Translations under genes and position numbers: made by a program
Notes under the pieces: model-generated
What the model was told of the DNA's origin: nothing
The model's input: only the letters and a program-made list of their open reading frames with translations
Databases searched by the model: none
Source of the DNA: Chrysemys picta bellii
Taxonomy: Eukaryota
Reading direction: 5' to 3'
Assembly (NCBI RefSeq): GCF_011386835.1
Contig: NC_088807.1
Location: forward strand, 23,498,001-23,562,000
DNA length: 64,000 nucleotides
In this document: positions 1-64,000 of the stretch, one piece after another
Position numbering within the stretch: the stretch's first letter is position 1
How the letters are laid out: each line of letters starts with the position of its first letter

Positions 1-1050
1 GCGGAGAAAACGGCCCCTCCCTGGGCTTCGCGGCACTGCTGGTGGCCAAGGTGGATCAGTTCGTACTCACCGCCCTCACCCCTGACATGTTGGCGGCCGA
101 GGACCTGGAGAGCCCCCTGGACCTGCTCTCTTCAGCCTCACCGCACCCTGGCCCAGCCCCGGCGGGCTGGAAGGCGAGGATCTCCGGCGGCGGGGCTACC
201 TGCTCAGCACCGACGAGCCCAGCCGGCCGCTCACCTCTTCACACGCTCCGGGAGCCCCTCTCGCCGCAGCTCGGGCTCGGCTCCAGGGGACCCCGCTTCC
301 CTCCCTCCCCGGCTCCTCACACACTCTGGGCAGAGCAGCCCAGAGGATTCAGGGGGCCTGGGGCAAAGCAATTTCGGGGGCCCCTTCCATAAAAAAAAGT
401 TGCAATACTAGAGTAACATGTATTTGGAAATGTAAAAAGTAACCAGTGAGATAGATTCAAAAATTAATTTGTAACCATTTGAAAATACACTAAATACATT
501 ATTTAAAAACATTCAATGCTTTAATGGGATGTCGACATTTGCAATTACATAATGGGCTGTCGCTGGGTGATGGTGATGGTTGGTGCCAATGGGCTGTCGC
601 TGCCTGGGGGTGGTGCTACTGTTGCCCAGGGCTGGGTGGGGAGCTGGGCTCTGGGTTGAGGGGTGCCCGGATCACAGGGGCTGGGCTCAGGGCTGTGGGG
701 AGATGGGGTTGGGGGGTGTCCGGCACAGAGGGGCTGGGCTCAGAGCTGGGGGTCAGGGCTGTGGGGAGATGGGGTCGGGGGGTGTCCGGCTCAGAGGGGC
801 TGGGCTCGGCGCTGGGGGTCAGGGTTGTGGGGGATGGGCTCGGGGGGTGCCAGGCTTAGAGGGGCTGGTCTCGGAGCTGGGGGTCAGGGCAGTGGGGACT
901 GCCGGAGCGGCGCCCGGGATACAGGGAGGGAGATGGGGTCCTGCTGCCGCTGCCGCGCCGAGTCCCCCCAGGGCAGCGCAGTACAGGGCGCCGCCGGGCT
1001 GGGCAGGGGGCACGGATCCCAGCTCGCGCTGACAGGGCGAGTGGCTGGGC

Positions 1051-1187
1051 CAGGGCTGGCTCCCGGTAATACCGCCCCAAGCAAAAAAATAAAAAATAAA
1101 AATAAAAAAGGGGGGCCGGAGTGCCGCCTCTTAGAAAGTGCCGCCCCAAGCACGTGCTTGGAGGGCTGGTGCCTAGAGCCGGCCCTG
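1051..1187. mobile_element. short MITE-like element or transposon end
   Basis: CAGGGCTGGCTC at 1051 and GAGCCGGCCCTG ending 1187 form an inverted pair, the same termini as the element at 12510-12929; no target-site duplication (TSD) found. Confidence 0.45.
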
Positions 1188-1202
1188 TCCCTAGGGGGGG
1201 GG

Positions 1203-1382
1203 GTGAAGCACTGGAATGGGTTCCCTAGGGAGGTGGTGGAATCTCCTTCCTTAGAGGTTTTTAAGGCCCGGCTTGACAAAGCCCTGGCTGGGATGATTTA
1301 GCTGGGAATTGGTCCTGCTTTGAGCAGGGGGTTGGACTAGATACCTCCTGAGGTCCCTTCCAGCCCTGATCTTCTATGATTC
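1203..1382 (+). mobile_element. CR1 LINE 3' end, 5'-truncated
   Basis: Encodes the CR1 ORF2 C-terminal motif KHWNGFPREVVESPSLEVFKARLDKAL, followed by the 3' UTR ending TTCTATGATTC. Confidence 0.85.
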
Positions 1383-1560
1383 CGGGTCGTTGGAAAAGAC
1401 GCACCAGCCAGGCAGACCAGAACGGTCCTTATGGCGGATTATGGCCCCCTTTGGTTTTAGGGGAAGTTTTCATGACAATGTTGGCTCTAAGGTCTTGTCT
1501 CTTATCTGCATTGCAAACGAAGTTGGGTATAGTTCTTTTGTAACCCCTATAGTAACCATG

Positions 1561-2023
1561 TGTGACGAACTGGGACTGTTCTTACCGTGGTCTGTGAATG
1601 CTGACAGGGGAGTGTGGCTGGGATAGTCTGCATTGCGGGATGGGAGTCTGCCCGAAGGCGCATACCTGAGTGTGTAATATGAGAACCCAGGAAGGGGTTG
1701 AAGGCCAGGTGACACCTTGGCCCGGGAAACTGAACAAAGGCGGTGGGAGGGGTCGCTGAAGGCAGAGTGTTGGAAGCGAGCTGGAGAGATGGCTGGGGGG
1801 GCAGAGATGGCTCTGACCTCCCAAGGGGGGCTGGGCTGGGATGCCCTGGGACCCCAAGATGAACCTAACTGAGGGGGTCCTGTTGTCGGTGCCTGCAAGA
1901 CCTGTCTTGGACTGTATTCCTGTCATCCAAATAAACCTTCTGCTTTACTGGCTGGCTGAGAGTCATGGTGAATCGCAGGAAGCCGGGGGTGCAGGGCCCT
2001 GAGTCCCCCAATACTCCGTGACA
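1561..2023 (+). mobile_element. solo LTR of the Gypsy family seen at 15222-19311
   Basis: TGTGAC...GTGACA termini, 5-bp TSD CCATG (1556-1560 and 2024-2028), internal AATAAA, strong similarity to the LTRs at 15222 and 18840. Confidence 0.9.
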
Positions 2024-3082
2024 CCATGTAACCCTTTATAAACCGTAACCCTGTCTGAAATGCTCTGTACACTTGTCTGGGGTGAGGAGCAAAGGACGTG
2101 TGCGTGGTTAAGGAGGCGTGTGGAAGCCATCGCAGATGTCCAGATGGTCAAGAAGAAGTGAGAGAGTTGGAGAGACGGCAGGAAACAATCAGAAAACGTC
2201 CATTGTGTCTGATGCTAAAGGAGTTAGCGGCATTGACAGCCTCAGAGGTGAGGCAAACACCCCCGAAGGGGAGACAACAGCGGAAAACCCAAAGATTAAC
2301 ACCACTTATGGACTAACGACTCCAGAATGACATTGCGAAATCCAGAGGGTAAAGTGGAAATGGGTGTTTTGCCAGAGAACTCTGGGGTCAGGCCCACAAA
2401 GCCTTCGGAGCATCGGCTCGCGACCGACGGAGCCCAGCTCCTCCCTCGTGCTCAGTCTAACCGGCCATTAGATTGACTTGAGCTACGACAGACTGGGGAC
2501 GACAAGAGCGCGTGCAGGACCCGTGTGTGTGTGTGAGATTGAATGCACAGGCTAAGCGTTGAATTTTCAATAAACGCGGTGTCTTGCCTTTCCCCCTGAA
2601 AAAGACCCCGTGTCCTTCTTATAAGCCTAACTTCACCTCTAGACCCCAGTGCCATCCCAGAGCCGGGGATAGAACCCAGGCGTCCTGGCTCCTAGTCCCC
2701 CTCGCGCTAACCTCCCAGACCCGGTGACACCACACCCCGTATTCTTCGTGGAACTAGTGTTACAATATAATTATAGCATCACTGTGACATATTTTGTGCA
2801 AGACGAGGCATGTGAGGTATCAATAGAAAGGTGACGATTGGCTGAATGTGATTATGCTATTGGTGTGAACGTACCAGGCCTGAATATCAGGAATATCGAC
2901 GCTGGACCAATGACCAGTGGGTTTCCCCCGGGGAACGCCCAGCAGACAGCAGCCATCAGTCCGGCTGGGCCGTTGGGAAGAACAATACGTCCTTGAAGAT
3001 GCTCCTCTCCCACCTGCCTGGGATGGGACAAAGCGCCCCTGTCTCCTGGCTGCTTTCATCACGTGATCCCAGCTGAGCTCCT

Positions 3083-4093
3083 CTAGCCAGATGTCCCACT
3101 GCGCAGCGGGGAGAGATCGGCGTCGATCCCGATCCACTCAGGGAGGAAGGCGGCCGCAGGCTTCAAGATCTTGAGGAAGGGGGAGTCGGGAAGGATGTAG
3201 TTGGCCAAGTAGATGGTCTCCCCCCCAGCCAGGTAGCCGGCCCAGATGCCAAAGGTCCCGATGGTCATGATTGTGTGGTTGCAATGGACCAAGAGAGCAA
3301 AGTCCCTCCCCGGCGACGACTCCTTCCCGTCCCCCGAGAAATACACGTCCCACCGTGAGGCGTCCATGTTCTCCCGGCACCACTCCATCCTGTTGCTGGT
3401 CACCACGAAGACCGGCTCCTGGTACTTGTCCCGGAAGTAGCCCATGGCCTTCTCCAGGTAGGCCTTGTCCGCCACCACCCCCTTCCAGTGCTCGGCCATC
3501 ACCTGGACGTAATCCCCCCTCCGGACGTGGACGCCCACGTAGGTCACGTTCCGGCGCTGCCCACGCAGCCCGGCCAGGTACCGGTTGGCCTCCTCCTTGA
3601 CGTGGTCGTGGAAGGAGAATTCCTGGAGGATCTCCTGCCGGAGGTGGTGGTAGAAGGTCCAGGAGCAGGGGTAGCCCGTCAGCCGGACGTATTTCCCCTC
3701 GATGTGCCTGTACTCCTCCGACATCCAGTCGTGGAGCTCATAGTCCTTCCACGGGATCCTCTAAGCCCTGAATCTGGAGAGCACGGGCAGGGTGATGCGG
3801 AAGAGGGGCGCCAGCTGCCGGTGCATGTCCATGGGGATGTAGGCCTGGCGCCCGTTCATCTTGGCCAGGGCGTAGAGGGTGGCGTATTCCCCCATCTGGT
3901 TCCCCAGGCGCCCGGCGGAGTTCACGGTCCACATGCCCCGCTCTGTGGCGTTCGGGGTGGGGAACCTCCACTCCATAGTGGGGAACCAGATGCTTAGGTA
4001 GATGGCGATGCAGAGGGTCATGATGGACACCAGCGAGAAGAGGGTCAGTTTGAGGAGCATCCGGAAGGGGACCCAGGAGCCCGGGGCAGTCAC
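3083..4093 (-). pseudogene. alpha-1,2-fucosyltransferase (GT11, FUT2-like) copy 1, disrupted
   Basis: Full-length homology to copy 3 ([40 protein letters not shown]), but in-frame TAG at 3763-3761 (LSRFRA*RIPW) and a 6-bp deletion (GAGCCA) that turns the start ATG into GTG at 4093. Confidence 0.85.
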
Positions 4094-5559
4094 CAGCGAT
4101 GATGAGGGAAGGAGATCCCAGCCTGGGGGAGGGGGGTGAATCGAAGGGAAAGGTGGGGGGAACAGGGGAGGGAGGAAAGGGGGGGGGATGGATAGGCAAG
4201 TGGTTAGAGGAGAAGGGGGAGGGGGTCTTCCTGGCTCAGTTATCTGTGTTCCAAAAGACCTTCAGCTGCCAGCAAAGCCCCACCCAGCCGAGGGGCTGGT
4301 GACCCCAGCTCCAGCAGGACGTGTGTTGTTGGGGGGAGCAGAGCCACTGCTTGATCCCGGATCGGCCCCTTCAGCCACAACCCAGCGCAGGGGCAGGCGA
4401 GAACAGTCAGAGCAACAGTGTTTCCACCCCCTCCCCCCCGCCAGCTCTGCTGATGCCCCTCCGGCCTGATCTGCAGCACCCCCTGCTGAGAGAGAACCCA
4501 GGAGTCCTGGCTCCCAACCCCCTCTGCTCTAACCACTGGACCTCACTCCCCTCCCAGAGCCAGGGAGAGAACCCAGGAGTCCTGGCTACCGGCACCCCCT
4601 ACTCTAACCACTAGACCCCACTCCCTTCCCAGAGCCAGGGAGAGAACCCAGGAGTCCTAGTGAGCTGTGGTGGGGAAGGGGGGGGTCTCTGGGGCAGAAG
4701 GGGGCTGTCATGGTCACAGAGCACACTGACTGCAAGGGGATGGTGCCCCGTACCGAGCCTCCCGCCTCACTCCCTACAGCCCAGCGCCCCCTGGGGCTGG
4801 GTGAGGGGGGGGGGACGATGACGTCCTCTGGTTACCTAGAATCACTGAGTTTTACCCCTTGGCCCCTGCCCAGAACCTCAACAGTGTGGGGGGGGCACAG
4901 CCAGCACCCACGGGGTATCAGACTGGCAGGGGGCACTGTGAGATGTGGGGTCGGGGGAATGGAGGGGTGAGGGGAAGAACAGAGGACATAGATGGGGGAG
5001 GAGAGGAGGAAATGTGGGGAGGGGCAGAGGAAGGGTGGAGATGGAGGGCAAGGGGAGGGGGCAATGGGGGAGGGGATGGAGGGAGGGTGGAGATGTAGGG
5101 AGAGAGGAGGGGAAAATGGGGGGAGGGGATGTAGGGAGGGGAAATGGAGGTGGCAGTGTGGGAGGTTTCCGAGCCACGGGGCAAGACAGGAGCGAAGCTG
5201 GGTTGGGCCGGGGAGTCTGGGGTCCGAAGGGATCTGGGGGCCAAGCCGGGGTGATGCCCCCTGCCACCCCCGCTGGGCCTGCGGGCAAGGTCCCAGCCCT
5301 GGGTCTCTGGGCTCACCTGCACCAAGCCTGTCGCCACCCCCGGACGGACGGTTTGGGGAAGTCGAGCCAGGCCAGTGTCAGCACCCCACGCCCCGGTCCC
5401 ACAGCACTCAGAGCAGGGGGGGCTGGGAGCCAGGACTCCTGGGTTCTCGCCCCAGCTCTGGCAATGGAGCGACTCCCTGACTCCCCTTCAAAGCCACCAG
5501 CCGCCGGGCTCCAACCCTCCTCCCCCAGCTCTCGGGGCCCCGTCCCCATCCTCCCGCTG

Positions 5560-5960
5560 CCCCCGTCTCTGTTCCCCGGGTCAGGTCGCCCGCTGCCGTG
5601 CGAGCGAGCTGCTCTGCAGGGGTGACATCCTGCCACAGCTTCCTGAGCCAGCGCCCGGGCCGGAGCTCGACGTGAGGAAGTGTCACCGCCGGTAGGGGAG
5701 GCGTTACTCACCCCCATTCGCCCGGGGGGGTGTTTCTTGATGCTTTTCGCAGCCCCGCTCAGCGCAGACAGGGGGCGTCCCGCGTCCCCACAGGCTCCTG
5801 GCACCTCCGGGCCCCCCGACATTCAGCCCCTGAGTGGCACATGTGGCGACGCCCGGCTGACGCGTTTCCTGTCTACAGCTGGCTTCCCCCGCCGGCTCCG
5901 GCGCACCGGCTGCAGCCATTGGCCTCTCTCGGGCGAGCGCAGCTGGGACGTGTCAGGCTC
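5560..5960 (-). promoter_or_regulatory. CpG-rich block upstream of FUT copy 1, probable promoter and non-coding first exon
   Basis: Nearly identical to 26340-26770 upstream of copy 3 while neighbouring DNA diverges; minus-strand donor GG|GTGAGT near 5710; ETS-type GAGGAAGT near 5675; matching acceptor near 4123. Confidence 0.5.
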
Positions 5961-6049
5961 TCTGGGCTCGCGCCGCTTCACGGCCGGGGTTCGGGCCCCA
6001 GGTCCTGCCCAAGGCTCAGAGCTCCAGACTGGCTAGCACTGCTGGCAGG

Positions 6050-6460
6050 GCTGGCCCCAGGGGGCGCTGGGCTGCGGGGAGCGGGGCGGGGGGGTCAGCA
6101 GGGGGCGCTTGCTGCGGGGACTGGGGCGGGGGGGTCAGCAGGGGGCGCTGGGCTGCATGGGGTGGGGCGGGGGGTCAGCAGGGGGCGCTGGGCTGCAGGG
6201 AGCGGGGCTGGGGGGTCAGCAGGGGCGCTGGGCTGTGGGGAGAGGGGTGGGAGGGTCAGCAGGGGGCGCTGAGCTGCAGGGAGCGGGGCTGGGGGGTCAG
6301 CAGGGGCGCTGGGCTGTGGGGAGAGGGGTGGGAGGGTCAGCAGGGGGTGCTGGGCTGCATGGGATGGGGCGGGGCGGTCAGCAGGGGGTGCTGGGCTGAG
6401 GGGAGCGGGGTGGGGGGCTCAGTAGGGAGCGCTGTCCTGCAGGAAGCAGGGGGTCAGCAG
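6050..6460 (+). repeat. GC-rich minisatellite carrying CTCF-like CAGCAGGGGGCGC motifs
   Basis: About nine copies of cagca(g)ggggcgctg at roughly 35-40 bp spacing. Confidence 0.7.
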
Positions 6461-6589
6461 GGGGTGCTCTCCCCTGGCTACCAGGGCTGGCCTTTAGGGA
6501 CCTGGGAGGGGGGGTTTGTCCCCTGACCCCATGACCTGAGCTGCCTGATTCTCAGCCCTCCCTGACCACAGACCTCTCTCTGCCCCTGC

Positions 6590-7680
6590 TTGGTGCTTTA
6601 AAAGGGCCAATTTCACAAAGCTGGAAACAATTATGAACCAGATCAGCCAGGAGGGAGAAATTAATCTGAAAAACAGGAATAACAGATCGGATTTGTCTAA
6701 GAACACTTTCCTAGATCCCCAAAAACCAGGCCGTACTGGTTACAAACTGACCTGGTTTAGAGGGGAAGTGGAGGCAGCTATAAAAAAGAACAAATTGGAA
6801 GTGAGGGGAAACTGATAGTAGTAATGAATATAAATCAGAAGCGAAGAATTGTAGAAAATTGATAAGGGAAGCCATGGGACACAAGGAGAACTGTACGGCC
6901 ACCAGCGTTAAGGACAATAAGGAGCTTTTTTAAGTATCTTAGGAACAAAAAGAACCCTTCCAATGGTGTTGGTCCATTACTAGATGGAAATGGCAGAATT
7001 ATCACTAATAACGAAGAAAGGCAATAAACATTTCTGTTCTGTATCTGGTGGGAAGAGCAGCTGATGCAGTCTTATCAGATGGTGATGAGAACCCTCTTTC
7101 CATTCCACTGGTACCGCTGCAGAAGTCAAACAGCTGCTACTAAAGTCAGACATTTTTTAAATCAGCAGATCTGCATAACTTGCCTCTAAGAGTTTTAAAA
7201 GAGCAGGCCGAGGAACTCGCAGGATGGTTAACGTTGCTTTTGAATATGGTTTGGAGCCCTGGGGCAATTCCGGAAGCCTGGGCAAAAGCGAACGTTGGGC
7301 CAAGATTTAGACAGGGTCAGCGGGACGACCCCAGAGGCCCATTCCACAATTATAGGTGTCTCATCCGGACATCCGTCCCTGGCAAGTTAACGGAGCAGCT
7401 GCTACGGGACTCGCTTAATAAAGCCCGAAAGGCGTGTAACGTAATTCACGCCGCGCAGTTTGGGTTTATGGAGAATAGAGCCTGGCAGACTAACCCGGTA
7501 GCTTTTTTGGATGACGCGACAGGTTTGGGTGACACAACAGCAGTGTCGACGTGGGGGCAGCATTTGCCGTGGTACCGCATGACGTGGCGATTAAAAAACT
7601 GGGACGCTTTCAAATGACCATGGCGCACGTGAAATGAATTAAAAACTGCTAACTGATGGGTCTCAAAACGCATAGGCGCC
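6590..7680 (+). mobile_element. degenerate CR1-type LINE ORF2 (reverse transcriptase) fragment
   Basis: ORF 7180-7617 has RT-region motifs IPEAWAKANV, NYR, LIRTSVPGKLTEQL, QFGFMENR; the rest is broken by stops and frameshifts. Confidence 0.75.
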
Positions 7681-7868
7681 GACTCCGTGGGTCCTCCACG
7701 GCTGGAGCCCCCACGGCGGAAAAAACGGTGGGGGCCGAGCACAGTCCTCCCACAGCTTCCCCCACCCGCCGCAGCACCTCCCGCCCGCTGGCGGGTCCCG
7801 GATCAGCACCTCCCCCTCCCTCCTGCCCACCGCAATCAGCTGTTTCCCGGCATGCAGGAGGCTCTGGA

Positions 7869-8383
7869 CGTGACGACGTGGGAATGTTCTTAATGTTTTC
7901 TCTGAATACTGGGTGGGTGCCTCAGTTTCCCCTATGCATTTCTTAGGTATCTAGGTGGGGGGATCAGGGTGTGTGATTGTTGCAGAGCCCAAGAAGGCCC
8001 CTGTGATACTGTCTGCACAGAGAATAGCCGACACCCTGTCTCCTGGCAACTAATGGCCTGGGCCCCTCCCCTGCAAGGTGCCAACTGAAGGTGTTGGAGA
8101 ACAAAGAGATCAGGTGCCCTCCTGGCCCGGGATAGAGACAAAGGCCAGAGGAGGGGCTGGAGTGTCTCAGTTTGGAGCTGGCTGGGGGAATGGCTTCTGG
8201 CCTCCCCTGGCCCCCCAAGATGGACCTGACTGAGGGGGTCCTGTTGTCTGTACCTGCAAGACCTGCCTTGAACTGTGTTCCTGTCGGCTAAATAAACCTT
8301 CTGTGTTCCTGGGCGGTGGAGAGTCCCGGTGAATCGCTGGAAGCCGGGGGTGCAGGGCCCCGACTCCCCCAAACTCTGTGACA
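7869..8383 (+). mobile_element. older solo LTR of a related family
   Basis: GTGAC start and GTGACA end, near-TSD CTGGA/CTGGG, 3' half aligns with the LTR at 1561 (ccccaagatggacctgactgaggggg...aataaaccttctg). Confidence 0.75.
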
Positions 8384-8439
8384 CTGGGGGAAGGGGGGAG
8401 AAGGAAGGACGCAGCACGCCCAGGGGAAGGAGTGAAACT

Positions 8440-8600
8440 GGGCGGGAAGAGGCGGGGTAGGGTGGGGCCTTAGTGGAGGGGGCGGGGCCTGGGGCAGAGC
8501 CAGGGGGCGAGGCCCCCCTGGCACATTATAAAGTTGGCGCCTGTGACCGGGGAAGCGCCATCGAGCGAGGGTGTTTCCTGCGGGGTCCGGCCGGGGTCGG
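8440..8600 (+). promoter_or_regulatory. promoter-like element at the start of a CpG island, no gene assigned
   Basis: GC boxes (GGGCGGGG) near 8450 and 8480, TATAAA at 8528-8533, CpG-rich DNA to about 9250. Confidence 0.35.
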
Positions 8601-10210
8601 TTCTGGGCCCTGCGCGAGTTCCCAGCTTTATGGAGAAACCAGAACATCGTCCCTGGTCACATTTCCCGCAGATGCACGGTCTGGGGGCAGGACGCCGAGA
8701 CCGGGGCAGGGACACGGAGCCACGGGGGTCACTGGGGGCGTTTTCCTACGGCGACGTGTCAGCAAGTCCATCCGGGAGCGGAGAACGCCGGCCGCACGCA
8801 CAGGCTGGGGGTCGCCCTCCGGGGCAGCCGGGACTCCGGGAGAGATTTGGAGTCGTGGTGGGGACCCAGCCGCACCTGAGTTCCCCAGGCGGCGCTGGGG
8901 CCGAAGGCCTGACGGGACCTGGGGACGCAGCAACCGGGATCCCCGCGTGGGAGCAGAGAGGTGGTTCGACCTCTGGATCGGGCCCGGGGGCCTAGAGCCG
9001 TGTTTCTTGAATGCAGCCACCACAGCGTCCAAGGCCTGGCAGGGGGAGCAGAGCAGCGGCCCCCTCCCTGCAGCGCCCGGCTGTTGCTTCAGAATAGCTG
9101 GTCCCAAGGGCGGCGCGATGCCCCGCGCCGGTGTTTGCACTGACGGGCTGCAGGAGGCAGGGACAGAGCCGAGTCTGGGCTCCCCGGCCTGGGCCTCGCT
9201 CGCAGTTTCCAGTTGCTGTAGCTACCGGAGCTCGACAGCCCTGGGTTAGGAGATCCAAACGGTCCCGTCTGGCTTTGGAACATATTAATCCCACCCCACT
9301 CGCCTCCCAGAGCTGGGGAGAGAATCCAGGAGTCCTGGCTCCCAGCCCCCCCTGCTCTAACCACTAGACCCCACTCCCCTCCCAGAGCCGGGGAGAGAAC
9401 CCAGGAGTCCTGGCTCCCAGCTCACCCTGCTCTAACCACTAGACGCCACTCCCCTCCCAGAGCCAGGGAGAGAACCCAGGAGTCCTGGCTCCCAGCCCCT
9501 CCCTGCTCTTACCACTGGGCGATCTGCTTCCTTGTTTCTTGTTTCCCCTAAAAGCAGCTTGTGGAATTTGTAACTGGGGGGCGAAACGCTGTGCGGATCT
9601 TCCTCCCCATTGCCGGAGGGGGCAGATTTCCGGAGCTTGCGCTGTGCAGGTCTCTGTGCAGCGCACGGCAACACAATTTGGGGCTTGCACCCCAGAGGGG
9701 GTGAGCACTGGAGTGCTGGGCTATTCCCTAGCTGAAGCCTTCCCACGCAGAGCTGATCCCCGTGTCTGTCTTTCTGCGGCTGGGCGTGTCCCTACCTGCG
9801 TGGGCTGGAGGAGGCTTGAGGGCCTGGCTTAGCAGGACAGGGTGAGGGAGCCCAGGCTGGTGGAACAGGCGGGCTCAGTGGTACCCCAGTACATCACGTG
9901 GCACCCCGCAGTGGGGGAGGCGACTCATCACAGACCCCACTCACCTCCCGGAGCTGGACTCGAACCCAGGAGTCCTGGTTCCCAGCCCCCACTCCCCTGC
10001 ACTCTAACCATTCAACAGACGGAGACGGTCCCATCACTCAGGACACTCCTATGAGAAGTTGTCCGATGTAGGTCATTGGCTGCTCCGTGTGGGGCTCTGA
10101 ATCCCGCCAGCCCAGCTCCAATCGCCCCCGATCTCCCCAGCGCAGCCCGCACCAGCCGGGGGGCCCAGATGCCCAGTCCTGGCGGGTGAATCCTGTTGTC
10201 CTGTGGCCAC

Positions 10211-10665
10211 TGTGACGAACTGGGACTTTTCTTACTGTGGTCTGTAAATGCTGACAGGGGAGTGTGGCTAGGATGGTCTGCATTGGGGGATGGGAGAGTG
10301 ACCCACGGAGAATACCTGAGCATGTAACATGAGAACCCAGGAAGGGGTTGGAGGCCAGGTGACACCTTGGCCCGGGAAACTGAACAAAGGCTGTGGGAGG
10401 GGTCGCTGAAGGGAGAGTTTTGAGCTGGCTGGGTGATATGTCTGGGAGGCAGACAGGGCTCTGACCTCCCAAGGGGGCTGAGGTGCCCTGAGACCCCAAG
10501 ATGGACCTAACTGAGGAGTATCCTGTTGTCTGTGCCTGCAAGACCCGTCTTGGACTGTGTTCCTGTCATCTAAATAAACCTTCTGCTTTACTGGCTGGCT
10601 GAGAGTCATGGTGAATCGCAGGAAGCCGGGGGTGCAGGGCCCTGAGTCCCCCACACTCCGCGACA
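10211..10665 (+). mobile_element. solo LTR, same family as 1561 and 15222
   Basis: TGTGAC...CGACA termini, 5-bp TSD GCCAC (10206-10210 and 10666-10670); absent at the paralogous site near 23790. Confidence 0.9.
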
Positions 10666-10683
10666 GCCACCAACTGAGCTCCT

Positions 10684-11135
10684 CTAGCCAGATGTCTCAC
10701 TCCGCAGCGGGGAGAGATCGGCGTTGATCCCGATCCACTCGGGGAGGAAAGCAGCCTCAGGCTTGAAGATCTTGAGGAAGGGGGAGTCGGGGAGGGTGTA
10801 GTTGGCCAAGTAGATGGTCTCCCCACCGACCAGGTAACCGGCCCAGATGCTGAAGGTCCCAATAGTCATGATCGTGTGGTTGCAATGGGCCAAAAGAGCA
10901 AAGTCCCTCCCCGGCGACGACTCCTTCCTGTCCCCCGAGAAATACACGTCCCCCCGCGAGGCGTCAATGTTCTCCTGGCACCACTCCATCCCGTTGCTGG
11001 TCACCACGAAGACCGGCTCCTGGTACTTGGCCGGAAGTAGCCCATGGCCTTCTCCAGGTAGGCCCTGTCCGCCACCACCCCCTTCCAGTGCTCGGCCATC
11101 TCCTGGATGTAATCCCCCCTCTGGATGCGCACGCG
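10684..11135 (-). pseudogene. alpha-1,2-fucosyltransferase copy 2, 3' fragment only
   Basis: Homology from RGDY to the stop ([10 protein letters not shown]); one base missing near 11031 relative to copy 3; 5' half replaced by a (TG)n tract and a copy of the copy-1 3' flank. Confidence 0.85.
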
Positions 11136-11185
11136 TGTGTGTGTGTGTGTGTGCAAGAGAGAAAGATTGAATGCACAGGCTAAGT

Positions 11186-11404
11186 CAGTGTGTTTCAAAC
11201 TTTTTTACTGGTGCCCCCTTTCACACAGCAAGACTCTGAGTGTGACCCCCCCCAATAAATTAAACACCCTTTAAAATATATTTAACACCCTTATAAATAC
11301 TGGAGGTAAGCCGGGTTCAGGGTGGAGGTTGACAGCTCGCAACCCCTCCATGTAATAACCTCGCGACCCCCTGAGGTTCCCGACCCCCAGTTTGAGAATC
11401 CCTG
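11186..11404. mobile_element. hAT-type MITE
   Basis: CAGTG...TTTGAGAATCCCTG termini, 8-bp TSD GGCTAAGT/CGCTAAGT; empty site visible in the paralogous flank near 2550. Confidence 0.8.
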
Positions 11405-12509
11405 CGCTAAGTGTTGTATTTTCAATAAACGCGGCGTCTTGCCTGTTCCCCTTAAAAAGACCCCGTGGGCTTCTTATAAGCCTAAGTTCACCTCTAGACC
11501 CCACTGCCATCCCAGAGCCGGGGACAGAACCCAGGCGTCCTGGCTCCTAGCCCACCCCCCGCAACCTCCCAGACCTTATGACACCACACCCCATATTCTT
11601 CATAGAACTAGTGTTACAATATAATTATAGCATCACTGTGACATATTTTGTGCAAGACGAGGCATGTGAGGTATCAATAGAAGGGTGACGATTGGCTGAA
11701 TGTGATTATGCTATTGGTGTGAACGTACCAGGCCTGAATATCAGGAATATCGACGCTGGACCAATGACCAGTGGGTTTCCCCCTGGGGAACGCCCAGCAG
11801 ACAGCAGCCATCAGTCCGGCTGGGCCGTTGGGAAGAACAATACGTCCTTGAAGATGTTCCTCTCCCACCTGCCTGGGATGGGACAAAGCGCCTCTGTCTC
11901 CTGGCTGCTTTGATCACGTGATCCCGGCCCCTGGTTCCGGACTCCATGATGGAATACCAGGAGGGGCGGGGGACGACACTGGAAAAAAGGATTCCCCCCC
12001 ACACACCCCATGTGTCAATCCTACGTAAGGCAGGGGAGTGAGTTAATCTTGGTTCATTCGTCACTGAATCCCCGCCCAGGCTGACTGCTGAGAACATCTA
12101 AGAAACAAAGACCAAGGTGGGGCGGAGGTCTGAGCCCGGGCTGGGAAAGGTGTCGGGCCTGTGACAGGAATACCTGGAGTTTTAAGCTGCAAGGAAGAGC
12201 AGTTTGCCTTCAAGAACCTCTGCAATCTGTCGAAGGCAACATTTCGGGGGAGAAATTCCTGCTTGTAACCAGCTACTTTAGGATCTAAGCTCATATGGCG
12301 TGTGGTTTTATTGGCTGGGTGATCTGCTTTGGTCTGCTGGCGATCCCTTGTCAGCAGTGTGACATAGCACGGCCTGAGGGGAGCAGGCGAGTGATCGATG
12401 GGAGATCTGTAAACCCCAGGATGAGGAGAGCCTTAGTCCCTGTAGAGGGAAGAGAGGCTGCTACACCAGAAGCCAATTAGGGCACCTGAAGCCAGTCACC
12501 TGATAAAAC

Positions 12510-12929
12510 CAGGGCCGGCTCCAGGCACAAGCCCACCAAGCCTGGAGCCAACCTGGAGGGGGGCGGCGGGGTGCGGTGCTCTGGCTCTGGCCACCGGGGA
12601 GAGCGGAGCCCCGTCCGGGCTCACCGCCCTCCTCCCAGGGCTCTGGCCGCCCTCCCGCCCGGCCGCCGGGGAGAGCGGAGCCCCGGCCAGGCTCACCGCC
12701 CTCCCCTCAGCGCTCTGGCCGCCGGGGAGAGCGGAGCCCCGACCGGGCACTTCGCCCTCCTCCCACGGCTCCCGGCGCCCTCCCCCCGGGCCGCCGGGGA
12801 GAGCGGAGCCACAACCGGGCTCACCGCCCTCCCCCCGGGGCTGCGGCCGCCCTCCCCTGCCGCGCTGGGGGGGGGGGGCGGCCGGCAACTTTTTTGCCTG
12901 CGGCGGCAAAAAAGCCAGAGCCAGCCCTG
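12510..12929. mobile_element. hAT-type MITE with GC-rich internal repeats
   Basis: Terminal inverted repeats CAGGGCCGGCTC / GAGCCAGCCCTG, 8-bp TSD GATAAAAC/GATAAACC. Confidence 0.8.
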
Positions 12930-12959
12930 GATAAACCCCCCTGCTTCAATCAGATAGTT

Positions 12960-15221
12960 GGAGGCATTGAAGCAGAGGGGTTTGGCGCTGGAGCAGAGAG
13001 CAGTTTGGAGGAGTTGAAGGGGAGGGGTTTGGCGCTGGAGCAGAGAGCAGTTCGGAGGCGTTGAAGGGGAGGGGTTTGGCGCTGGAGCAGAGAGCAGTTC
13101 GGAGGAGTTGAAGCGGAGGGGTTTGGCGCTGGAGCAGAGAGCAGTTCGGAGGAGTTGAAGCGGAGGGGTTTGGCGCTGGAGCAGAGAGCAGTTCGGAGGA
13201 GTTGAAGCGGAGGGGTTTGGCGTTGGAGCAGAGAGCAGTTCGGAGGCGTTGAAGCGGAGGGGTTTGGCGCTGGAGCAGAGAGCAGTTTGGAGGAGTTGAA
13301 GCGGAGGGGTTTGGCGCTGGAGCAGAGAGCAGTTTGGAGGAGTTGAAGCGGAGGGGTTTGGCGCTGGAGCAGAGAGCAGTTCGGAGGCGTTGAAGCGGAG
13401 GGGTTTGGCGTTGGAGCAGAGAGCAGTTCGGAGGAGTTGAAGCGGAGGGGTTTGGCGCTGGAGCAGAGAGCAGTTCGCAGGAGTTGAAGGGGAGGGGTTT
13501 GGCGCTGGAGCAGAGAGCAGTTCGCAGGAGTTGAAGGGGAGGGGTTTGGCGCTGGAGCAGAGAGCAGTTCGGAGGAGTTGAAGCGGAGGGGTTTGGCGCT
13601 GGAGCAGAGAGCAGTTCGCAGGAGTTGAAGGGGAGGGGTTTGGCGCTGGAGCAGAGAGCAGTTCGCAGGAGTTGAAGGGGAGGGGTTTGGCGCTGGAGCA
13701 GAGAGCAGTTCGGAGGCGTTGAAGGGGAGGGGTTTGGCGCTGGAGCAGAGAGCAGTTCGGAGGAGTTGAAGCGGAGGGGTTTGGCGTTGGAGCAGAGAGC
13801 AGTTCGGAGGAGTTGAAGCGGAGGGGTTTGGCGCTGGAGCAGAGAGCAGTTCGGAGGAGTTGAAGCGGAGGGGTTTGGCGCTGGAGCAGAGAGCAGTTCG
13901 GAGGAGTTGAAGGGGAGGGGTTTGGCGCTGGAGCAGAGAGCAGTTCGGAGGAGTTGAAGCGGAGGGGTTTGGCGCTGGAGCAGAGAGCAGTTCGGAGGCG
14001 TTGAAGCGGAGGGGTTTGGCGCTGGAGCAGAGAGCAGTTCGGAGGCGTTGAAGCAAAGGGGTTTGGCGTTGGAGCAGAGAGCAGTTCGGAGGAGTTGAAG
14101 CGGAGGGGTTTGGCGCTGGAGCAGAGAGCAGTTCGGAGGAGTTGAAGCGGAGGGGTTTGGGGCTGGAGCAGAGAGCAGTTCGGAGGAGTTGAAGCGGAGG
14201 GGTTTGGCGCTGGAGCAGAGAGCAGTTCGGAGGGGTTGAAGGGGAGGGGTTTGGCGCTGGAGCAGAGAGCAGTTCGGAGGCGTTGAAGCGGAGGGGTTTG
14301 GCGCTGGAGCAGAGAGCAGTTCGGAGGAGTTGAAGCGGAGGGGTTTGGCGCTGGAGCAGAGAGCAGTTCGGAGGAGTTGAAGGGGAGGGGTTTGGCGCTG
14401 GAGCAGAGAGCAGTTCGGAGGAGTTGAAGCGGAGGGGTTTGGCGCTGGAGCAGAGAGCAGTTCGGAGGCGTTGAAGCGGAGGGGTTTGGCGCTGGAGCAG
14501 AGAGCAGTTCGGAGGCGTTGAAGCAAAGGGGTTTGGCGTTGGAGCAGAGAGCAGTTCGGAGGAGTTGAAGCGGAGGGGTTTGGCGCTGGAGCAGAGAGCA
14601 GTTCGGAGGAGTTGAAGCGGAGGGGTTTGGGGCTGGAGCAGAGAGCAGTTCGGAGGAGTTGAAGCGGAGGGGTTTGGCGCTGGAGCAGAGAGCAGTTCGG
14701 AGGGGTTGAAGGGGAGGGGTTTGGCGCTGGAGCAGAGAGCAGTTCGGAGGCGTTGAAGCGGAGGGGTTTGGCGCTGGAGCAGAGAGCAGTTCGGAGGCGT
14801 TGAAGCGGAGGGGTTTGGCGCTGGAGCAGAGAGCAGTTCGGAGGCGTTGAAGCGGAGGGGTTTGGCGGTGGCGCAGAGAGCAGTTCGGAGGGGTTGAAGG
14901 GGAGGGGTTTGGCGCTGGAGCAGAGAGCAGTTCGGAGGAGTTGAAGCGGAGGGATTTGGCGCTGGAGCAGAGAGCAGTTCGGAGGAGTTGAAGGGGAGGG
15001 GTTTGGCGCTGGAGCAGAGAGCAGTTCGGAGGAGTTGAAGCGGAGGGGTTTGGCGCTGGAGCAGAGAGCAGTTCGGAGGCGTTGAAGCGGAGGGGTTTGG
15101 CGCTGGAGCAGAGAGCAGTTCGGAGGCGTTGAAGCAAAGGGGTTTGGCGTTGGAGCAGAGAGCAGTTCGGAGGAGTTGAAGCGGAGGGGTTTGGCGCTGG
15201 AGCAGAGAGCAGTTCGGAGGC
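12960..15221. repeat. 47-bp satellite, left arm (about 48 units)
   Basis: Unit GGAGGAGTTGAAGCGGAGGGGTTTGGCGCTGGAGCAGAGAGCAGTTC; period 47 measured directly (13081 to 13128). Confidence 0.95.
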
Positions 15222-16032
15222 TGTGACGAACTGGGACTGTTCTTGCTGGGGTGTGTGAATGCTGACAGGGGAGTGTGACTAGGATGGTCTGCATCGGGGG
15301 ATGGGAGCCGGCCCAAGGGAACATACCTGAGCTTGTAACATGAGAACCCAGGAGGGGGTTGGAGGTCAGATGACTCCGGGGCCGGGAAACTGAACAAAGG
15401 CTGTGGGAGGGGTCGCTGAGGGCAGGGTGCTGGAAGCAGGCTGGAAGCAGGCTGGAGAGATGGCTGGGAGGCAGAGATGGCTCTGACCCCCCAAGGGGGG
15501 TGGGCTGGCATGCCCTGGGACCCCAAGCTGGACCTAACTGAGGGGGGCCCTGTTGTCTGTGCCTGCAAGACCTGTCTTGGACTGTATTCCTGTCATCCAA
15601 ATAAACCTTCTGCTTTACTGGCTGGCTGAGAGTCATGGTGAATCGCAGGAAGCCGGGGGTGCAGGGCCCTGAGTCCCCCAATACTCCGTGACAACTGGTG
15701 GCAGCGGTGGATCTACTGCACCCCGTGGACGGCGCTTCCTGCAGTAAGTGACTGGGGAGCAGTAAAACGAAGGGGGATTGACGGGGACCAGGCACGCTGA
15801 AGAGTGGGAGAGAGACGGTTATTACCCCTGGGAGTGTGTGACCAGCGAGAAGGACTTTTGCAGTAACAGGGTCCCCCGGGGGGATCGCAGCGAGTGGTCC
15901 CAGGGGCGGAGGAGTCTGCAGCTCGACCCTGGCAGAGAGGTGGTGACCTCGAGAAGGGCTGGCACACTAGGGGTCCCCCTGGGAACTGTGGGGAGCTGTG
16001 AGCACACAGGCCGGTGAGTGGCCAGCAGGAAG

Positions 16033-17781
16033 ATGTATGCCCAGCGGCTTAAGAGCGACCTGGTGGAGCTGTGCAAGCAGAGGCGGCTGCGCGTTGGGAG
16101 GCTCACCAAAGAACAGCTCATTGCCCAGCTGGAGGCGGAAGATCGCGCGAATGAACCGATCCCTGTGTCTCAGGGAAGCAGCCTGGCAAATGCAGCGCAG
16201 GCACCAGTGTCTGTCCCAGCTGGGAGTGGTCAGCCCGCTGCTGAGGGCTTCCCGAGACCCCTCCTTCCTATGCCTAGGGGAAGGGTGGGGAGGAGCCCAG
16301 CAAATACCGAAGGCGCCGTGACCCCCCCGGCCAGCAGGGGGTCCCCCCGGCGAAGCTCGCCGGCCAGCAGAGGATCCTCCCGGCGACGTTCAGCATCCGG
16401 GGAGCGGAATTGGCTGGAATGGGAGAAAGAGCTAAAACTGAGGGAGCTGGAGGATCGTGAACAACAGAGACAGCATGAAGAGAGACAGCGTCAGCATGAA
16501 CGGGAGGAGAAAGAGAGACAGCATCAGCGTGAACGGGAGGAGAATGAGAGACAGAGACAGGAGAATGAGAGACAGAGACAGGAGAATGAGAGACAGCATC
16601 AGCGTGAACTGGAACTGGCGAGATTGAAGGGCAGCGAACCCCCGGCTGCGGTGAGTGAGGGGGGACCCAGGACTGCACGGAGCTTTGATAAGTGCATCAT
16701 GGCCCCATACAAGGAGGGGGAGGACATGGATGACTTCCTGGAGGCCTTTGAGACGGCCTGCGAGCTGCACCGGGTTGATCCCGCGGACAGACTCCGGGTC
16801 CTTACCCCCTTACTGGACCCCAAATCCGTGGCATTGTACCGCCAACTGGGAGAGGCAGAGAAAGGGGACTACGAACTATTCAAAAAGGCCCTGCTACGAG
16901 AGTTTGGGCTGACTCCTGAGATGTACCGGGAAAGGTTCCGGAGTCAAGATAAAGCCCCTGAGATCTCCTATTTGCAACTAGCCGTCCGCATGGAAAGATA
17001 CGCCAGCAAGTGGGCTGGCGGGGCCCAGACGAAGGAGGACCTGATTAAACTGCTGGTACTGGAGCAACTGTATGAGCGGTGCCCATCCGACCTGAGGCTG
17101 TGGTTGGTGGACAGAAAGCCAGAGAACCCGCGACACGCAGGGCAGCTGGCTGATGAGTTTGTAAAGAGCCGGGCAGGGGGTGGCAGGGAGGAGCCCCAAA
17201 GGAACAGGCCCGCCGCGATGCAGAGAGAGAGTCACCCTGGGACCTCCCAAAGAGGGAATATGGGGAATCCCCTCCCACGGGGAATGCCCAGCGTCAGGGA
17301 CAACCGACCGGCTCGAGGGGACCCACAGGACATGAGCTGCTATTACTGCGGCCGAAGAGGCCACGTTCGGGCCCAGTGCCCCAAGCTCAAGGACAGACTG
17401 AGCAGACCGAACCCGCATAGGGTTAACTTGGTAGAGGCCCAGACGGACGAGGGGCAGGCTTCTCACGCAAGAGGGGCTGGCAGCTTATCAACTGCTCAAG
17501 AGAGAGAAGGGCCCCAGGCCAGCTCCTCTAGGGGGCTGGATGCCCCAGACTCAGGGTTTTTGGTTTATACGGTGGGCGCGGGGCTGTCCCTCCGGAGAGA
17601 GTACCTTGTTCCCCTGGAGGTGGATGGGAGGAAGGTCAATGGATACTGGGATACGGGCGCAGAGGTGACGCTGGCCCGGCCCGAGGTGGTGGCCCCAGAT
17701 CAGGTGGTGCCCAACTCCTACCTGACCCTGACGGGGTGGGCGGAACACCAGTCAAAGTGCCCGTGGCAAGGGTACACCTGA
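16033..17781 (+). CDS. retrotransposon Gag (SCAN-like capsid, CCHC knuckle) plus start of aspartic protease
   Basis: SCAN-like TPEMYRERFR...LEQLYERCP...WLVDRKP, knuckle CYYCGRRGHVRAQC, protease YWDTGAEVTL; the protease continues in the -1 frame from about 17736. Confidence 0.85.
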   Translation: MYAQRLKSDLVELCKQRRLRVGRLTKEQLIAQLEAEDRANEPIPVSQGSSLANAAQAPVSVPAGSGQPAAEGFPRPLLPMPRGRVGRSPANTEGAVTPPASRGSPRRSSPASRGSSRRRSASGERNWLEWEKELKLRELEDREQQRQHEERQRQHEREEKERQHQREREENERQRQENERQRQENERQHQRELELARLKGSEPPAAVSEGGPRTARSFDKCIMAPYKEGEDMDDFLEAFETACELHRVDPADRLRVLTPLLDPKSVALYRQLGEAEKGDYELFKKALLREFGLTPEMYRERFRSQDKAPEISYLQLAVRMERYASKWAGGAQTKEDLIKLLVLEQLYERCPSDLRLWLVDRKPENPRHAGQLADEFVKSRAGGGREEPQRNRPAAMQRESHPGTSQRGNMGNPLPRGMPSVRDNRPARGDPQDMSCYYCGRRGHVRAQCPKLKDRLSRPNPHRVNLVEAQTDEGQASHARGAGSLSTAQEREGPQASSSRGLDAPDSGFLVYTVGAGLSLRREYLVPLEVDGRKVNGYWDTGAEVTLARPEVVAPDQVVPNSYLTLTGWAEHQSKCPWQGYT

Positions 17782-18773
17782 AGTGGGGGGCCAAGGAGGG
17801 CCCCAAGGATGTGGGGGTACACCCGTATTTGCCCACTGAGGTATTGATGGGGGGGGACCTGGAGAACTGGCCAAGCAACCCCCAAAAGGCACTGGTTGTG
17901 ACCCGCAGTCAGAGCCGGCGAGGGGCCCTGCGCCCTGGCCTTGGGGGGGGTGCCTTGCCTGAGGCGCAGGACCCTAACCTGGTGGGGAGGGAACGCCCAG
18001 GGACGCGGCTCAGGGAGGCTGCAGCTTCGGACCCAGCGGGCGAGAAAGAGCAGGTGGCCATCCCTGTCCCAGCTGCTGAGTTCCAGGCCGAGTTACAGAG
18101 AGACCCCTCCTTGCGGAAGATAAGGGACCTGGCCGACCTCAATGCGGTACAGACCATGGAACGAGGTGGCCGGAAAAGGTTCCTGTGGGAGAAGGGGTTC
18201 CTGTACCGAGAATGGGCTCCCCCAGGGAAAATGGAGTCAGGGGGGATCAGGAGGCAGCTGGTGGTACCCCAGAAGTATCGCCGCCAGCTGCTGTGCCGGG
18301 CCCATGACATTCCCCTCTCAGGGCACCAGGGAACCTGGCGTACCCAGCAGAGGCTGCTACGGAGCTTTTACTGGCCTGGGGTCTTTGTTACTGTCCGACA
18401 GTACTGCGGATCCTGTGACCCCTGTCAGAGGGGGAGGAAGGCCTGGGACAAGGGGAAAAGAGCTTTAGGACCCTTGCCCAGCATAGAGGAGCCTTTCCGG
18501 AGGGTGGCCAAGGTAAAAAGGGCGGCTCTGAACCAAGAGAGCCCAAAGCACAGACCTCCAGACTGGAGCGCTGGGAGAAGACCACAGCCCAGTTGGAACC
18601 CCAGAGGTATGGGGGTGGGAAAAGGGCACAGGCCGCATAAACCTTCCCACAGGCGAACTGCGAGTGCCATCAAGCACCCCCGACCTAAGGGGGGGCGTGG
18701 AACGGAAGGGGCCTGGTGTAACTCCCACCAAGGAACTGGAGGGATGCGGGGGCATCCATGGGAACGGGGGTAG
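17736..18773 (+). pseudogene. pol remnant: end of protease and integrase H2C2 zinc-binding domain only
   Basis: LVVPQKYRRQLLCRAHDIPLSGHQG...YCGSCDPCQR; no RT, RNase H or integrase DDE core recognisable before the 3' LTR. Confidence 0.8.
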
Positions 18774-19311
18774 GTTCGAACTTCCCCGGGTCACTGGCTA
18801 AAGTGACCCTGCTCAGTTCGGTCTCGAAGGGGGGAGAGATGTGACGAACTGGGACTGTTCTTGCTGGGGTGTGTGAATGCTGACAGGGGAGTGTGACTAG
18901 GATGGTCTGCATCGGGGGATGGGAGCCGGCCCAAGGGAACATACCTGAGCTTGTAACATGAGAACCCAGGAGGGGGTTGGAGGTCAGATGACTCCGGGGC
19001 CGGGAAACTGAACAAAGGCTGTGGGAGGGGTCGCTGAGGGCAGGGTGCTGGAAGCAGGCTGGAAGGAGGCTGGAGAGATGGCTGGGAGGCAGAGATGGCT
19101 CTGACCCCCCAAGGGGGGTGGGCTGGCATGCCCTGGGACCCCAAGCTGGACCTAACTGAGGGGGGCCCTGTTGTCTGTGCCTGCAAGACCTGTCTTGGAC
19201 TGTATTCCTGTCATCCAAATAAACCTTCTGCTTTACTGGCTGGCTGAGAGTCATGGTGAATCGCAGGAAGCCGGGGGTGCAGGGCCCTGAGTCCCCCAAT
19301 ACTCCGTGACA

Positions 19312-22300
19312 GAGGCGTTGAAGCGGAGGGGTTTGGCGTTGGAGCAGAGAGCATTTCGGAGGAGTTGAAGCGGAGGGGTTTGGCGCTGGAGCAGAGAGCA
19401 GTTCGCAGGAGTTGAAGGGGAGGGGTTTGGCGCTGGAGCAGAGAGCAGTTCGGAGGCGTTGAAGGGGAGGGGTTTGGCGCTGGAGCAGAGAGCAGTTCGG
19501 AGGAGTTGAAGCGGAGGGGTTTGGCGTTGGAGCAGAGAGCAGTTCGGAGGAGTTGAAGCGGAGGGGTTTGGCGCTGGAGCAGAGAGCAGTTCGGAGGAGT
19601 TGAAGCGGAGGGGTTTGGCGCTGGAGCAGAGAGCAGTTCGGAGGAGTTGAAGGGGAGGGGTTTGGCGCTGGAGCAGAGAGCAGTTCGGAGGAGTTGAAGC
19701 GGAGGGGTTTGGCGCTGGAGCAGAGAGCAGTTCGGAGGCGTTGAAGCGGAGGGGTTTGGCGCTGGAGCAGAGAGCAGTTCGGAGGCGTTGAAGCAAAGGG
19801 GTTTGGCGTTGGAGCAGAGAGCAGTTCGGAGGAGTTGAAGCGGAGGGGTTTGGCGCTGGAGCAGAGAGCAGTTCGGAGGAGTTGAAGCGGAGGGGTTTGG
19901 GGCTGGAGCAGAGAGCAGTTCGGAGGAGTTGAAGCGGAGGGGTTTGGCGCTGGAGCAGAGAGCAGTTCGGAGGGGTTGAAGGGGAGGGGTTTGGCGCTGG
20001 AGCAGAGAGCAGTTCGGAGGCGTTGAAGCGGAGGGGTTTGGCGCTGGAGCAGAGAGCAGTTCGGAGGCGTTGAAGCGGAGGGGTTTGGCGCTGGAGCAGA
20101 GAGCAGTTCGGAGGCGTTGAAGCGGAGGGGTTTGGCGGTGGCGCAGAGAGCAGTTCGGAGGGGTTGAAGGGGAGGGGTTTGGCGCTGGAGCAGAGAGCAG
20201 TTCGGAGGAGTTGAAGCGGAGGGGTTTGGCGCTGGAGCAGAGAGCAGTTCGGAGGAGTTGAAGGGGAGGGGTTTGGCGCTGGAGCAGAGAGCAGTTCGGA
20301 GGAGTTGAAGCGGAGGGGTTGGCGCTGGAGCAGAGAGCAGTTCGGAGGCGTTGAAGCGGAGGGGTTTGGCGCTGGAGCAGAGAGCAGTTCGGAGGCGTTG
20401 AAGCAAAGGGGTTTGGCGTTGGAGCAGAGAGCAGTTCGGAGGAGTTGAAGCGGAGGGGTTTGGCGCTGGAGCAGAGAGCAGTTCGGAGGGGTTGAAGGGG
20501 AGGGGTTTGGCGCTGGAGCAGAGAGCAGTTCGGAGGCGTTGAAGCGGAGGGGTTTGGCGCTGGAGCAGAGAGCAGTTCGGAGGCGTTGAAGCGGAGGGGT
20601 TTGGCGCTGGAGCAGAGAGCAGTTCGGAGGCGTTGAAGCGGAGGGGTTTGGCGCTGGAGCAGAGAGCAGTTCGGAGGCGTTGAAGCGGAGGGGTTTGGCG
20701 CTGGAGCAGAGAGCAGTTCGGAGGGGTTGAAGCGGAGGGGTTTGGCGCTGGAGCAGAGAGCAGTTCGGAGGAGTTGAAGGGGAGGGGTTTGGCGTTGGAG
20801 CAGAGAGCAGTTCGGAGGAGTTGAAGCGGAGGGGTTTGGCGCTGGAGCAGAGAGCAGTTCGGAGGCGTTGAAGCGGAGGGGTTTGGCGCTGGAGCAGAGA
20901 GCAGTTCGGAGGCGTTGAAGCGGAGGGGTTTGGCGCTGGAGCAGAGAGCAGTTAGGAGGCGTTGAAGCGGAGGGGTTTGGCGCTGGAGCAGAGAGCAGTT
21001 AGGAGGCGTTGAAGCGGAGGGGTTTGGCGCTGGAGCAGAGAGCAGTTAGGAGGCGTTGAAGCGGAGGGGTTTGGCGCTGGAGCAGAGAGCAGTTCGGAGG
21101 CGTTGAAGCGGAGGGGTTTGGCGCTGGAGCAGAGAGCAGTTCGGAGGCGTTGAAGCGGAGGGGTTTGGCGCTGGAGCAGAGAGCAGTTCGGAGGCGTTGA
21201 AGCGGAGGGGTTTGGCGCTGGAGCAGAGAGCAGTTCGGAGGCGTTGAAGCGGAGGGGTTTGGCGCTGGAGCAGAGAGCAGTTCGGAGGCGTTGAAGCGGA
21301 GGGGTTTGGCGCTGGAGCAGAGAGCAGTTCGGAGGCGTTGAAGCGGAGGGGTTTGGCGCTGGAGCAGAGAGCAGTTCGGAGGCGTTGAAGCGGAGGGGTT
21401 TGGCGCTGGAGCAGAGAGCAGTTCGGAGGAGTTGAAGGGGAGGGGTTTGGCGTTGGAGCAGAGAGCAGTTCGGAGGAGTTGAAGCGGAGGGGTTTGGCGC
21501 TGGAGCGGAGAGCAGTTCGGAGGAGTTGAAGCGGAGGGGTTTGGCGCTGGAGCGGAGAGCAGTTCGGAGGCGTTGAAGCGGAGGGGTTTGGCGCTGGAGC
21601 AGAGAGCAGTTAGGAGGCGTTGAAGGGGAGGGGTTTGGCGCTGGAGCAGAGAGCAGTTTGGAGGCGTTGAAGCGGAGGGGTTTGGCGCTGGAGCAGAGAG
21701 CAGTTCGGAGGAGTTGAAGCGGAGGGGTTTGGCGCTGGAGCAGAGAGCAGTTCGGAGGCGTTGAAGCGGAGGGGTTTGGCGTTGGAGCAGAGAGCAGTTC
21801 GGAGGCGTTGAAGCGGAGGGGTTTGGCGTTGGAGCAGAGAGCAGTTTGGAGGAGTTGAAGCGGAGGGGTTTGGCGTTGGAGCAGAGAGCAGTTTGGAGGA
21901 GTTGAAGCGGAGGGGTTTGGCGCTGGAGCAGAGAGCAGTTTGGAGGAGTTGAAGCGGAGGGGTTTGGGGCTGGAGCAGAGAGCAGTTTGGAGGCGTTGAA
22001 GCGGAGGGGTTTGGCGCTGGAGCAGAGAGCAGTTCGGAGGAGTTGAAGCGGAGGGGTTTGGCGCTGGAGCAGAGAGCAGTTCGGAGGAGTTGAAGCGGAG
22101 GGGTTTGGCGCTGGAGCAGAGAGCAGTTTGGAGGCGTTGAAGCGGAGGGGTTTGGCGGTGGCGCAGAGAGCAGTTCGGAGGGGTTGAAGCGGAGGGGTTT
22201 GGGGCTGGAGCAGAGAGCAGTTCGGAGGAGTTGAAGCGGAGGGGTTTGGCGCTGGAGCAGAGAGCAGTTTGGAGGCGTTGAAGCAAAGGGGTTTGGCGCT

Positions 22301-22650
22301 GGAGCAGAGAGTATTTCGGAGGCGTTGAAGCGGAGGGGTTTGGCGCTGGAGCAGAGAGCAGTTTGGAGGAGTTGAAGCAGAGGGGTTTGGCGCTGGAGCA
22401 GAGAGCAGTTTGGAGGCGTTGAAGCGGAGGGGTTTGGCGGTGGCGCAGAGAGCAGTTCGGAGGCGTTGAAGCGGAGGGGTTTGGCGCTGGAGCAGAGAGC
22501 AGTTTGGAGGAGTTGAAGCGGAGGGGTTTGGCGTTGGAGCAGAGAGCAGTTTGGAGGAGTTGAAGCGGAGGGGTTTGGCGTTGGAGCAGAGAGCAGTTCG
22601 GAGGAGTTGAAGCGGAGGGGTTTGGCGCTGGAGCAGAGAGCAGTTTGGAG
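19312..22650. repeat. 47-bp satellite, right arm (about 71 units)
   Basis: Same unit as the left arm, resumes in register after the TSD GAGGC. Confidence 0.95.
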
Positions 22651-23810
22651 GAGAGCAGTTTGGAGGGAAGCAGAGGAGACTTTGGAGAAATGCTGTGGTG
22701 GGGCCAGAAGACCAAGACTCTAGGTAAAGGGAAACCCGGCTTGTGCAGAGCCGAGGGACTCCACAGGCAGAAGGGATTGGGAGAAACCTTGCCCAAGCAG
22801 AGAGAGGGCAGGAAGCCCCCCATACTGAAGGACTGGAGAGGGAAGGAGCGCAAGGGAAGGAATCGCTGGCTCAGGTGTTTGCCGCTATCCCTAGGGCCCC
22901 TGGGCTGGGACCTGGAGTAGGGGGCGGGGCCGGGTCCCTCCCTCTTCAAACTCCCCTTCTCTGGGATACTAGTAGGACAGTTAATACCCCAGATCAGGGG
23001 CGAGAAACGACGCCCTGAACCAACCCGCAAGAAGAGAAACCGTGGGACCCATCAGAGTAGTGCTGGCAATTTGCCACATCAGAATCTGTCTTTTGCAGCT
23101 AATAAACTTGTTTTTGTTGTCTCTAAAACCAATTTGTGGAATTTGTAACTGGGGGGCGAAACGCTGTGCGGATCTTCCTCCCCATTGCGGGAGGGGGCGG
23201 ATTTCCGGAGCTTGCGCTGTGCAGGTCTCTGTGCAACACAATTTGGGGTTTGCACCCCAGAGGGGGTGAGCACTGGGGTGCTGGGCTATTCCCTAGCTGA
23301 AGGCTTCCCACGCAGAGCTGATCTCCGTGTCTGTCTTTCTGCGGCTGGGCGTGTCCCTACCTGCGTGGGCTGGAGGAGGCTTGAGGGCCTGGCTTAGCAG
23401 GACAGGGTGAGGGAGCCCAGGCTGGTGGAACAGGCGGGCTCAGTGGTACCCCAGTACATCACGTGGCACCCCGCAGTGGGGGAGGCGACTCGTCACAGAC
23501 CCCACTCACCTCCCGGAGCTGGACTCGAACCCAGGAGTCCTGGCTCCCAGCCCCACGCCCCTCCGCTCTAACCATTCAACAGATGGAGACGGTCCCATCA
23601 CTCAGGACACTCCTATGAGAAGTTGTCCGATGTAGGTTATTGGCTGCTCCGTGTGGGGCTCTGAATCCCGCCAGCCCAGCTCCAATCGCCCCCGATCTCC
23701 CCAGCGCAGCCCGCACCAGCCGGGGGTCCCAGGTGCCCACTCCTCGGCCGACCAGCCAGGTCCTGGTGAGTGGATCCCAATGGCAGCCTGTGGCCACCGG
23801 CTGAGCTCCT

Positions 23811-24842
23811 CTAGCCAGATGTCCCACTGCGCAGTGGGGAGAGATCGGCGTTGATCCCGATCCACTGGGGCAGGAAGGCGGCTGCAGGTTTGAAGATCTT
23901 GAGGAAGGGGGAGTCGGGGAGGGTGTAGTTGGCCAAGTAGATGGTCTCCCCCCCAGCCAGGTAACCGGCCCAGATGCCGAAGGTCCCGATGGTCATGATT
24001 GTGTGGTTGCAATGGACCAAGAGAGCAAAGTCCCTCCCCGGCGACGACTCTTTCCCGTCCCCTGAGAAATACACATCCCCCCGCGAGGCGTTGATGTTCT
24101 CCCGGCACCACTCCATCCCGTTGCTGGTCACCACGAAGACCGGCTCCTGGTACTTGGCCCGGAAGTAGCCCATGGCCTTCTCCAGGTAGGCCTTGTCCGC
24201 CAGCACCCCCTTCCAGTGCTTGGCCATCTCCTGGATGTAATCCCCCCTCCGGACGTGGACGCCCACGTAGGTCACATTCCGGCGCTGCCCACGCAGCCCG
24301 GCCAGGTACTGGTTGGCCTCCTTCTTGACGTGGTCGTGGAAGGAGAATTCCTGGAGGATCTCCTGCCGGAGGTGGTGGTAGAAGGTCCAGGAGCAGGGGT
24401 AGCCCATCAGCCGGACGTATTTCCCCTCGATGTGCCCGTACTCCTCCGACATCCAGTCGTGGAGCTCATAGTCCTTCCATGGGACGCTCTGGACCATGTC
24501 GCCGGGGATCACGGGCAGGGTGATGCGGAAGAGCGGCGCCAGCTGCCAGTGCATCTCGGGGAGGATGTAGGCCTGGCGCCCGTTCATCTTGGCCAGGGCG
24601 TAGAGGGTGGCGTATTCCCCCATCTGGTTCCCCAGGCGCCCGGCGGAGTTCACGGTCCACATGCCCTGCTCCGTGGGGAGGGACGGGGACCCCTCCATTA
24701 CATTCATGGAGGGGAGCCTCTGCTTTGTGGAGGGGAACCGGCTGCTTACGTGGATGAGGAAGGAGAAGGTCATGATGGCCAGCAGGCAGACGGTCACCTT
24801 GAGGAGCGTCCGGAAGGGGACCCAGGAGCCCGGGGCAGTCAT
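23811..24842 (-). CDS. FUT2: galactoside alpha-1,2-fucosyltransferase, FUT2-like, copy 3 (intact, 343 aa)
   Basis: Single coding exon, gccATG start, N-terminal transmembrane anchor, GT11 motifs [63 protein letters not shown]; one-to-one orthology with FUT2 versus FUT1/SEC1 not established. Confidence 0.9.
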
Positions 24843-25390
24843 GGCTCCCAGCGATGATGAGGGAAGGAGATCCCAGCCTGGGGGAGGGGGGTGAATAGAA
24901 GGGAAAGTGTGTGTGGGGGAACAGGGGAGGGAGGAAAGGGGGGGGGGTGGATAGGCGGGTGGTTAGAGGAGAAGGGGGAGGGGCTCTTCCTGGCCCAGGT
25001 ACCTCTGTTCCCAAAAGGCCTCCGGCTGCCAGCAGAGCCCCGCCCCTGAGCTGCCCCGCCCCCACGCCAGCCGAGGGGCCGGTGACCCCAGCTCCAGCAG
25101 GACGCGTGTTGTTGGGGGGAGCAGAGCCACTGCTTGATCCCGGATCGGCCCCTTCAGCTACAACCCAGCCCAGGGGCAGGCGAGAACAGTCAGAGCAACA
25201 GTGTTTCCACCCCCACCCCCCCGCCAGCTCGGCTGGTGCCCCTCCAGCCTGATCAGCAGCCCCCCCTGCTGAGAGAGAACCCAGGTGTCCTGGCTCCCAG
25301 CCCCCTGCTCTAACCACTGGACCCCACTCCCCTCCCAGAGCCAGGGAGAGAACCCAGGAGTCCTGGTGCTCCCACGGGGTGGGACGGACG

Positions 25391-25768
25391 GGCCGAAGCA
25401 GGGAGCGGTGTCTTGACCTGGGGATGTTGTGGGGGAGTTTTCCATTGGTGCTGGGATCTCGGGGGGCGGGGGGGCTGGGGCCAGGTGACACCTTCGGCTG
25501 GAGTGGGAGGCTGAGGGAGGCAGCGGGAAGGGGTTTGAGTTTGGAGCCGGCTGAGGAAATGGGGGGAGGACCAGAACCGGGGTCTGGGCTCCCTACCCCC
25601 CAAGATGGACCTGACTGGGGGGGTCCTGTTGTCTGTACCCACAAGCTCTGGTTTGGACTGTGTTCCTGTCGGCTAATAAACCTTCTGTGTTACTGGCCGG
25701 CTGCAAGTCCCGGTGAATCGCAGGAAGTGAGGGGTGCGGGGCCCTGTCTCCCCCACAGTCTGGGACAC
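25391..25768 (+). mobile_element. degenerate solo LTR in the intron of FUT copy 3
   Basis: Shares ccccaagatggacctgactgggggggtcctgttgtctg...taataaaccttctgtg...gggaca with the other LTRs; absent from the copy 1 intron. Confidence 0.65.
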
Positions 25769-26339
25769 GGGGTATCAGACTGGGGGGGGCAGTGAGAGAT
25801 GTGGGGTTGGGGGAATAGACGGGTGGGTGGAGGGGATGGAAGGAGGGAAGGGGATGCCGGGATGGTAGAAATGGAGGGGAGGGGAGGAGGAAATGGGGGA
25901 GGGGACGCAGGGAGGGGGAAATGGAGGCAGAAGAGGAGGGAGGAAGTAGTCCCCAGCGGAGGAGTGCGGCGCAGGGTGGGAGGTTTCCGAGCCGACAGGC
26001 AGGACAGGAGCGAAGCCGGGTTGGGCCAGGCCGAGGGAGTCTGGGGTCCGAAGGGATCTGGGGGCCGAGCTGGGGTGACGCCCCCCTGCCCTCTCCCCGG
26101 GGCCTGCGGCCGAGGTCCCAGCCCTGGGTCTCTGGGCCCAGCTGCACCAGGCCTGTCGCCACCCCCGGACGGACGGTTTGGGGAAGTCGAGCCAGGCCAG
26201 TGTCAGCACCCCACGCCCCGGTCCCACAGCACTCAGAGCAGGGGGGGCTGGGAGCCAGGACTCCTGGGTTCTCACCCCGGCTCTGGCAATGAGGCGATTC
26301 CCCTTCAAAGCTGCCGGGCTCCAACCCTCCTCCCCCAGC

Positions 26340-26770
26340 TCTCGGGGCCCCGTCCCCATCCTCCCCCCGCCCCCGTCTCTGTTCCCCGGGTCAGGTCGCC
26401 CGCTGCCGTGCGAGCGAGCTGCTCTGCAGGGGTGACATCCTGCCACAGCTTCCTGAGCCAGCGCCCGGGCCGGAGCTCGACGTGAGGAAGTGTCACCGCC
26501 GGTAGGGGAGGCATTACTCACCCCATTCGCCCGGGGGGGTGTTTCTTGATGCTTTTCGCAGCCCCGCTCAGCGCAGACAGGGGGGCGTCCCGCGTCCCCA
26601 CAGGCTCCTGGCAGCTCCGGGCCCCCCGACATTCAGCCCCTGAGTCGCACACGTGGGAACGCCCGGCTGACGCGTTTCCTGTCTACAGCTGGCTTCCTCC
26701 ACCGGCTCCGGCGCGCCGGCTGCAGCCATTGGCCTCTCTCGGACGAGCGCAGCTGGGACGCGTCTGGCCG
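26340..26770 (-). promoter_or_regulatory. duplicate of the FUT upstream CpG block
   Basis: Near-identical to 5560-5960, donor GG|GTGAGT retained near 26520. Confidence 0.5.
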
Positions 26771-26801
26771 CAAAGGAGGGACCAGAAGATACATCAGGAT
26801 G

Positions 26802-26965
26802 GAATCATAGACTATCAGGGCTGGAAGGGACCTCAGGAGGTTCTAGTCCCACCCCCTGCTCAAAGCAGGACCAATCCCCAGACACATTTTGGCCCCAAAT
26901 CCCTAAGTGGCCCCCTCCAGGATTGAACTCACAACCCTGGGTTTAGCAGGCCAATGCTCAAACCA
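26802..26965 (-). mobile_element. CR1 LINE 3' end
   Basis: Reverse complement of the CR1 tail seen at 1290-1382 (GAATCATAG = CTATGATTC). Confidence 0.8.
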
Positions 26966-28239
26966 CTCTCTGGGCTCGCGCCGCTTCACGCGTGGGCTTC
27001 GGGCCCCAGGCCCAGAGCGCCAGACTCGCTAGCACAGCTGGCAGGGCTGGCCCCAGGGGGGCACTGGGCTGCAGGGACTGGGGCAGGGGGCCAGCAGGGG
27101 GCGCTGGGCTGTGGGGAGCGGGATGGGGGTCAGTACAGGGCGCTGGGCCGTTGGGGGAGCTGCAGGGGAGGGGCGGGGGCTCAGTGGGGGCGCTGGGCTG
27201 CGGGGAGTGGGGGGTTTGGCAGGGAGCGCTGGGCTGCGGGGGGGGCGGGGGGCTCAGCTGGGGGTGCTGGGCTGCGGGGGGGGCTCAGCTGGGGGGGGAG
27301 GGGTGGGGGGCGCTGGTCTACAGGGGGGAGAGGTGACAGGCCTCGGCGGGGGGGGGGGCAGCAGGGGGCGGGGCTATAGGGACCTGGGCGGGGGTCCTGA
27401 CCCGATGAATGGAGCTGCCTGGTTCTCAGTGCCCCCCCCCCCGTCTGACGCGGCTCCGGCTGCCCGCAGAGCCCCATGGCCGGGTGTCGGCCCCACCCCG
27501 GGGACCCGGCCCAGGACAGGACCCCGCAGCGCCGCGGGACCTGTGTCTGGGCGGGGCTGGCAGGGGCTGCAGGGCGGGGGTGAGGCGCACGGGGGGGGGG
27601 CAGGTCGGGAATGAGGCGCGGGGGGGAGGGCTGCAGGGCGGGGGTGAGGCGCACGGGGGGGGGGGGCAGGTCGGGAATGAGGCGCGGGGGGGAGGGCTGC
27701 AGGGCGGGGGGGAGGCGCACGGGGGGGCAGGGTGGGGGCGAGGCGCAGAGGGGGGTGGGGGGGTTGTAGGGCGGGGGGGGCTGCAGGGCCGGGGTGAGGC
27801 GCGGGGGGGGCGCAGAGGGGGGTCGGGGGGGCGCAGAGGGGGGTGGGGGGGCTGTAGGGCGGGGGCGAGGCGCAGAGGGGGGTGGGGGGGTTGTAGGGCC
27901 GGGGTGAGGCGCGGGGGGGGCTGCAGGGCCGGGGTGAGGCGCGGGGGGGGGCGCAGAGGGGGGTGGGGGGGGCGGCAGGGCGGGGGCGAGCCGCACCCTC
28001 CCAGGACCGTGTCGCTGGGCGTTGGGCTGCGGGTGGCGAGTCAATATTTGCTGAGATTGGCCGGGCGGTGGCCAGGGCGTGGTGCGGGGGGAGGGGCTCA
28101 CAGCAGCTTGGGGCCCCCCCAGCAGCTTCTCACCCCCCTCCCGCTCCTTCCCCCGCCGCCCAGCGCCCCTCACCTCGGATGCTCCTCGCCGCCCCGGCCC
28201 CTCCCCCCGCGCCGCCCCCCCCCCCACATGGTTTCCGAC

Positions 28240-28251
28240 ACTTTCACTTTC
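28240..28251 (-). promoter_or_regulatory. ISRE/IRF-type motif in the putative first exon of FLT3LG
   Basis: ACTTTCACTTTC reads GAAAGTGAAAGT on the minus strand; lies in a CpG island with an inverted CCAAT (GATTGG near 28055) and a GTGAGC donor at 28270. Confidence 0.5.
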
Positions 28252-28669
28252 GATCCCATCCGAGTAGCTGTGAGCGGCGGGTCAGTCCGGGGGGTTGGGG
28301 GCCGCGGCTGCGTTTTGGGGGGTCTGAGCCGGGCACCCCCGCACGATCCCCGGAGAGGTGAGGGGGGGCGGCACAGACCGAGGGGGGTGGGGAGGGGGAG
28401 CAGCCCCCCCAAGACACAGACAGCGGGGAGCGGAGGGGGAGCAGCCCCCCAGGACACAGACAGCGGGGGGGGGGAGCAGCCCCCAGGGCACGGACGGCGG
28501 GGGGGGCAGGGAGGGGGAGCGCCCCACTGCACAGACAACGGGGGGGGGCTCTGGTCTGGGTGATGCACGTGGTTCCCGTTACGGTAACTATTCTGGGTGC
28601 GACAGGGGTGGGGAGCTGGCTCCGATCCTGCGCCAATCGCTGGCCCTGTCCCCCCCCCCCCCCCAGCCC

Positions 28670-29320
28670 TGCCGGTGCCCCTCACTCCCGACCCGCAGCC
28701 CCCTGCCCGCCCAACTCTGCCCCCCCCAGCCCTGCCGGTGCCCCTCACTCCTAGGGGGACCAGATGTCCTGATTTTCTAGGGACAGTCCCAATTTTTGGG
28801 TCTTTTTCTTATAAAAGCTCCTATTTCCCCCCGCCCCGTCCTGATTTTTCACACTTGCTGTCTGCTCACCCTACTCACTCCCGACCCGCAGCCCCTGGCC
28901 AGTCCTGCCCCCCCTCCCAGCCCTGCCGGTGCCCCTCACTCCCGACCTGCAGCCCTGTCCCTCCCCCTGCTCTCCTGGTGCCCCTCACTCCCGACCCGCA
29001 GCCCCTCCTAGCCCAGTCCTGTCCCCCCCCAGCCCTGCCAGTGCCCCTCACTCCCGACCCGCAGCCCCTGCCAGCCCAGCCCTGCTCCCCCCAGCCCTGC
29101 CACTGCCCCTCACTCCCGACCCACAGCCCCTGCCAGCCCAGCCCTGCTCCCCCCAGCCCTGCCGGTGCCCCTCACTCCCGACCGCAGCTCGCTGCCAGCC
29201 CAGCCCTGAACCCCCCAGCTCTGCCGGTGCCCCTCACTCCCGACCCACAGCCCCTGCCAGCCCAGCCCTGCTCCCCCAGCCCTGCCGGTGCCCCTCACTC
29301 CCGACCGCAGCTCGCTGCCA
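28670..29320. repeat. about 50-bp minisatellite (gccggtgcccctcactcccgacccgcagcccc family)
   Basis: Tandem degenerate copies; same family at 45260-45420, 61880-62090 and 62850-63830. Confidence 0.8.
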
Positions 29321-29415
29321 GCCCAGGTCTCACACCTGCCCTTTCGTGGACCCCCTCAGCTCCCACACCGAGTGCCCCCCTCCAGCATGCCTGCCGCCCA
29401 CCCCCCAGTGAGGAG

Positions 29416-32400
29416 ATGAATTGGCGCCATGCGCCCCCCGACGCCCCACCCCCACCCGGAGCCTCCGTGGTGAGTGGGGGGAAGGGGGGGTCTGGGTTGA
29501 GGTAGATCAGGGTTGGTTTGGTTGAGGGGAGTTGGGGTTAGCCAGGGGCTGCGGGGAGATCTTGGCTGGCAGGGAACAGCCTTGGGGGGAGGCTGGGGGC
29601 ATGGGCTGCAGGGGGGACTTGGGGGGGATTGGGGCTGCTTGGGGGGGCGTTGGGGAATGCCGGGGGGGCTGGCTGGGAGGGATCTGAGGTTGCGGGGAAG
29701 GGCCTGGGGGGGATGGGCTGACTCGGGGAGAGGGGAGGGGGTGATGGGGCTGGGCTGGCTGGGGGGGTGGGGGGAGCTGGGCTGGCTGGGGGGGGGTTGG
29801 GGAATGACGGGGGGGCTGGCTGGGAGGGATCTGAGCTTGCAGGGAAGGGCCTGGGGGGGATGGGCTGGCTAGGGGGGTGGGGGGGGGATGGGCTGGCTGG
29901 GGGGGGTTGGGGAATGCCGGGGGGGGGGGCGCTGCCTGGGAGGGATCTGAACTTGCAGGGAAGGGCCTGGGGGAGTCCTTGACTCACATCTGCCCCCCCC
30001 CAGGTCCCCCTCTTACTGCTGCTGGTCCTGGTCCCCCCGGGCCGCGGCTGCGTCTTCTCGTTCCATCCACTGAGCACGACGTTCTCCATGGCCATCGACG
30101 AGCTGGTGAGCGATGCCCCCGTTGGGCCCCCAGGAGCCCCCCATCACCCCCCCAAGCACAGCCCCGCCCCCAACTCACCCCCCCTTCTTCTCTCCTTCAG
30201 ACCCAACATCTGCTCCACGATTATCCCGTCTCGATGCCGTCAAACCTGGAACCGGTAAGAGAAAGGGGGGTCCCCCCGATATCCAGAGCCCCCTCCCCCA
30301 TCAGCCAAGACTCCTCCCCCCATAGTCCCTCTAACGCCCCCCCCCCCCCCCACGTTTCTCCCCAGGACGCCTGGTGTGCCGAGCTGTGGCGGATCCATTT
30401 CCTGGCGGCGGAGCTGGGGCACATGGGGGGCGTCGCGGGCACGGCCCTGCAGCCCTTCGTGGCAAATGTGACCAAGCAGGTCCAATTCGTCAAGGAATGC
30501 GCCATCACCGTAAGCGCCAGCGGGGGGGGGTATGGGAGGGGTCATGTCCCCTCTAGGGGGCGCCGGCTCCCATCCACCCTCAGGGCGGGGACTGGCTGGC
30601 TCAGGGGGGCGGGGAATGGGGCCCGGGGCCTGTCCCCTCTAGGTGTGTGGTGGTGGTGGGGGTCGGGCTCCAGGGACTCCTCCCCCCCAGTGCAATGACA
30701 CCTGCCCCCCCACCTCTGCCCCCCAGGACGCCGTGGGCTGCGTGGGGCGGGAACGCACCAACGTGTCGCGGATGCTGAGCGCCCTGAACGGCCACCTGGT
30801 GGCACTGAGTAGCAAAATGCTGCGTCAGGCGGGGCCGGTCAACTTCACTAACTGCACCTCTGTCCGCTGCCAGCCAGGTACCCCCCTGAGACCCCCCCGG
30901 TCCTCGCGACCCCTGTCCGCTGCCAGCCAGGTACCCCCCCTGAGACCCCCCCCCCGGTCCTCGCGACCCCCGTCCGCTGCCAGCCAGGTACCCCCCTGAG
31001 ACTCCCCCCCCCGGTCCTCGCGACTCCCGTCCGCTGCCAGCCAGGTACCCCCCTGAGACCCCCCCCGGTCCTCGCGACCCCCGTCCGCTGCCAGCCAGGT
31101 ACCCCCCTGAGACCCCCCCCGGTCCTCGCGACCCCCGTCCGCTGCCAGCCAGGTACCCCCCTGAGACCCCCCCGGTCCTCGCGACCCCTGTCCGCTGCCA
31201 GCCAGGTACCCCCCTGAGACTCCCCCGGTCCTCGCGACCCCTGTCCGCTGCCAGCCAGGTACCCCCCTGAGACACCCCCGGTCCTCGCGACCCCCGTCCG
31301 CTGCCAGCCAGGTACCCCCCTGAGACCCCCCCGGTCCTCGTGACCCCTGTCCGCTGCCAGCCAGGTACCCCCGAGCCCTCCCTGAGGACCCCCCCCGGAC
31401 CTCCCGTCCGCTGCCACCCAGATACCCCCCCGAACCCCCTGAGACCCCCCCCCCGGTTCTCCCATCTGCTGCCAGCCAGGTACCCCCCGAACCCTCCTGA
31501 GACCCCCCCGGTCCTCCCGACCCCCATCCACTGCCAGCCAGGTACCCCCCCGAACCCCCTGAGATCCCCCCTGGTTCTCCCATCTGCTGCCAGCCAGGTA
31601 CCCCCCGAACCCTCCTGAGACCCCCCCGGTCCTCCCGACCCCCGTCCACTGCCAGCCAGGTACCCCCCCGAACCCCACCTGAGACCCCCCCCCCCCCCGA
31701 TCCTCCCGACCCCTGTCCGCTGCCAGCCAGGCACCCCTCCTGAGACTCCCCCGGTCCTTGAGACCCCTGTCCGCTGCCAGCCAGGTTACCCCCCCGAACT
31801 CCCCCTGAGACCCCCCCCGGTCCTCCCGACCCTCGTCTGCTGCCAGCCAGGTAGCCCCCGAGCCCTCCCTGAGGACCCCCCCGGACCTCCCGTCCGCTGC
31901 CAGCCAGATACCCCCCGAACCCCCTGAGACCCCCCGGTTCTCCCATCTGCTGCCAGCCAGGTACCCCCCGAACCCTCCTGAGACCCCCCCGGTCCTCCCG
32001 ACCCCCGTCCACTGCCAGCCAGGTACCCCCCCGAACCCCACCTGAGACCCCCCCCCGGTCCTCCCGACCCCTGTCCGCTGCCAGCCAGGTTACCCCCCCG
32101 AACTCCCCCTAAGACCCCCCTGGTCCTCCCGTCCACTGCCAGCCAGGTACCCCTCTGAGACCCCCCCGGTCCTCCCAACCCCCATCCGCTGCCAGCCAGG
32201 TACCCCCTGAGCCCTCCCTGAGGACCCCCCCCCCCCGGACCTCCCGTCCGCTGCCAGCCAGGTACCCCCCGAACCCTCCTGAGACCCCCCCTGGTCCTCC
32301 CGAGCCCCGAGCGCTGCCAGCCTGGTACCCCCCTGAGACCCCCCTGGTCGTCCCGTCCGCTGCCAGCCAGGTACCCCCTGAGTCCCCCCTGAGATCCCCC

Positions 32401-33118
32401 CCGGTCCTCCCGACCCCTGTCCATGGCCCGCTCCCCCAACCCCTCCTGCTCCCCTAGCCACTGCACCTGCAGTTGTTGCCAGCCAGGTACCCACTGGTGG
32501 CCCCTGGCTCCCCCGGCCCCACCAACCCTCTGGCATCCCCCCCACACCCCTATCAAGCCCCCCTACTGCACACACACACACCCCGGTTGGCCTCGCATCC
32601 ACTGCCATCCAGGTACAGCCCCCCTCCCCCCCCCCGGACCTATCTTCGCTGCCAATCTGGCACCTCCTCCAACCCCCCCTTCCCTCATCCCCTTCACTGC
32701 CCTCAACCTCCAATACCCCGCTCCATCCTGCCCCCCACACAGCCCCCCTTTCAGCGGGGAATCACCCCTCCCTTCTCTCCCCACATTCTCCGTGTCCCCC
32801 CAGCAGCCCCGGCTCTGCTGCCCGCGCCGCTCGGGCTCCCGCAGCCCGGCTTCTCCAGCCAGAAGCAGCCGGGGACCCAGGCATCCGGGGCCGGCTCCTT
32901 GCACCAGAACCACCTGCCGGTGCTGCTTCTTCTGGTGCCCATCCTGGGGTCTCTGGCCTTCGTGTGGCAGCGTCAGAGGAGGCTCCGTGGCCAGGTAGGG
33001 GGCGGAAGGGACGAGGCTCCTGGCGGGTGGGAGGGAGGGCAGATCCCGGGACTCCTGCAGCCGCTTCTTCCCTCTCTCCCCCCAGGGGACCCAGGAGTCC
33101 GAGCGGTCGGACACCTGA
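29416..33118 (+). CDS. FLT3LG: Fms-related tyrosine kinase 3 ligand, about 242 aa, 7 coding exons
   Basis: GT-AG exons 29416-29469, 30004-30105, 30201-30254, 30366-30509, 30727-30877, 32804-32994, 33086-33118 join in frame: signal peptide, HLLHDYPVSMPSNL, CAELWR, FVKEC, TNVSRML, NFTNCTSVRCQP, Pro-rich stalk, transmembrane segment; 54- and 144-bp exons recall the mammalian gene; first and last exons less certain. Confidence 0.88.
30860..32660 (+). repeat. tandem array of an exon end plus splice donor (about 53-60 bp, roughly 28 copies)
   Basis: Unit TGTCCGCTGCCAGCCAG|GTACCCCCCTGAGACCCCCCCGGTCCTC copies the last 17 nt of the exon ending at 30877 and its donor. Confidence 0.9.
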
Positions 33119-36100
33119 ACAAGCAGGGTGCAGGAGCGGATAGGAAAGAGATGGCTCAGGTATAAACCCCCCTCCCCCCAACACATGTGGGGTGTGGGCC
33201 CTTTTCCGGGGGACAGTCTCGGGAAGGGCAGTGGGGTCTAGTGGTCAGAGCAGGGGGGGCTGGGAGCCAGGACTCCTGGGTTCTCTCCCTGTCTCTGGGA
33301 GGAGAGTGGGGTCTAGTGGTTAGAGCGGGGGTGAGCCTGGAGCCAGGACTCCTGGGTTCCGTTTCTCTCTACTCTCTCCCCTTTTCCCCATCTCCTCCCA
33401 GGACCCCCGGAGTCACGGTCGGTCCCGCTGCTCTGGATTCTGCGATGCGGGCGGCCAGCACTGGTGCAGGCCGGGGCCGCCGGAGCCGGACGCTGCTTTT
33501 CACACGCCACTGCCACCAGCCAAGCAGAGGGTGGAATCGGCCGCGCCTCTCAACGGACTGCAGAGCTGAGCCCGGAGGCCGGCTCCCCACAGGCCGCGGG
33601 GCCGGCATCTGCCCCCAGGAGGCGCTGTGCAGCGCCAACCCAGCCCCACGGCCCCCGCTGTCTGGACCTTGTATCTGCAGCACCGGGGAAGCCGGAGATG
33701 GATTTTTCCTTTGTATTAAGCCGTGTTTCGTCGAGCCGCCTCCAGGGCTGGAGCGGGGACCGGGGTCTGCGGGGACAGATGGCCCACCAGGAATAGGCGA
33801 AAGACCTCCCCCCCCCCACAACAGGCCCCGAAATGTCACTGGAAACCAATGGATTTGCCTTTGTGCCAAGATGCAGCTCCTCTGGGGTGGAGCGTGGGGG
33901 GCTGGTTATACAAGGACCCTTTGCCCGGGTGGGACCCGGATGCCTGAGTTCCCGCCCTGACGCCAGGGGAGGAGCACTGTGGCCAAGTGGGAATTATTCA
34001 TAATATTTTGTATGAATATTGTGTCTGCCTCAGTTTCCCCATGTGCTGCGTGGTTGAGTGGGAGGCACAGACCCAGGTGTGACCTATGAGCCCCCCCCAT
34101 GCCCAGGGAGGGGCCCAGAAGACAATGGCCCTGCCCACTGCCGCTGCGCCCAGACCCCCCAACAACCCCCTTGTGCTCCCCCCACTGGCCAAGTCACTCC
34201 CGAGCCTGGAGCTGGGAGGCCTGGTTCCCTCGGGGGGGGGGGGTCTGCCTGCCTCCAGGGCCCATCCTGGGGCATTCACTGCGGGGGGCACCCAGCCTGA
34301 CCCAGGGGAGGGGGCTGCAGGCAAGGGTGGGTCCTAGGGGGCAGGAAGCCAAGGGGCTCACCCCACTGAGAAAGCGACCCCGAGGGGGCTGCAGGGACCC
34401 CCCTGGGGCTGGGCCAGGCCCGGGGAGAGCACCGGGCCTGTGGGTCCCCCAGACAGCCCCTCTGGGATTATACAGGGATCCGGCACTGGGGCAAGTCCCA
34501 TCAAGTGGGGTTGGGGGCTGTTTGCCATCCTTTGGCGTCTGCTGCCCCCTGGTGGCGGATGTGGCTAGTGCACCTCTGAGCCAGGCTAGGGGTCCTATGG
34601 GGGGTCCCCCCCCCGTACCCTGGGTCTGATCATTGGAGCTGGGTTTATGGGTCTGGGTGTTCTCAGGCCCCCAAATGACACCCCACAATCAGGGGGGCTC
34701 CCCTGCCCCCTGAAATTTCTCCTGGCTGATTTCATACTGTCCCACTTTGGGCGGGGGGGGGGGGGGGGAGCTAGGACTCCTGGGTTCTCTACCTGGTCCT
34801 GGGAGGGGAGCGGAGTCTAGTGGTTACAGCCAGCAAAACACTGCCTCCCAAATCCTCATCCCCCCCCATCCCATGACTGACCCCCCCCTTCCCTGCGGCC
34901 ACCTCCCCATCACCCCGCCCCTCCCCCCCTAATCCTGTTACCCCCCCATCCTCCCAAGTCGGTTGATTAAACCCAGGAGTGGGGGGGGCACCGTCTGGCT
35001 CTCCCAGCCCCCCCTTCATTCCCTCCCTTTAATCCCCCCCGCTCCGAGTTCTTCCCTGGACGCTTGACGTCGCTGGCTGACGGGGGCCACTAAGCCGCTG
35101 GGGGGGGGGGCAGAGGGGGAGCCATACACCCCCCCCCCGGCCTCTGCTGGCACCAGTTCCCCCAGCGCCTCCGGACCAGACGGGCGCCAGCCCCAGGTAA
35201 GGCCTGTCCAGGGGGCTGGAGGGATAGCCGGAGGGGGGGAGGGAGGGGTGCGTTGGGGGGTAGTAGGGTGCATCCTGCCCAAACCCACACATGGCTCTAT
35301 AGGGGGCGCTGCTAGGCCCCTTCCCTTCCAGCAGAGTGTCTCTGTGGGCCCAGAGCCAGGATGCCTGGGTTCTCTCCCCAGCTCTGGGAAGGGAGTGGGG
35401 TCTAGTGGTTAGAGCAGGGGGGTGGGCTGGGTGTCAGGACTCCTGGGTTCTCTCCCTGGCTCTGGGTAGGGAAGAGGGGTCTAGTGGTTAGAACAGAGTT
35501 GGGGGCGGGGGGCGCTGGGAGCCAGGACTCCTGGGTTCTGTCCAGCAGGGGGCAGCCATGCCCGCAAGGCGAACTTCTACATCTGGGGTGTTCCCCTTTA
35601 GGGGGCGCCGACTCCCACCCAGCCCCAGCATAGTCCCACTCTGAGAAGATCTATTTTTATTTCTTGTGTCCATGGTCTCCTGCCCCTGGGGTCGGAAATG
35701 CCCCCGCCCGGTCACCCTCCCGGGGGGGGGGATTATGTTCCTGCTGCCTCCTCTCCCGTTATTTTATTGTGAAGATGATTTAATGCCGCGCGAAAAGAAA
35801 TTGAAAAATCCTCTACGGTAATATGGATTAACGGGGGGGGGGGGGGGGGGGGGAACCCAGCTGCTGTCCAGGCCAGATGGAAACTTAACGCTCGGAGGGA
35901 AAAGTTGTGCACAAAATAACCCCAGGAATTCCTGCGGGGACCCTGAGAGTCCCCGGACTCCTGGGTTCTCTCCCCGGCTCCGTGGGGGGAGCCCGGACAC
36001 CTGGGTTCTATCCTTGGCTCTATCCTAGACTCCCTGTATCTCTCTGGGACTCAGTTTCCCCATCTCTATAATGGGCAAAATAACCTCGGTCGCAGTGGGG

Positions 36101-36737
36101 TGGACGCTGTTTGGCGCGGGGCTGTGTCTGGGCCGTGCCTGACATGACGGGCCCCAATCGCCTCCCCTGAGCCAGCCAGTCCCCGCCCTGGGACCGGATG
36201 GGAACCGGTGCCCCCCAGAGGGGACAGGCCCCATCTCCCGTCCCCAGGGCTCAACTCCTGAGGACTCTCTGGAGCGAGAAGCCGAGACTCAGAAAAGAAA
36301 CAGTGTGAAGTCATGACCCCATTAAAGGAGCCAGGCCAGGAACCCAGGTGTCCTGGTGAAACCTCCTCCCCCCCGCCCCTGAGAAATTACATCATCCAGC
36401 ACTTCCTGTCCTAAACGCTTATGTGGCTGGCCAACAACCCCCGCGCCCCACCCCAGAGAGACTGGGTCTCAGCACTGGGCGAGGGGTCCCTTAGTAGCCC
36501 CAGATGACAGGATTAGGGGATTCTGAGGGAAACAGGGCATGGGGGTGGGGGTTGGGAGCCAGGACTCCTGGGTTCACTCCCCAGCTCTGGGAGGGGAGTG
36601 GGGTCTAGTGGTTACAGCAGGGGCGGGCTGGGAGTCAGGACTCCTGGGTTCTCTCCCCGGCTCAGCGTGCGCTCTCTCCTCACCCGCAGACCAGGCCTGG
36701 GGTTTCTCCTTCCATCCCCCCCACCCACACCCCAGCG

Positions 36738-43952
<7,215 letters not shown>

Positions 43953-44577
43953 CCAGGCCCCGGCTGGAGCAGCTGCCACCAGCGGGGGGTGGGGGTGGGG
44001 GGTGGGAAGAGGGATTAATTCTCTGTATTCAGTTCTGCCCCAAATCACTGGGTGGGGGCCCCCCTCGTCCCCCCACCAGTGCTCTCTACTCAGCCCCCCC
44101 ACGCCAGAGGGCCCCCCCCAGTGCCGGGCACGGGGTCCCCGTGTACCCAGCCCCTCCCCACCCAGAGGGGCCCGTCCCAGTGCCGGGCGAGGGGTCCCCA
44201 TGTACCCAGCCCGCCCACACCCAGAGGGGCCTGTCCCAGCCCCAGACGAGGGGTCCCCAGCAGGAAAATTCCAGGTCTGTGCCCCCCCCCGTCTAGCAGC
44301 TTTTCCTCCCATCCTGCCCCCCCTTTACAGAGGCTCCCAAAGGCCCAGCCCCTCCCTACTCTGGCCTTATCCCCCCCGCCCCCCCATTCACGCCAGCAGG
44401 GACTGACCCCTCCCCCCCCCAGCCATCAGGGGGCGGACAGACTGCCCCCCTCACCCTGGGGGGGCTGTTTGACTCATGCCCCCCCACCCCACTCCCTGGC
44501 TCCGCCCCGCTGAGTTCTGACCCCCGCCCCCCATCGTCACCAGCCCAGCAACACTGGGGGGGAACCTCAGGATTTGT

Positions 44578-44583
44578 AATAAA
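44578..44583 (+). terminator. polyadenylation signal of the transporter gene
   Basis: First AATAAA downstream of the stop at 43952. Confidence 0.6.
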
Positions 44584-45779
44584 CGACTGAAACCTGCCGC
44601 CAGCTTCGGGCTTGGCCCTGCTCCGTGTGGGGGGCGAATCATGGGGCGGGGCCTCTTCCAAGCTCCGCCTACAAGCAGGCCCTGCCATTGGACTCCTGAT
44701 CTTTGCCCACCTCCCACCCCCCCACTTCTCAGATGGGGCGTGGACGGCTCAGGCTCTCGGCAAACCCAGGCAGCGGCGCTGTGTCGGTTACCCTGGGGTG
44801 GGGGCTCACAGCTGTGCGACAGGCTCAGTCCAACGCGGGGTGCGGGAGGGGGGGGGTCTTTACACCCATGTTTTTTTAACGAAAGCTGAGTGGCCGGTGT
44901 CCAGGCATGGGGCAGCTGCTAGCACCGGCCACTGCGCCCAGCTCTGGGGTGACTCACGGTCCGCCAGGCCAGCTGTTGGGATTAAAGAGCTGAAAACTGG
45001 AGGAGTGGGGGGAGCAGCTGGTGGAGGGGGGAGGAAGGGAGGGAGGTGATGGTTGGGGGGGGGGTTGGTTGATCCCACCAGCTGGAAAGGAGTCTGCAGC
45101 CACTGGCTCTGGGGTGGAGCTGAGGTGCTGGGCAGATGTTGGCGGTGGGCGGGGGGTTAAATGGGATAATAAGCCACCAGGGCGTCAGCCGGCCAAGTCT
45201 CAGTGTTGGGCTGGTGAGAGGGGACCCCAGCAAGGGTGGGGGGAGCCCAGGGCTGGGCTAGCAGGGGCTGCGGGTCGGGAGTGAGGGGCACCGGCAGGGC
45301 TGGGGGGAGCCCAGGGCTGGGCTGGCAGGGGCTGCGTGTCGGGAGTGAGGGGCACCGGCAGGGCTGGGGGGAGCCCAGGGCTGGGCTGGCAGGGGCTGCG
45401 GGTCGGGAGTGAGGGGCACCGGCAGAGGTGTGAGGGTGGGGGTGTGCAGGGCTGGGCTGGGGGTCAGTTTGTTTTTGTAGGGTCTCCCTCGTTTCCTGAC
45501 CAGCAAAGGAGGCCGGCGGGCGAGTTGGGGGTGGGAACCCGTTTATTTAAACTCACACAAGCCACATTAGATCTAAGAGCAACTGAAGAGCCGACCCCCA
45601 GATTGCCCCTTGGGGAGACAGAGCCAGACCCTCCCTGGGTCAGAAATAACCCCAGCCCGAGGGGGGGGGGCAGGGTGAGCTCCCCCCACGGCAGGACAGA
45701 GAGGTGTGGGGGCTAGTGGTTAGAGCAGGGGGGGGCCGGGCTGGGAGCCAGGATGCCTGGGTTCTCTTGAGGGGGGGTC

Positions 45780-47727
45780 TCAAAGGTAGTTCCCCCCGGG
45801 GAGGTTAGCTGGGGATAGACACTCCAGCCTTGGTGGGCTCGGCTTGGGCTGCTCGGAGCCGGTGGGCCCTGGGGTCTTGTGCCCAGGGGGGGTCTGTGAG
45901 GCAGGGAGGGGGGGCTGCGGTGGGGGGCAGGGCCAGGGCGGGGCCTGGGCTGGCTGCGGGGGGGCCGGGAACTTGTTCTCGTCCGTCTCGTAAAGGAACC
46001 AGTCATAGGAACCCTTTGGGCTGTCCAGGTGCAGAGCTGGGGGAAGGAGACAAAAGTCAGTGATGGAACCCAGGCGTCCTGGCTCCCAACCCCCCCACCC
46101 TCTAACCACTAGACCCCACTCCCCTCCCAGAGCTGGGGAGAGAACCCAGGCGTCCGGGCTCCCAACCACTAGCCCCCACTCCCCTCCCAGAGAGGGGGAG
46201 AGAACCCAGGCGTCCTGGCTCCCAACCCCCCCCCCGAAACCACTAGCCTCCCCTCCCCTCGCCAGGGAGAGAACCCAGGCGTCCAGACCCCGCTCACCGA
46301 GGTCTTCGAGGGACCCGTCCTGCAGGCGCCGGTGCGCAAAGGACGACCCCCGAGCCCCCCGGCGGTAGGCGCAGTAGATCCCAGAGAAGAGGCAAAGCAG
46401 GAGGCCGGAGGCCAAGAGGAAAAGGCCCATGGCCTGGGCCCCCCCGGCCCCCTGGTGCTCGGCCGGCCGGCCTGCGGGGGGAGGGGGAGAGCGGTGAGAT
46501 GGGACCCAGGCGTCCGGCTTGCCGCCCCTCCCTTCTGCTTCTTCCCCCCGGATCCCCTCGCCAAGCACTGCCCCAGTCACTCTGCACTATACCAATGCAG
46601 TCACTCCCTTTCTGCCCCCCACAGCGCCCCTCTCTGCACCCCACCTCCGCATGCCCCCCTTTCTGCACCCCACAGCGCCCCTCTCTGCACCCCACCTCCG
46701 CATGCCCCCCTTTCTGCACCCCACAGCTCCCCTTCTGCACCCCACCTGCCCCATGCACCCCCTTTCTGCCCCTCACAGTGCCCCTCTCTGCACCCCACCT
46801 CCCCATGCCCCCCTTTCTGCCCCCCACAGCTCCCCTTCTGCACCCCACCTGCCCCATGCACCCCCTTTCTGCCCCCCACAGCTCCCCTTCTGCACCCCAC
46901 CTGCCCCATGCATCCCCTTTCTGCCCCCCACAGCGCCCCTCTCTGCACCCCACCTCCCCATGCCCCCCTTTCTGCCCCCCACAGCTCCCCTTCTGCACCC
47001 CACCTGCCCCATGCACCCCCTTTCTGCCCCCCACAGTGCCCCTCTCTGCACTCCACCTCCCCATGCACCCCCCTTCTGCACCCCACCTGCCCCATGCACC
47101 ACCCTTCTGCACCCCCACTCTCCTTGTGCAGCCTGTCCTCCTGCACCCCCATGCCTCACCCTGCACCCCCTTTTACATCCCTAAGCGCATGGCCCACCTC
47201 CACACTCCTTCCCCGCCCTTAAATGCACCATGAACCCCCCGTTCCTACCCCCACCCTAGCCCCCAACTCCTTGCCCATGCGCCCCCATTCCCTCAACCCC
47301 TGCCCCCCCATACACCCTCTTTACCTCTTTGCTCCACCCGCTCCACCAGCAGAACCATCTCGACCCCCCGGTGCCCCAGCGCCCCCTGCCGGCCGGAATC
47401 TCCTGCCGCAGCCCCGGGGGGCCTCTGGGGGGCACCGTCACCTGGGGTCCGCTGGCTCAGCGTTGCCGTGGGGTGGGCCAGGCTGCTGGGGGGCAGGGAG
47501 GGGCTGGGGGGAGCAGAGCGCGGACCCGTGGGGCTACGGGAGGTGGGGGCAGAGGGGGACTCGGGGGACCATCCGGTGTCAGGAGAGGGGGGAGGGCTGG
47601 GAGGGGAGGGGGGGGCCCTGTCAGCCAGGGGGGAGGGGTGGGGCCAAGGGGCAGAGGGGGACGGGGGCTGGGGGGCACCGGCAGCGAGACAAGCCCCGAG
47701 GGCCAGCAGGGCAGCCGGCAACAGCAT
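45780..47727 (-). CDS. GFY: Golgi-associated olfactory signaling regulator (Goofy) orthologue, 277 aa, 3 coding exons
   Basis: Exons 47727-47325, 46471-46298, 46036-45780 join in frame; signal peptide, Pro/Ser-rich region, GVEMVLLVERVE, transmembrane segment, FAHRRLQD, LHLDSPKGSYDWFLY, RLECLSPANLP match recalled mammalian GFY blocks; AATAAA at 45547-45542; oriented away from PTH2. Confidence 0.82.
46610..47110. repeat. C-rich intronic minisatellite
   Basis: Repeated ccccacagcgcccctctctgcaccccacct and variants. Confidence 0.85.
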
Positions 47728-47809
47728 CACCCGGCGCTGGGTGTCTCTGGGAACCAGCACCTGCGAGGGGTGAGAAGGGGTTAAATTGGGGTGTCGGCCC
47801 CCCGCCTCC

Positions 47810-48180
47810 CACTGCTGAGCGCCCGCTGCTGACCCCCCGCCCCACTCCCCACTGCTCAGCGCCCCCCGCTGGCCCCCCGCCCCGCTCCCCACTGCTCAGC
47901 GCCCCCCGCTGACCCCCCGCCCCGCTCCCCACTGCTCAGCGCCCCCTGTTGGCCCCCCATCCCGCTTCCCAGAGCTCAGCGCCCCCTGCTGCCCCCCCCG
48001 CTCCCCACTGCTCAGCGCCCCCTGCTGCCCCCCCCGCTCCCCACTGCTCAGAGCCCCCTGCTGCCCCCACCGCTCCCCAGACCCCAGCGCCCCCTCCTGG
48101 CCCCCTGCCCTGCACCCCAGAGCTCAGCGCCCCCTGCTGGCCCCTTGCTTACCCCCTAACGCCCCCTAGCACCATCCTGG
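47810..48180 (-). repeat. minisatellite with reverse-orientation CTCF-like motifs
   Basis: Repeated CTCAGCGCCCCCTGCTG; the copy near 48123-48140 reads GCCAGCAGGGGGCGCTGAG on the minus strand. Confidence 0.7.
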
Positions 48181-49971
48181 GGTATCGGCACCAGCCCTGC
48201 GAACCCCGTGCCCCGGTGGGATGGAGACGACACAGGTGTAACCATAGCTACGGCAGGGCCCCCCCACGGGACCCCCCGCTCCTGCTGGTTACCAGACTCC
48301 GTTGTTGGCAACATCTCCCGGGCGGCGGGTGTGGTACCCGCTGCCCCAGAGCAAACAAACTGTCTCCCCAGCCCTGGGCGCTAGGGGGCACCGGGCTGCA
48401 GGGCGCGGGACAGGGGCTCAGCGGGGGGGCTGGGCTATGGGGAGGCAGGAAGCGAGGGGCTCAACGGGGGTCTCGGCTATGGGGGGGCAGGAAGCGAGGG
48501 GCTCAGCAGGGGGGGCTCAGCGGGGGTGGGGGGGCTCTCCGCCTGCCTTTGATTCTCCTTCAGACACCTGCCCCCCAATGCAGACTGGGGGGGGGTCCCC
48601 CCAGCTCTTCCTGCCCCATCCCCACTCTTACTCTCACCCCCCCGGCTGGAAATGCGAACCAGGCCTCCCGCCAGCCTTTTCCCGGCCCCCTTGTCCCTTT
48701 GGGGGGAGCCAGGCCGGGCTCTTCCCTCATCCCCACTGGGATGTTGAGGTTACAGCCGCGTCCTGGGGTGTGCCACCCTCTGTCCCCCCCAAATTTGGGG
48801 TACCTACACCCCCTCTCCCCTTATCAACACCCCCAGGATGGACTTGCACACTTCCCCTTTAAATACAAGGGGTGGGGCGTGACAGCTCCAGCCACTTTGG
48901 TGTTTAAAGGGGTACACGGCCGCCTCCCAAAATGGGGCACTGTCCCTTTAAATTGCTGGGGGAGGGGAGAAATCAGCCTCCCCCCCAGATAGCTAAGGGG
49001 TGCGCGCCCCCCCCCCAAACAGATCCACTCCCATAGAAATCGGGGCACTGGCCTTCTAAATACATGAGGGCAAAAATGTAGGGGGGGTCCCCTCTCCAGC
49101 CCCCCCCACCCCAGCTAGGACCCCCCCAGGGCAGCCCACGTGGTGGGGGCGCTCCGTGTTACCCCGTGTCTGACTCACCTGGGTGGGGGGCAGAGAGCAG
49201 GGGAACCTCCCGCTGTTGCTGGGAGGGAGAGATGCACAATGAGCCAGGACGGGGGGGGGGGGCAGCTCCTCCCTAGCAGCCCCCCCCCGGGATATGGGGG
49301 GGGTATGACGCACGTGCTCCCGGGGGGGGCACAGACGCTGCTAACAACCCAGCAATAACAACCGTGGCTCCGCTCCAGCTTCTGGGACTGGGGGGGGGGG
49401 GGACTGTTGACCTGATGCCCCATCAGACCCCCCCCCCCGTGGAGGCCCGGGCGCTCTGGGAAGACAGGGCGGGCACGGTGAAGGCCCGTGAGTTTCGCAC
49501 CCAGGGGTGGCGAGGGAGACACCCCCCAGCCCCCGCTTTGGGGTGAGCCCGTCACAAGCAGCTGTCTCAAGCTCCCGAATGGGACCCAGCCCCGCAAAAA
49601 CCTTCGTGGCCCAGCCCCTCCCCCCCAAAGGGCCCAAGCAACCTCAGGCAGGCAAGGGGCAGCCAGCAAGGAGGGGGGGAGCCCCAGCACCACTGGCTCA
49701 GCTGCAAATAGAACCCAGGAGTCCTGGCTCCCAGGCCCCCCTGCTTCAGCCACTAGACCCCACTCCCCTCCCAGAGCCAGGGAGAGAACCCAGGAGTCCT
49801 GGCTCCCAGCCCCCCCTGCTCTGACCACTAGACCCTGTGTCCCAGACTCCCAGGCCCCGCGCTTGCTTGGCTCTGTACGGCCCCTGGGAGGAGCCCCCAT
49901 CCATGCAACGCCTTCTCGGGGGGGGGCGGTGTTATTAGCTGACAGGAATTGGGTTAAGGGGGGAACGTCCC

Positions 49972-50630
49972 TGTCACAGACTCACAGATTGTGCCCACTC
50001 TTGGCCCCGTGCAGTCCGTGGGGGGTGCCCCTTTCAGTGCGACAGCCCTTCTCGGGGGTCCACTCTCTCTCGGGGTCAGGCCCCTCCACTTCCTGGAGCC
50101 GCACCTCTCTGAGCCTTAGCACGCCTGTCTCTGCCGTGGGCCCCCTCAGGGAGTCCACTCGCTCTGGACCCCCGGGGCCCCCCCCACCCCGTTCTCTAGC
50201 TCGGAGTGACTCCCGCTCCCCCTCTCCAGCCCCGAGCCCCCCTGCTTCCCAGCTGGGCATCTGAGATCACGGCCCCAAATCCCGCCTCTGTCCATTATCT
50301 TCTCTCCACGTAACCAGGGTCGCCTGGGCCTCCTCTCCCCTCTTCCGTCCTCTGGCTGGAACCGGTCCCCGGGGTCCTGTCCCCACAGCCCATTGTCCCC
50401 CCACTGGCCAGAACCGGCTGCGACTCGTGAGCTGGGTCACCAGTCGCTGGGGTGTCCATTCTCCAGGCTATTGGCTGGGGTCCCACGTTCCCTCTCCGGT
50501 CCTGTGTACCCACAAACTCCCCCTCCCCTCGTTAAACCAGCAACACCCAGGGACACCGAGTCCCACCCCCTCGCCCTGCAAACCATTGGAAAAACACGGA
50601 AACAAGAAGAAAATCCCCCACTTCGTCACA
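49972..50630 (-). mobile_element. solo LTR of another Gypsy-type family
   Basis: TGTCA at 49972 and CTTCGTCACA ending 50630 give TG...CA ends; near-TSD GTCCC/GGCCC. Confidence 0.6.
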
Positions 50631-50689
50631 GGCCCTCACGGGTCAGTAACTGGGGAAAGACAGGAAACAAAGGAGGGACTAAAGGGGCA

Positions 50690-52200
50690 GTTTTCAGGCC
50701 GGAGAGAGGTGACTAGCAGGGTCCTCCAGGGGGCTACACCGGGCCCAGCGCTGCTCAACATGGGTATAAGGGAGCTGGGAAAAGGGGGAACCAGGGAGGT
50801 GGCCGAGGTTGCAGCCCACACAAAACGACTCAAGCCTGTTAAATGCAGCGCGTTACAAAGAGGCCGCGCCGAACTGGGGGACCGGGCCACGAAGTGGCAG
50901 ATGAAACTCAAAGTAACGCACCCTGGAACCATGAGCCCAGCTCGACGTATAACCTGATGGGGGCTGGTAAGCGAGAAGGACTTTTGCAGAATGTGTGCCT
51001 CAGTTTCCCCATGTACCACGTGGTCACGGAGGTGGGGAGAAGAAGCTGTGCGCTTGCTGCGCAGACCCACGTGTGACCCACGCCGGCTGCCTGGGGCCCT
51101 GCCCCATGCCCAGGAAGGGGCCCAGAAGACAATGGTGCCCCCCACTGCCCAGCCCTTTGGCACCCAGGAGCTAACGCCCTTAGGTGCCCCCTGGGCAGAG
51201 AGCCGGCCGGGTGCGACCAGCTGGAGGACAAAGGGCTGGGGAGGTGCTGTGTGGGGCAGCTGGGGGCACTGGCCCAACCCAGCCGGCCTTAGCTGTAATT
51301 TCTGTTCTCGGCGCTAACCCCCAACAACCCCGCTGGCCGAGTCACCCCGAGCTGGGGGGCCTGGCTCCCTCGGGGGGGGGGGGCTGTCCCCATCAGCCAC
51401 CAGGGCCCAGCCTGGGGCACTTGCCGACCCCAGGGGAGGGGGCTGCAGGCTCTGAGGGGCGGTTTTGGGGGCAGGAAGCCAAGGCACTCACCCCAGTGAG
51501 AGCAACCCTGAGGAGGTGTTCGGGATCCGCCTGGGGGCCGGGCGGGAGCACCAGGCCGGTGGATCCCAGCTGGGTCTGAAGGAGCTGTTCCCACTCACAC
51601 AAGGGATCTTAGAGGCCCCGTGGACTTCTCTGAAACCTGCCCCCCGAAAGCTAAGCGGACGCAGAACCCCAGGAAAGGGGGAGGAGCCAGGCAGTATCCT
51701 GCCAGCGCTGGGTGAACCCAACACCCACCCACCCCCGGCACAGGCAGCTCTGGGTGGGGCCGGCAGCGGAGATCTGGTAAAACTGGAAAAGGTGCAGAGA
51801 CGGGCCCCAGAAGTGATCTGGAAGATGGAACAGCTTGGCCAGGACACATTGAAAAACCAGGGAGCGTTCAGCTTGGGAAAGAGATGACGAAGGGGGGAGA
51901 TATGCTGGGATCTGTAATATCAGGACTGGTTTGGAGAACATGTTATTCCCCCCCCCCCTTCACCTGACAAGAACCAGCAGCCACACACTGAAATGAATGG
52001 ACAGCAGGTTTAAGACAACCAGCAGGAAGTATTTCTTCACCCAACGCACTGTCAACCTGGGGAACTCCCTGCCACAGGATGTTGTGAAGGCCTAAAGTAT
52101 AGGTCCATTGATGGCTATTAGCCAAGAGGGGCCAGGAGCCAACCCCCATCCTCTGGGTGTCCCTGAACCTCTGACTGGCAGAAGCTGGGAGTGGGGGACG
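50690..52200 (+). mobile_element. CR1 ORF2 remnant interrupted by an LTR-like repeat (about 50975-51600)
   Basis: RT-like LGDRATKWQMKL at 50690-50940 and C-terminal KLEKVQRRA...FSLGKR plus 3' region at 51770-52200; the interrupting repeat resembles 33978-34680 and 57765-58400. Confidence 0.65.
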
Positions 52201-52434
52201 GATCACTTCAGAATTGCCCCAAACCAGGCACCCCACAGGAGCCTGGGGGCCGGACAGCCTGTGGGGCCGGCCCAGCACGGCGGTTTCTGCTCCTTTCCGG
52301 CACGCTGGACAGATAGACGGACACCGGGAGGTAGAAAGCCAAGTATTTATTGATGCAGTGACAGGGAGTCCATGCGATACGCGAGGGGGGGTCGTCCCCC
52401 CCAGCAGAGGCGGCATCTCTCTGGTCACCAGGGG

Positions 52435-53957
52435 TCAGCGGCGCCCCAGGACCAGGGCCAACCCCATGGCAGCGAGCAGCAGCAGGAGGGGAGACGCTCA
52501 GCAGCACGGTGACGATCACCCTGCCCCCGAGCGCCCGCCGGGGCCGGGCTCCATGGCGCGGAAGCTGCGGGGGAGACCTGGGGGGAAAGCCGCAGGGGCA
52601 AAGAGGCGGGGCTTAGTCCTGCCATGCAGGGGGAGGGGCGTGGCCAGACTAAGCCACATCTCCAGATCTGGCAGCCGGCGCCCCCTGGAGGGGGAAAGGC
52701 CCAGTGTCCCATTCCCTCCGCGCCCCCCCCAAACCAGTCTCACCTCTCGTCTCAAAGGGTCGAGACCAATTCGTCAGTGTCACCGGGGTCACGGCTCGGC
52801 CGTACAGAGCAAACCGCACCCTGCAGAAAGCAAGGCAGCTGGTGCTTATGAAGAGGGAGGGAACCCAGGAGTCCGGGCTCACGACCCTCCCCCCGCCCCC
52901 GGGCTCTAACCGCTAGACCCACTCCCTTCCAGGAGAGAGAACCCAGAGTCCTGGCTCCCAGCCCGCCTGCTCTAACCACTAGACCCCACTCCCATTCCTC
53001 ACCCCCACAATCTCAGCCAGCCCCAGATACTCCTATATGCTCCCCACACCCTGCACCCCAGAGATTCAACCCTCCCAGGCAGCACCCCAGGCTCCCCCTC
53101 CCTGCACCCCCCCCCCACACTACCTGTAGCTCCGGCCAGGGAGCAGGTCCCGGGTGCAGGTGTCGTTCAAGCAGGCCAGGCCCGGCCCCACGTCATAGGC
53201 AAATTCCCGCGGGAGGGGGGGCTCCTCAAACAGGGGGCTGCAGGGGGGCACCAGGAAGCCCTGGGGCACCTTGTAGGTGGCATTGTCCCCTGGGGACAGA
53301 CAGCAACATGGAGTAACAGCCCAGGAATCCAGGAGTCCTGGCTCCCAGCACTAACCACTAGACCCCACTCCCCTCCCCAAGCCAGGGAGAGAACCCAGGA
53401 ATCCTGGCTCCCAGCCCCCTCCCCCTGCTCTAACCAGAAGACCCCACTCCCCTCCCCATACCTGAAGGCTGTACGTGCACCTGGATCGTGGCCGATGCCC
53501 GGGGTGCCTGGCTGGGGTCCACGCTCACCTGGCGCCATCGCTCGTAGAGGCAGTACGCAGGGCGCAGGCGCAGAATGGTGGAGAGGCGAGAGGATTCGGA
53601 GTACAGCCTCACAGGGTAATCTGGGGGGCAGGATGGGGGGAGGGGGGCAAAGTGAGAGCCTGCCCAGAGCAGCCCAACTCCTCCCCAAGCCAGGGAGAGA
53701 ACCCAGGAGTCCTGGCTCCCAGCCCCCTCCCCCACGAACCACTAGACCCCACTTCCCTCCCAGAGTGGGAGAAAGAACCCAGGAGTCCTGGACAGGGCTC
53801 AGCTGTGGCCAGTCCCTCCTCTCTGCCCCCAGCTGCACGGGGAGGGGCCAGGGTGCTGGGGGGGGCCCCAGGCCAACTCACCCAGGGGAGGCAGCGAGAC
53901 AGCCCCCAGACTCAGCCAGAGGAGAAGGAAAAGGGGCCCCAAACACTGGCTCGCCAT
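52435..53957 (-). CDS. uroplakin-2/3 family membrane protein, UPK2-like architecture, about 206 aa if two 1-bp indels are corrected
   Basis: Exons 53957-53882, 53620-53462, 53289-53124, 52820-52744, 52577-52435 (phases 1,1,2,1); signal peptide, GFLVPPC, YRVRFALY, TNWSRPFET, GGRSG, VIVTVLLSV, LLLLLAAMGLALVLGRR*; AATAAA at 52351-52346; as written, a TGA at 52518-52516 precedes the transmembrane segment. Confidence 0.75.
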
Positions 53958-55444
53958 AGCTGCTCCGGCCACCCCCAGCAACAGCTACCATGAGCCACCG
54001 GGGAGGGGGAATAAATAAATCCTGCCCCCATCAGGGGCAGCTGGGTGGGGCGGGGCCCCCAGAGCTGAGATTTAAATGGGAAGAGACCCCCCCCCCCCCC
54101 GCCCATGTGATCTGGCTGTGGGTGCCCCGGGGGGGAGGGAGGACTCATCCCCCTCCCCCAACCCCCTGCCCCCATCCCTCTGTCTGTGCCCTGGGATACT
54201 GATCCGCCATCCCCACCCCGCCCCCCTGTCCATGCCCATCCGACTGTCTCTTCCCTGCGAGGGGGGGTTAACCCCCCCATCTCACCTCCCCAAACCCCCC
54301 AGCCGCCGGCAGCCCCACCCCCCGGTTCCGTGTCCCTGGCCGCGTCGCTCCATTAATTTAATGAAACGATTTTCCTCTCTGGTCCCCCCGCCCCCCGCTC
54401 TCCAGTCCCAATTAACCGCCTGGGGGCGAGCGCCGGGCGATTGATATCCGGCTTGCCCGCCTGGCACAGCCCGCCAGGCCTCCCTTCCCGGCCCGGCCCC
54501 TCTGCCCCACGCTGGCCTCTCTGGAAATAACCCAGCATCGTCTGCATTCCCCCCCTCGATCAGCCCCCCCGGATCCATCCTGGGGCTTCAGCATCGACAG
54601 GCCCTGCAATGCACAGAGAACCCAGGAGTCCGGGCTCCCAGCCCCCCCCCTGCTCTAACCACTAGGCCCCACTCCCCTCCCAGAGCCAGGGATCCTCTCA
54701 GCCCTCCCTGCTCTAACCACTAGACCCCCCATCCCCTCCCAGAGCCAGGGGGATAAACAGGTTTCGGGGGAACTAGGGTTTTCCCAGGGCTGGGCCACCC
54801 AAGCTGCGGCCCTTGTGACATGGGCCTGGGGCGGGAGTCTCATGGGGTCCCCATAGATCCCCAGAGCCCTGCTGCCCCCCCACGGGGTACTGGGCCCCCC
54901 AGAGTGGGCGCAATATGGGGACGGTTGCCTCTGGGCCCACGTCCTAGAGGATGCCCCCCCGCCCCAGCTGGGAGACACGGCCCAGCCCCCCTTTCCCCGC
55001 CAGCTCGTTAGGGTGCCGGCTAACGAGTCCGGCGCTAATGAGCCCTGGAGAGCGAGACACCCCCCGGAACCACCCACTCGCCATCGACAGCCGGCTGGGC
55101 CGGCAGTGAATCACGGGCGGGGGCCGGGGGCTTCGTTAGCGACGCCGTCTAACGAGGCCTTCGAGCGGGGGAGGGGCGGGCAATTAGAAGCCGCAGGCCA
55201 AGGGGTTCCGTCTGTCCCATCGACTCTGAGCTCCCAGCCTCCCCCCCAGGCGTCAGACTTGGGGGTCCCAGGAGCCCCCCGCCGCCCCAGCTGGTTCATT
55301 AACATCTCGGTCCACGCACGGGGTCGGGGACCCCCCCCAGCTCGGCAGCGGCGCCATCGATCCACGCCCCCGACACCCCCGCCGGCCGCCCGGGCCTGCG
55401 TCACGCCGGGAGCGGGGAGGGGTCTGGGGGGGCTGGCGGACGGG

Positions 55445-55519
55445 TATAAATCGCGCCGGGGAGCTGGGGCCAGGGAGACGGGGGGGTTGCTGGGCTGTGC
55501 ACCGCTTCGGGGATCACAG
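55445..55519 (+). promoter_or_regulatory. PTH2 TATA box and non-coding first exon
   Basis: TATAAA at 55445-55450, donor CAG|GTAACC at 55520, acceptor at 56091-56092. Confidence 0.6.
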
Positions 55520-56100
55520 GTAACCTGCGGAGGGTGCTGGGGGCCCGGGGGGCTGGGCTGGGGTTCTGGGCTGAGCCTGGGGGGGCACCGTTGGGCTGGG
55601 GGAGAGGGGGCTGGGCTGGGGGGCTGGGCTCAGCCCGGGGGGCGCCGTTGGGCTGGGGGAGAGGGGGCTGGGCTGGGGGGCTGGGTTCAGCCCTGGGGGC
55701 GCTGTTGGGCTGGGGGAGAGGGGGCTGGGCTGGGGGGCTGGGCTCAGCCCGGGGGGGCGCCGTTGGGCTGGGGGAGAGGGGGTTGGGCTGGGGGGCTGGG
55801 CTCAGCCTGGGGGGCACCGTTGGGCTGGGGGAGAGGGGGCTGGGCTGGGGGGCTGGGCTCAGCCTGGGGGGTGCCGTTGGGCTGGGGGAGAGGGGGCTTG
55901 GCTGGGGGGCTGGGCTGGGGGGCTGGGCTCAGCTTGGGGGGGTGCCGCTGGGCTGGGGGAGGTGCTGGTACCAGCGGAGCCAGGCAAGGTGGGGGCTGGG
56001 AGCGGAGGAGGAGATCTTGGGCTCGGCCGCCTGGGGAGGGGCTGGTGGGGGGCTGTGTCCAGGGGCCTCTGACCCTGTTTCCGTCCCCCCAGGGCTGGAG

Positions 56101-56339
56101 ATGACGCCCCACCCGGCACTGGGAGAAGTCTGGTTCCCGTCACTTTCCTCCTGGGCTGCTGCTTGCTCCTGTGCTCAGGGGCTCGGCTCCCCCCGTCGTA
56201 TCCCCCCAACAGGTACAGCCCCCCCCCCCCAAGAGCTGGGGAGAGAACCCAGGAGTCCTGGCTCCCAGACCCCCCGCTCTAACCATTAGACCTCACTCCC
56301 CTCCCAGAGCTGGGGAGAGAACCCAGGAGTCCGGGGCTG

Positions 56340-56378
<39 letters not shown>

Positions 56379-56708
56379 AGGCTGTGGATGCGGGATGCCC
56401 CACAGGACCCCGCCGACCCCGGCGAACGCCCCCTGGCTTGGGACCTGCAGCTGCCGTCCATCACCCTGCAGGACTGGAGCCTCCGGATGCTGTCCGGAGA
56501 GGGGCGAAGCAGGAAGTCCCGCCTCTGGAGCGGGCCAAGCCAGGAAGTCCCGCCTGCGGAGCTGGCCCCGGGCTGGGGCGGGAAGAGGAGCATCGTGGTG
56601 GCGGACGACGCGGCTTTCCGGGAGCGGAGCAAGATGCTGACGGCCATGGAGCGCCAGAAATGGCTCAACTCCTACATGCAGAAACTGCTGGTGGTGAACC
56701 CCGACTGA
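56101..56708 (+). CDS. PTH2: parathyroid hormone 2 (TIP39) precursor, about 146 aa
   Basis: KR then the 39-mer SIVVADDAAFRERSKMLTAMERQKWLNSYMQKLLVVNPD (56589-56705); coding exons 56101-56212 and 56381-56708; the ATG is one base out of frame with the signal peptide VTFLLGCCLLLCSG; AATAAA at 56760-56765. Confidence 0.92.
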
Positions 56709-57156
56709 GGGGGGGGGGCCGCATCCGTCTGTCCCGCCGTCCGGGGGCCGTGCGCCCCCAATAAAGGATCTTTACTTTCCGTCTGGTGACTCAGAGCCTA
56801 AAGCCAGTGGCCGGTGTTTTCATTGGGGAGGGATGGGGTGTGTGGAGAGAGGGGGTGGGGGTGGAAGGAGGGGTCCGTGGGGCTGGCTGTGAGGGGTGGG
56901 GGCATGGAGGGCTGGGGGGCTCTGTGTGGGGCTGGCTGACATATCTGGGGCTTGGCCCAGCTGGATTCCATCCCAGTCGACGCCCCCCCCCCCCCCGTGC
57001 CAAATCCTGGGGACCCCTGGATGGACGTTGGGTCAGGATTTGTGGGTGAGGAGAAACTGCCCCCCCGGCCCCCCGCAGACCATCCCCCCCTCCTGCAGGT
57101 CAGCACAGACAGACGCACACGCAGACAGACACAGACAGAAGGACACACAGATGGAC

Positions 57157-57190
<34 letters not shown>

Positions 57191-59257
57191 GGACTGTCAC
57201 GGAGTTTGGGGGTGTCAGGGCCCTAGGCTGGTTGCGGGGGCGTTCCTAGCAGCAGTTTCCACGGAGCCCAAGGTGGGGGTCAGAGCTTTGAGGGGTGTGC
57301 TGGAAATGGGGGGATGGACTTGGGGGGCGGGGAACCCATGGGGCTCTTCCCCTCCCCCAGGTCTCTGTGCACCCCCAGACCTCCCTGCTCCTGCCATTGG
57401 GCTCCCCCCTGCCCTGGGGCTCCCTCCCACCTGCTACCTGCTCCCCATCTCCATGGGCTCCCTGCCCATCCTCCCCCCATCCTGAGGGTCCCCCTACCCC
57501 CATCTGTACCCTTCTCCCCATGGGCTGGGGTCTTTGGGGGGCTTACCCCCATTCCCTCCTTCCCAGATGGTGCGTGGAAGTGCCGGGAGCCCCCTTGCTG
57601 TGACCCCCAAGACCCCCAGTCTCTCACCCCTGCCAGGCCGGGGGTCTCCCGATTCTGCCCCATGGGGGGGCTCTCACCCCAGCCCTGGCGGTGCCCCTTA
57701 CTCCCGCCCTGCAGCCCCCTGCTACCCCAGCCCTTGGGCCTCCCCCCAGCCCTGTTGGTGTCCTGGTGATAAAGTGGGAATTTCCCACAATAGTCTGTGC
57801 GTGCCTCAGTTTCCCCACGAGCTGTGTGGTTAGCTAGCGGAGGGGGAGAAGGTGGTTCCCCCTTTGCAGTGACCCAGAGCCCCAGGTATGACTGAGCCTG
57901 GCAACCTGAGCCCAGCCCGGCCCGCTGGCACCCAGCAGCTAACGCCCGTGGGCGCCCCCTGGGCAGGGAGCCGGCCGGGTGCGACCAGCTGCAGGACAAA
58001 GTGTTGGGAGGAGCCGGGGGGGGTTGCTCCATGTGGGGCAGCTGGGGGCACCGGGCACTAAGGGGTCGGGGGGGGGGCCTCTGGGCTCAGGCCCGACCGA
58101 GCCGGCCTTGGCTGTAATTTCTGTTCTCGGCGCTAACCCAGGACTCTCCGCTCTGCGCCCAGACCCACAACTACCCCCTGCGCTCCCCCCCCCGGCTGAG
58201 TCACTCTCCAGCCCGGAGCTGGGGGGCCTGGCTCCCTCTGGGGGGGTCCGTCTAGCCCCAGGGCCCAGCCTGGGGCACTTGCTGCAGGGGGCTCTGGACT
58301 GACCCGGGGGGGGGGTTCCCAGGGGGCGGGAAGCCGAGGGCTCACCCCAGTGAGAGCGACCCCGAGGAGGCTGCCGACCCACAGATTCCTGCTGTATCAC
58401 TCCTAAGCTTCTTGCAGGGGCGGGGGAGAGAACCCAGGAGTCCTAGTTCCCAGCCCCCCTGCTCTAACCACTATATCCCACTCCCCTCCCAGAGCTGGGG
58501 GAGAACCCAGGAGTCTTGGCTCCCAGCCCCCCGCCCCACCCCAAGCACCACACAGGTATATCGAGCAGTGAAATATATTTATTGGCTGGTTGCTTAGGGC
58601 GACCTCGCCCCCCTGAGGTGGGGGGCTGAGTCTGGGGAGGGTCTGTTCCCCCAGGATCCCCGCAGGACTCGTGGGTCCCCGGCCCCATCTGTGCCCTCCG
58701 TCGCGGGCCGCCGGCGGTCCCAGCCGCCGTGCTCAGGGAGCGTCGGGTTGACATCCAGCTCCGGGATGCGTCGCGGGGAGGCGCTGGCTGCAGCTGTGTC
58801 AAGTGCCCTGTACTGCAGAGGGGGAGTCTCCCGGGAGTCCACAGCCCCGTCACTGTCCCCCATGCCGCATGATGACTAGGGCGTTCTGGGGGGCCATGGG
58901 AGGGGAAACTGAGGCAATGAGTGACGGAGAAGGGACGTACCCCCAAAGACACATGCGGAAGCAGTCGCAGAGCCGGGGAGAGAACCCAGGAGTCCAGACC
59001 CCCGCTCTAACCACTAACCGCACTCCCCTGCCAGAATCACACTAGGGCAGGAAGTGGAATGGGGTACCCGGGGGCGACTCCCCCTTGCTTGGCCAGGGGG
59101 CATCACACTAGGGGGCTGGCAGCGGCAGAACAGGACAGGGGGCAGGTCTGCGTGGAAGGCCACGAGATGGGGGGGTGTCCGAGGTGGGGGGGCAGATGGG
59201 GGAGGGCTGAGCATGTCCACACCAGGGCAGGGGGCACTGCTCTGGGGTGTGCGCCTG

Positions 59258-61506
59258 TCACCGTGAGGGGGGGCTCCTGGCATAGGCAGATTGGCGGGGA
59301 CCGGGGGCTAGGGCTGCCCAGCGGCATTGGGGAGGGCAGACGATCCAGGGCCCCAGCTCTGAAGGAGGGAAGGAGACAGAGACCCCTTGGTTAGCTCCAT
59401 GGGCAAGCCCCCGCCCCCCAGGGCCAGTGTGAGAACCCAGGAGTCCTGGCTCCCAGCCCCCCCCTCCCCCCGCTCTAACCACCAGACCCCACTCCCCTCC
59501 CAGAGCCAGGGAGAGAACCCAGGAGTCCTGGTTCCCAGCGCCCCCTGCTCTAACCACCAAACCCCACTCCCCTCCCAGAGCCAGGGAGAGAACCCAGGAG
59601 TCCTGGCTCCCAGCCCCCCCCACTTTTACTCACTACCCCCCTCACCCCGCCAGGGTCTGGCCCTGGCACTCACCTGGAAGACACAGGGAGGAGAGGAAAT
59701 CCAGCAAGGTCTGGAGGCCGCGCTCGGCCGGGGGGCGCAGGGGGCACCTGGAGGAGAGAGGGGCGGGTGAGTGGGGTGCAGAGAGGGGCGCTGAAGGGGG
59801 CAGGGGGCGCCTGGAGGAGAGAGGGGCGGGTGAGTGGGAGCAGAGAGGGGCGCTGAAGGGGGCAGGGGGGCGCCTGGAGGAGAGAGGGGCGGGTGAGTGG
59901 GGTGCAGAGAGGGGCGCTGAAGGGGGCAGGGGGGCACCTGGAGGAGAGAGGGGCGGGTGAGTGGGGTGCAGAGAGGGCCCTGAAGGGGGCAGGGGGGCGC
60001 CTGGAGGAGAGAGGGGCGGGTGAGTGGGGTGCAGAGGGGCGCTGAAGGGGCAGGGGGGCACCTGGAGGAGAGAGGCGCGGGTGAGTGGGGTGCAGAGAGG
60101 GGCGCTGAAGGGGGCAGGGGGGCACCTGGAGGAGAGAGGCGCGGGTGAGTGGGGAGCAGAGAGGGGCGCTGAAGGGGGCAGGGGGGCACCTGGAGGAGAG
60201 AGGCGCGGGTGAGTGGGGTGCAGAGAGGGGCCCTGAAGGGGGCAGGGGGGCGTGGCCAGGGACTCACCATCGAACCTCCACCTCCAGCTGCACCGGCTCC
60301 TCCGCAGCCTCCCGCTTCCCGGCTAAGGCCCCCTTATCCATCAGCGGGCGGTGGGCGTCTGCGAGAGAGAGGGTGAGGGGGCCTGTGGGCCCGGACGCCT
60401 GGGTTCTATCCGGCTCTGGAGGGGAGTGGGTCTAGTGGTTAGAGCAGGGTGGGCTGGGAACCAGGACGCCTGGGTTCTATCCCGGCTCTGGGAAGGGGGT
60501 GGGGTCTAGTGGTTAGAGCAGGGGAGGCTGGGAACCAGGACTCCTGGGTTCTCTCCCAGGGAGGGTGGGAAGGTGGCATGGTGCGGGGCGGGAGGGGAAG
60601 CCAGGATGCCTGGGTTCTCTCCTGGGGGGGGCAGGACGCCTGGGTTCTCTCCCGGGGAGGGGAGGGGGAGCCAGGATGCCTGGGTTCTCTCCCGGGGCGG
60701 GGGGGAGGGGGAGCCAGGACGCCTGGGTTCTCTCCCCGGGCGAGGGGGAAGGGGGAGCCAAGGACGCCTGGGTTCTCTCCGGGGCGGGGGGGGAGGGGGA
60801 GCCAGGACGCCTGGGTTCTCTCCCGGGGCGGGGGGGAGGGGGAGCCAGGACGCCTGGGTTCTCTCCCGGGGCGGGGGGGGAGGGGGAGCCAGGACGCCTG
60901 GGTTCTCTCCCGGGGAGGGGAGGGGGAGCCAGGACGCCTGGGTTCTCTCCTGGGGGGGGCAGGACGCCTGGGTTCTCTCCCGGGGAGGGGAGGGGGAGCC
61001 AGGACACCTGGGTTCTCTCCTGGGGGGGGCAGGACGCCTGGGTTCTCTCCCGGGGAGGGGAAGGGGAGCCAGGACGCCTGGGTTCTCTCCCGGGGGGGGG
61101 GGGCGCAGCGTGTGGGGGGGGTACTCCACGAGGGCCCAGCAAGTAGCCTGCACTGTTCAGGGTCCAGCCACGTTTGTCTTTGAGCTGCAGAAAAAATCCC
61201 CATTAATCGAGTAGCTCTACCCCCCCCCCCAATCTGAGCTCCCCCCACCCGCGACTGGGATAGCCCAGGACCCCAGCAGAGGCCTGGTGGGGATCGTACC
61301 ATTCAGGGGGCTCCGGGGGTCCAGGCTTCTGCCACCTCAGTGGCGATAGGTGGGGATGGAGGAGACAGGCCCAGGAGGGGGCACTGGGGAGGGGCTGGCA
61401 GGAGGGGGGGTCTGGGGGGCCTCTCACCATCAGAGGGATCCCGGTGCACTTCGCCCAGCAGCCCCCACAGGGCCAGAGAGATGCAGAGCACAGCAGGGGT
61501 CCCCAT
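59258..61506 (-). CDS. galanin-family prepropeptide (second galanin-type gene, probably GALP orthologue)
   Basis: Exons 61506-61428 (signal peptide), 61184-61130 (LKDKR GWTLNSAGYLLGP), 60358-60268 (HAHRPLMDKGALA GKR), 59747-59674 (QTLLDFLSSLCLP), 59358 onward (GALDRLP after a 1-bp shift); one extra base in the first coding exon and one missing in the last; C-terminal end uncertain. Confidence 0.85.
59745..60250 (-). repeat. tandem array of a 3' splice site (61-64 bp, 8 copies)
   Basis: Each unit on the minus strand has CTCAC, a pyrimidine tract and CTCCAG|G(T/C)GCCCC; AG positions 60191, 60127, 60063, 60002, 59939, 59875, 59812, 59749. Confidence 0.88.
60390..61095 (+). repeat. tandemly amplified MIR-like tRNA-head repeat
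   Basis: GGTCTAGTGGTTAGAGC (A-box-like) and CCTGGGTTCTATCCC (B-box-like); the B-box half is repeated about 14 times; related units occur at more than 25 loci in the window. Confidence 0.7.
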
Positions 61507-62138
61507 CTGTGAAAGAGAGAGAGAACCCAGGAGTCCTGGCTCCCAGCCCCCCCCCCTCCATTCTATCCACTAGACCCCCCCTCCCCTCCCAGAGCTGGGG
61601 AGAGAACCCAGGAGTCCTGGCTCCCAGCCCCCCCGCCCCCGCATTCTATCCACTAGACCCCACTGCTCTCCCAGAGCTGGGATAGAACCCAGGCGTCCGG
61701 GCTCCCTCTATCTCTGCCCCCCCAAACTCGCTGTTCATCACACACACACTTGGCTTTACCCTCAGCCCACTGCACCATAGGATATTTCTGTCCTCCCCCC
61801 AGCAAAAAAACCCTCCCATCCCACTGACCCAGCCCTGCCCCCACAGCTCTGCCAATGCCCCTCAAACCCGACTAGCAGCCCCCTGCTAGCCCAGCCCTGG
61901 GCTACCCCCCAGCCCCGCTGGTGCCCCTCACTCCCAACCCGCAGCTCCCTGCTAACCCAGTTCCACCGGTGCCCCTCACTCCCGACCCGCAGCCCCTGCT
62001 AGCCCAGCCCTGCCGGTGCCCCTCACTCCCGACCCGCAGCCCCTGCCAGCCCAGCCCTGGGCTCCCCCCAGCCCTGCCGGTGCCCCTCAGTCCTGACCTG
62101 TGGCAGGGCCCGACTCTGGGGGGCTGGGGGAATCTCAC

Positions 62139-62225
62139 CTCAAATTCTGCCCCGCTCTGGTTGTGGCTGGGGGATCAGGCACCGGATTTATACAGGGCAG
62201 GGGCTGCAGGCAGATGGGTGCGTCA
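62139..62225 (-). promoter_or_regulatory. promoter and non-coding first exon of the galanin-family gene
   Basis: TGACGCA (62225-62219), TATAAT (62191-62186), donor AG|GTGAGA after 62139, acceptor directly before the ATG at 61506. Confidence 0.6.
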
Positions 62226-62849
62226 TGCCTGGGGGGGTGTAGCTAATCGCCCCCCATGGATTCGGGGGGGGGGGGCTTGTTCATTTATTTTGCCTCTAAT
62301 TTCTCTTTTCCACTTAGTCAGAAAATGGGCTGAAAATTGGTGTAATTAGCTCTAATTGACTCCAGCACACAGGTGGGGGGGGCAGGAGTGGGGAACTGGG
62401 GGGATTCTAGGGGCGCGGGGGCTCAAGGGGAAATTGGCGGGGGCAGCCGGATGCCTGGGTTCTATTCCAGGCACTACCTGCATATATTGGGGGGGGGGGG
62501 GGCTGGGCACATCTCACCATGCCTCAGTTTCCCCATTACTGAAAAGACGCTAATGAGCCTAGTCCTGACCTGGGTCCCATCCCGCTTTAACCACTGACTG
62601 GACCCCACCCCCTCCCTGAGTCAGGGAGAGAACCCAGGAGTCCTGGCTCCCAGGGCCCCCCCCACACACGTTGGCGGATGGTCCTTTATTCTCATAAGGG
62701 AGGTTGGGTAAGAGCCTCAGGCCTTGTCCCCATCAGCACAATTAGAGCATCCGTGTGAATCCTGGCCAAGGGCCCAGGGCACCTACTGAGTGCGTCACCA
62801 GCTCACGAGTGACTTCAGGGGCTCGGAGACACATCTGGGGGGGGCCACT

Positions 62850-63830
62850 GGGCTGTGGGTCGGGAGTGAGGGGCACTGGCAGGGCTGGGGGGTCAGGTCT
62901 GGGCTAGCAGGAGCTGCGGGTCGGGAGTGAGGGGCATCGGCAGAGCGGGGGTGGGGTGGGGGTGGGGGCTGGGTTAGCAGGGGGCTGCAGGTCGGGAGTG
63001 AGGGGCACCGGCAGGGCTGGGGGGGGTCAGGGGGGGGCTAGCAGGGGGCTGTGGGTCGGGAGTGAGGGACACTGGCAGAGCTGGGGGGGTTAGGAGGGGG
63101 CTAGCAGGGGGCTGTGGGTCGGGAGTGAGGGGCACCGGCAGGGCTGGGGGGAGCCCAGGGCTGGACTAGCAGAGGCTGTGGGTCGGGAGTGAGGGGCACC
63201 GGCAGGGCTGGGGGGAGCCCAGGGCTGGACTAGCAGGGGCTGCGGGTCGGGAGTGAGGGGCACCGGCAGGGTTGGGGGGAGCCCAGGGCCGGGCTAGCAG
63301 GGGCTGCGGGTCGGGAGTGAGGGGCACCGGCAGGGCTGGGGGGAGCCCAGGGCTGGGCTAGCAGGGGCTGCGGGTCGGGAGTGAGGGGCACCGGCAGGTC
63401 TGGGGGGGGCAGGGCTGGGCTAGCAGGGGCTGTGGGTCGGGACCGGCAGGGCTGGGCTAGCAGGGGCTGTGGGTCGGGAGTGAGGGGCACCGGCAGAGCG
63501 GGGGTGGGGTGGGGATGGGGGCTGGGCTAGCGGGGGCTGCAGGTCGGGAGTGAGGGGCACTGGCAGAGCTGGGGGGGGTCGGGGGGGTTAGCAGGGGGCT
63601 GCGGGTCGGGAGTGAGGGGCACCGGCAGGGCTGTGGGGGGCAGGGCTGGGCTGGCAGGGGCTGCGGGTCGGGAGTGAGGGGCACCGGCAGAGCTGGGGGG
63701 TGGAGGGGGCAGGGCTGGGTGGGCAGGGGGCTGCGAGTCGGGAGTGAGGGGCACTGGCAGAGCGGGGGTGGGGTGGGGGTGGGGGCTGGGCTAGCAGGGG
63801 CTGCAGGTCGGGAGTGAGGGGCACCTGCCA
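62850..63830. repeat. about 50-bp minisatellite (gggtcgggagtgaggggcaccggcagggctggg)
   Basis: About 18 tandem copies, reverse complement of the 28670-29320 family. Confidence 0.85.
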
Positions 63831-64000
63831 GGCTGGGGGCGGGGCCCCTCTAGGGGGCGCTATCTGCCCCCCCGCAACCTCTCTACCCCCCCCCCCCGCT
63901 TCCCTCTCTATGGTGCCCCCAGCGCTGATTGGCTGCTGCGTGGCGTGGGGGGAGGGGCGGCGCTGCCATTGGCTGCCGGGGGAGGTGTCCGGCGCGAGGC

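Follow-up and report, generated by a model that had tools for sequence, protein, structure and literature searches.

Uroplakins are textbook tetraspanin partners, present in bladder plaques and in the sperm receptor of the Xenopus egg. The history of the UPK2/3 family has so far been drawn with six lineages. Members are marked by intron phases 1,1,2,1(,2) and four conserved cysteines (C1 to C4), and UPK2a and UPK2b are without the last, tail-coding exon (Chicote et al. 2017, PMC5242461). In UPK2a (mammalian UPK2; 8jj5 chain B) a furin motif, R-G-R-R, stands right after C2, and the C3-C4 pair is lost. UPK3a and UPK3b (8jj5 chain C) have four cysteines in an ectodomain that is not cleaved, the juxtamembrane motifs WS..T and G-R-R-S-G-G, and a further exon after a phase 2 intron, with a cytoplasmic tail of about 50 residues. 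Tetrapod UPK2b is a non-mammalian, tail-less form with four cysteines in reptiles (DeSalle 2014; Chicote 2017, PMC5242461). DeSalle et al. 2014 (PMC3922775) print its Pelodiscus and alligator sequences in their supplement, and the contig numbers adjoin those of UPK3a.

A uroplakin-2-like gene is found on the minus strand, at 52435-53957, of a stretch of 64,000 nucleotides of painted turtle (Chrysemys picta bellii) DNA, referred to here as the window, in whose coordinates all positions are given. The lineage to which it belongs combines the tail-less build of UPK2 with the four-cysteine and, by prediction, uncleaved ectodomain of UPK3. Taken together, the evidence makes it very probable that this protein-coding member of the UPK2/3 (tetraspanin-associated uroplakin) family is intact and transcribed, and that it is the turtle counterpart, by orthology, of a gene old in jawed vertebrates and located in the PTH2-GFY block; the most likely source of its two frame breaks in the window is error in the assembly. 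No major change to known biology is involved. The family is known and the gene is already annotated, as XP_023968875.1 (RefSeq 'uroplakin-2-like [Chrysemys picta bellii]', 206 aa, not flagged low quality; P0043 below).

Minus-strand reading and exon-by-exon translation gave five exons, separated by introns that are all GT..AG and have phases 1,1,2,1. This bears out the structure, including a 76-bp first exon, that an earlier note had read from the same DNA. The coding part of exon 1 (53957-53882, 76 bp) starts with the ATG at 53957, encodes a hydrophobic signal peptide and ends in phase 1; 25/25 of its residues are identical to P0043. Its 5'UTR extends to at least 54085, a spliced contig of run X15 covering 54085-53882. 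Exon 2 (53620-53462, 159 bp, phase 1 to 1) is translated as DYPVRLYSESSRLST...PAYC, which contains C1. Exon 3 (53289-53124, 166 bp, phase 1 to 2) is translated as DNATYKVPQGFLVPPC...ACLNDTC...SY and carries an N-glycosylation sequon (NAT), VPPC (C2) and ACLNDTC (C3 and C4), without a furin motif. Exon 4 (52820-52744, 77 bp, phase 2 to 1; YRVRF...TNWSRPFETR) is translated as VRFALYGRAVTPVTLTNWSRPFETR. Exon 5 (52577-52435) gives LPRSFRAMEPGPGGRSG, with the juxtamembrane motif GGRSG, and then the hydrophobic transmembrane helix and LGRR before the stop TGA at 52437-52435. This stop lies about 5 residues past the helix, within exon 5, and no tail exon follows. Thus, the motifs VPPC, WSRPFET and GGRSG reported previously are all present, and no R-x-[KR]-R follows VPPC.

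About 84 nt past the stop there is a candidate polyadenylation signal on the same strand (AATAAA, 52351-52346), recognised by its letters. A contig of run X17 (depth 2.5), placed on 52250-52511, passes this signal and continues to about 59 nt beyond 52250, which a longer 3'UTR, unprocessed RNA, or DNA in X17 could explain. At the other end of the gene, a TATA-like ATTTAAAT at 54077-54070 was considered as a promoter mark and dropped, as the presumed RNA contig begins upstream of it.

P0043 matches every exon of the window gene (98% overall). Four residues, in exons 2-3, differ from the window, and P0043 would therefore come from another assembly, individual or close relative. Its four lumenal cysteines are residues 49, 95, 118 and 123, the sequons of the protein are N81, N120 and N151, and the helices of its AlphaFold2 (AF2) model span residues 7-16 and 176-204. 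At residue 179, where the second helix starts, P0043 and P0046 (painted turtle and Mauremys) have an arginine for the methionine of most members (GGM to GGR). The codon of this residue adjoins the first of the two frame breaks in the window.

Evidence of transcription comes from run X15, in which a 594-nt contig aligns to 54085-53882, 53620-53461, 53288-53123 and 52819-52758, that is, to exons 1-4 joined at the predicted junctions, entering exon 4 at 52819 and running to 52758, with one to three differing letters per exon piece. The splice support of this contig covers the exon 1-4 junctions and does not extend across the exon 4-5 junction. X15, labelled 'organism B', is presumed (guessed) to be RNA, and a processed DNA copy could in principle give the same contig. 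For Chelonia mydas, dN/dS came to 0.30 when codons were compared one exon at a time and the counts added up; for a crocodilian contig it was 0.24.

Taken as they stand, the letters of the window interrupt the reading frame of exon 5 at two places. The spliced frame reads ...GGRSGAG and then meets TGA at 52518-52516, the helix opens with VIVTVLLSV in the +1 frame, and its end (LLLLLAAMGLALVLGRR, followed by the stop) is back in the spliced frame. A transmembrane segment ending in LGRR-stop with no tail, as described in the earlier note, is therefore obtained with two frame changes in exon 5, whereas the window's own spliced frame stops after GGRSGAG. The note had itself pointed to both indels and proposed resequencing of 52480-52535. 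Alignment of the window DNA with that of the green turtle (Chelonia) and a crocodilian places the first break at 52524-52528 (minus strand), where the coding strand has five consecutive G and both relatives have six; the outcome is GGRSGAG and then TGA. The second is placed at 52488-52491 (minus strand), where the coding strand has four consecutive C, one more than in the relatives, and it compensates the first.

Both breaks are most likely, with high confidence, run-length errors of the assembly and not real mutations, judging from the sequences compared. The alternative that both indels are real in this animal, leaving a young pseudogene or a truncated, secreted ectodomain ending ...GGRSGAG, is what the window says if its letters are taken as given, and the mRNA would then escape nonsense-mediated decay because the premature stop is in the last exon. 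Against this, the two changes are 31 nt apart, both in single-base runs, and compensate exactly; one letter at 52488 is absent from the X3 contig (depth about 80) and from that of X17; and the RefSeq painted turtle protein is intact, reading through exon 5 as ...GGRSGGRVIVTVLLSVSLLLLLAAMGLALVLGRR, which is the window text with six G and one C fewer. Among the indels listed for these contigs, break 2 (52488) is the one directly contradicted; X3 also spans break 1, which is judged from the relatives and P0043. The runs also differ slightly from the window, so they may be from other individuals or close relatives; the best contains just 70% of the window's words, and no data set has been shown to be from the sequenced individual. 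In the 3' flank, at least four more paired differences in run length set both X3 and X17 apart from the window (-1 at 52284, +C at 52296, -1 at 52385, +C at 52395). Over 633 nt, the X3 contig differs from the window by 12 gap letters and 6 substitutions, and gaps that are twice as frequent as substitutions favour assembly error over divergence. With exons 1-4 also clean and dN/dS low, real indels are unlikely. The lesson for annotation from the assembly-error reading is that the gene is intact despite the frame breaks of the window.

Among those listed, the single-base run-length differences in 52250-52882 are at 52284, 52296, 52385, 52395, 52488, 52690 and 52719 (two independent runs). Other apparent frameshifts in this GC-rich window may likewise be assembly errors.

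The turtle gene is established as a member of the UPK2/3 family by domain, sequence, structure, profile and language-model comparisons. The window was searched as single exons, and full-length analyses used database proteins (P0043 and other orthologues). A profile search, which the earlier note had proposed as a check, gives a match with Pfam PF07353 (Uroplakin_II), at 22.3 bits for P0043, a marginal match given the gathering score of 20.4 bits. Higher scores were seen for Chelonia (26.8), the caecilian Rhinatrema (47), the paddlefish Polyodon (40.3) and the lungfish Protopterus (55.4); the squamate orthologues (15-17 bits) and that of a crocodile do not reach the cut-off. Single exons of the window gave no Pfam matches, and exon 3 gave none against PDB sequences. 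A word-indexed protein search with exon 3 also returned nothing, as expected from the length rule of that search. An exhaustive HMMER search with the same exon returned 13 proteins, of which eleven are convincing relatives. With the database protein P0002 as query, a search of PDB sequences recovered porcine UPK2 (8jj5_B) at 2.3e-9 and UPK3A (8jj5_C) at 0.014. For the AF2 model of P0043 (pLDDT 77.8), Foldseek ranks 8jj5_B (E 3.4e-5) first and 8jj5_C (E 4.7e-5) second, with ordinary FN3 domains next. The predicted fold is thus FN3-like, as are those of UPK2 and UPK3A in the solved uroplakin complex. The nearest neighbours in a protein language model are the UPK3b, UPK3a and UPK3L clusters.

The gene also has the intron phases (1,1,2,1) and the architecture of the family: behind a signal peptide comes one lumenal domain carrying C1-C4, and the C-terminal end has a single helix with the G-G-M-V/I-V-I-T motif. 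In the window this helix is split over two frames. In profile comparisons with hhalign, this lineage matches UPK2a at 99.1% (1.7e-18) and UPK3b at 98.0% (2.6e-13), as against 77.9% (1.8e-5) between UPK2a and UPK3b themselves. In a phenetic sense, then, the turtle gene does sit between UPK2 and UPK3, in line with the intermediate position proposed for it previously. The lumenal part had been described as UPK3-like, and this agrees with its UPK3-typical features: all four cysteines are retained, as are the motifs WS..TR and G-R-S-G.

Protein searches recovered orthologues in turtles (Chelonia, Dermochelys, other sea turtles, Mauremys, Emydura and Pelodiscus) and squamates (Pogona, Anolis, Sphaerodactylus, Hemicordylus and Phrynocephalus), as well as in crocodilians, caecilians, frogs, a lungfish, a paddlefish and the whale shark. 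The gene had been thought lineage-restricted, which does not hold with orthologues spread as widely as turtles and the whale shark. In these searches mammals, birds and teleosts gave no orthologue; true absence is least certain for birds, where GC-rich regions are often missing from assemblies. On these sequence comparisons, the turtle gene would be the orthologue of an old jawed-vertebrate gene that is absent from mammals. In databases the orthologues are named 'uroplakin-2-like', 'uroplakin-3a-like' or 'uncharacterized', or are fused to 'Golgi-associated olfactory signaling regulator', and a literature look-up by their LOC identifiers gave no match. The second cysteine pair (C3 and C4) is kept by the members from sauropsids, lungfish, paddlefish and shark and has been lost from those of caecilians and frogs. 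All 20 orthologues, wherever the transmembrane motif could be located, end 4-7 residues past the helix.

The position of the gene between GFY and PTH2, which the earlier note had recognised, is confirmed by both neighbours in the window. Upstream and head to head with it is the coding ORF of PTH2 (TIP39) on the plus strand (56388-56705; Pfam TIP39, 94 bits, E 4.8e-27). Downstream, on the same strand as the uroplakin-2-like gene, GFY is represented by its two final coding exons (46388-46302 and 46040-45783), which tblastn located with the GFY portions of the fused models P0015 and P0014, and the uroplakin-2-like gene is about 4.5 kb upstream of GFY. An ORF at 47293-47892 (minus strand) begins like a signal peptide and has a long Pro/Ser-rich stretch; by its composition it is probably the mucin-like exon that opens the GFY coding sequence.

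Where the surroundings of an orthologue were visible, it adjoins PTH2, GFY or both. The same gene order (PTH2, uroplakin-2-like, GFY) is found in Chelonia, and in Xenopus TIP39 is upstream of the orthologue and head to head with it. In lizards and a caecilian, several database models are fused to GFY (P0003, P0004, P0005, P0014, P0015 and P0021; Geotrypetes, Hemicordylus and Phrynocephalus), which implies that GFY is directly downstream in these animals. These models join exons 1-4 of the uroplakin-like gene to GFY, so that the name 'Golgi-associated olfactory signaling regulator' hides a uroplakin-like gene. The fusions reflect either read-through transcription or mis-annotation, and in several RefSeq models they are probably artefacts. 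In the whale shark (L004, 20775-27174), the orthologue is followed by a glycogen synthase gene (GYS1-type).

Human PTH2, GFY and GYS1 are in 19q13.33, and human UPK2 is in 11q23.3. The whale shark neighbour fits a 19q13.33-like block older than bony vertebrates. The 19q13.33 and 11q23.3 regions have many paralogue pairs in common, and it is therefore a reasonable inference, by analogy with these pairs, that the turtle gene may be an ohnologue of UPK2a. The GC-rich block from FLT3LG to GAL2 has several genes that mammals lack, a further point for annotation.

Of the described members, UPK2a is similar to the turtle gene in having the same exon plan, no tail exon, a near-identical transmembrane motif and the Uroplakin_II domain. 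The stop within exon 5 upholds the previous reading that a cytoplasmic-tail exon is missing as in UPK2. However, the turtle gene has no furin site and four cysteines, the reverse of UPK2a. The lack of a furin-type site, which had been given as a difference from UPK2a, is consistent across the lineage: R-x-[KR]-R occurs in 0/20 of its members and, directly after C2, in 6/7 UPK2a. The neighbourhoods also differ, as mammalian UPK2a models are fused with FOXR1 and the turtle gene is linked to GFY and PTH2. Additionally, crocodilians have a typical UPK2a with RGRR (P0098, P0100) besides a copy of this gene (P0023).

UPK3a and UPK3b share with the turtle gene the four cysteines, the WS..T and G-R-R-S-G-G juxtamembrane motifs and the uncleaved ectodomain, which for the turtle protein is a prediction; UPK3A (8jj5_C) also has the highest Foldseek TM-score normalised to the query (0.48). 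UPK3 identity was rejected, as the gene has no fifth (phase 2) intron and no tail exon.

Published tetrapod UPK2b is comparable in being tail-less, and in reptiles in having four cysteines, but by reading alone it is a different sequence (…FFPN…IVNIPKC…GYQVG…GPFCNQ…YRVNFF…GRAGGMIVIT). Pelodiscus has a separate orthologue of the turtle gene (P0024) besides its published UPK2b, and Xenopus has both types. Plain orthology of the turtle gene to mammalian UPK2 (UPK2a), or to the published tetrapod UPK2b, is very unlikely. The NCBI name 'uroplakin-2-like', the best PDB sequence match (to UPK2) and the tail-less end shared with UPK2a and UPK2b would all suit such an orthology. The coexistence of this gene with UPK2a in crocodilians, the opposite cysteine and furin states and the FOXR1 fusions argue against the first form of it, and the quite different Pelodiscus and alligator UPK2b, from contigs adjoining UPK3a, together with the presence of both types in Pelodiscus and Xenopus, argue against the second.

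A closer counterpart is 'UPK2b.Shark' from Callorhinchus milii (JK941564, JK956747, AAVX01097325; DeSalle et al. 2014, PMC3922775), in which the order of motifs is, by eye, the same as in the turtle gene and in whale shark P0019. The common motifs are DY..., SRLATLVWL.PA.CLFE.W, EDNATF, VP.C, the C3/C4 pair, RVRY, KWS...ATR and PRSGAMVVIT, and this protein also ends shortly past the helix. Although it is grouped with tetrapod UPK2b in the literature, its sequence looks like that of a chimaera orthologue in the lineage of the turtle gene. The designation 'UPK2b-like' in the earlier note applies only to the elephant-shark sequence labelled UPK2b by DeSalle et al. 2014, and fails for the published tetrapod UPK2b, a different protein encoded near UPK3a. 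A preprint on a zebrafish 'uroplakin-2-like' gene was found to have no bearing on the turtle gene.

A tree was built from this lineage with UPK2a and UPK3b as the only outside groups, because the family-profile search was dominated by mammalian UPK2a and returned no tetrapod UPK2b or UPK3a/c/d. In this tree the outside groups have very long branches (2.3 and 3.8) and attach weakly inside the short-branched lineage. Monophyly of the lineage is not rejected (log-likelihood difference 1.78, p-AU 0.29).

It is an evenly balanced proposal that the PTH2/GFY-linked gene represents a seventh UPK2/3 lineage, unrecognised in tetrapods, that dates from the base of the jawed vertebrates. In this proposal it may be the ohnologue of UPK2a on the 19q13.33-type paralogon; the ancestral state would persist in its four cysteines, its uncleaved ectodomain and its short branches, and the gene would have been lost in mammals and perhaps in birds and teleosts. 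The lineage appears to be unrecognised in tetrapods in the uroplakin literature, with its shark member apparently filed under UPK2b. If the proposal is true, the published class 'UPK2b' mixes two genes, shark UPK2b belonging to this lineage and tetrapod UPK2b being a UPK3a-linked copy, which is a reason to re-examine the class using synteny. The turtle gene would then add to the six lineages one that is widely kept outside mammals. Because of its combined UPK2 and UPK3 features and slow evolution, the lineage would be a useful stand-in for the ancestral form.

The product is a 206-residue type I membrane glycoprotein of the secretory pathway with a signal peptide, one long FN3-like lumenal domain with two cysteine pairs (likely disulfides) and three N-glycosylation sequons, the family transmembrane helix (G-G-x-V-I-V-T-V-L-L-S) and essentially no cytoplasmic tail. 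By analogy with the family, it would pair in the ER with a UPK1-type tetraspanin, which it would need in order to leave the ER, and would be transported to the apical or plasma membrane. As there is no furin site, it would be expected to stay uncleaved, as UPK3 does and unlike UPK2a. Lacking a tail, it could signal only through its partner.

Introns 1, 2 and 3 of the turtle gene each contain one copy of a very high-copy, tRNA-like SINE (…GGGGTCTAGTGGTTAGAGC…GGGAGCCAGGACTCCTGGGTTC…), at 53658-53785, 53338-53465 and 52890-53017, respectively. Over these copies the contig depth rises by three to five orders of magnitude, and hundreds of false 'joints' are seen among the reads.

Follow-up and report, generated by a model that had tools for sequence, protein, structure and literature searches.

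A GAL2-type galanin gene in the painted turtle, with a corrected precursor and a locus map

The window analysed here, a stretch of 64,000 nucleotides from Chrysemys picta bellii, carries on its minus strand, at about 58975-61506, a galanin-family gene in which KDKR-GWTLNSAGYLLGPHAHRPLMDKGALA-GKR is followed by a GMAP-like tail. The gene is very probably orthologous to GAL2 (Xenopus gal.2), a second galanin gene of vertebrate-wide occurrence, and is spliced and encodes a prepropeptide of 116 aa. The family is known and little studied. Over 14.7 kb the window matches Chrysemys picta bellii CM062334.1 (GCA_011386835.2) at 100% identity, and the gene is annotated there; RefSeq names it 'galanin peptides-like' (XP_065427183.1, 107 aa), a name also found across vertebrates, and the novelty implied by the original prediction therefore does not stand. 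With the gene annotated here and in many other genomes, and the family already in print as 'GALP' or 'GAL2', the importance of the locus is limited; what is new is that the gene model of Chrysemys picta bellii is put right and the locus mapped more clearly. The RefSeq model, which starts at an internal Met just ahead of LKDKR and has an aberrant C-terminus, is distorted by one-base indels of the assembly. In its place, RNA contigs give the proper 116-aa precursor, and the locus map (KASH5 - RAS-like - GAL2 - PTH2 - GFY in sauropsids; GAL2 beside a KISS3-type gene in gar) frames the question of whether GALP derives from GAL2.

Gene structure, transcripts and coding frame

Membership of the galanin family is supported by a match of the 55-nt exon piece to Pfam Galanin PF01296 (E=8.3e-8, 32.5 bits, curated cut-off 20.5) and by the occurrence of the same peptide in other turtles; the KDKR-GWTLNSAGYLLGPHAHRPLMDKGALA-GKR string originally obtained by hand splicing is present in the DNA and is not a chance match. 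All exons lie on the minus strand. The ATG exon (61428-61506) encodes the signal peptide, running from MGTPAVLCISLALWGLLGE... to ...PLM; its AG acceptor abuts the start codon (cacag-ATG, with the ATG at 61506) and its donor reads atg-gtgaga. The 55-nt core exon (61130-61184), which has canonical splice sites (cag acceptor, gtggag donor), encodes LKDKR, galanin(1-13) GWTLNSAGYLLGP and the first base of His14; KDKR-GWTLNSAGYLLGP stands at 61181-61131, with the galanin N-terminus directly after the dibasic cleavage site. The exon for peptide residues 14-26 (60268-60358) completes this His and continues with AHRPLMDKGALA, GKR (60320-60312) and then EAAEEPVQLEVEFDG. The GMAP-like part starts in the exon at 59674-59747, which encodes APLRPPAERGLQTLLDFLSSLCLP, and continues into the last exon (58975-59358), which encodes ELGALDRLPLPNAAGQP and, in the RNA-consistent frame, a TAG stop at 59310-59308, followed by a 3′ UTR reaching to at least 58975. 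Both GMAP-like blocks that had been predicted, TLLDFLSSL (59710-59684) and GALDRL (59354-59337), are found downstream of GKR on this strand. Pfam GMAP gave no match on the exon pieces of the window, each searched separately; GMAP PF06540 is present in Emydura and many other orthologues, the match in the alligator orthologue being weak, and the ..LLDFLS.L.L.ELGALD.L block of the gene lines up with the GMAP of GAL in an alignment of 29 sequences.

The intron at 59748-60267 consists of about eight copies of a 64-nt tandem repeat (TRF 59733-60251, period 64, 8.2 copies), each bearing a pyrimidine tract and cag-gt, of which only the last copy has its acceptor used; across 59746-60215, within this repeat, the RNA runs examined gave no depth. 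The intron at 60359-61129 holds SINE fragments and an array of 40-70-nt tandem repeats (TRF rows across 60393-61100), and its coverage by the RNA runs was multi-copy and very high.

The gene is transcribed and spliced, with one non-coding and five coding exons. Four public runs (X15, X16, X17 and X27), from three studies and under two organism labels, were aligned to 58900-61700; that they are RNA was a guess, borne out by their spliced structure. Every one of the four gave a low-depth contig joined across introns, and every one had depth over the 55-nt core exon and over the exon at 59674-59747. Among the contig pieces, ends fall at 61428, 60358 and 59674, all canonical gt/ag sites. At the 61130-60358 junction, proposed as a check, 4/4 runs have depth over the core exon and contig pieces that end at 60358. 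The X17 contig aligns as pieces at 61428-61508, 60276-60358, 59674-59744 and 59158-59354, and in the last exon the others align at 59098-59354 (X15), 58975-59354 (X16) and 59270-59354 (X27). X17 also carries 94 extra 5′ letters absent from the adjacent DNA, which indicates that, as in GAL, the ATG exon is joined by splicing to a non-coding exon upstream. The resulting plan has a non-coding exon 1, the ATG opening exon 2, a codon divided between exons 3 and 4 just after Gly-Pro and the GMAP-like part in exons 5-6; the GAL-like structure seen at the outset, with a 55-bp core exon and an acceptor abutting the ATG, agrees with both the sequence and the contig borders.

Canonical splicing of the sequence as assembled loses the frame within the first coding exon and runs into a stop after about 52 codons. 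Five one-base differences in coding sequence are involved: an extra G at 61449, which breaks the frame in the ATG exon, an extra G at 60275 in the peptide exon, and one base short in each of three runs, a C at 59741-59744, a G at 59351-59354 and a C at 59334-59336. Further one-base differences lie in the UTR, at 59302 and 59168. In all four runs the contig alignments break off precisely at 60276 and 59354, and between these points all four contigs have 87 nt rather than 84, equal to 29 codons, FDGAPLRPPAERGLQTLLDFLSSLCLPEL. An additional base follows both 59333 and 59302 in all four, and X15, X16 and X17, the three that cover position 59168, have one after it. Where the extra G at 60275 disrupts the painted-turtle frame, orthologues read EVEFDG. 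The error at 61449 is indicated by X17, which omits this base and bears the other organism label, and by the orthologues, all other turtles reading GECAGIPLM, since the contigs of the turtle's own species do not cover the ATG exon.

The five adjustments give an open reading frame of 116 aa, identical to that of Mauremys at 112 of 116 positions and ending ...GALDRLPLPNAAGQP; the RNA-consistent downstream reading is ...EVEFDGAPLRPPAERGLQTLLDFLSSLCLPELGALDRLPLPNAAGQP-stop. Other turtles have a well-conserved protein of the same 116 aa, MGTPAVLCISLALWGLLGECAGIPLM-LKDKR-peptide-GKR-...EVEFDGAPLRPPAERGLQTLLDFLSSLCLPELGALDRLPLPDAAGQP. The five coding indels are thus most likely assembly errors. It follows that the downstream frame first proposed, EVEVRW-CPLR..., is an artefact of these indels, the RNA contigs and orthologues giving another frame, and that the same is true of the read-through of the ATG exon; the EVEVRWCPLR reading is common to XP_065427183.1 and the earlier hand splice. 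Three splicing solutions that had been considered, namely an alternative acceptor at 61177 (PSD-DKR-GW) to save the frame, a weak donor after Gly-Glu and another AG, at 59357, giving access to GALDRL, are needless given the indels seen in RNA contigs and orthologues, and the long Pro-rich C-terminal tail of the assembly reading is an artefact of a missing C.

Were the five indels real, the painted-turtle copy would be a recently inactivated pseudogene with non-coding transcripts, which would account for the early stop in the canonical splice product and for the fact that RefSeq could build only a shortened model, of 107 aa, whose C-terminus is aberrant. We consider this quite improbable. Contigs bearing the species label of the window differ from the assembly at 4/5 coding indel sites, in each case towards the conserved frame; three of the five sites fall within tracts of three or four G or C, and another (60275) within a GG pair, short G/C runs being typical places for long-read errors; and, indels aside, the 112/116 identity to Mauremys is accompanied by no stop and no missense decay.

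Separation from canonical GAL and distribution of GAL2

A homologue search with the Pangshura orthologue as query returned 547 relatives, 120 of them listed, and among those listed two types separate cleanly by peptide. In canonical GAL, GWTLNSAGYLLGP is followed by HA(V/I)D(N/S)HRS(F/L)..KHG.. and GKR, giving 29 residues; in the GAL2 type it is followed by HAHR(T/P)L.DKG..A and GKR, giving 26. The painted-turtle peptide, of 26 residues, fits the GAL2 pattern HAHR.L..KG..A-GKR. The GAL2 type occurs in turtles (>15 species), crocodilians, squamates, frogs, salamanders and caecilians, as well as in lungfish, Polypterus, sturgeon, gar and bowfin, and the cloned Xenopus laevis 'galanin prepropeptide, gene 2' belongs to it. 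Sharks have a 29-residue version (HAANGHRSL...), and divergent forms exist in some teleosts (Salvelinus, Hypomesus, Prochilodus, Triplophysa). No bird or mammal with the GAL2 type appears among the 120 matches listed.

The gene shares with GAL identical residues 1-13, the GKR site, a GMAP-like tail and a matching exon plan, and could on these grounds be taken for the canonical GAL of the turtle, merely divergent. The probability of this is negligible. Indeed, in a maximum-likelihood (ML) tree of 45 sequences GAL forms one clade (100/99) apart from GAL2, which leaves the painted-turtle gene out and places its row nearest to Mauremys GAL2, and a gap of three residues relative to GAL is common to all bony-vertebrate GAL2 sequences in the alignment. 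Human GAL lies at 11q13; the neighbours of the turtle gene are of the 19q13.33 type rather than the 11q13 type. Furthermore, the tortoise Gopherus agassizii holds both an HAVDNHRSF-type GAL (P0154) and a GAL2 (P0127), so that, for turtles as a group, it is not the case that no other galanin gene exists. The separate clade and the presence of both genes in this tortoise uphold the original view that the painted-turtle gene is not canonical GAL; neither a peptide of 29-30 residues, nor HA(V/I)DNHRSF, nor a place in the GAL clade is found for it.

Chromosomal neighbourhood and mammalian GALP

The order KASH5 - RAS-like - GAL2 - PTH2 - GFY is found in both the painted turtle and Alligator sinensis. 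KASH5 is marked by EF-hand_9/KASH_CCD domains and the RAS-like gene encodes 186 aa. PTH2, the TIP39 precursor (56388-56708, plus strand; Pfam TIP39 E=4.8e-27), stands tail-to-tail with GAL2, an arrangement also seen in Alligator sinensis. The KASH5-PTH2-GFY order corresponds to human 19q13.33; human GALP is at 19q13.43, about 6-7 Mb away. In spotted gar, GAL2 is followed by a small gene placed tail-to-tail with it and then by a match to the sauropsid GFY-like gene; the last exon of the small gene encodes a Kiss3/Kiss1b-type kisspeptin, ...YNVNSFGLRF-GKKR. No kisspeptin-like motif turned up between GAL2 and PTH2 when the painted-turtle window was searched, the Xenopus GAL2 contig showed no neighbours within 10 kb, and a tblastx comparison of the turtle and alligator loci with the GALP locus of Dromiciops, taken with 10-kb flanks, brought out no shared sequence. 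Kim et al. (2014), as summarised in PMC4131245 and PMC9174643, proposed that the progenitors of GAL and KISS stood in tandem until genome duplication occurred twice. The position of gar GAL2 beside a Kiss3-type gene fits this proposal.

Whether mammalian GALP is a relocated and remodelled orthologue of GAL2 is disputed in print. According to the same two summaries (PMC9174643, PMC4131245), Kim et al. (2014) name the Xenopus and coelacanth counterpart GALP. A further paper argues that the Xenopus/coelacanth gene is a GAL duplicate (GAL2), pointing to its retained GMAP and to the absence of synteny to human GALP (PMC4992253). The two gene types have a complementary distribution: GAL2-type matches listed include no mammal, and a search with mouse GALP found GALP-type proteins in eutherians, one marsupial (Dromiciops) and two unnamed database entries, so that all are therian bar these two. 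Both genes map to the human 19q paralogon. In addition, reviews cite galp as linked to kiss3 in Xenopus and coelacanth, and GAL2 in gar adjoins a KISS3-type gene.

The phylogeny of GAL and GALP precursors, proposed as a check on the lineage, spoke in part for the orthology: in the ML tree of 45 sequences GALP is one clade (100/100) inside amniote GAL2, with a split of {GALP + sauropsid GAL2} from the rest at 99/95. However, the AU test rejected neither GALP outside GAL2 (p=0.135) nor GALP with mammalian GAL (p=0.081). Moreover, GALP is a very long branch joined to the fast-evolving, GC-rich turtle sequences, which makes long-branch or compositional attraction a concern. The microsynteny also differs, the turtle gene lying in a KASH5-PTH2-GFY setting of the 19q13.33 type and GALP at 19q13.43. 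A strict GALP lineage, as put forward in the original prediction and by Kim et al. (2014), could therefore as readily be wrong as right. Orthology of GAL2 to GALP is plausible and unproven, with the arguments on the two sides about evenly balanced, since the tree nests GALP in GAL2, yet the AU test spares the alternatives and the synteny is with 19q13.33, not the GALP locus. Assignment to the GALP lineage from the PTH2 and GFY neighbours, as initially argued, is thus not established, these neighbours being those of 19q13.33 and the AU test leaving GALP outside GAL2 unrejected. The marks of mammalian GALP, namely an N-terminal extension, a 60-residue non-amidated peptide and a lack of GMAP, are not those of the painted-turtle gene.

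Predicted peptide and comparison with known galanin systems

From its sequence, the precursor is predicted to yield a 26-residue amide, GWTLNSAGYLLGPHAHRPLMDKGALA-NH2. The N-terminus of the precursor is hydrophobic (MGTPAVLCISLALWGLLG), and signal peptidase would remove about 20 residues from it. Prohormone convertases would then cleave behind both KDKR and GKR, carboxypeptidase E would trim the product and PAM would convert the Gly to a C-terminal amide, leaving a 26-residue peptide ending in Ala-amide, with the GMAP-like C-terminal peptide presumably co-released. The galanin-style KR / GKR layout, and with it a predicted amide three residues shorter than galanin, agrees with what had been claimed. 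R-GWTLNSAGYLLGPH and G-K-R are invariant across the orthologue alignment; likewise, in the 29-sequence alignment, the site before the peptide, the 13-residue galanin N-terminus and GKR are invariant. The N-terminal 13 residues of galanin carry its receptor binding. As residues 1-13 of the turtle peptide are identical to this stretch, it would be expected to act as a galanin-receptor agonist through the N-terminal pharmacophore, with residues 14-26 perhaps tuning subtype preference.

In the literature searched, no paper containing the peptide string was found, nor were peptide, receptor or tissue data. Since the predicted 26-mer amide is thus apparently uncharacterised there, its receptor pharmacology would be new work. 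A wider proposal, to which we give somewhat less than an even chance, is that this amide is a distinct, uncharacterised endogenous galanin-receptor ligand kept throughout the bony vertebrates and represented in sharks by a form of 29 residues, and that GALP is its relocated and remodelled orthologue. If so, the biology of GALP would have an ancient equivalent outside mammals, processed in the manner of galanin.

The closest known counterparts are the GAL2 precursors of other vertebrates. Xenopus laevis NP_001137371.1 and Mauremys reevesii XP_039366126.1 are of the same kind, a 116-120-aa precursor with KDKR before the peptide, and GAL2 elsewhere has the same 26-residue GWTLNSAGYLLGPHAHR.L.DKG..A followed by GKR and the same GMAP-like ...LLDFLSxLxLxELGALDxL tail. 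Turtle GAL2 has Pro-Leu-Met at peptide positions 18-20, whereas most other species have Thr-Leu-Thr, and it has a Pro/Ala-rich, weakly conserved spacer, unlike GAL2 elsewhere; the painted-turtle assembly also differs from other GAL2 records in its five one-base indels.

GAL (PF01296 + PF06540) is identical in residues 1-13, likewise has its peptide preceded by a dibasic site and followed by GKR, carries a GMAP domain where the turtle gene has a GMAP-like tail, and shares the plan of six exons, the first of them non-coding, with a codon split after Gly-Pro, as described for the human gene (PMC12749109). It differs in its peptide of 29-30 residues with HA(V/I)DNHRSF, in its separate clade and other paralogon, and in a different alternative insertion exon (GAL53).

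In squamates, the long GAL2 isoforms bear after Gly-Pro an apparent likeness to GALP ('LP.KAD'), which is too short for any claim. GALP itself shares GWTLNSAGYLLGP with the turtle gene, belongs to the human 19q paralogon, nests with amniote GAL2 in the tree and has an internal GKR/GRKR at a comparable distance after the motif. It differs in that APAHRGRG extends its N-terminus and Gly-Trp is not immediately preceded by a dibasic cut, and in its 60-residue non-amidated peptide, its lack of a recognisable GMAP and its other chromosomal neighbours.

The Intron Repeat and the Assembled Sequence of Turtle GAL2

In the painted turtle, the intron of the second galanin gene (GAL2) that precedes the TLLDFLSSL exon is filled by a 64-nt tandem repeat of ~8 copies (window 59733-60251). 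Each copy repeats the initial bases of this exon together with the acceptor and pyrimidine tract that precede them (ctctcctccag|gtgcccc), and in the spliced RNA contigs from four public runs only the acceptor of the last copy is used. Across 2.4 kb of the window, the assembly and the RNA contigs differ by one base at seven positions (59168, 59302, 59333, 59351-54, 59741-44, 60275 and 61449), about half of them within G or C runs of at least three. Similar frame-breaking errors may occur in further GC-rich genes of the Chrysemys picta bellii assembly.

Genes Adjoining GAL2

In spotted gar, a minus-strand gene (L004:17994-18179) lies 2.5 kb from the end of GAL2, and its last exon encodes ...EPYNVNSFGLRF-GKKR. 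Judged from its sequence, EPYNVNSFGLRF-GKKR represents a Kiss3/Kiss1b-type kisspeptin-10 core; Pfam gave no match on the called 107-aa product. Because the adjoining gene encodes this predicted core, gar GAL2 has a KISS gene directly beside it, in a tail-to-tail arrangement. Between KASH5 and GAL2, the exon sequence identifies a 186-aa gene as a classical RAS, both in alligator (L003:5910-8121) and in painted turtle, just past the high end of the window (L001:3321-5825). Its polybasic tail with a CVIL end resembles that of KRAS4B, and it may represent a fourth RAS paralogue, absent from the corresponding human interval.

Galanin-like Relatives and the Insertion Point

Among the galanin-family relatives, a 96-aa stingray protein named "galanin peptides-like" (P0201, Hypanus sabinus) starts with NWTLNSVGYLLGAQAML. 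This start looks intermediate between its counterparts in galanin, GWTLNSAGYLLGP, and spexin, NWTPQAMLYLKGAQ.

In squamates, long GAL2 isoforms (P0077, P0075, P0074, P0116, P0068 and P0054) carry 12 additional residues, PLLPF.SP.PKA, an insertion that falls precisely on the Gly-Pro | His exon junction. In some geckos, GAL2 has GPPDAH. Mammalian galanin-like peptide (GALP), which reads GP-VLHLPQ..., departs from galanin at the same point as the squamate insertion.
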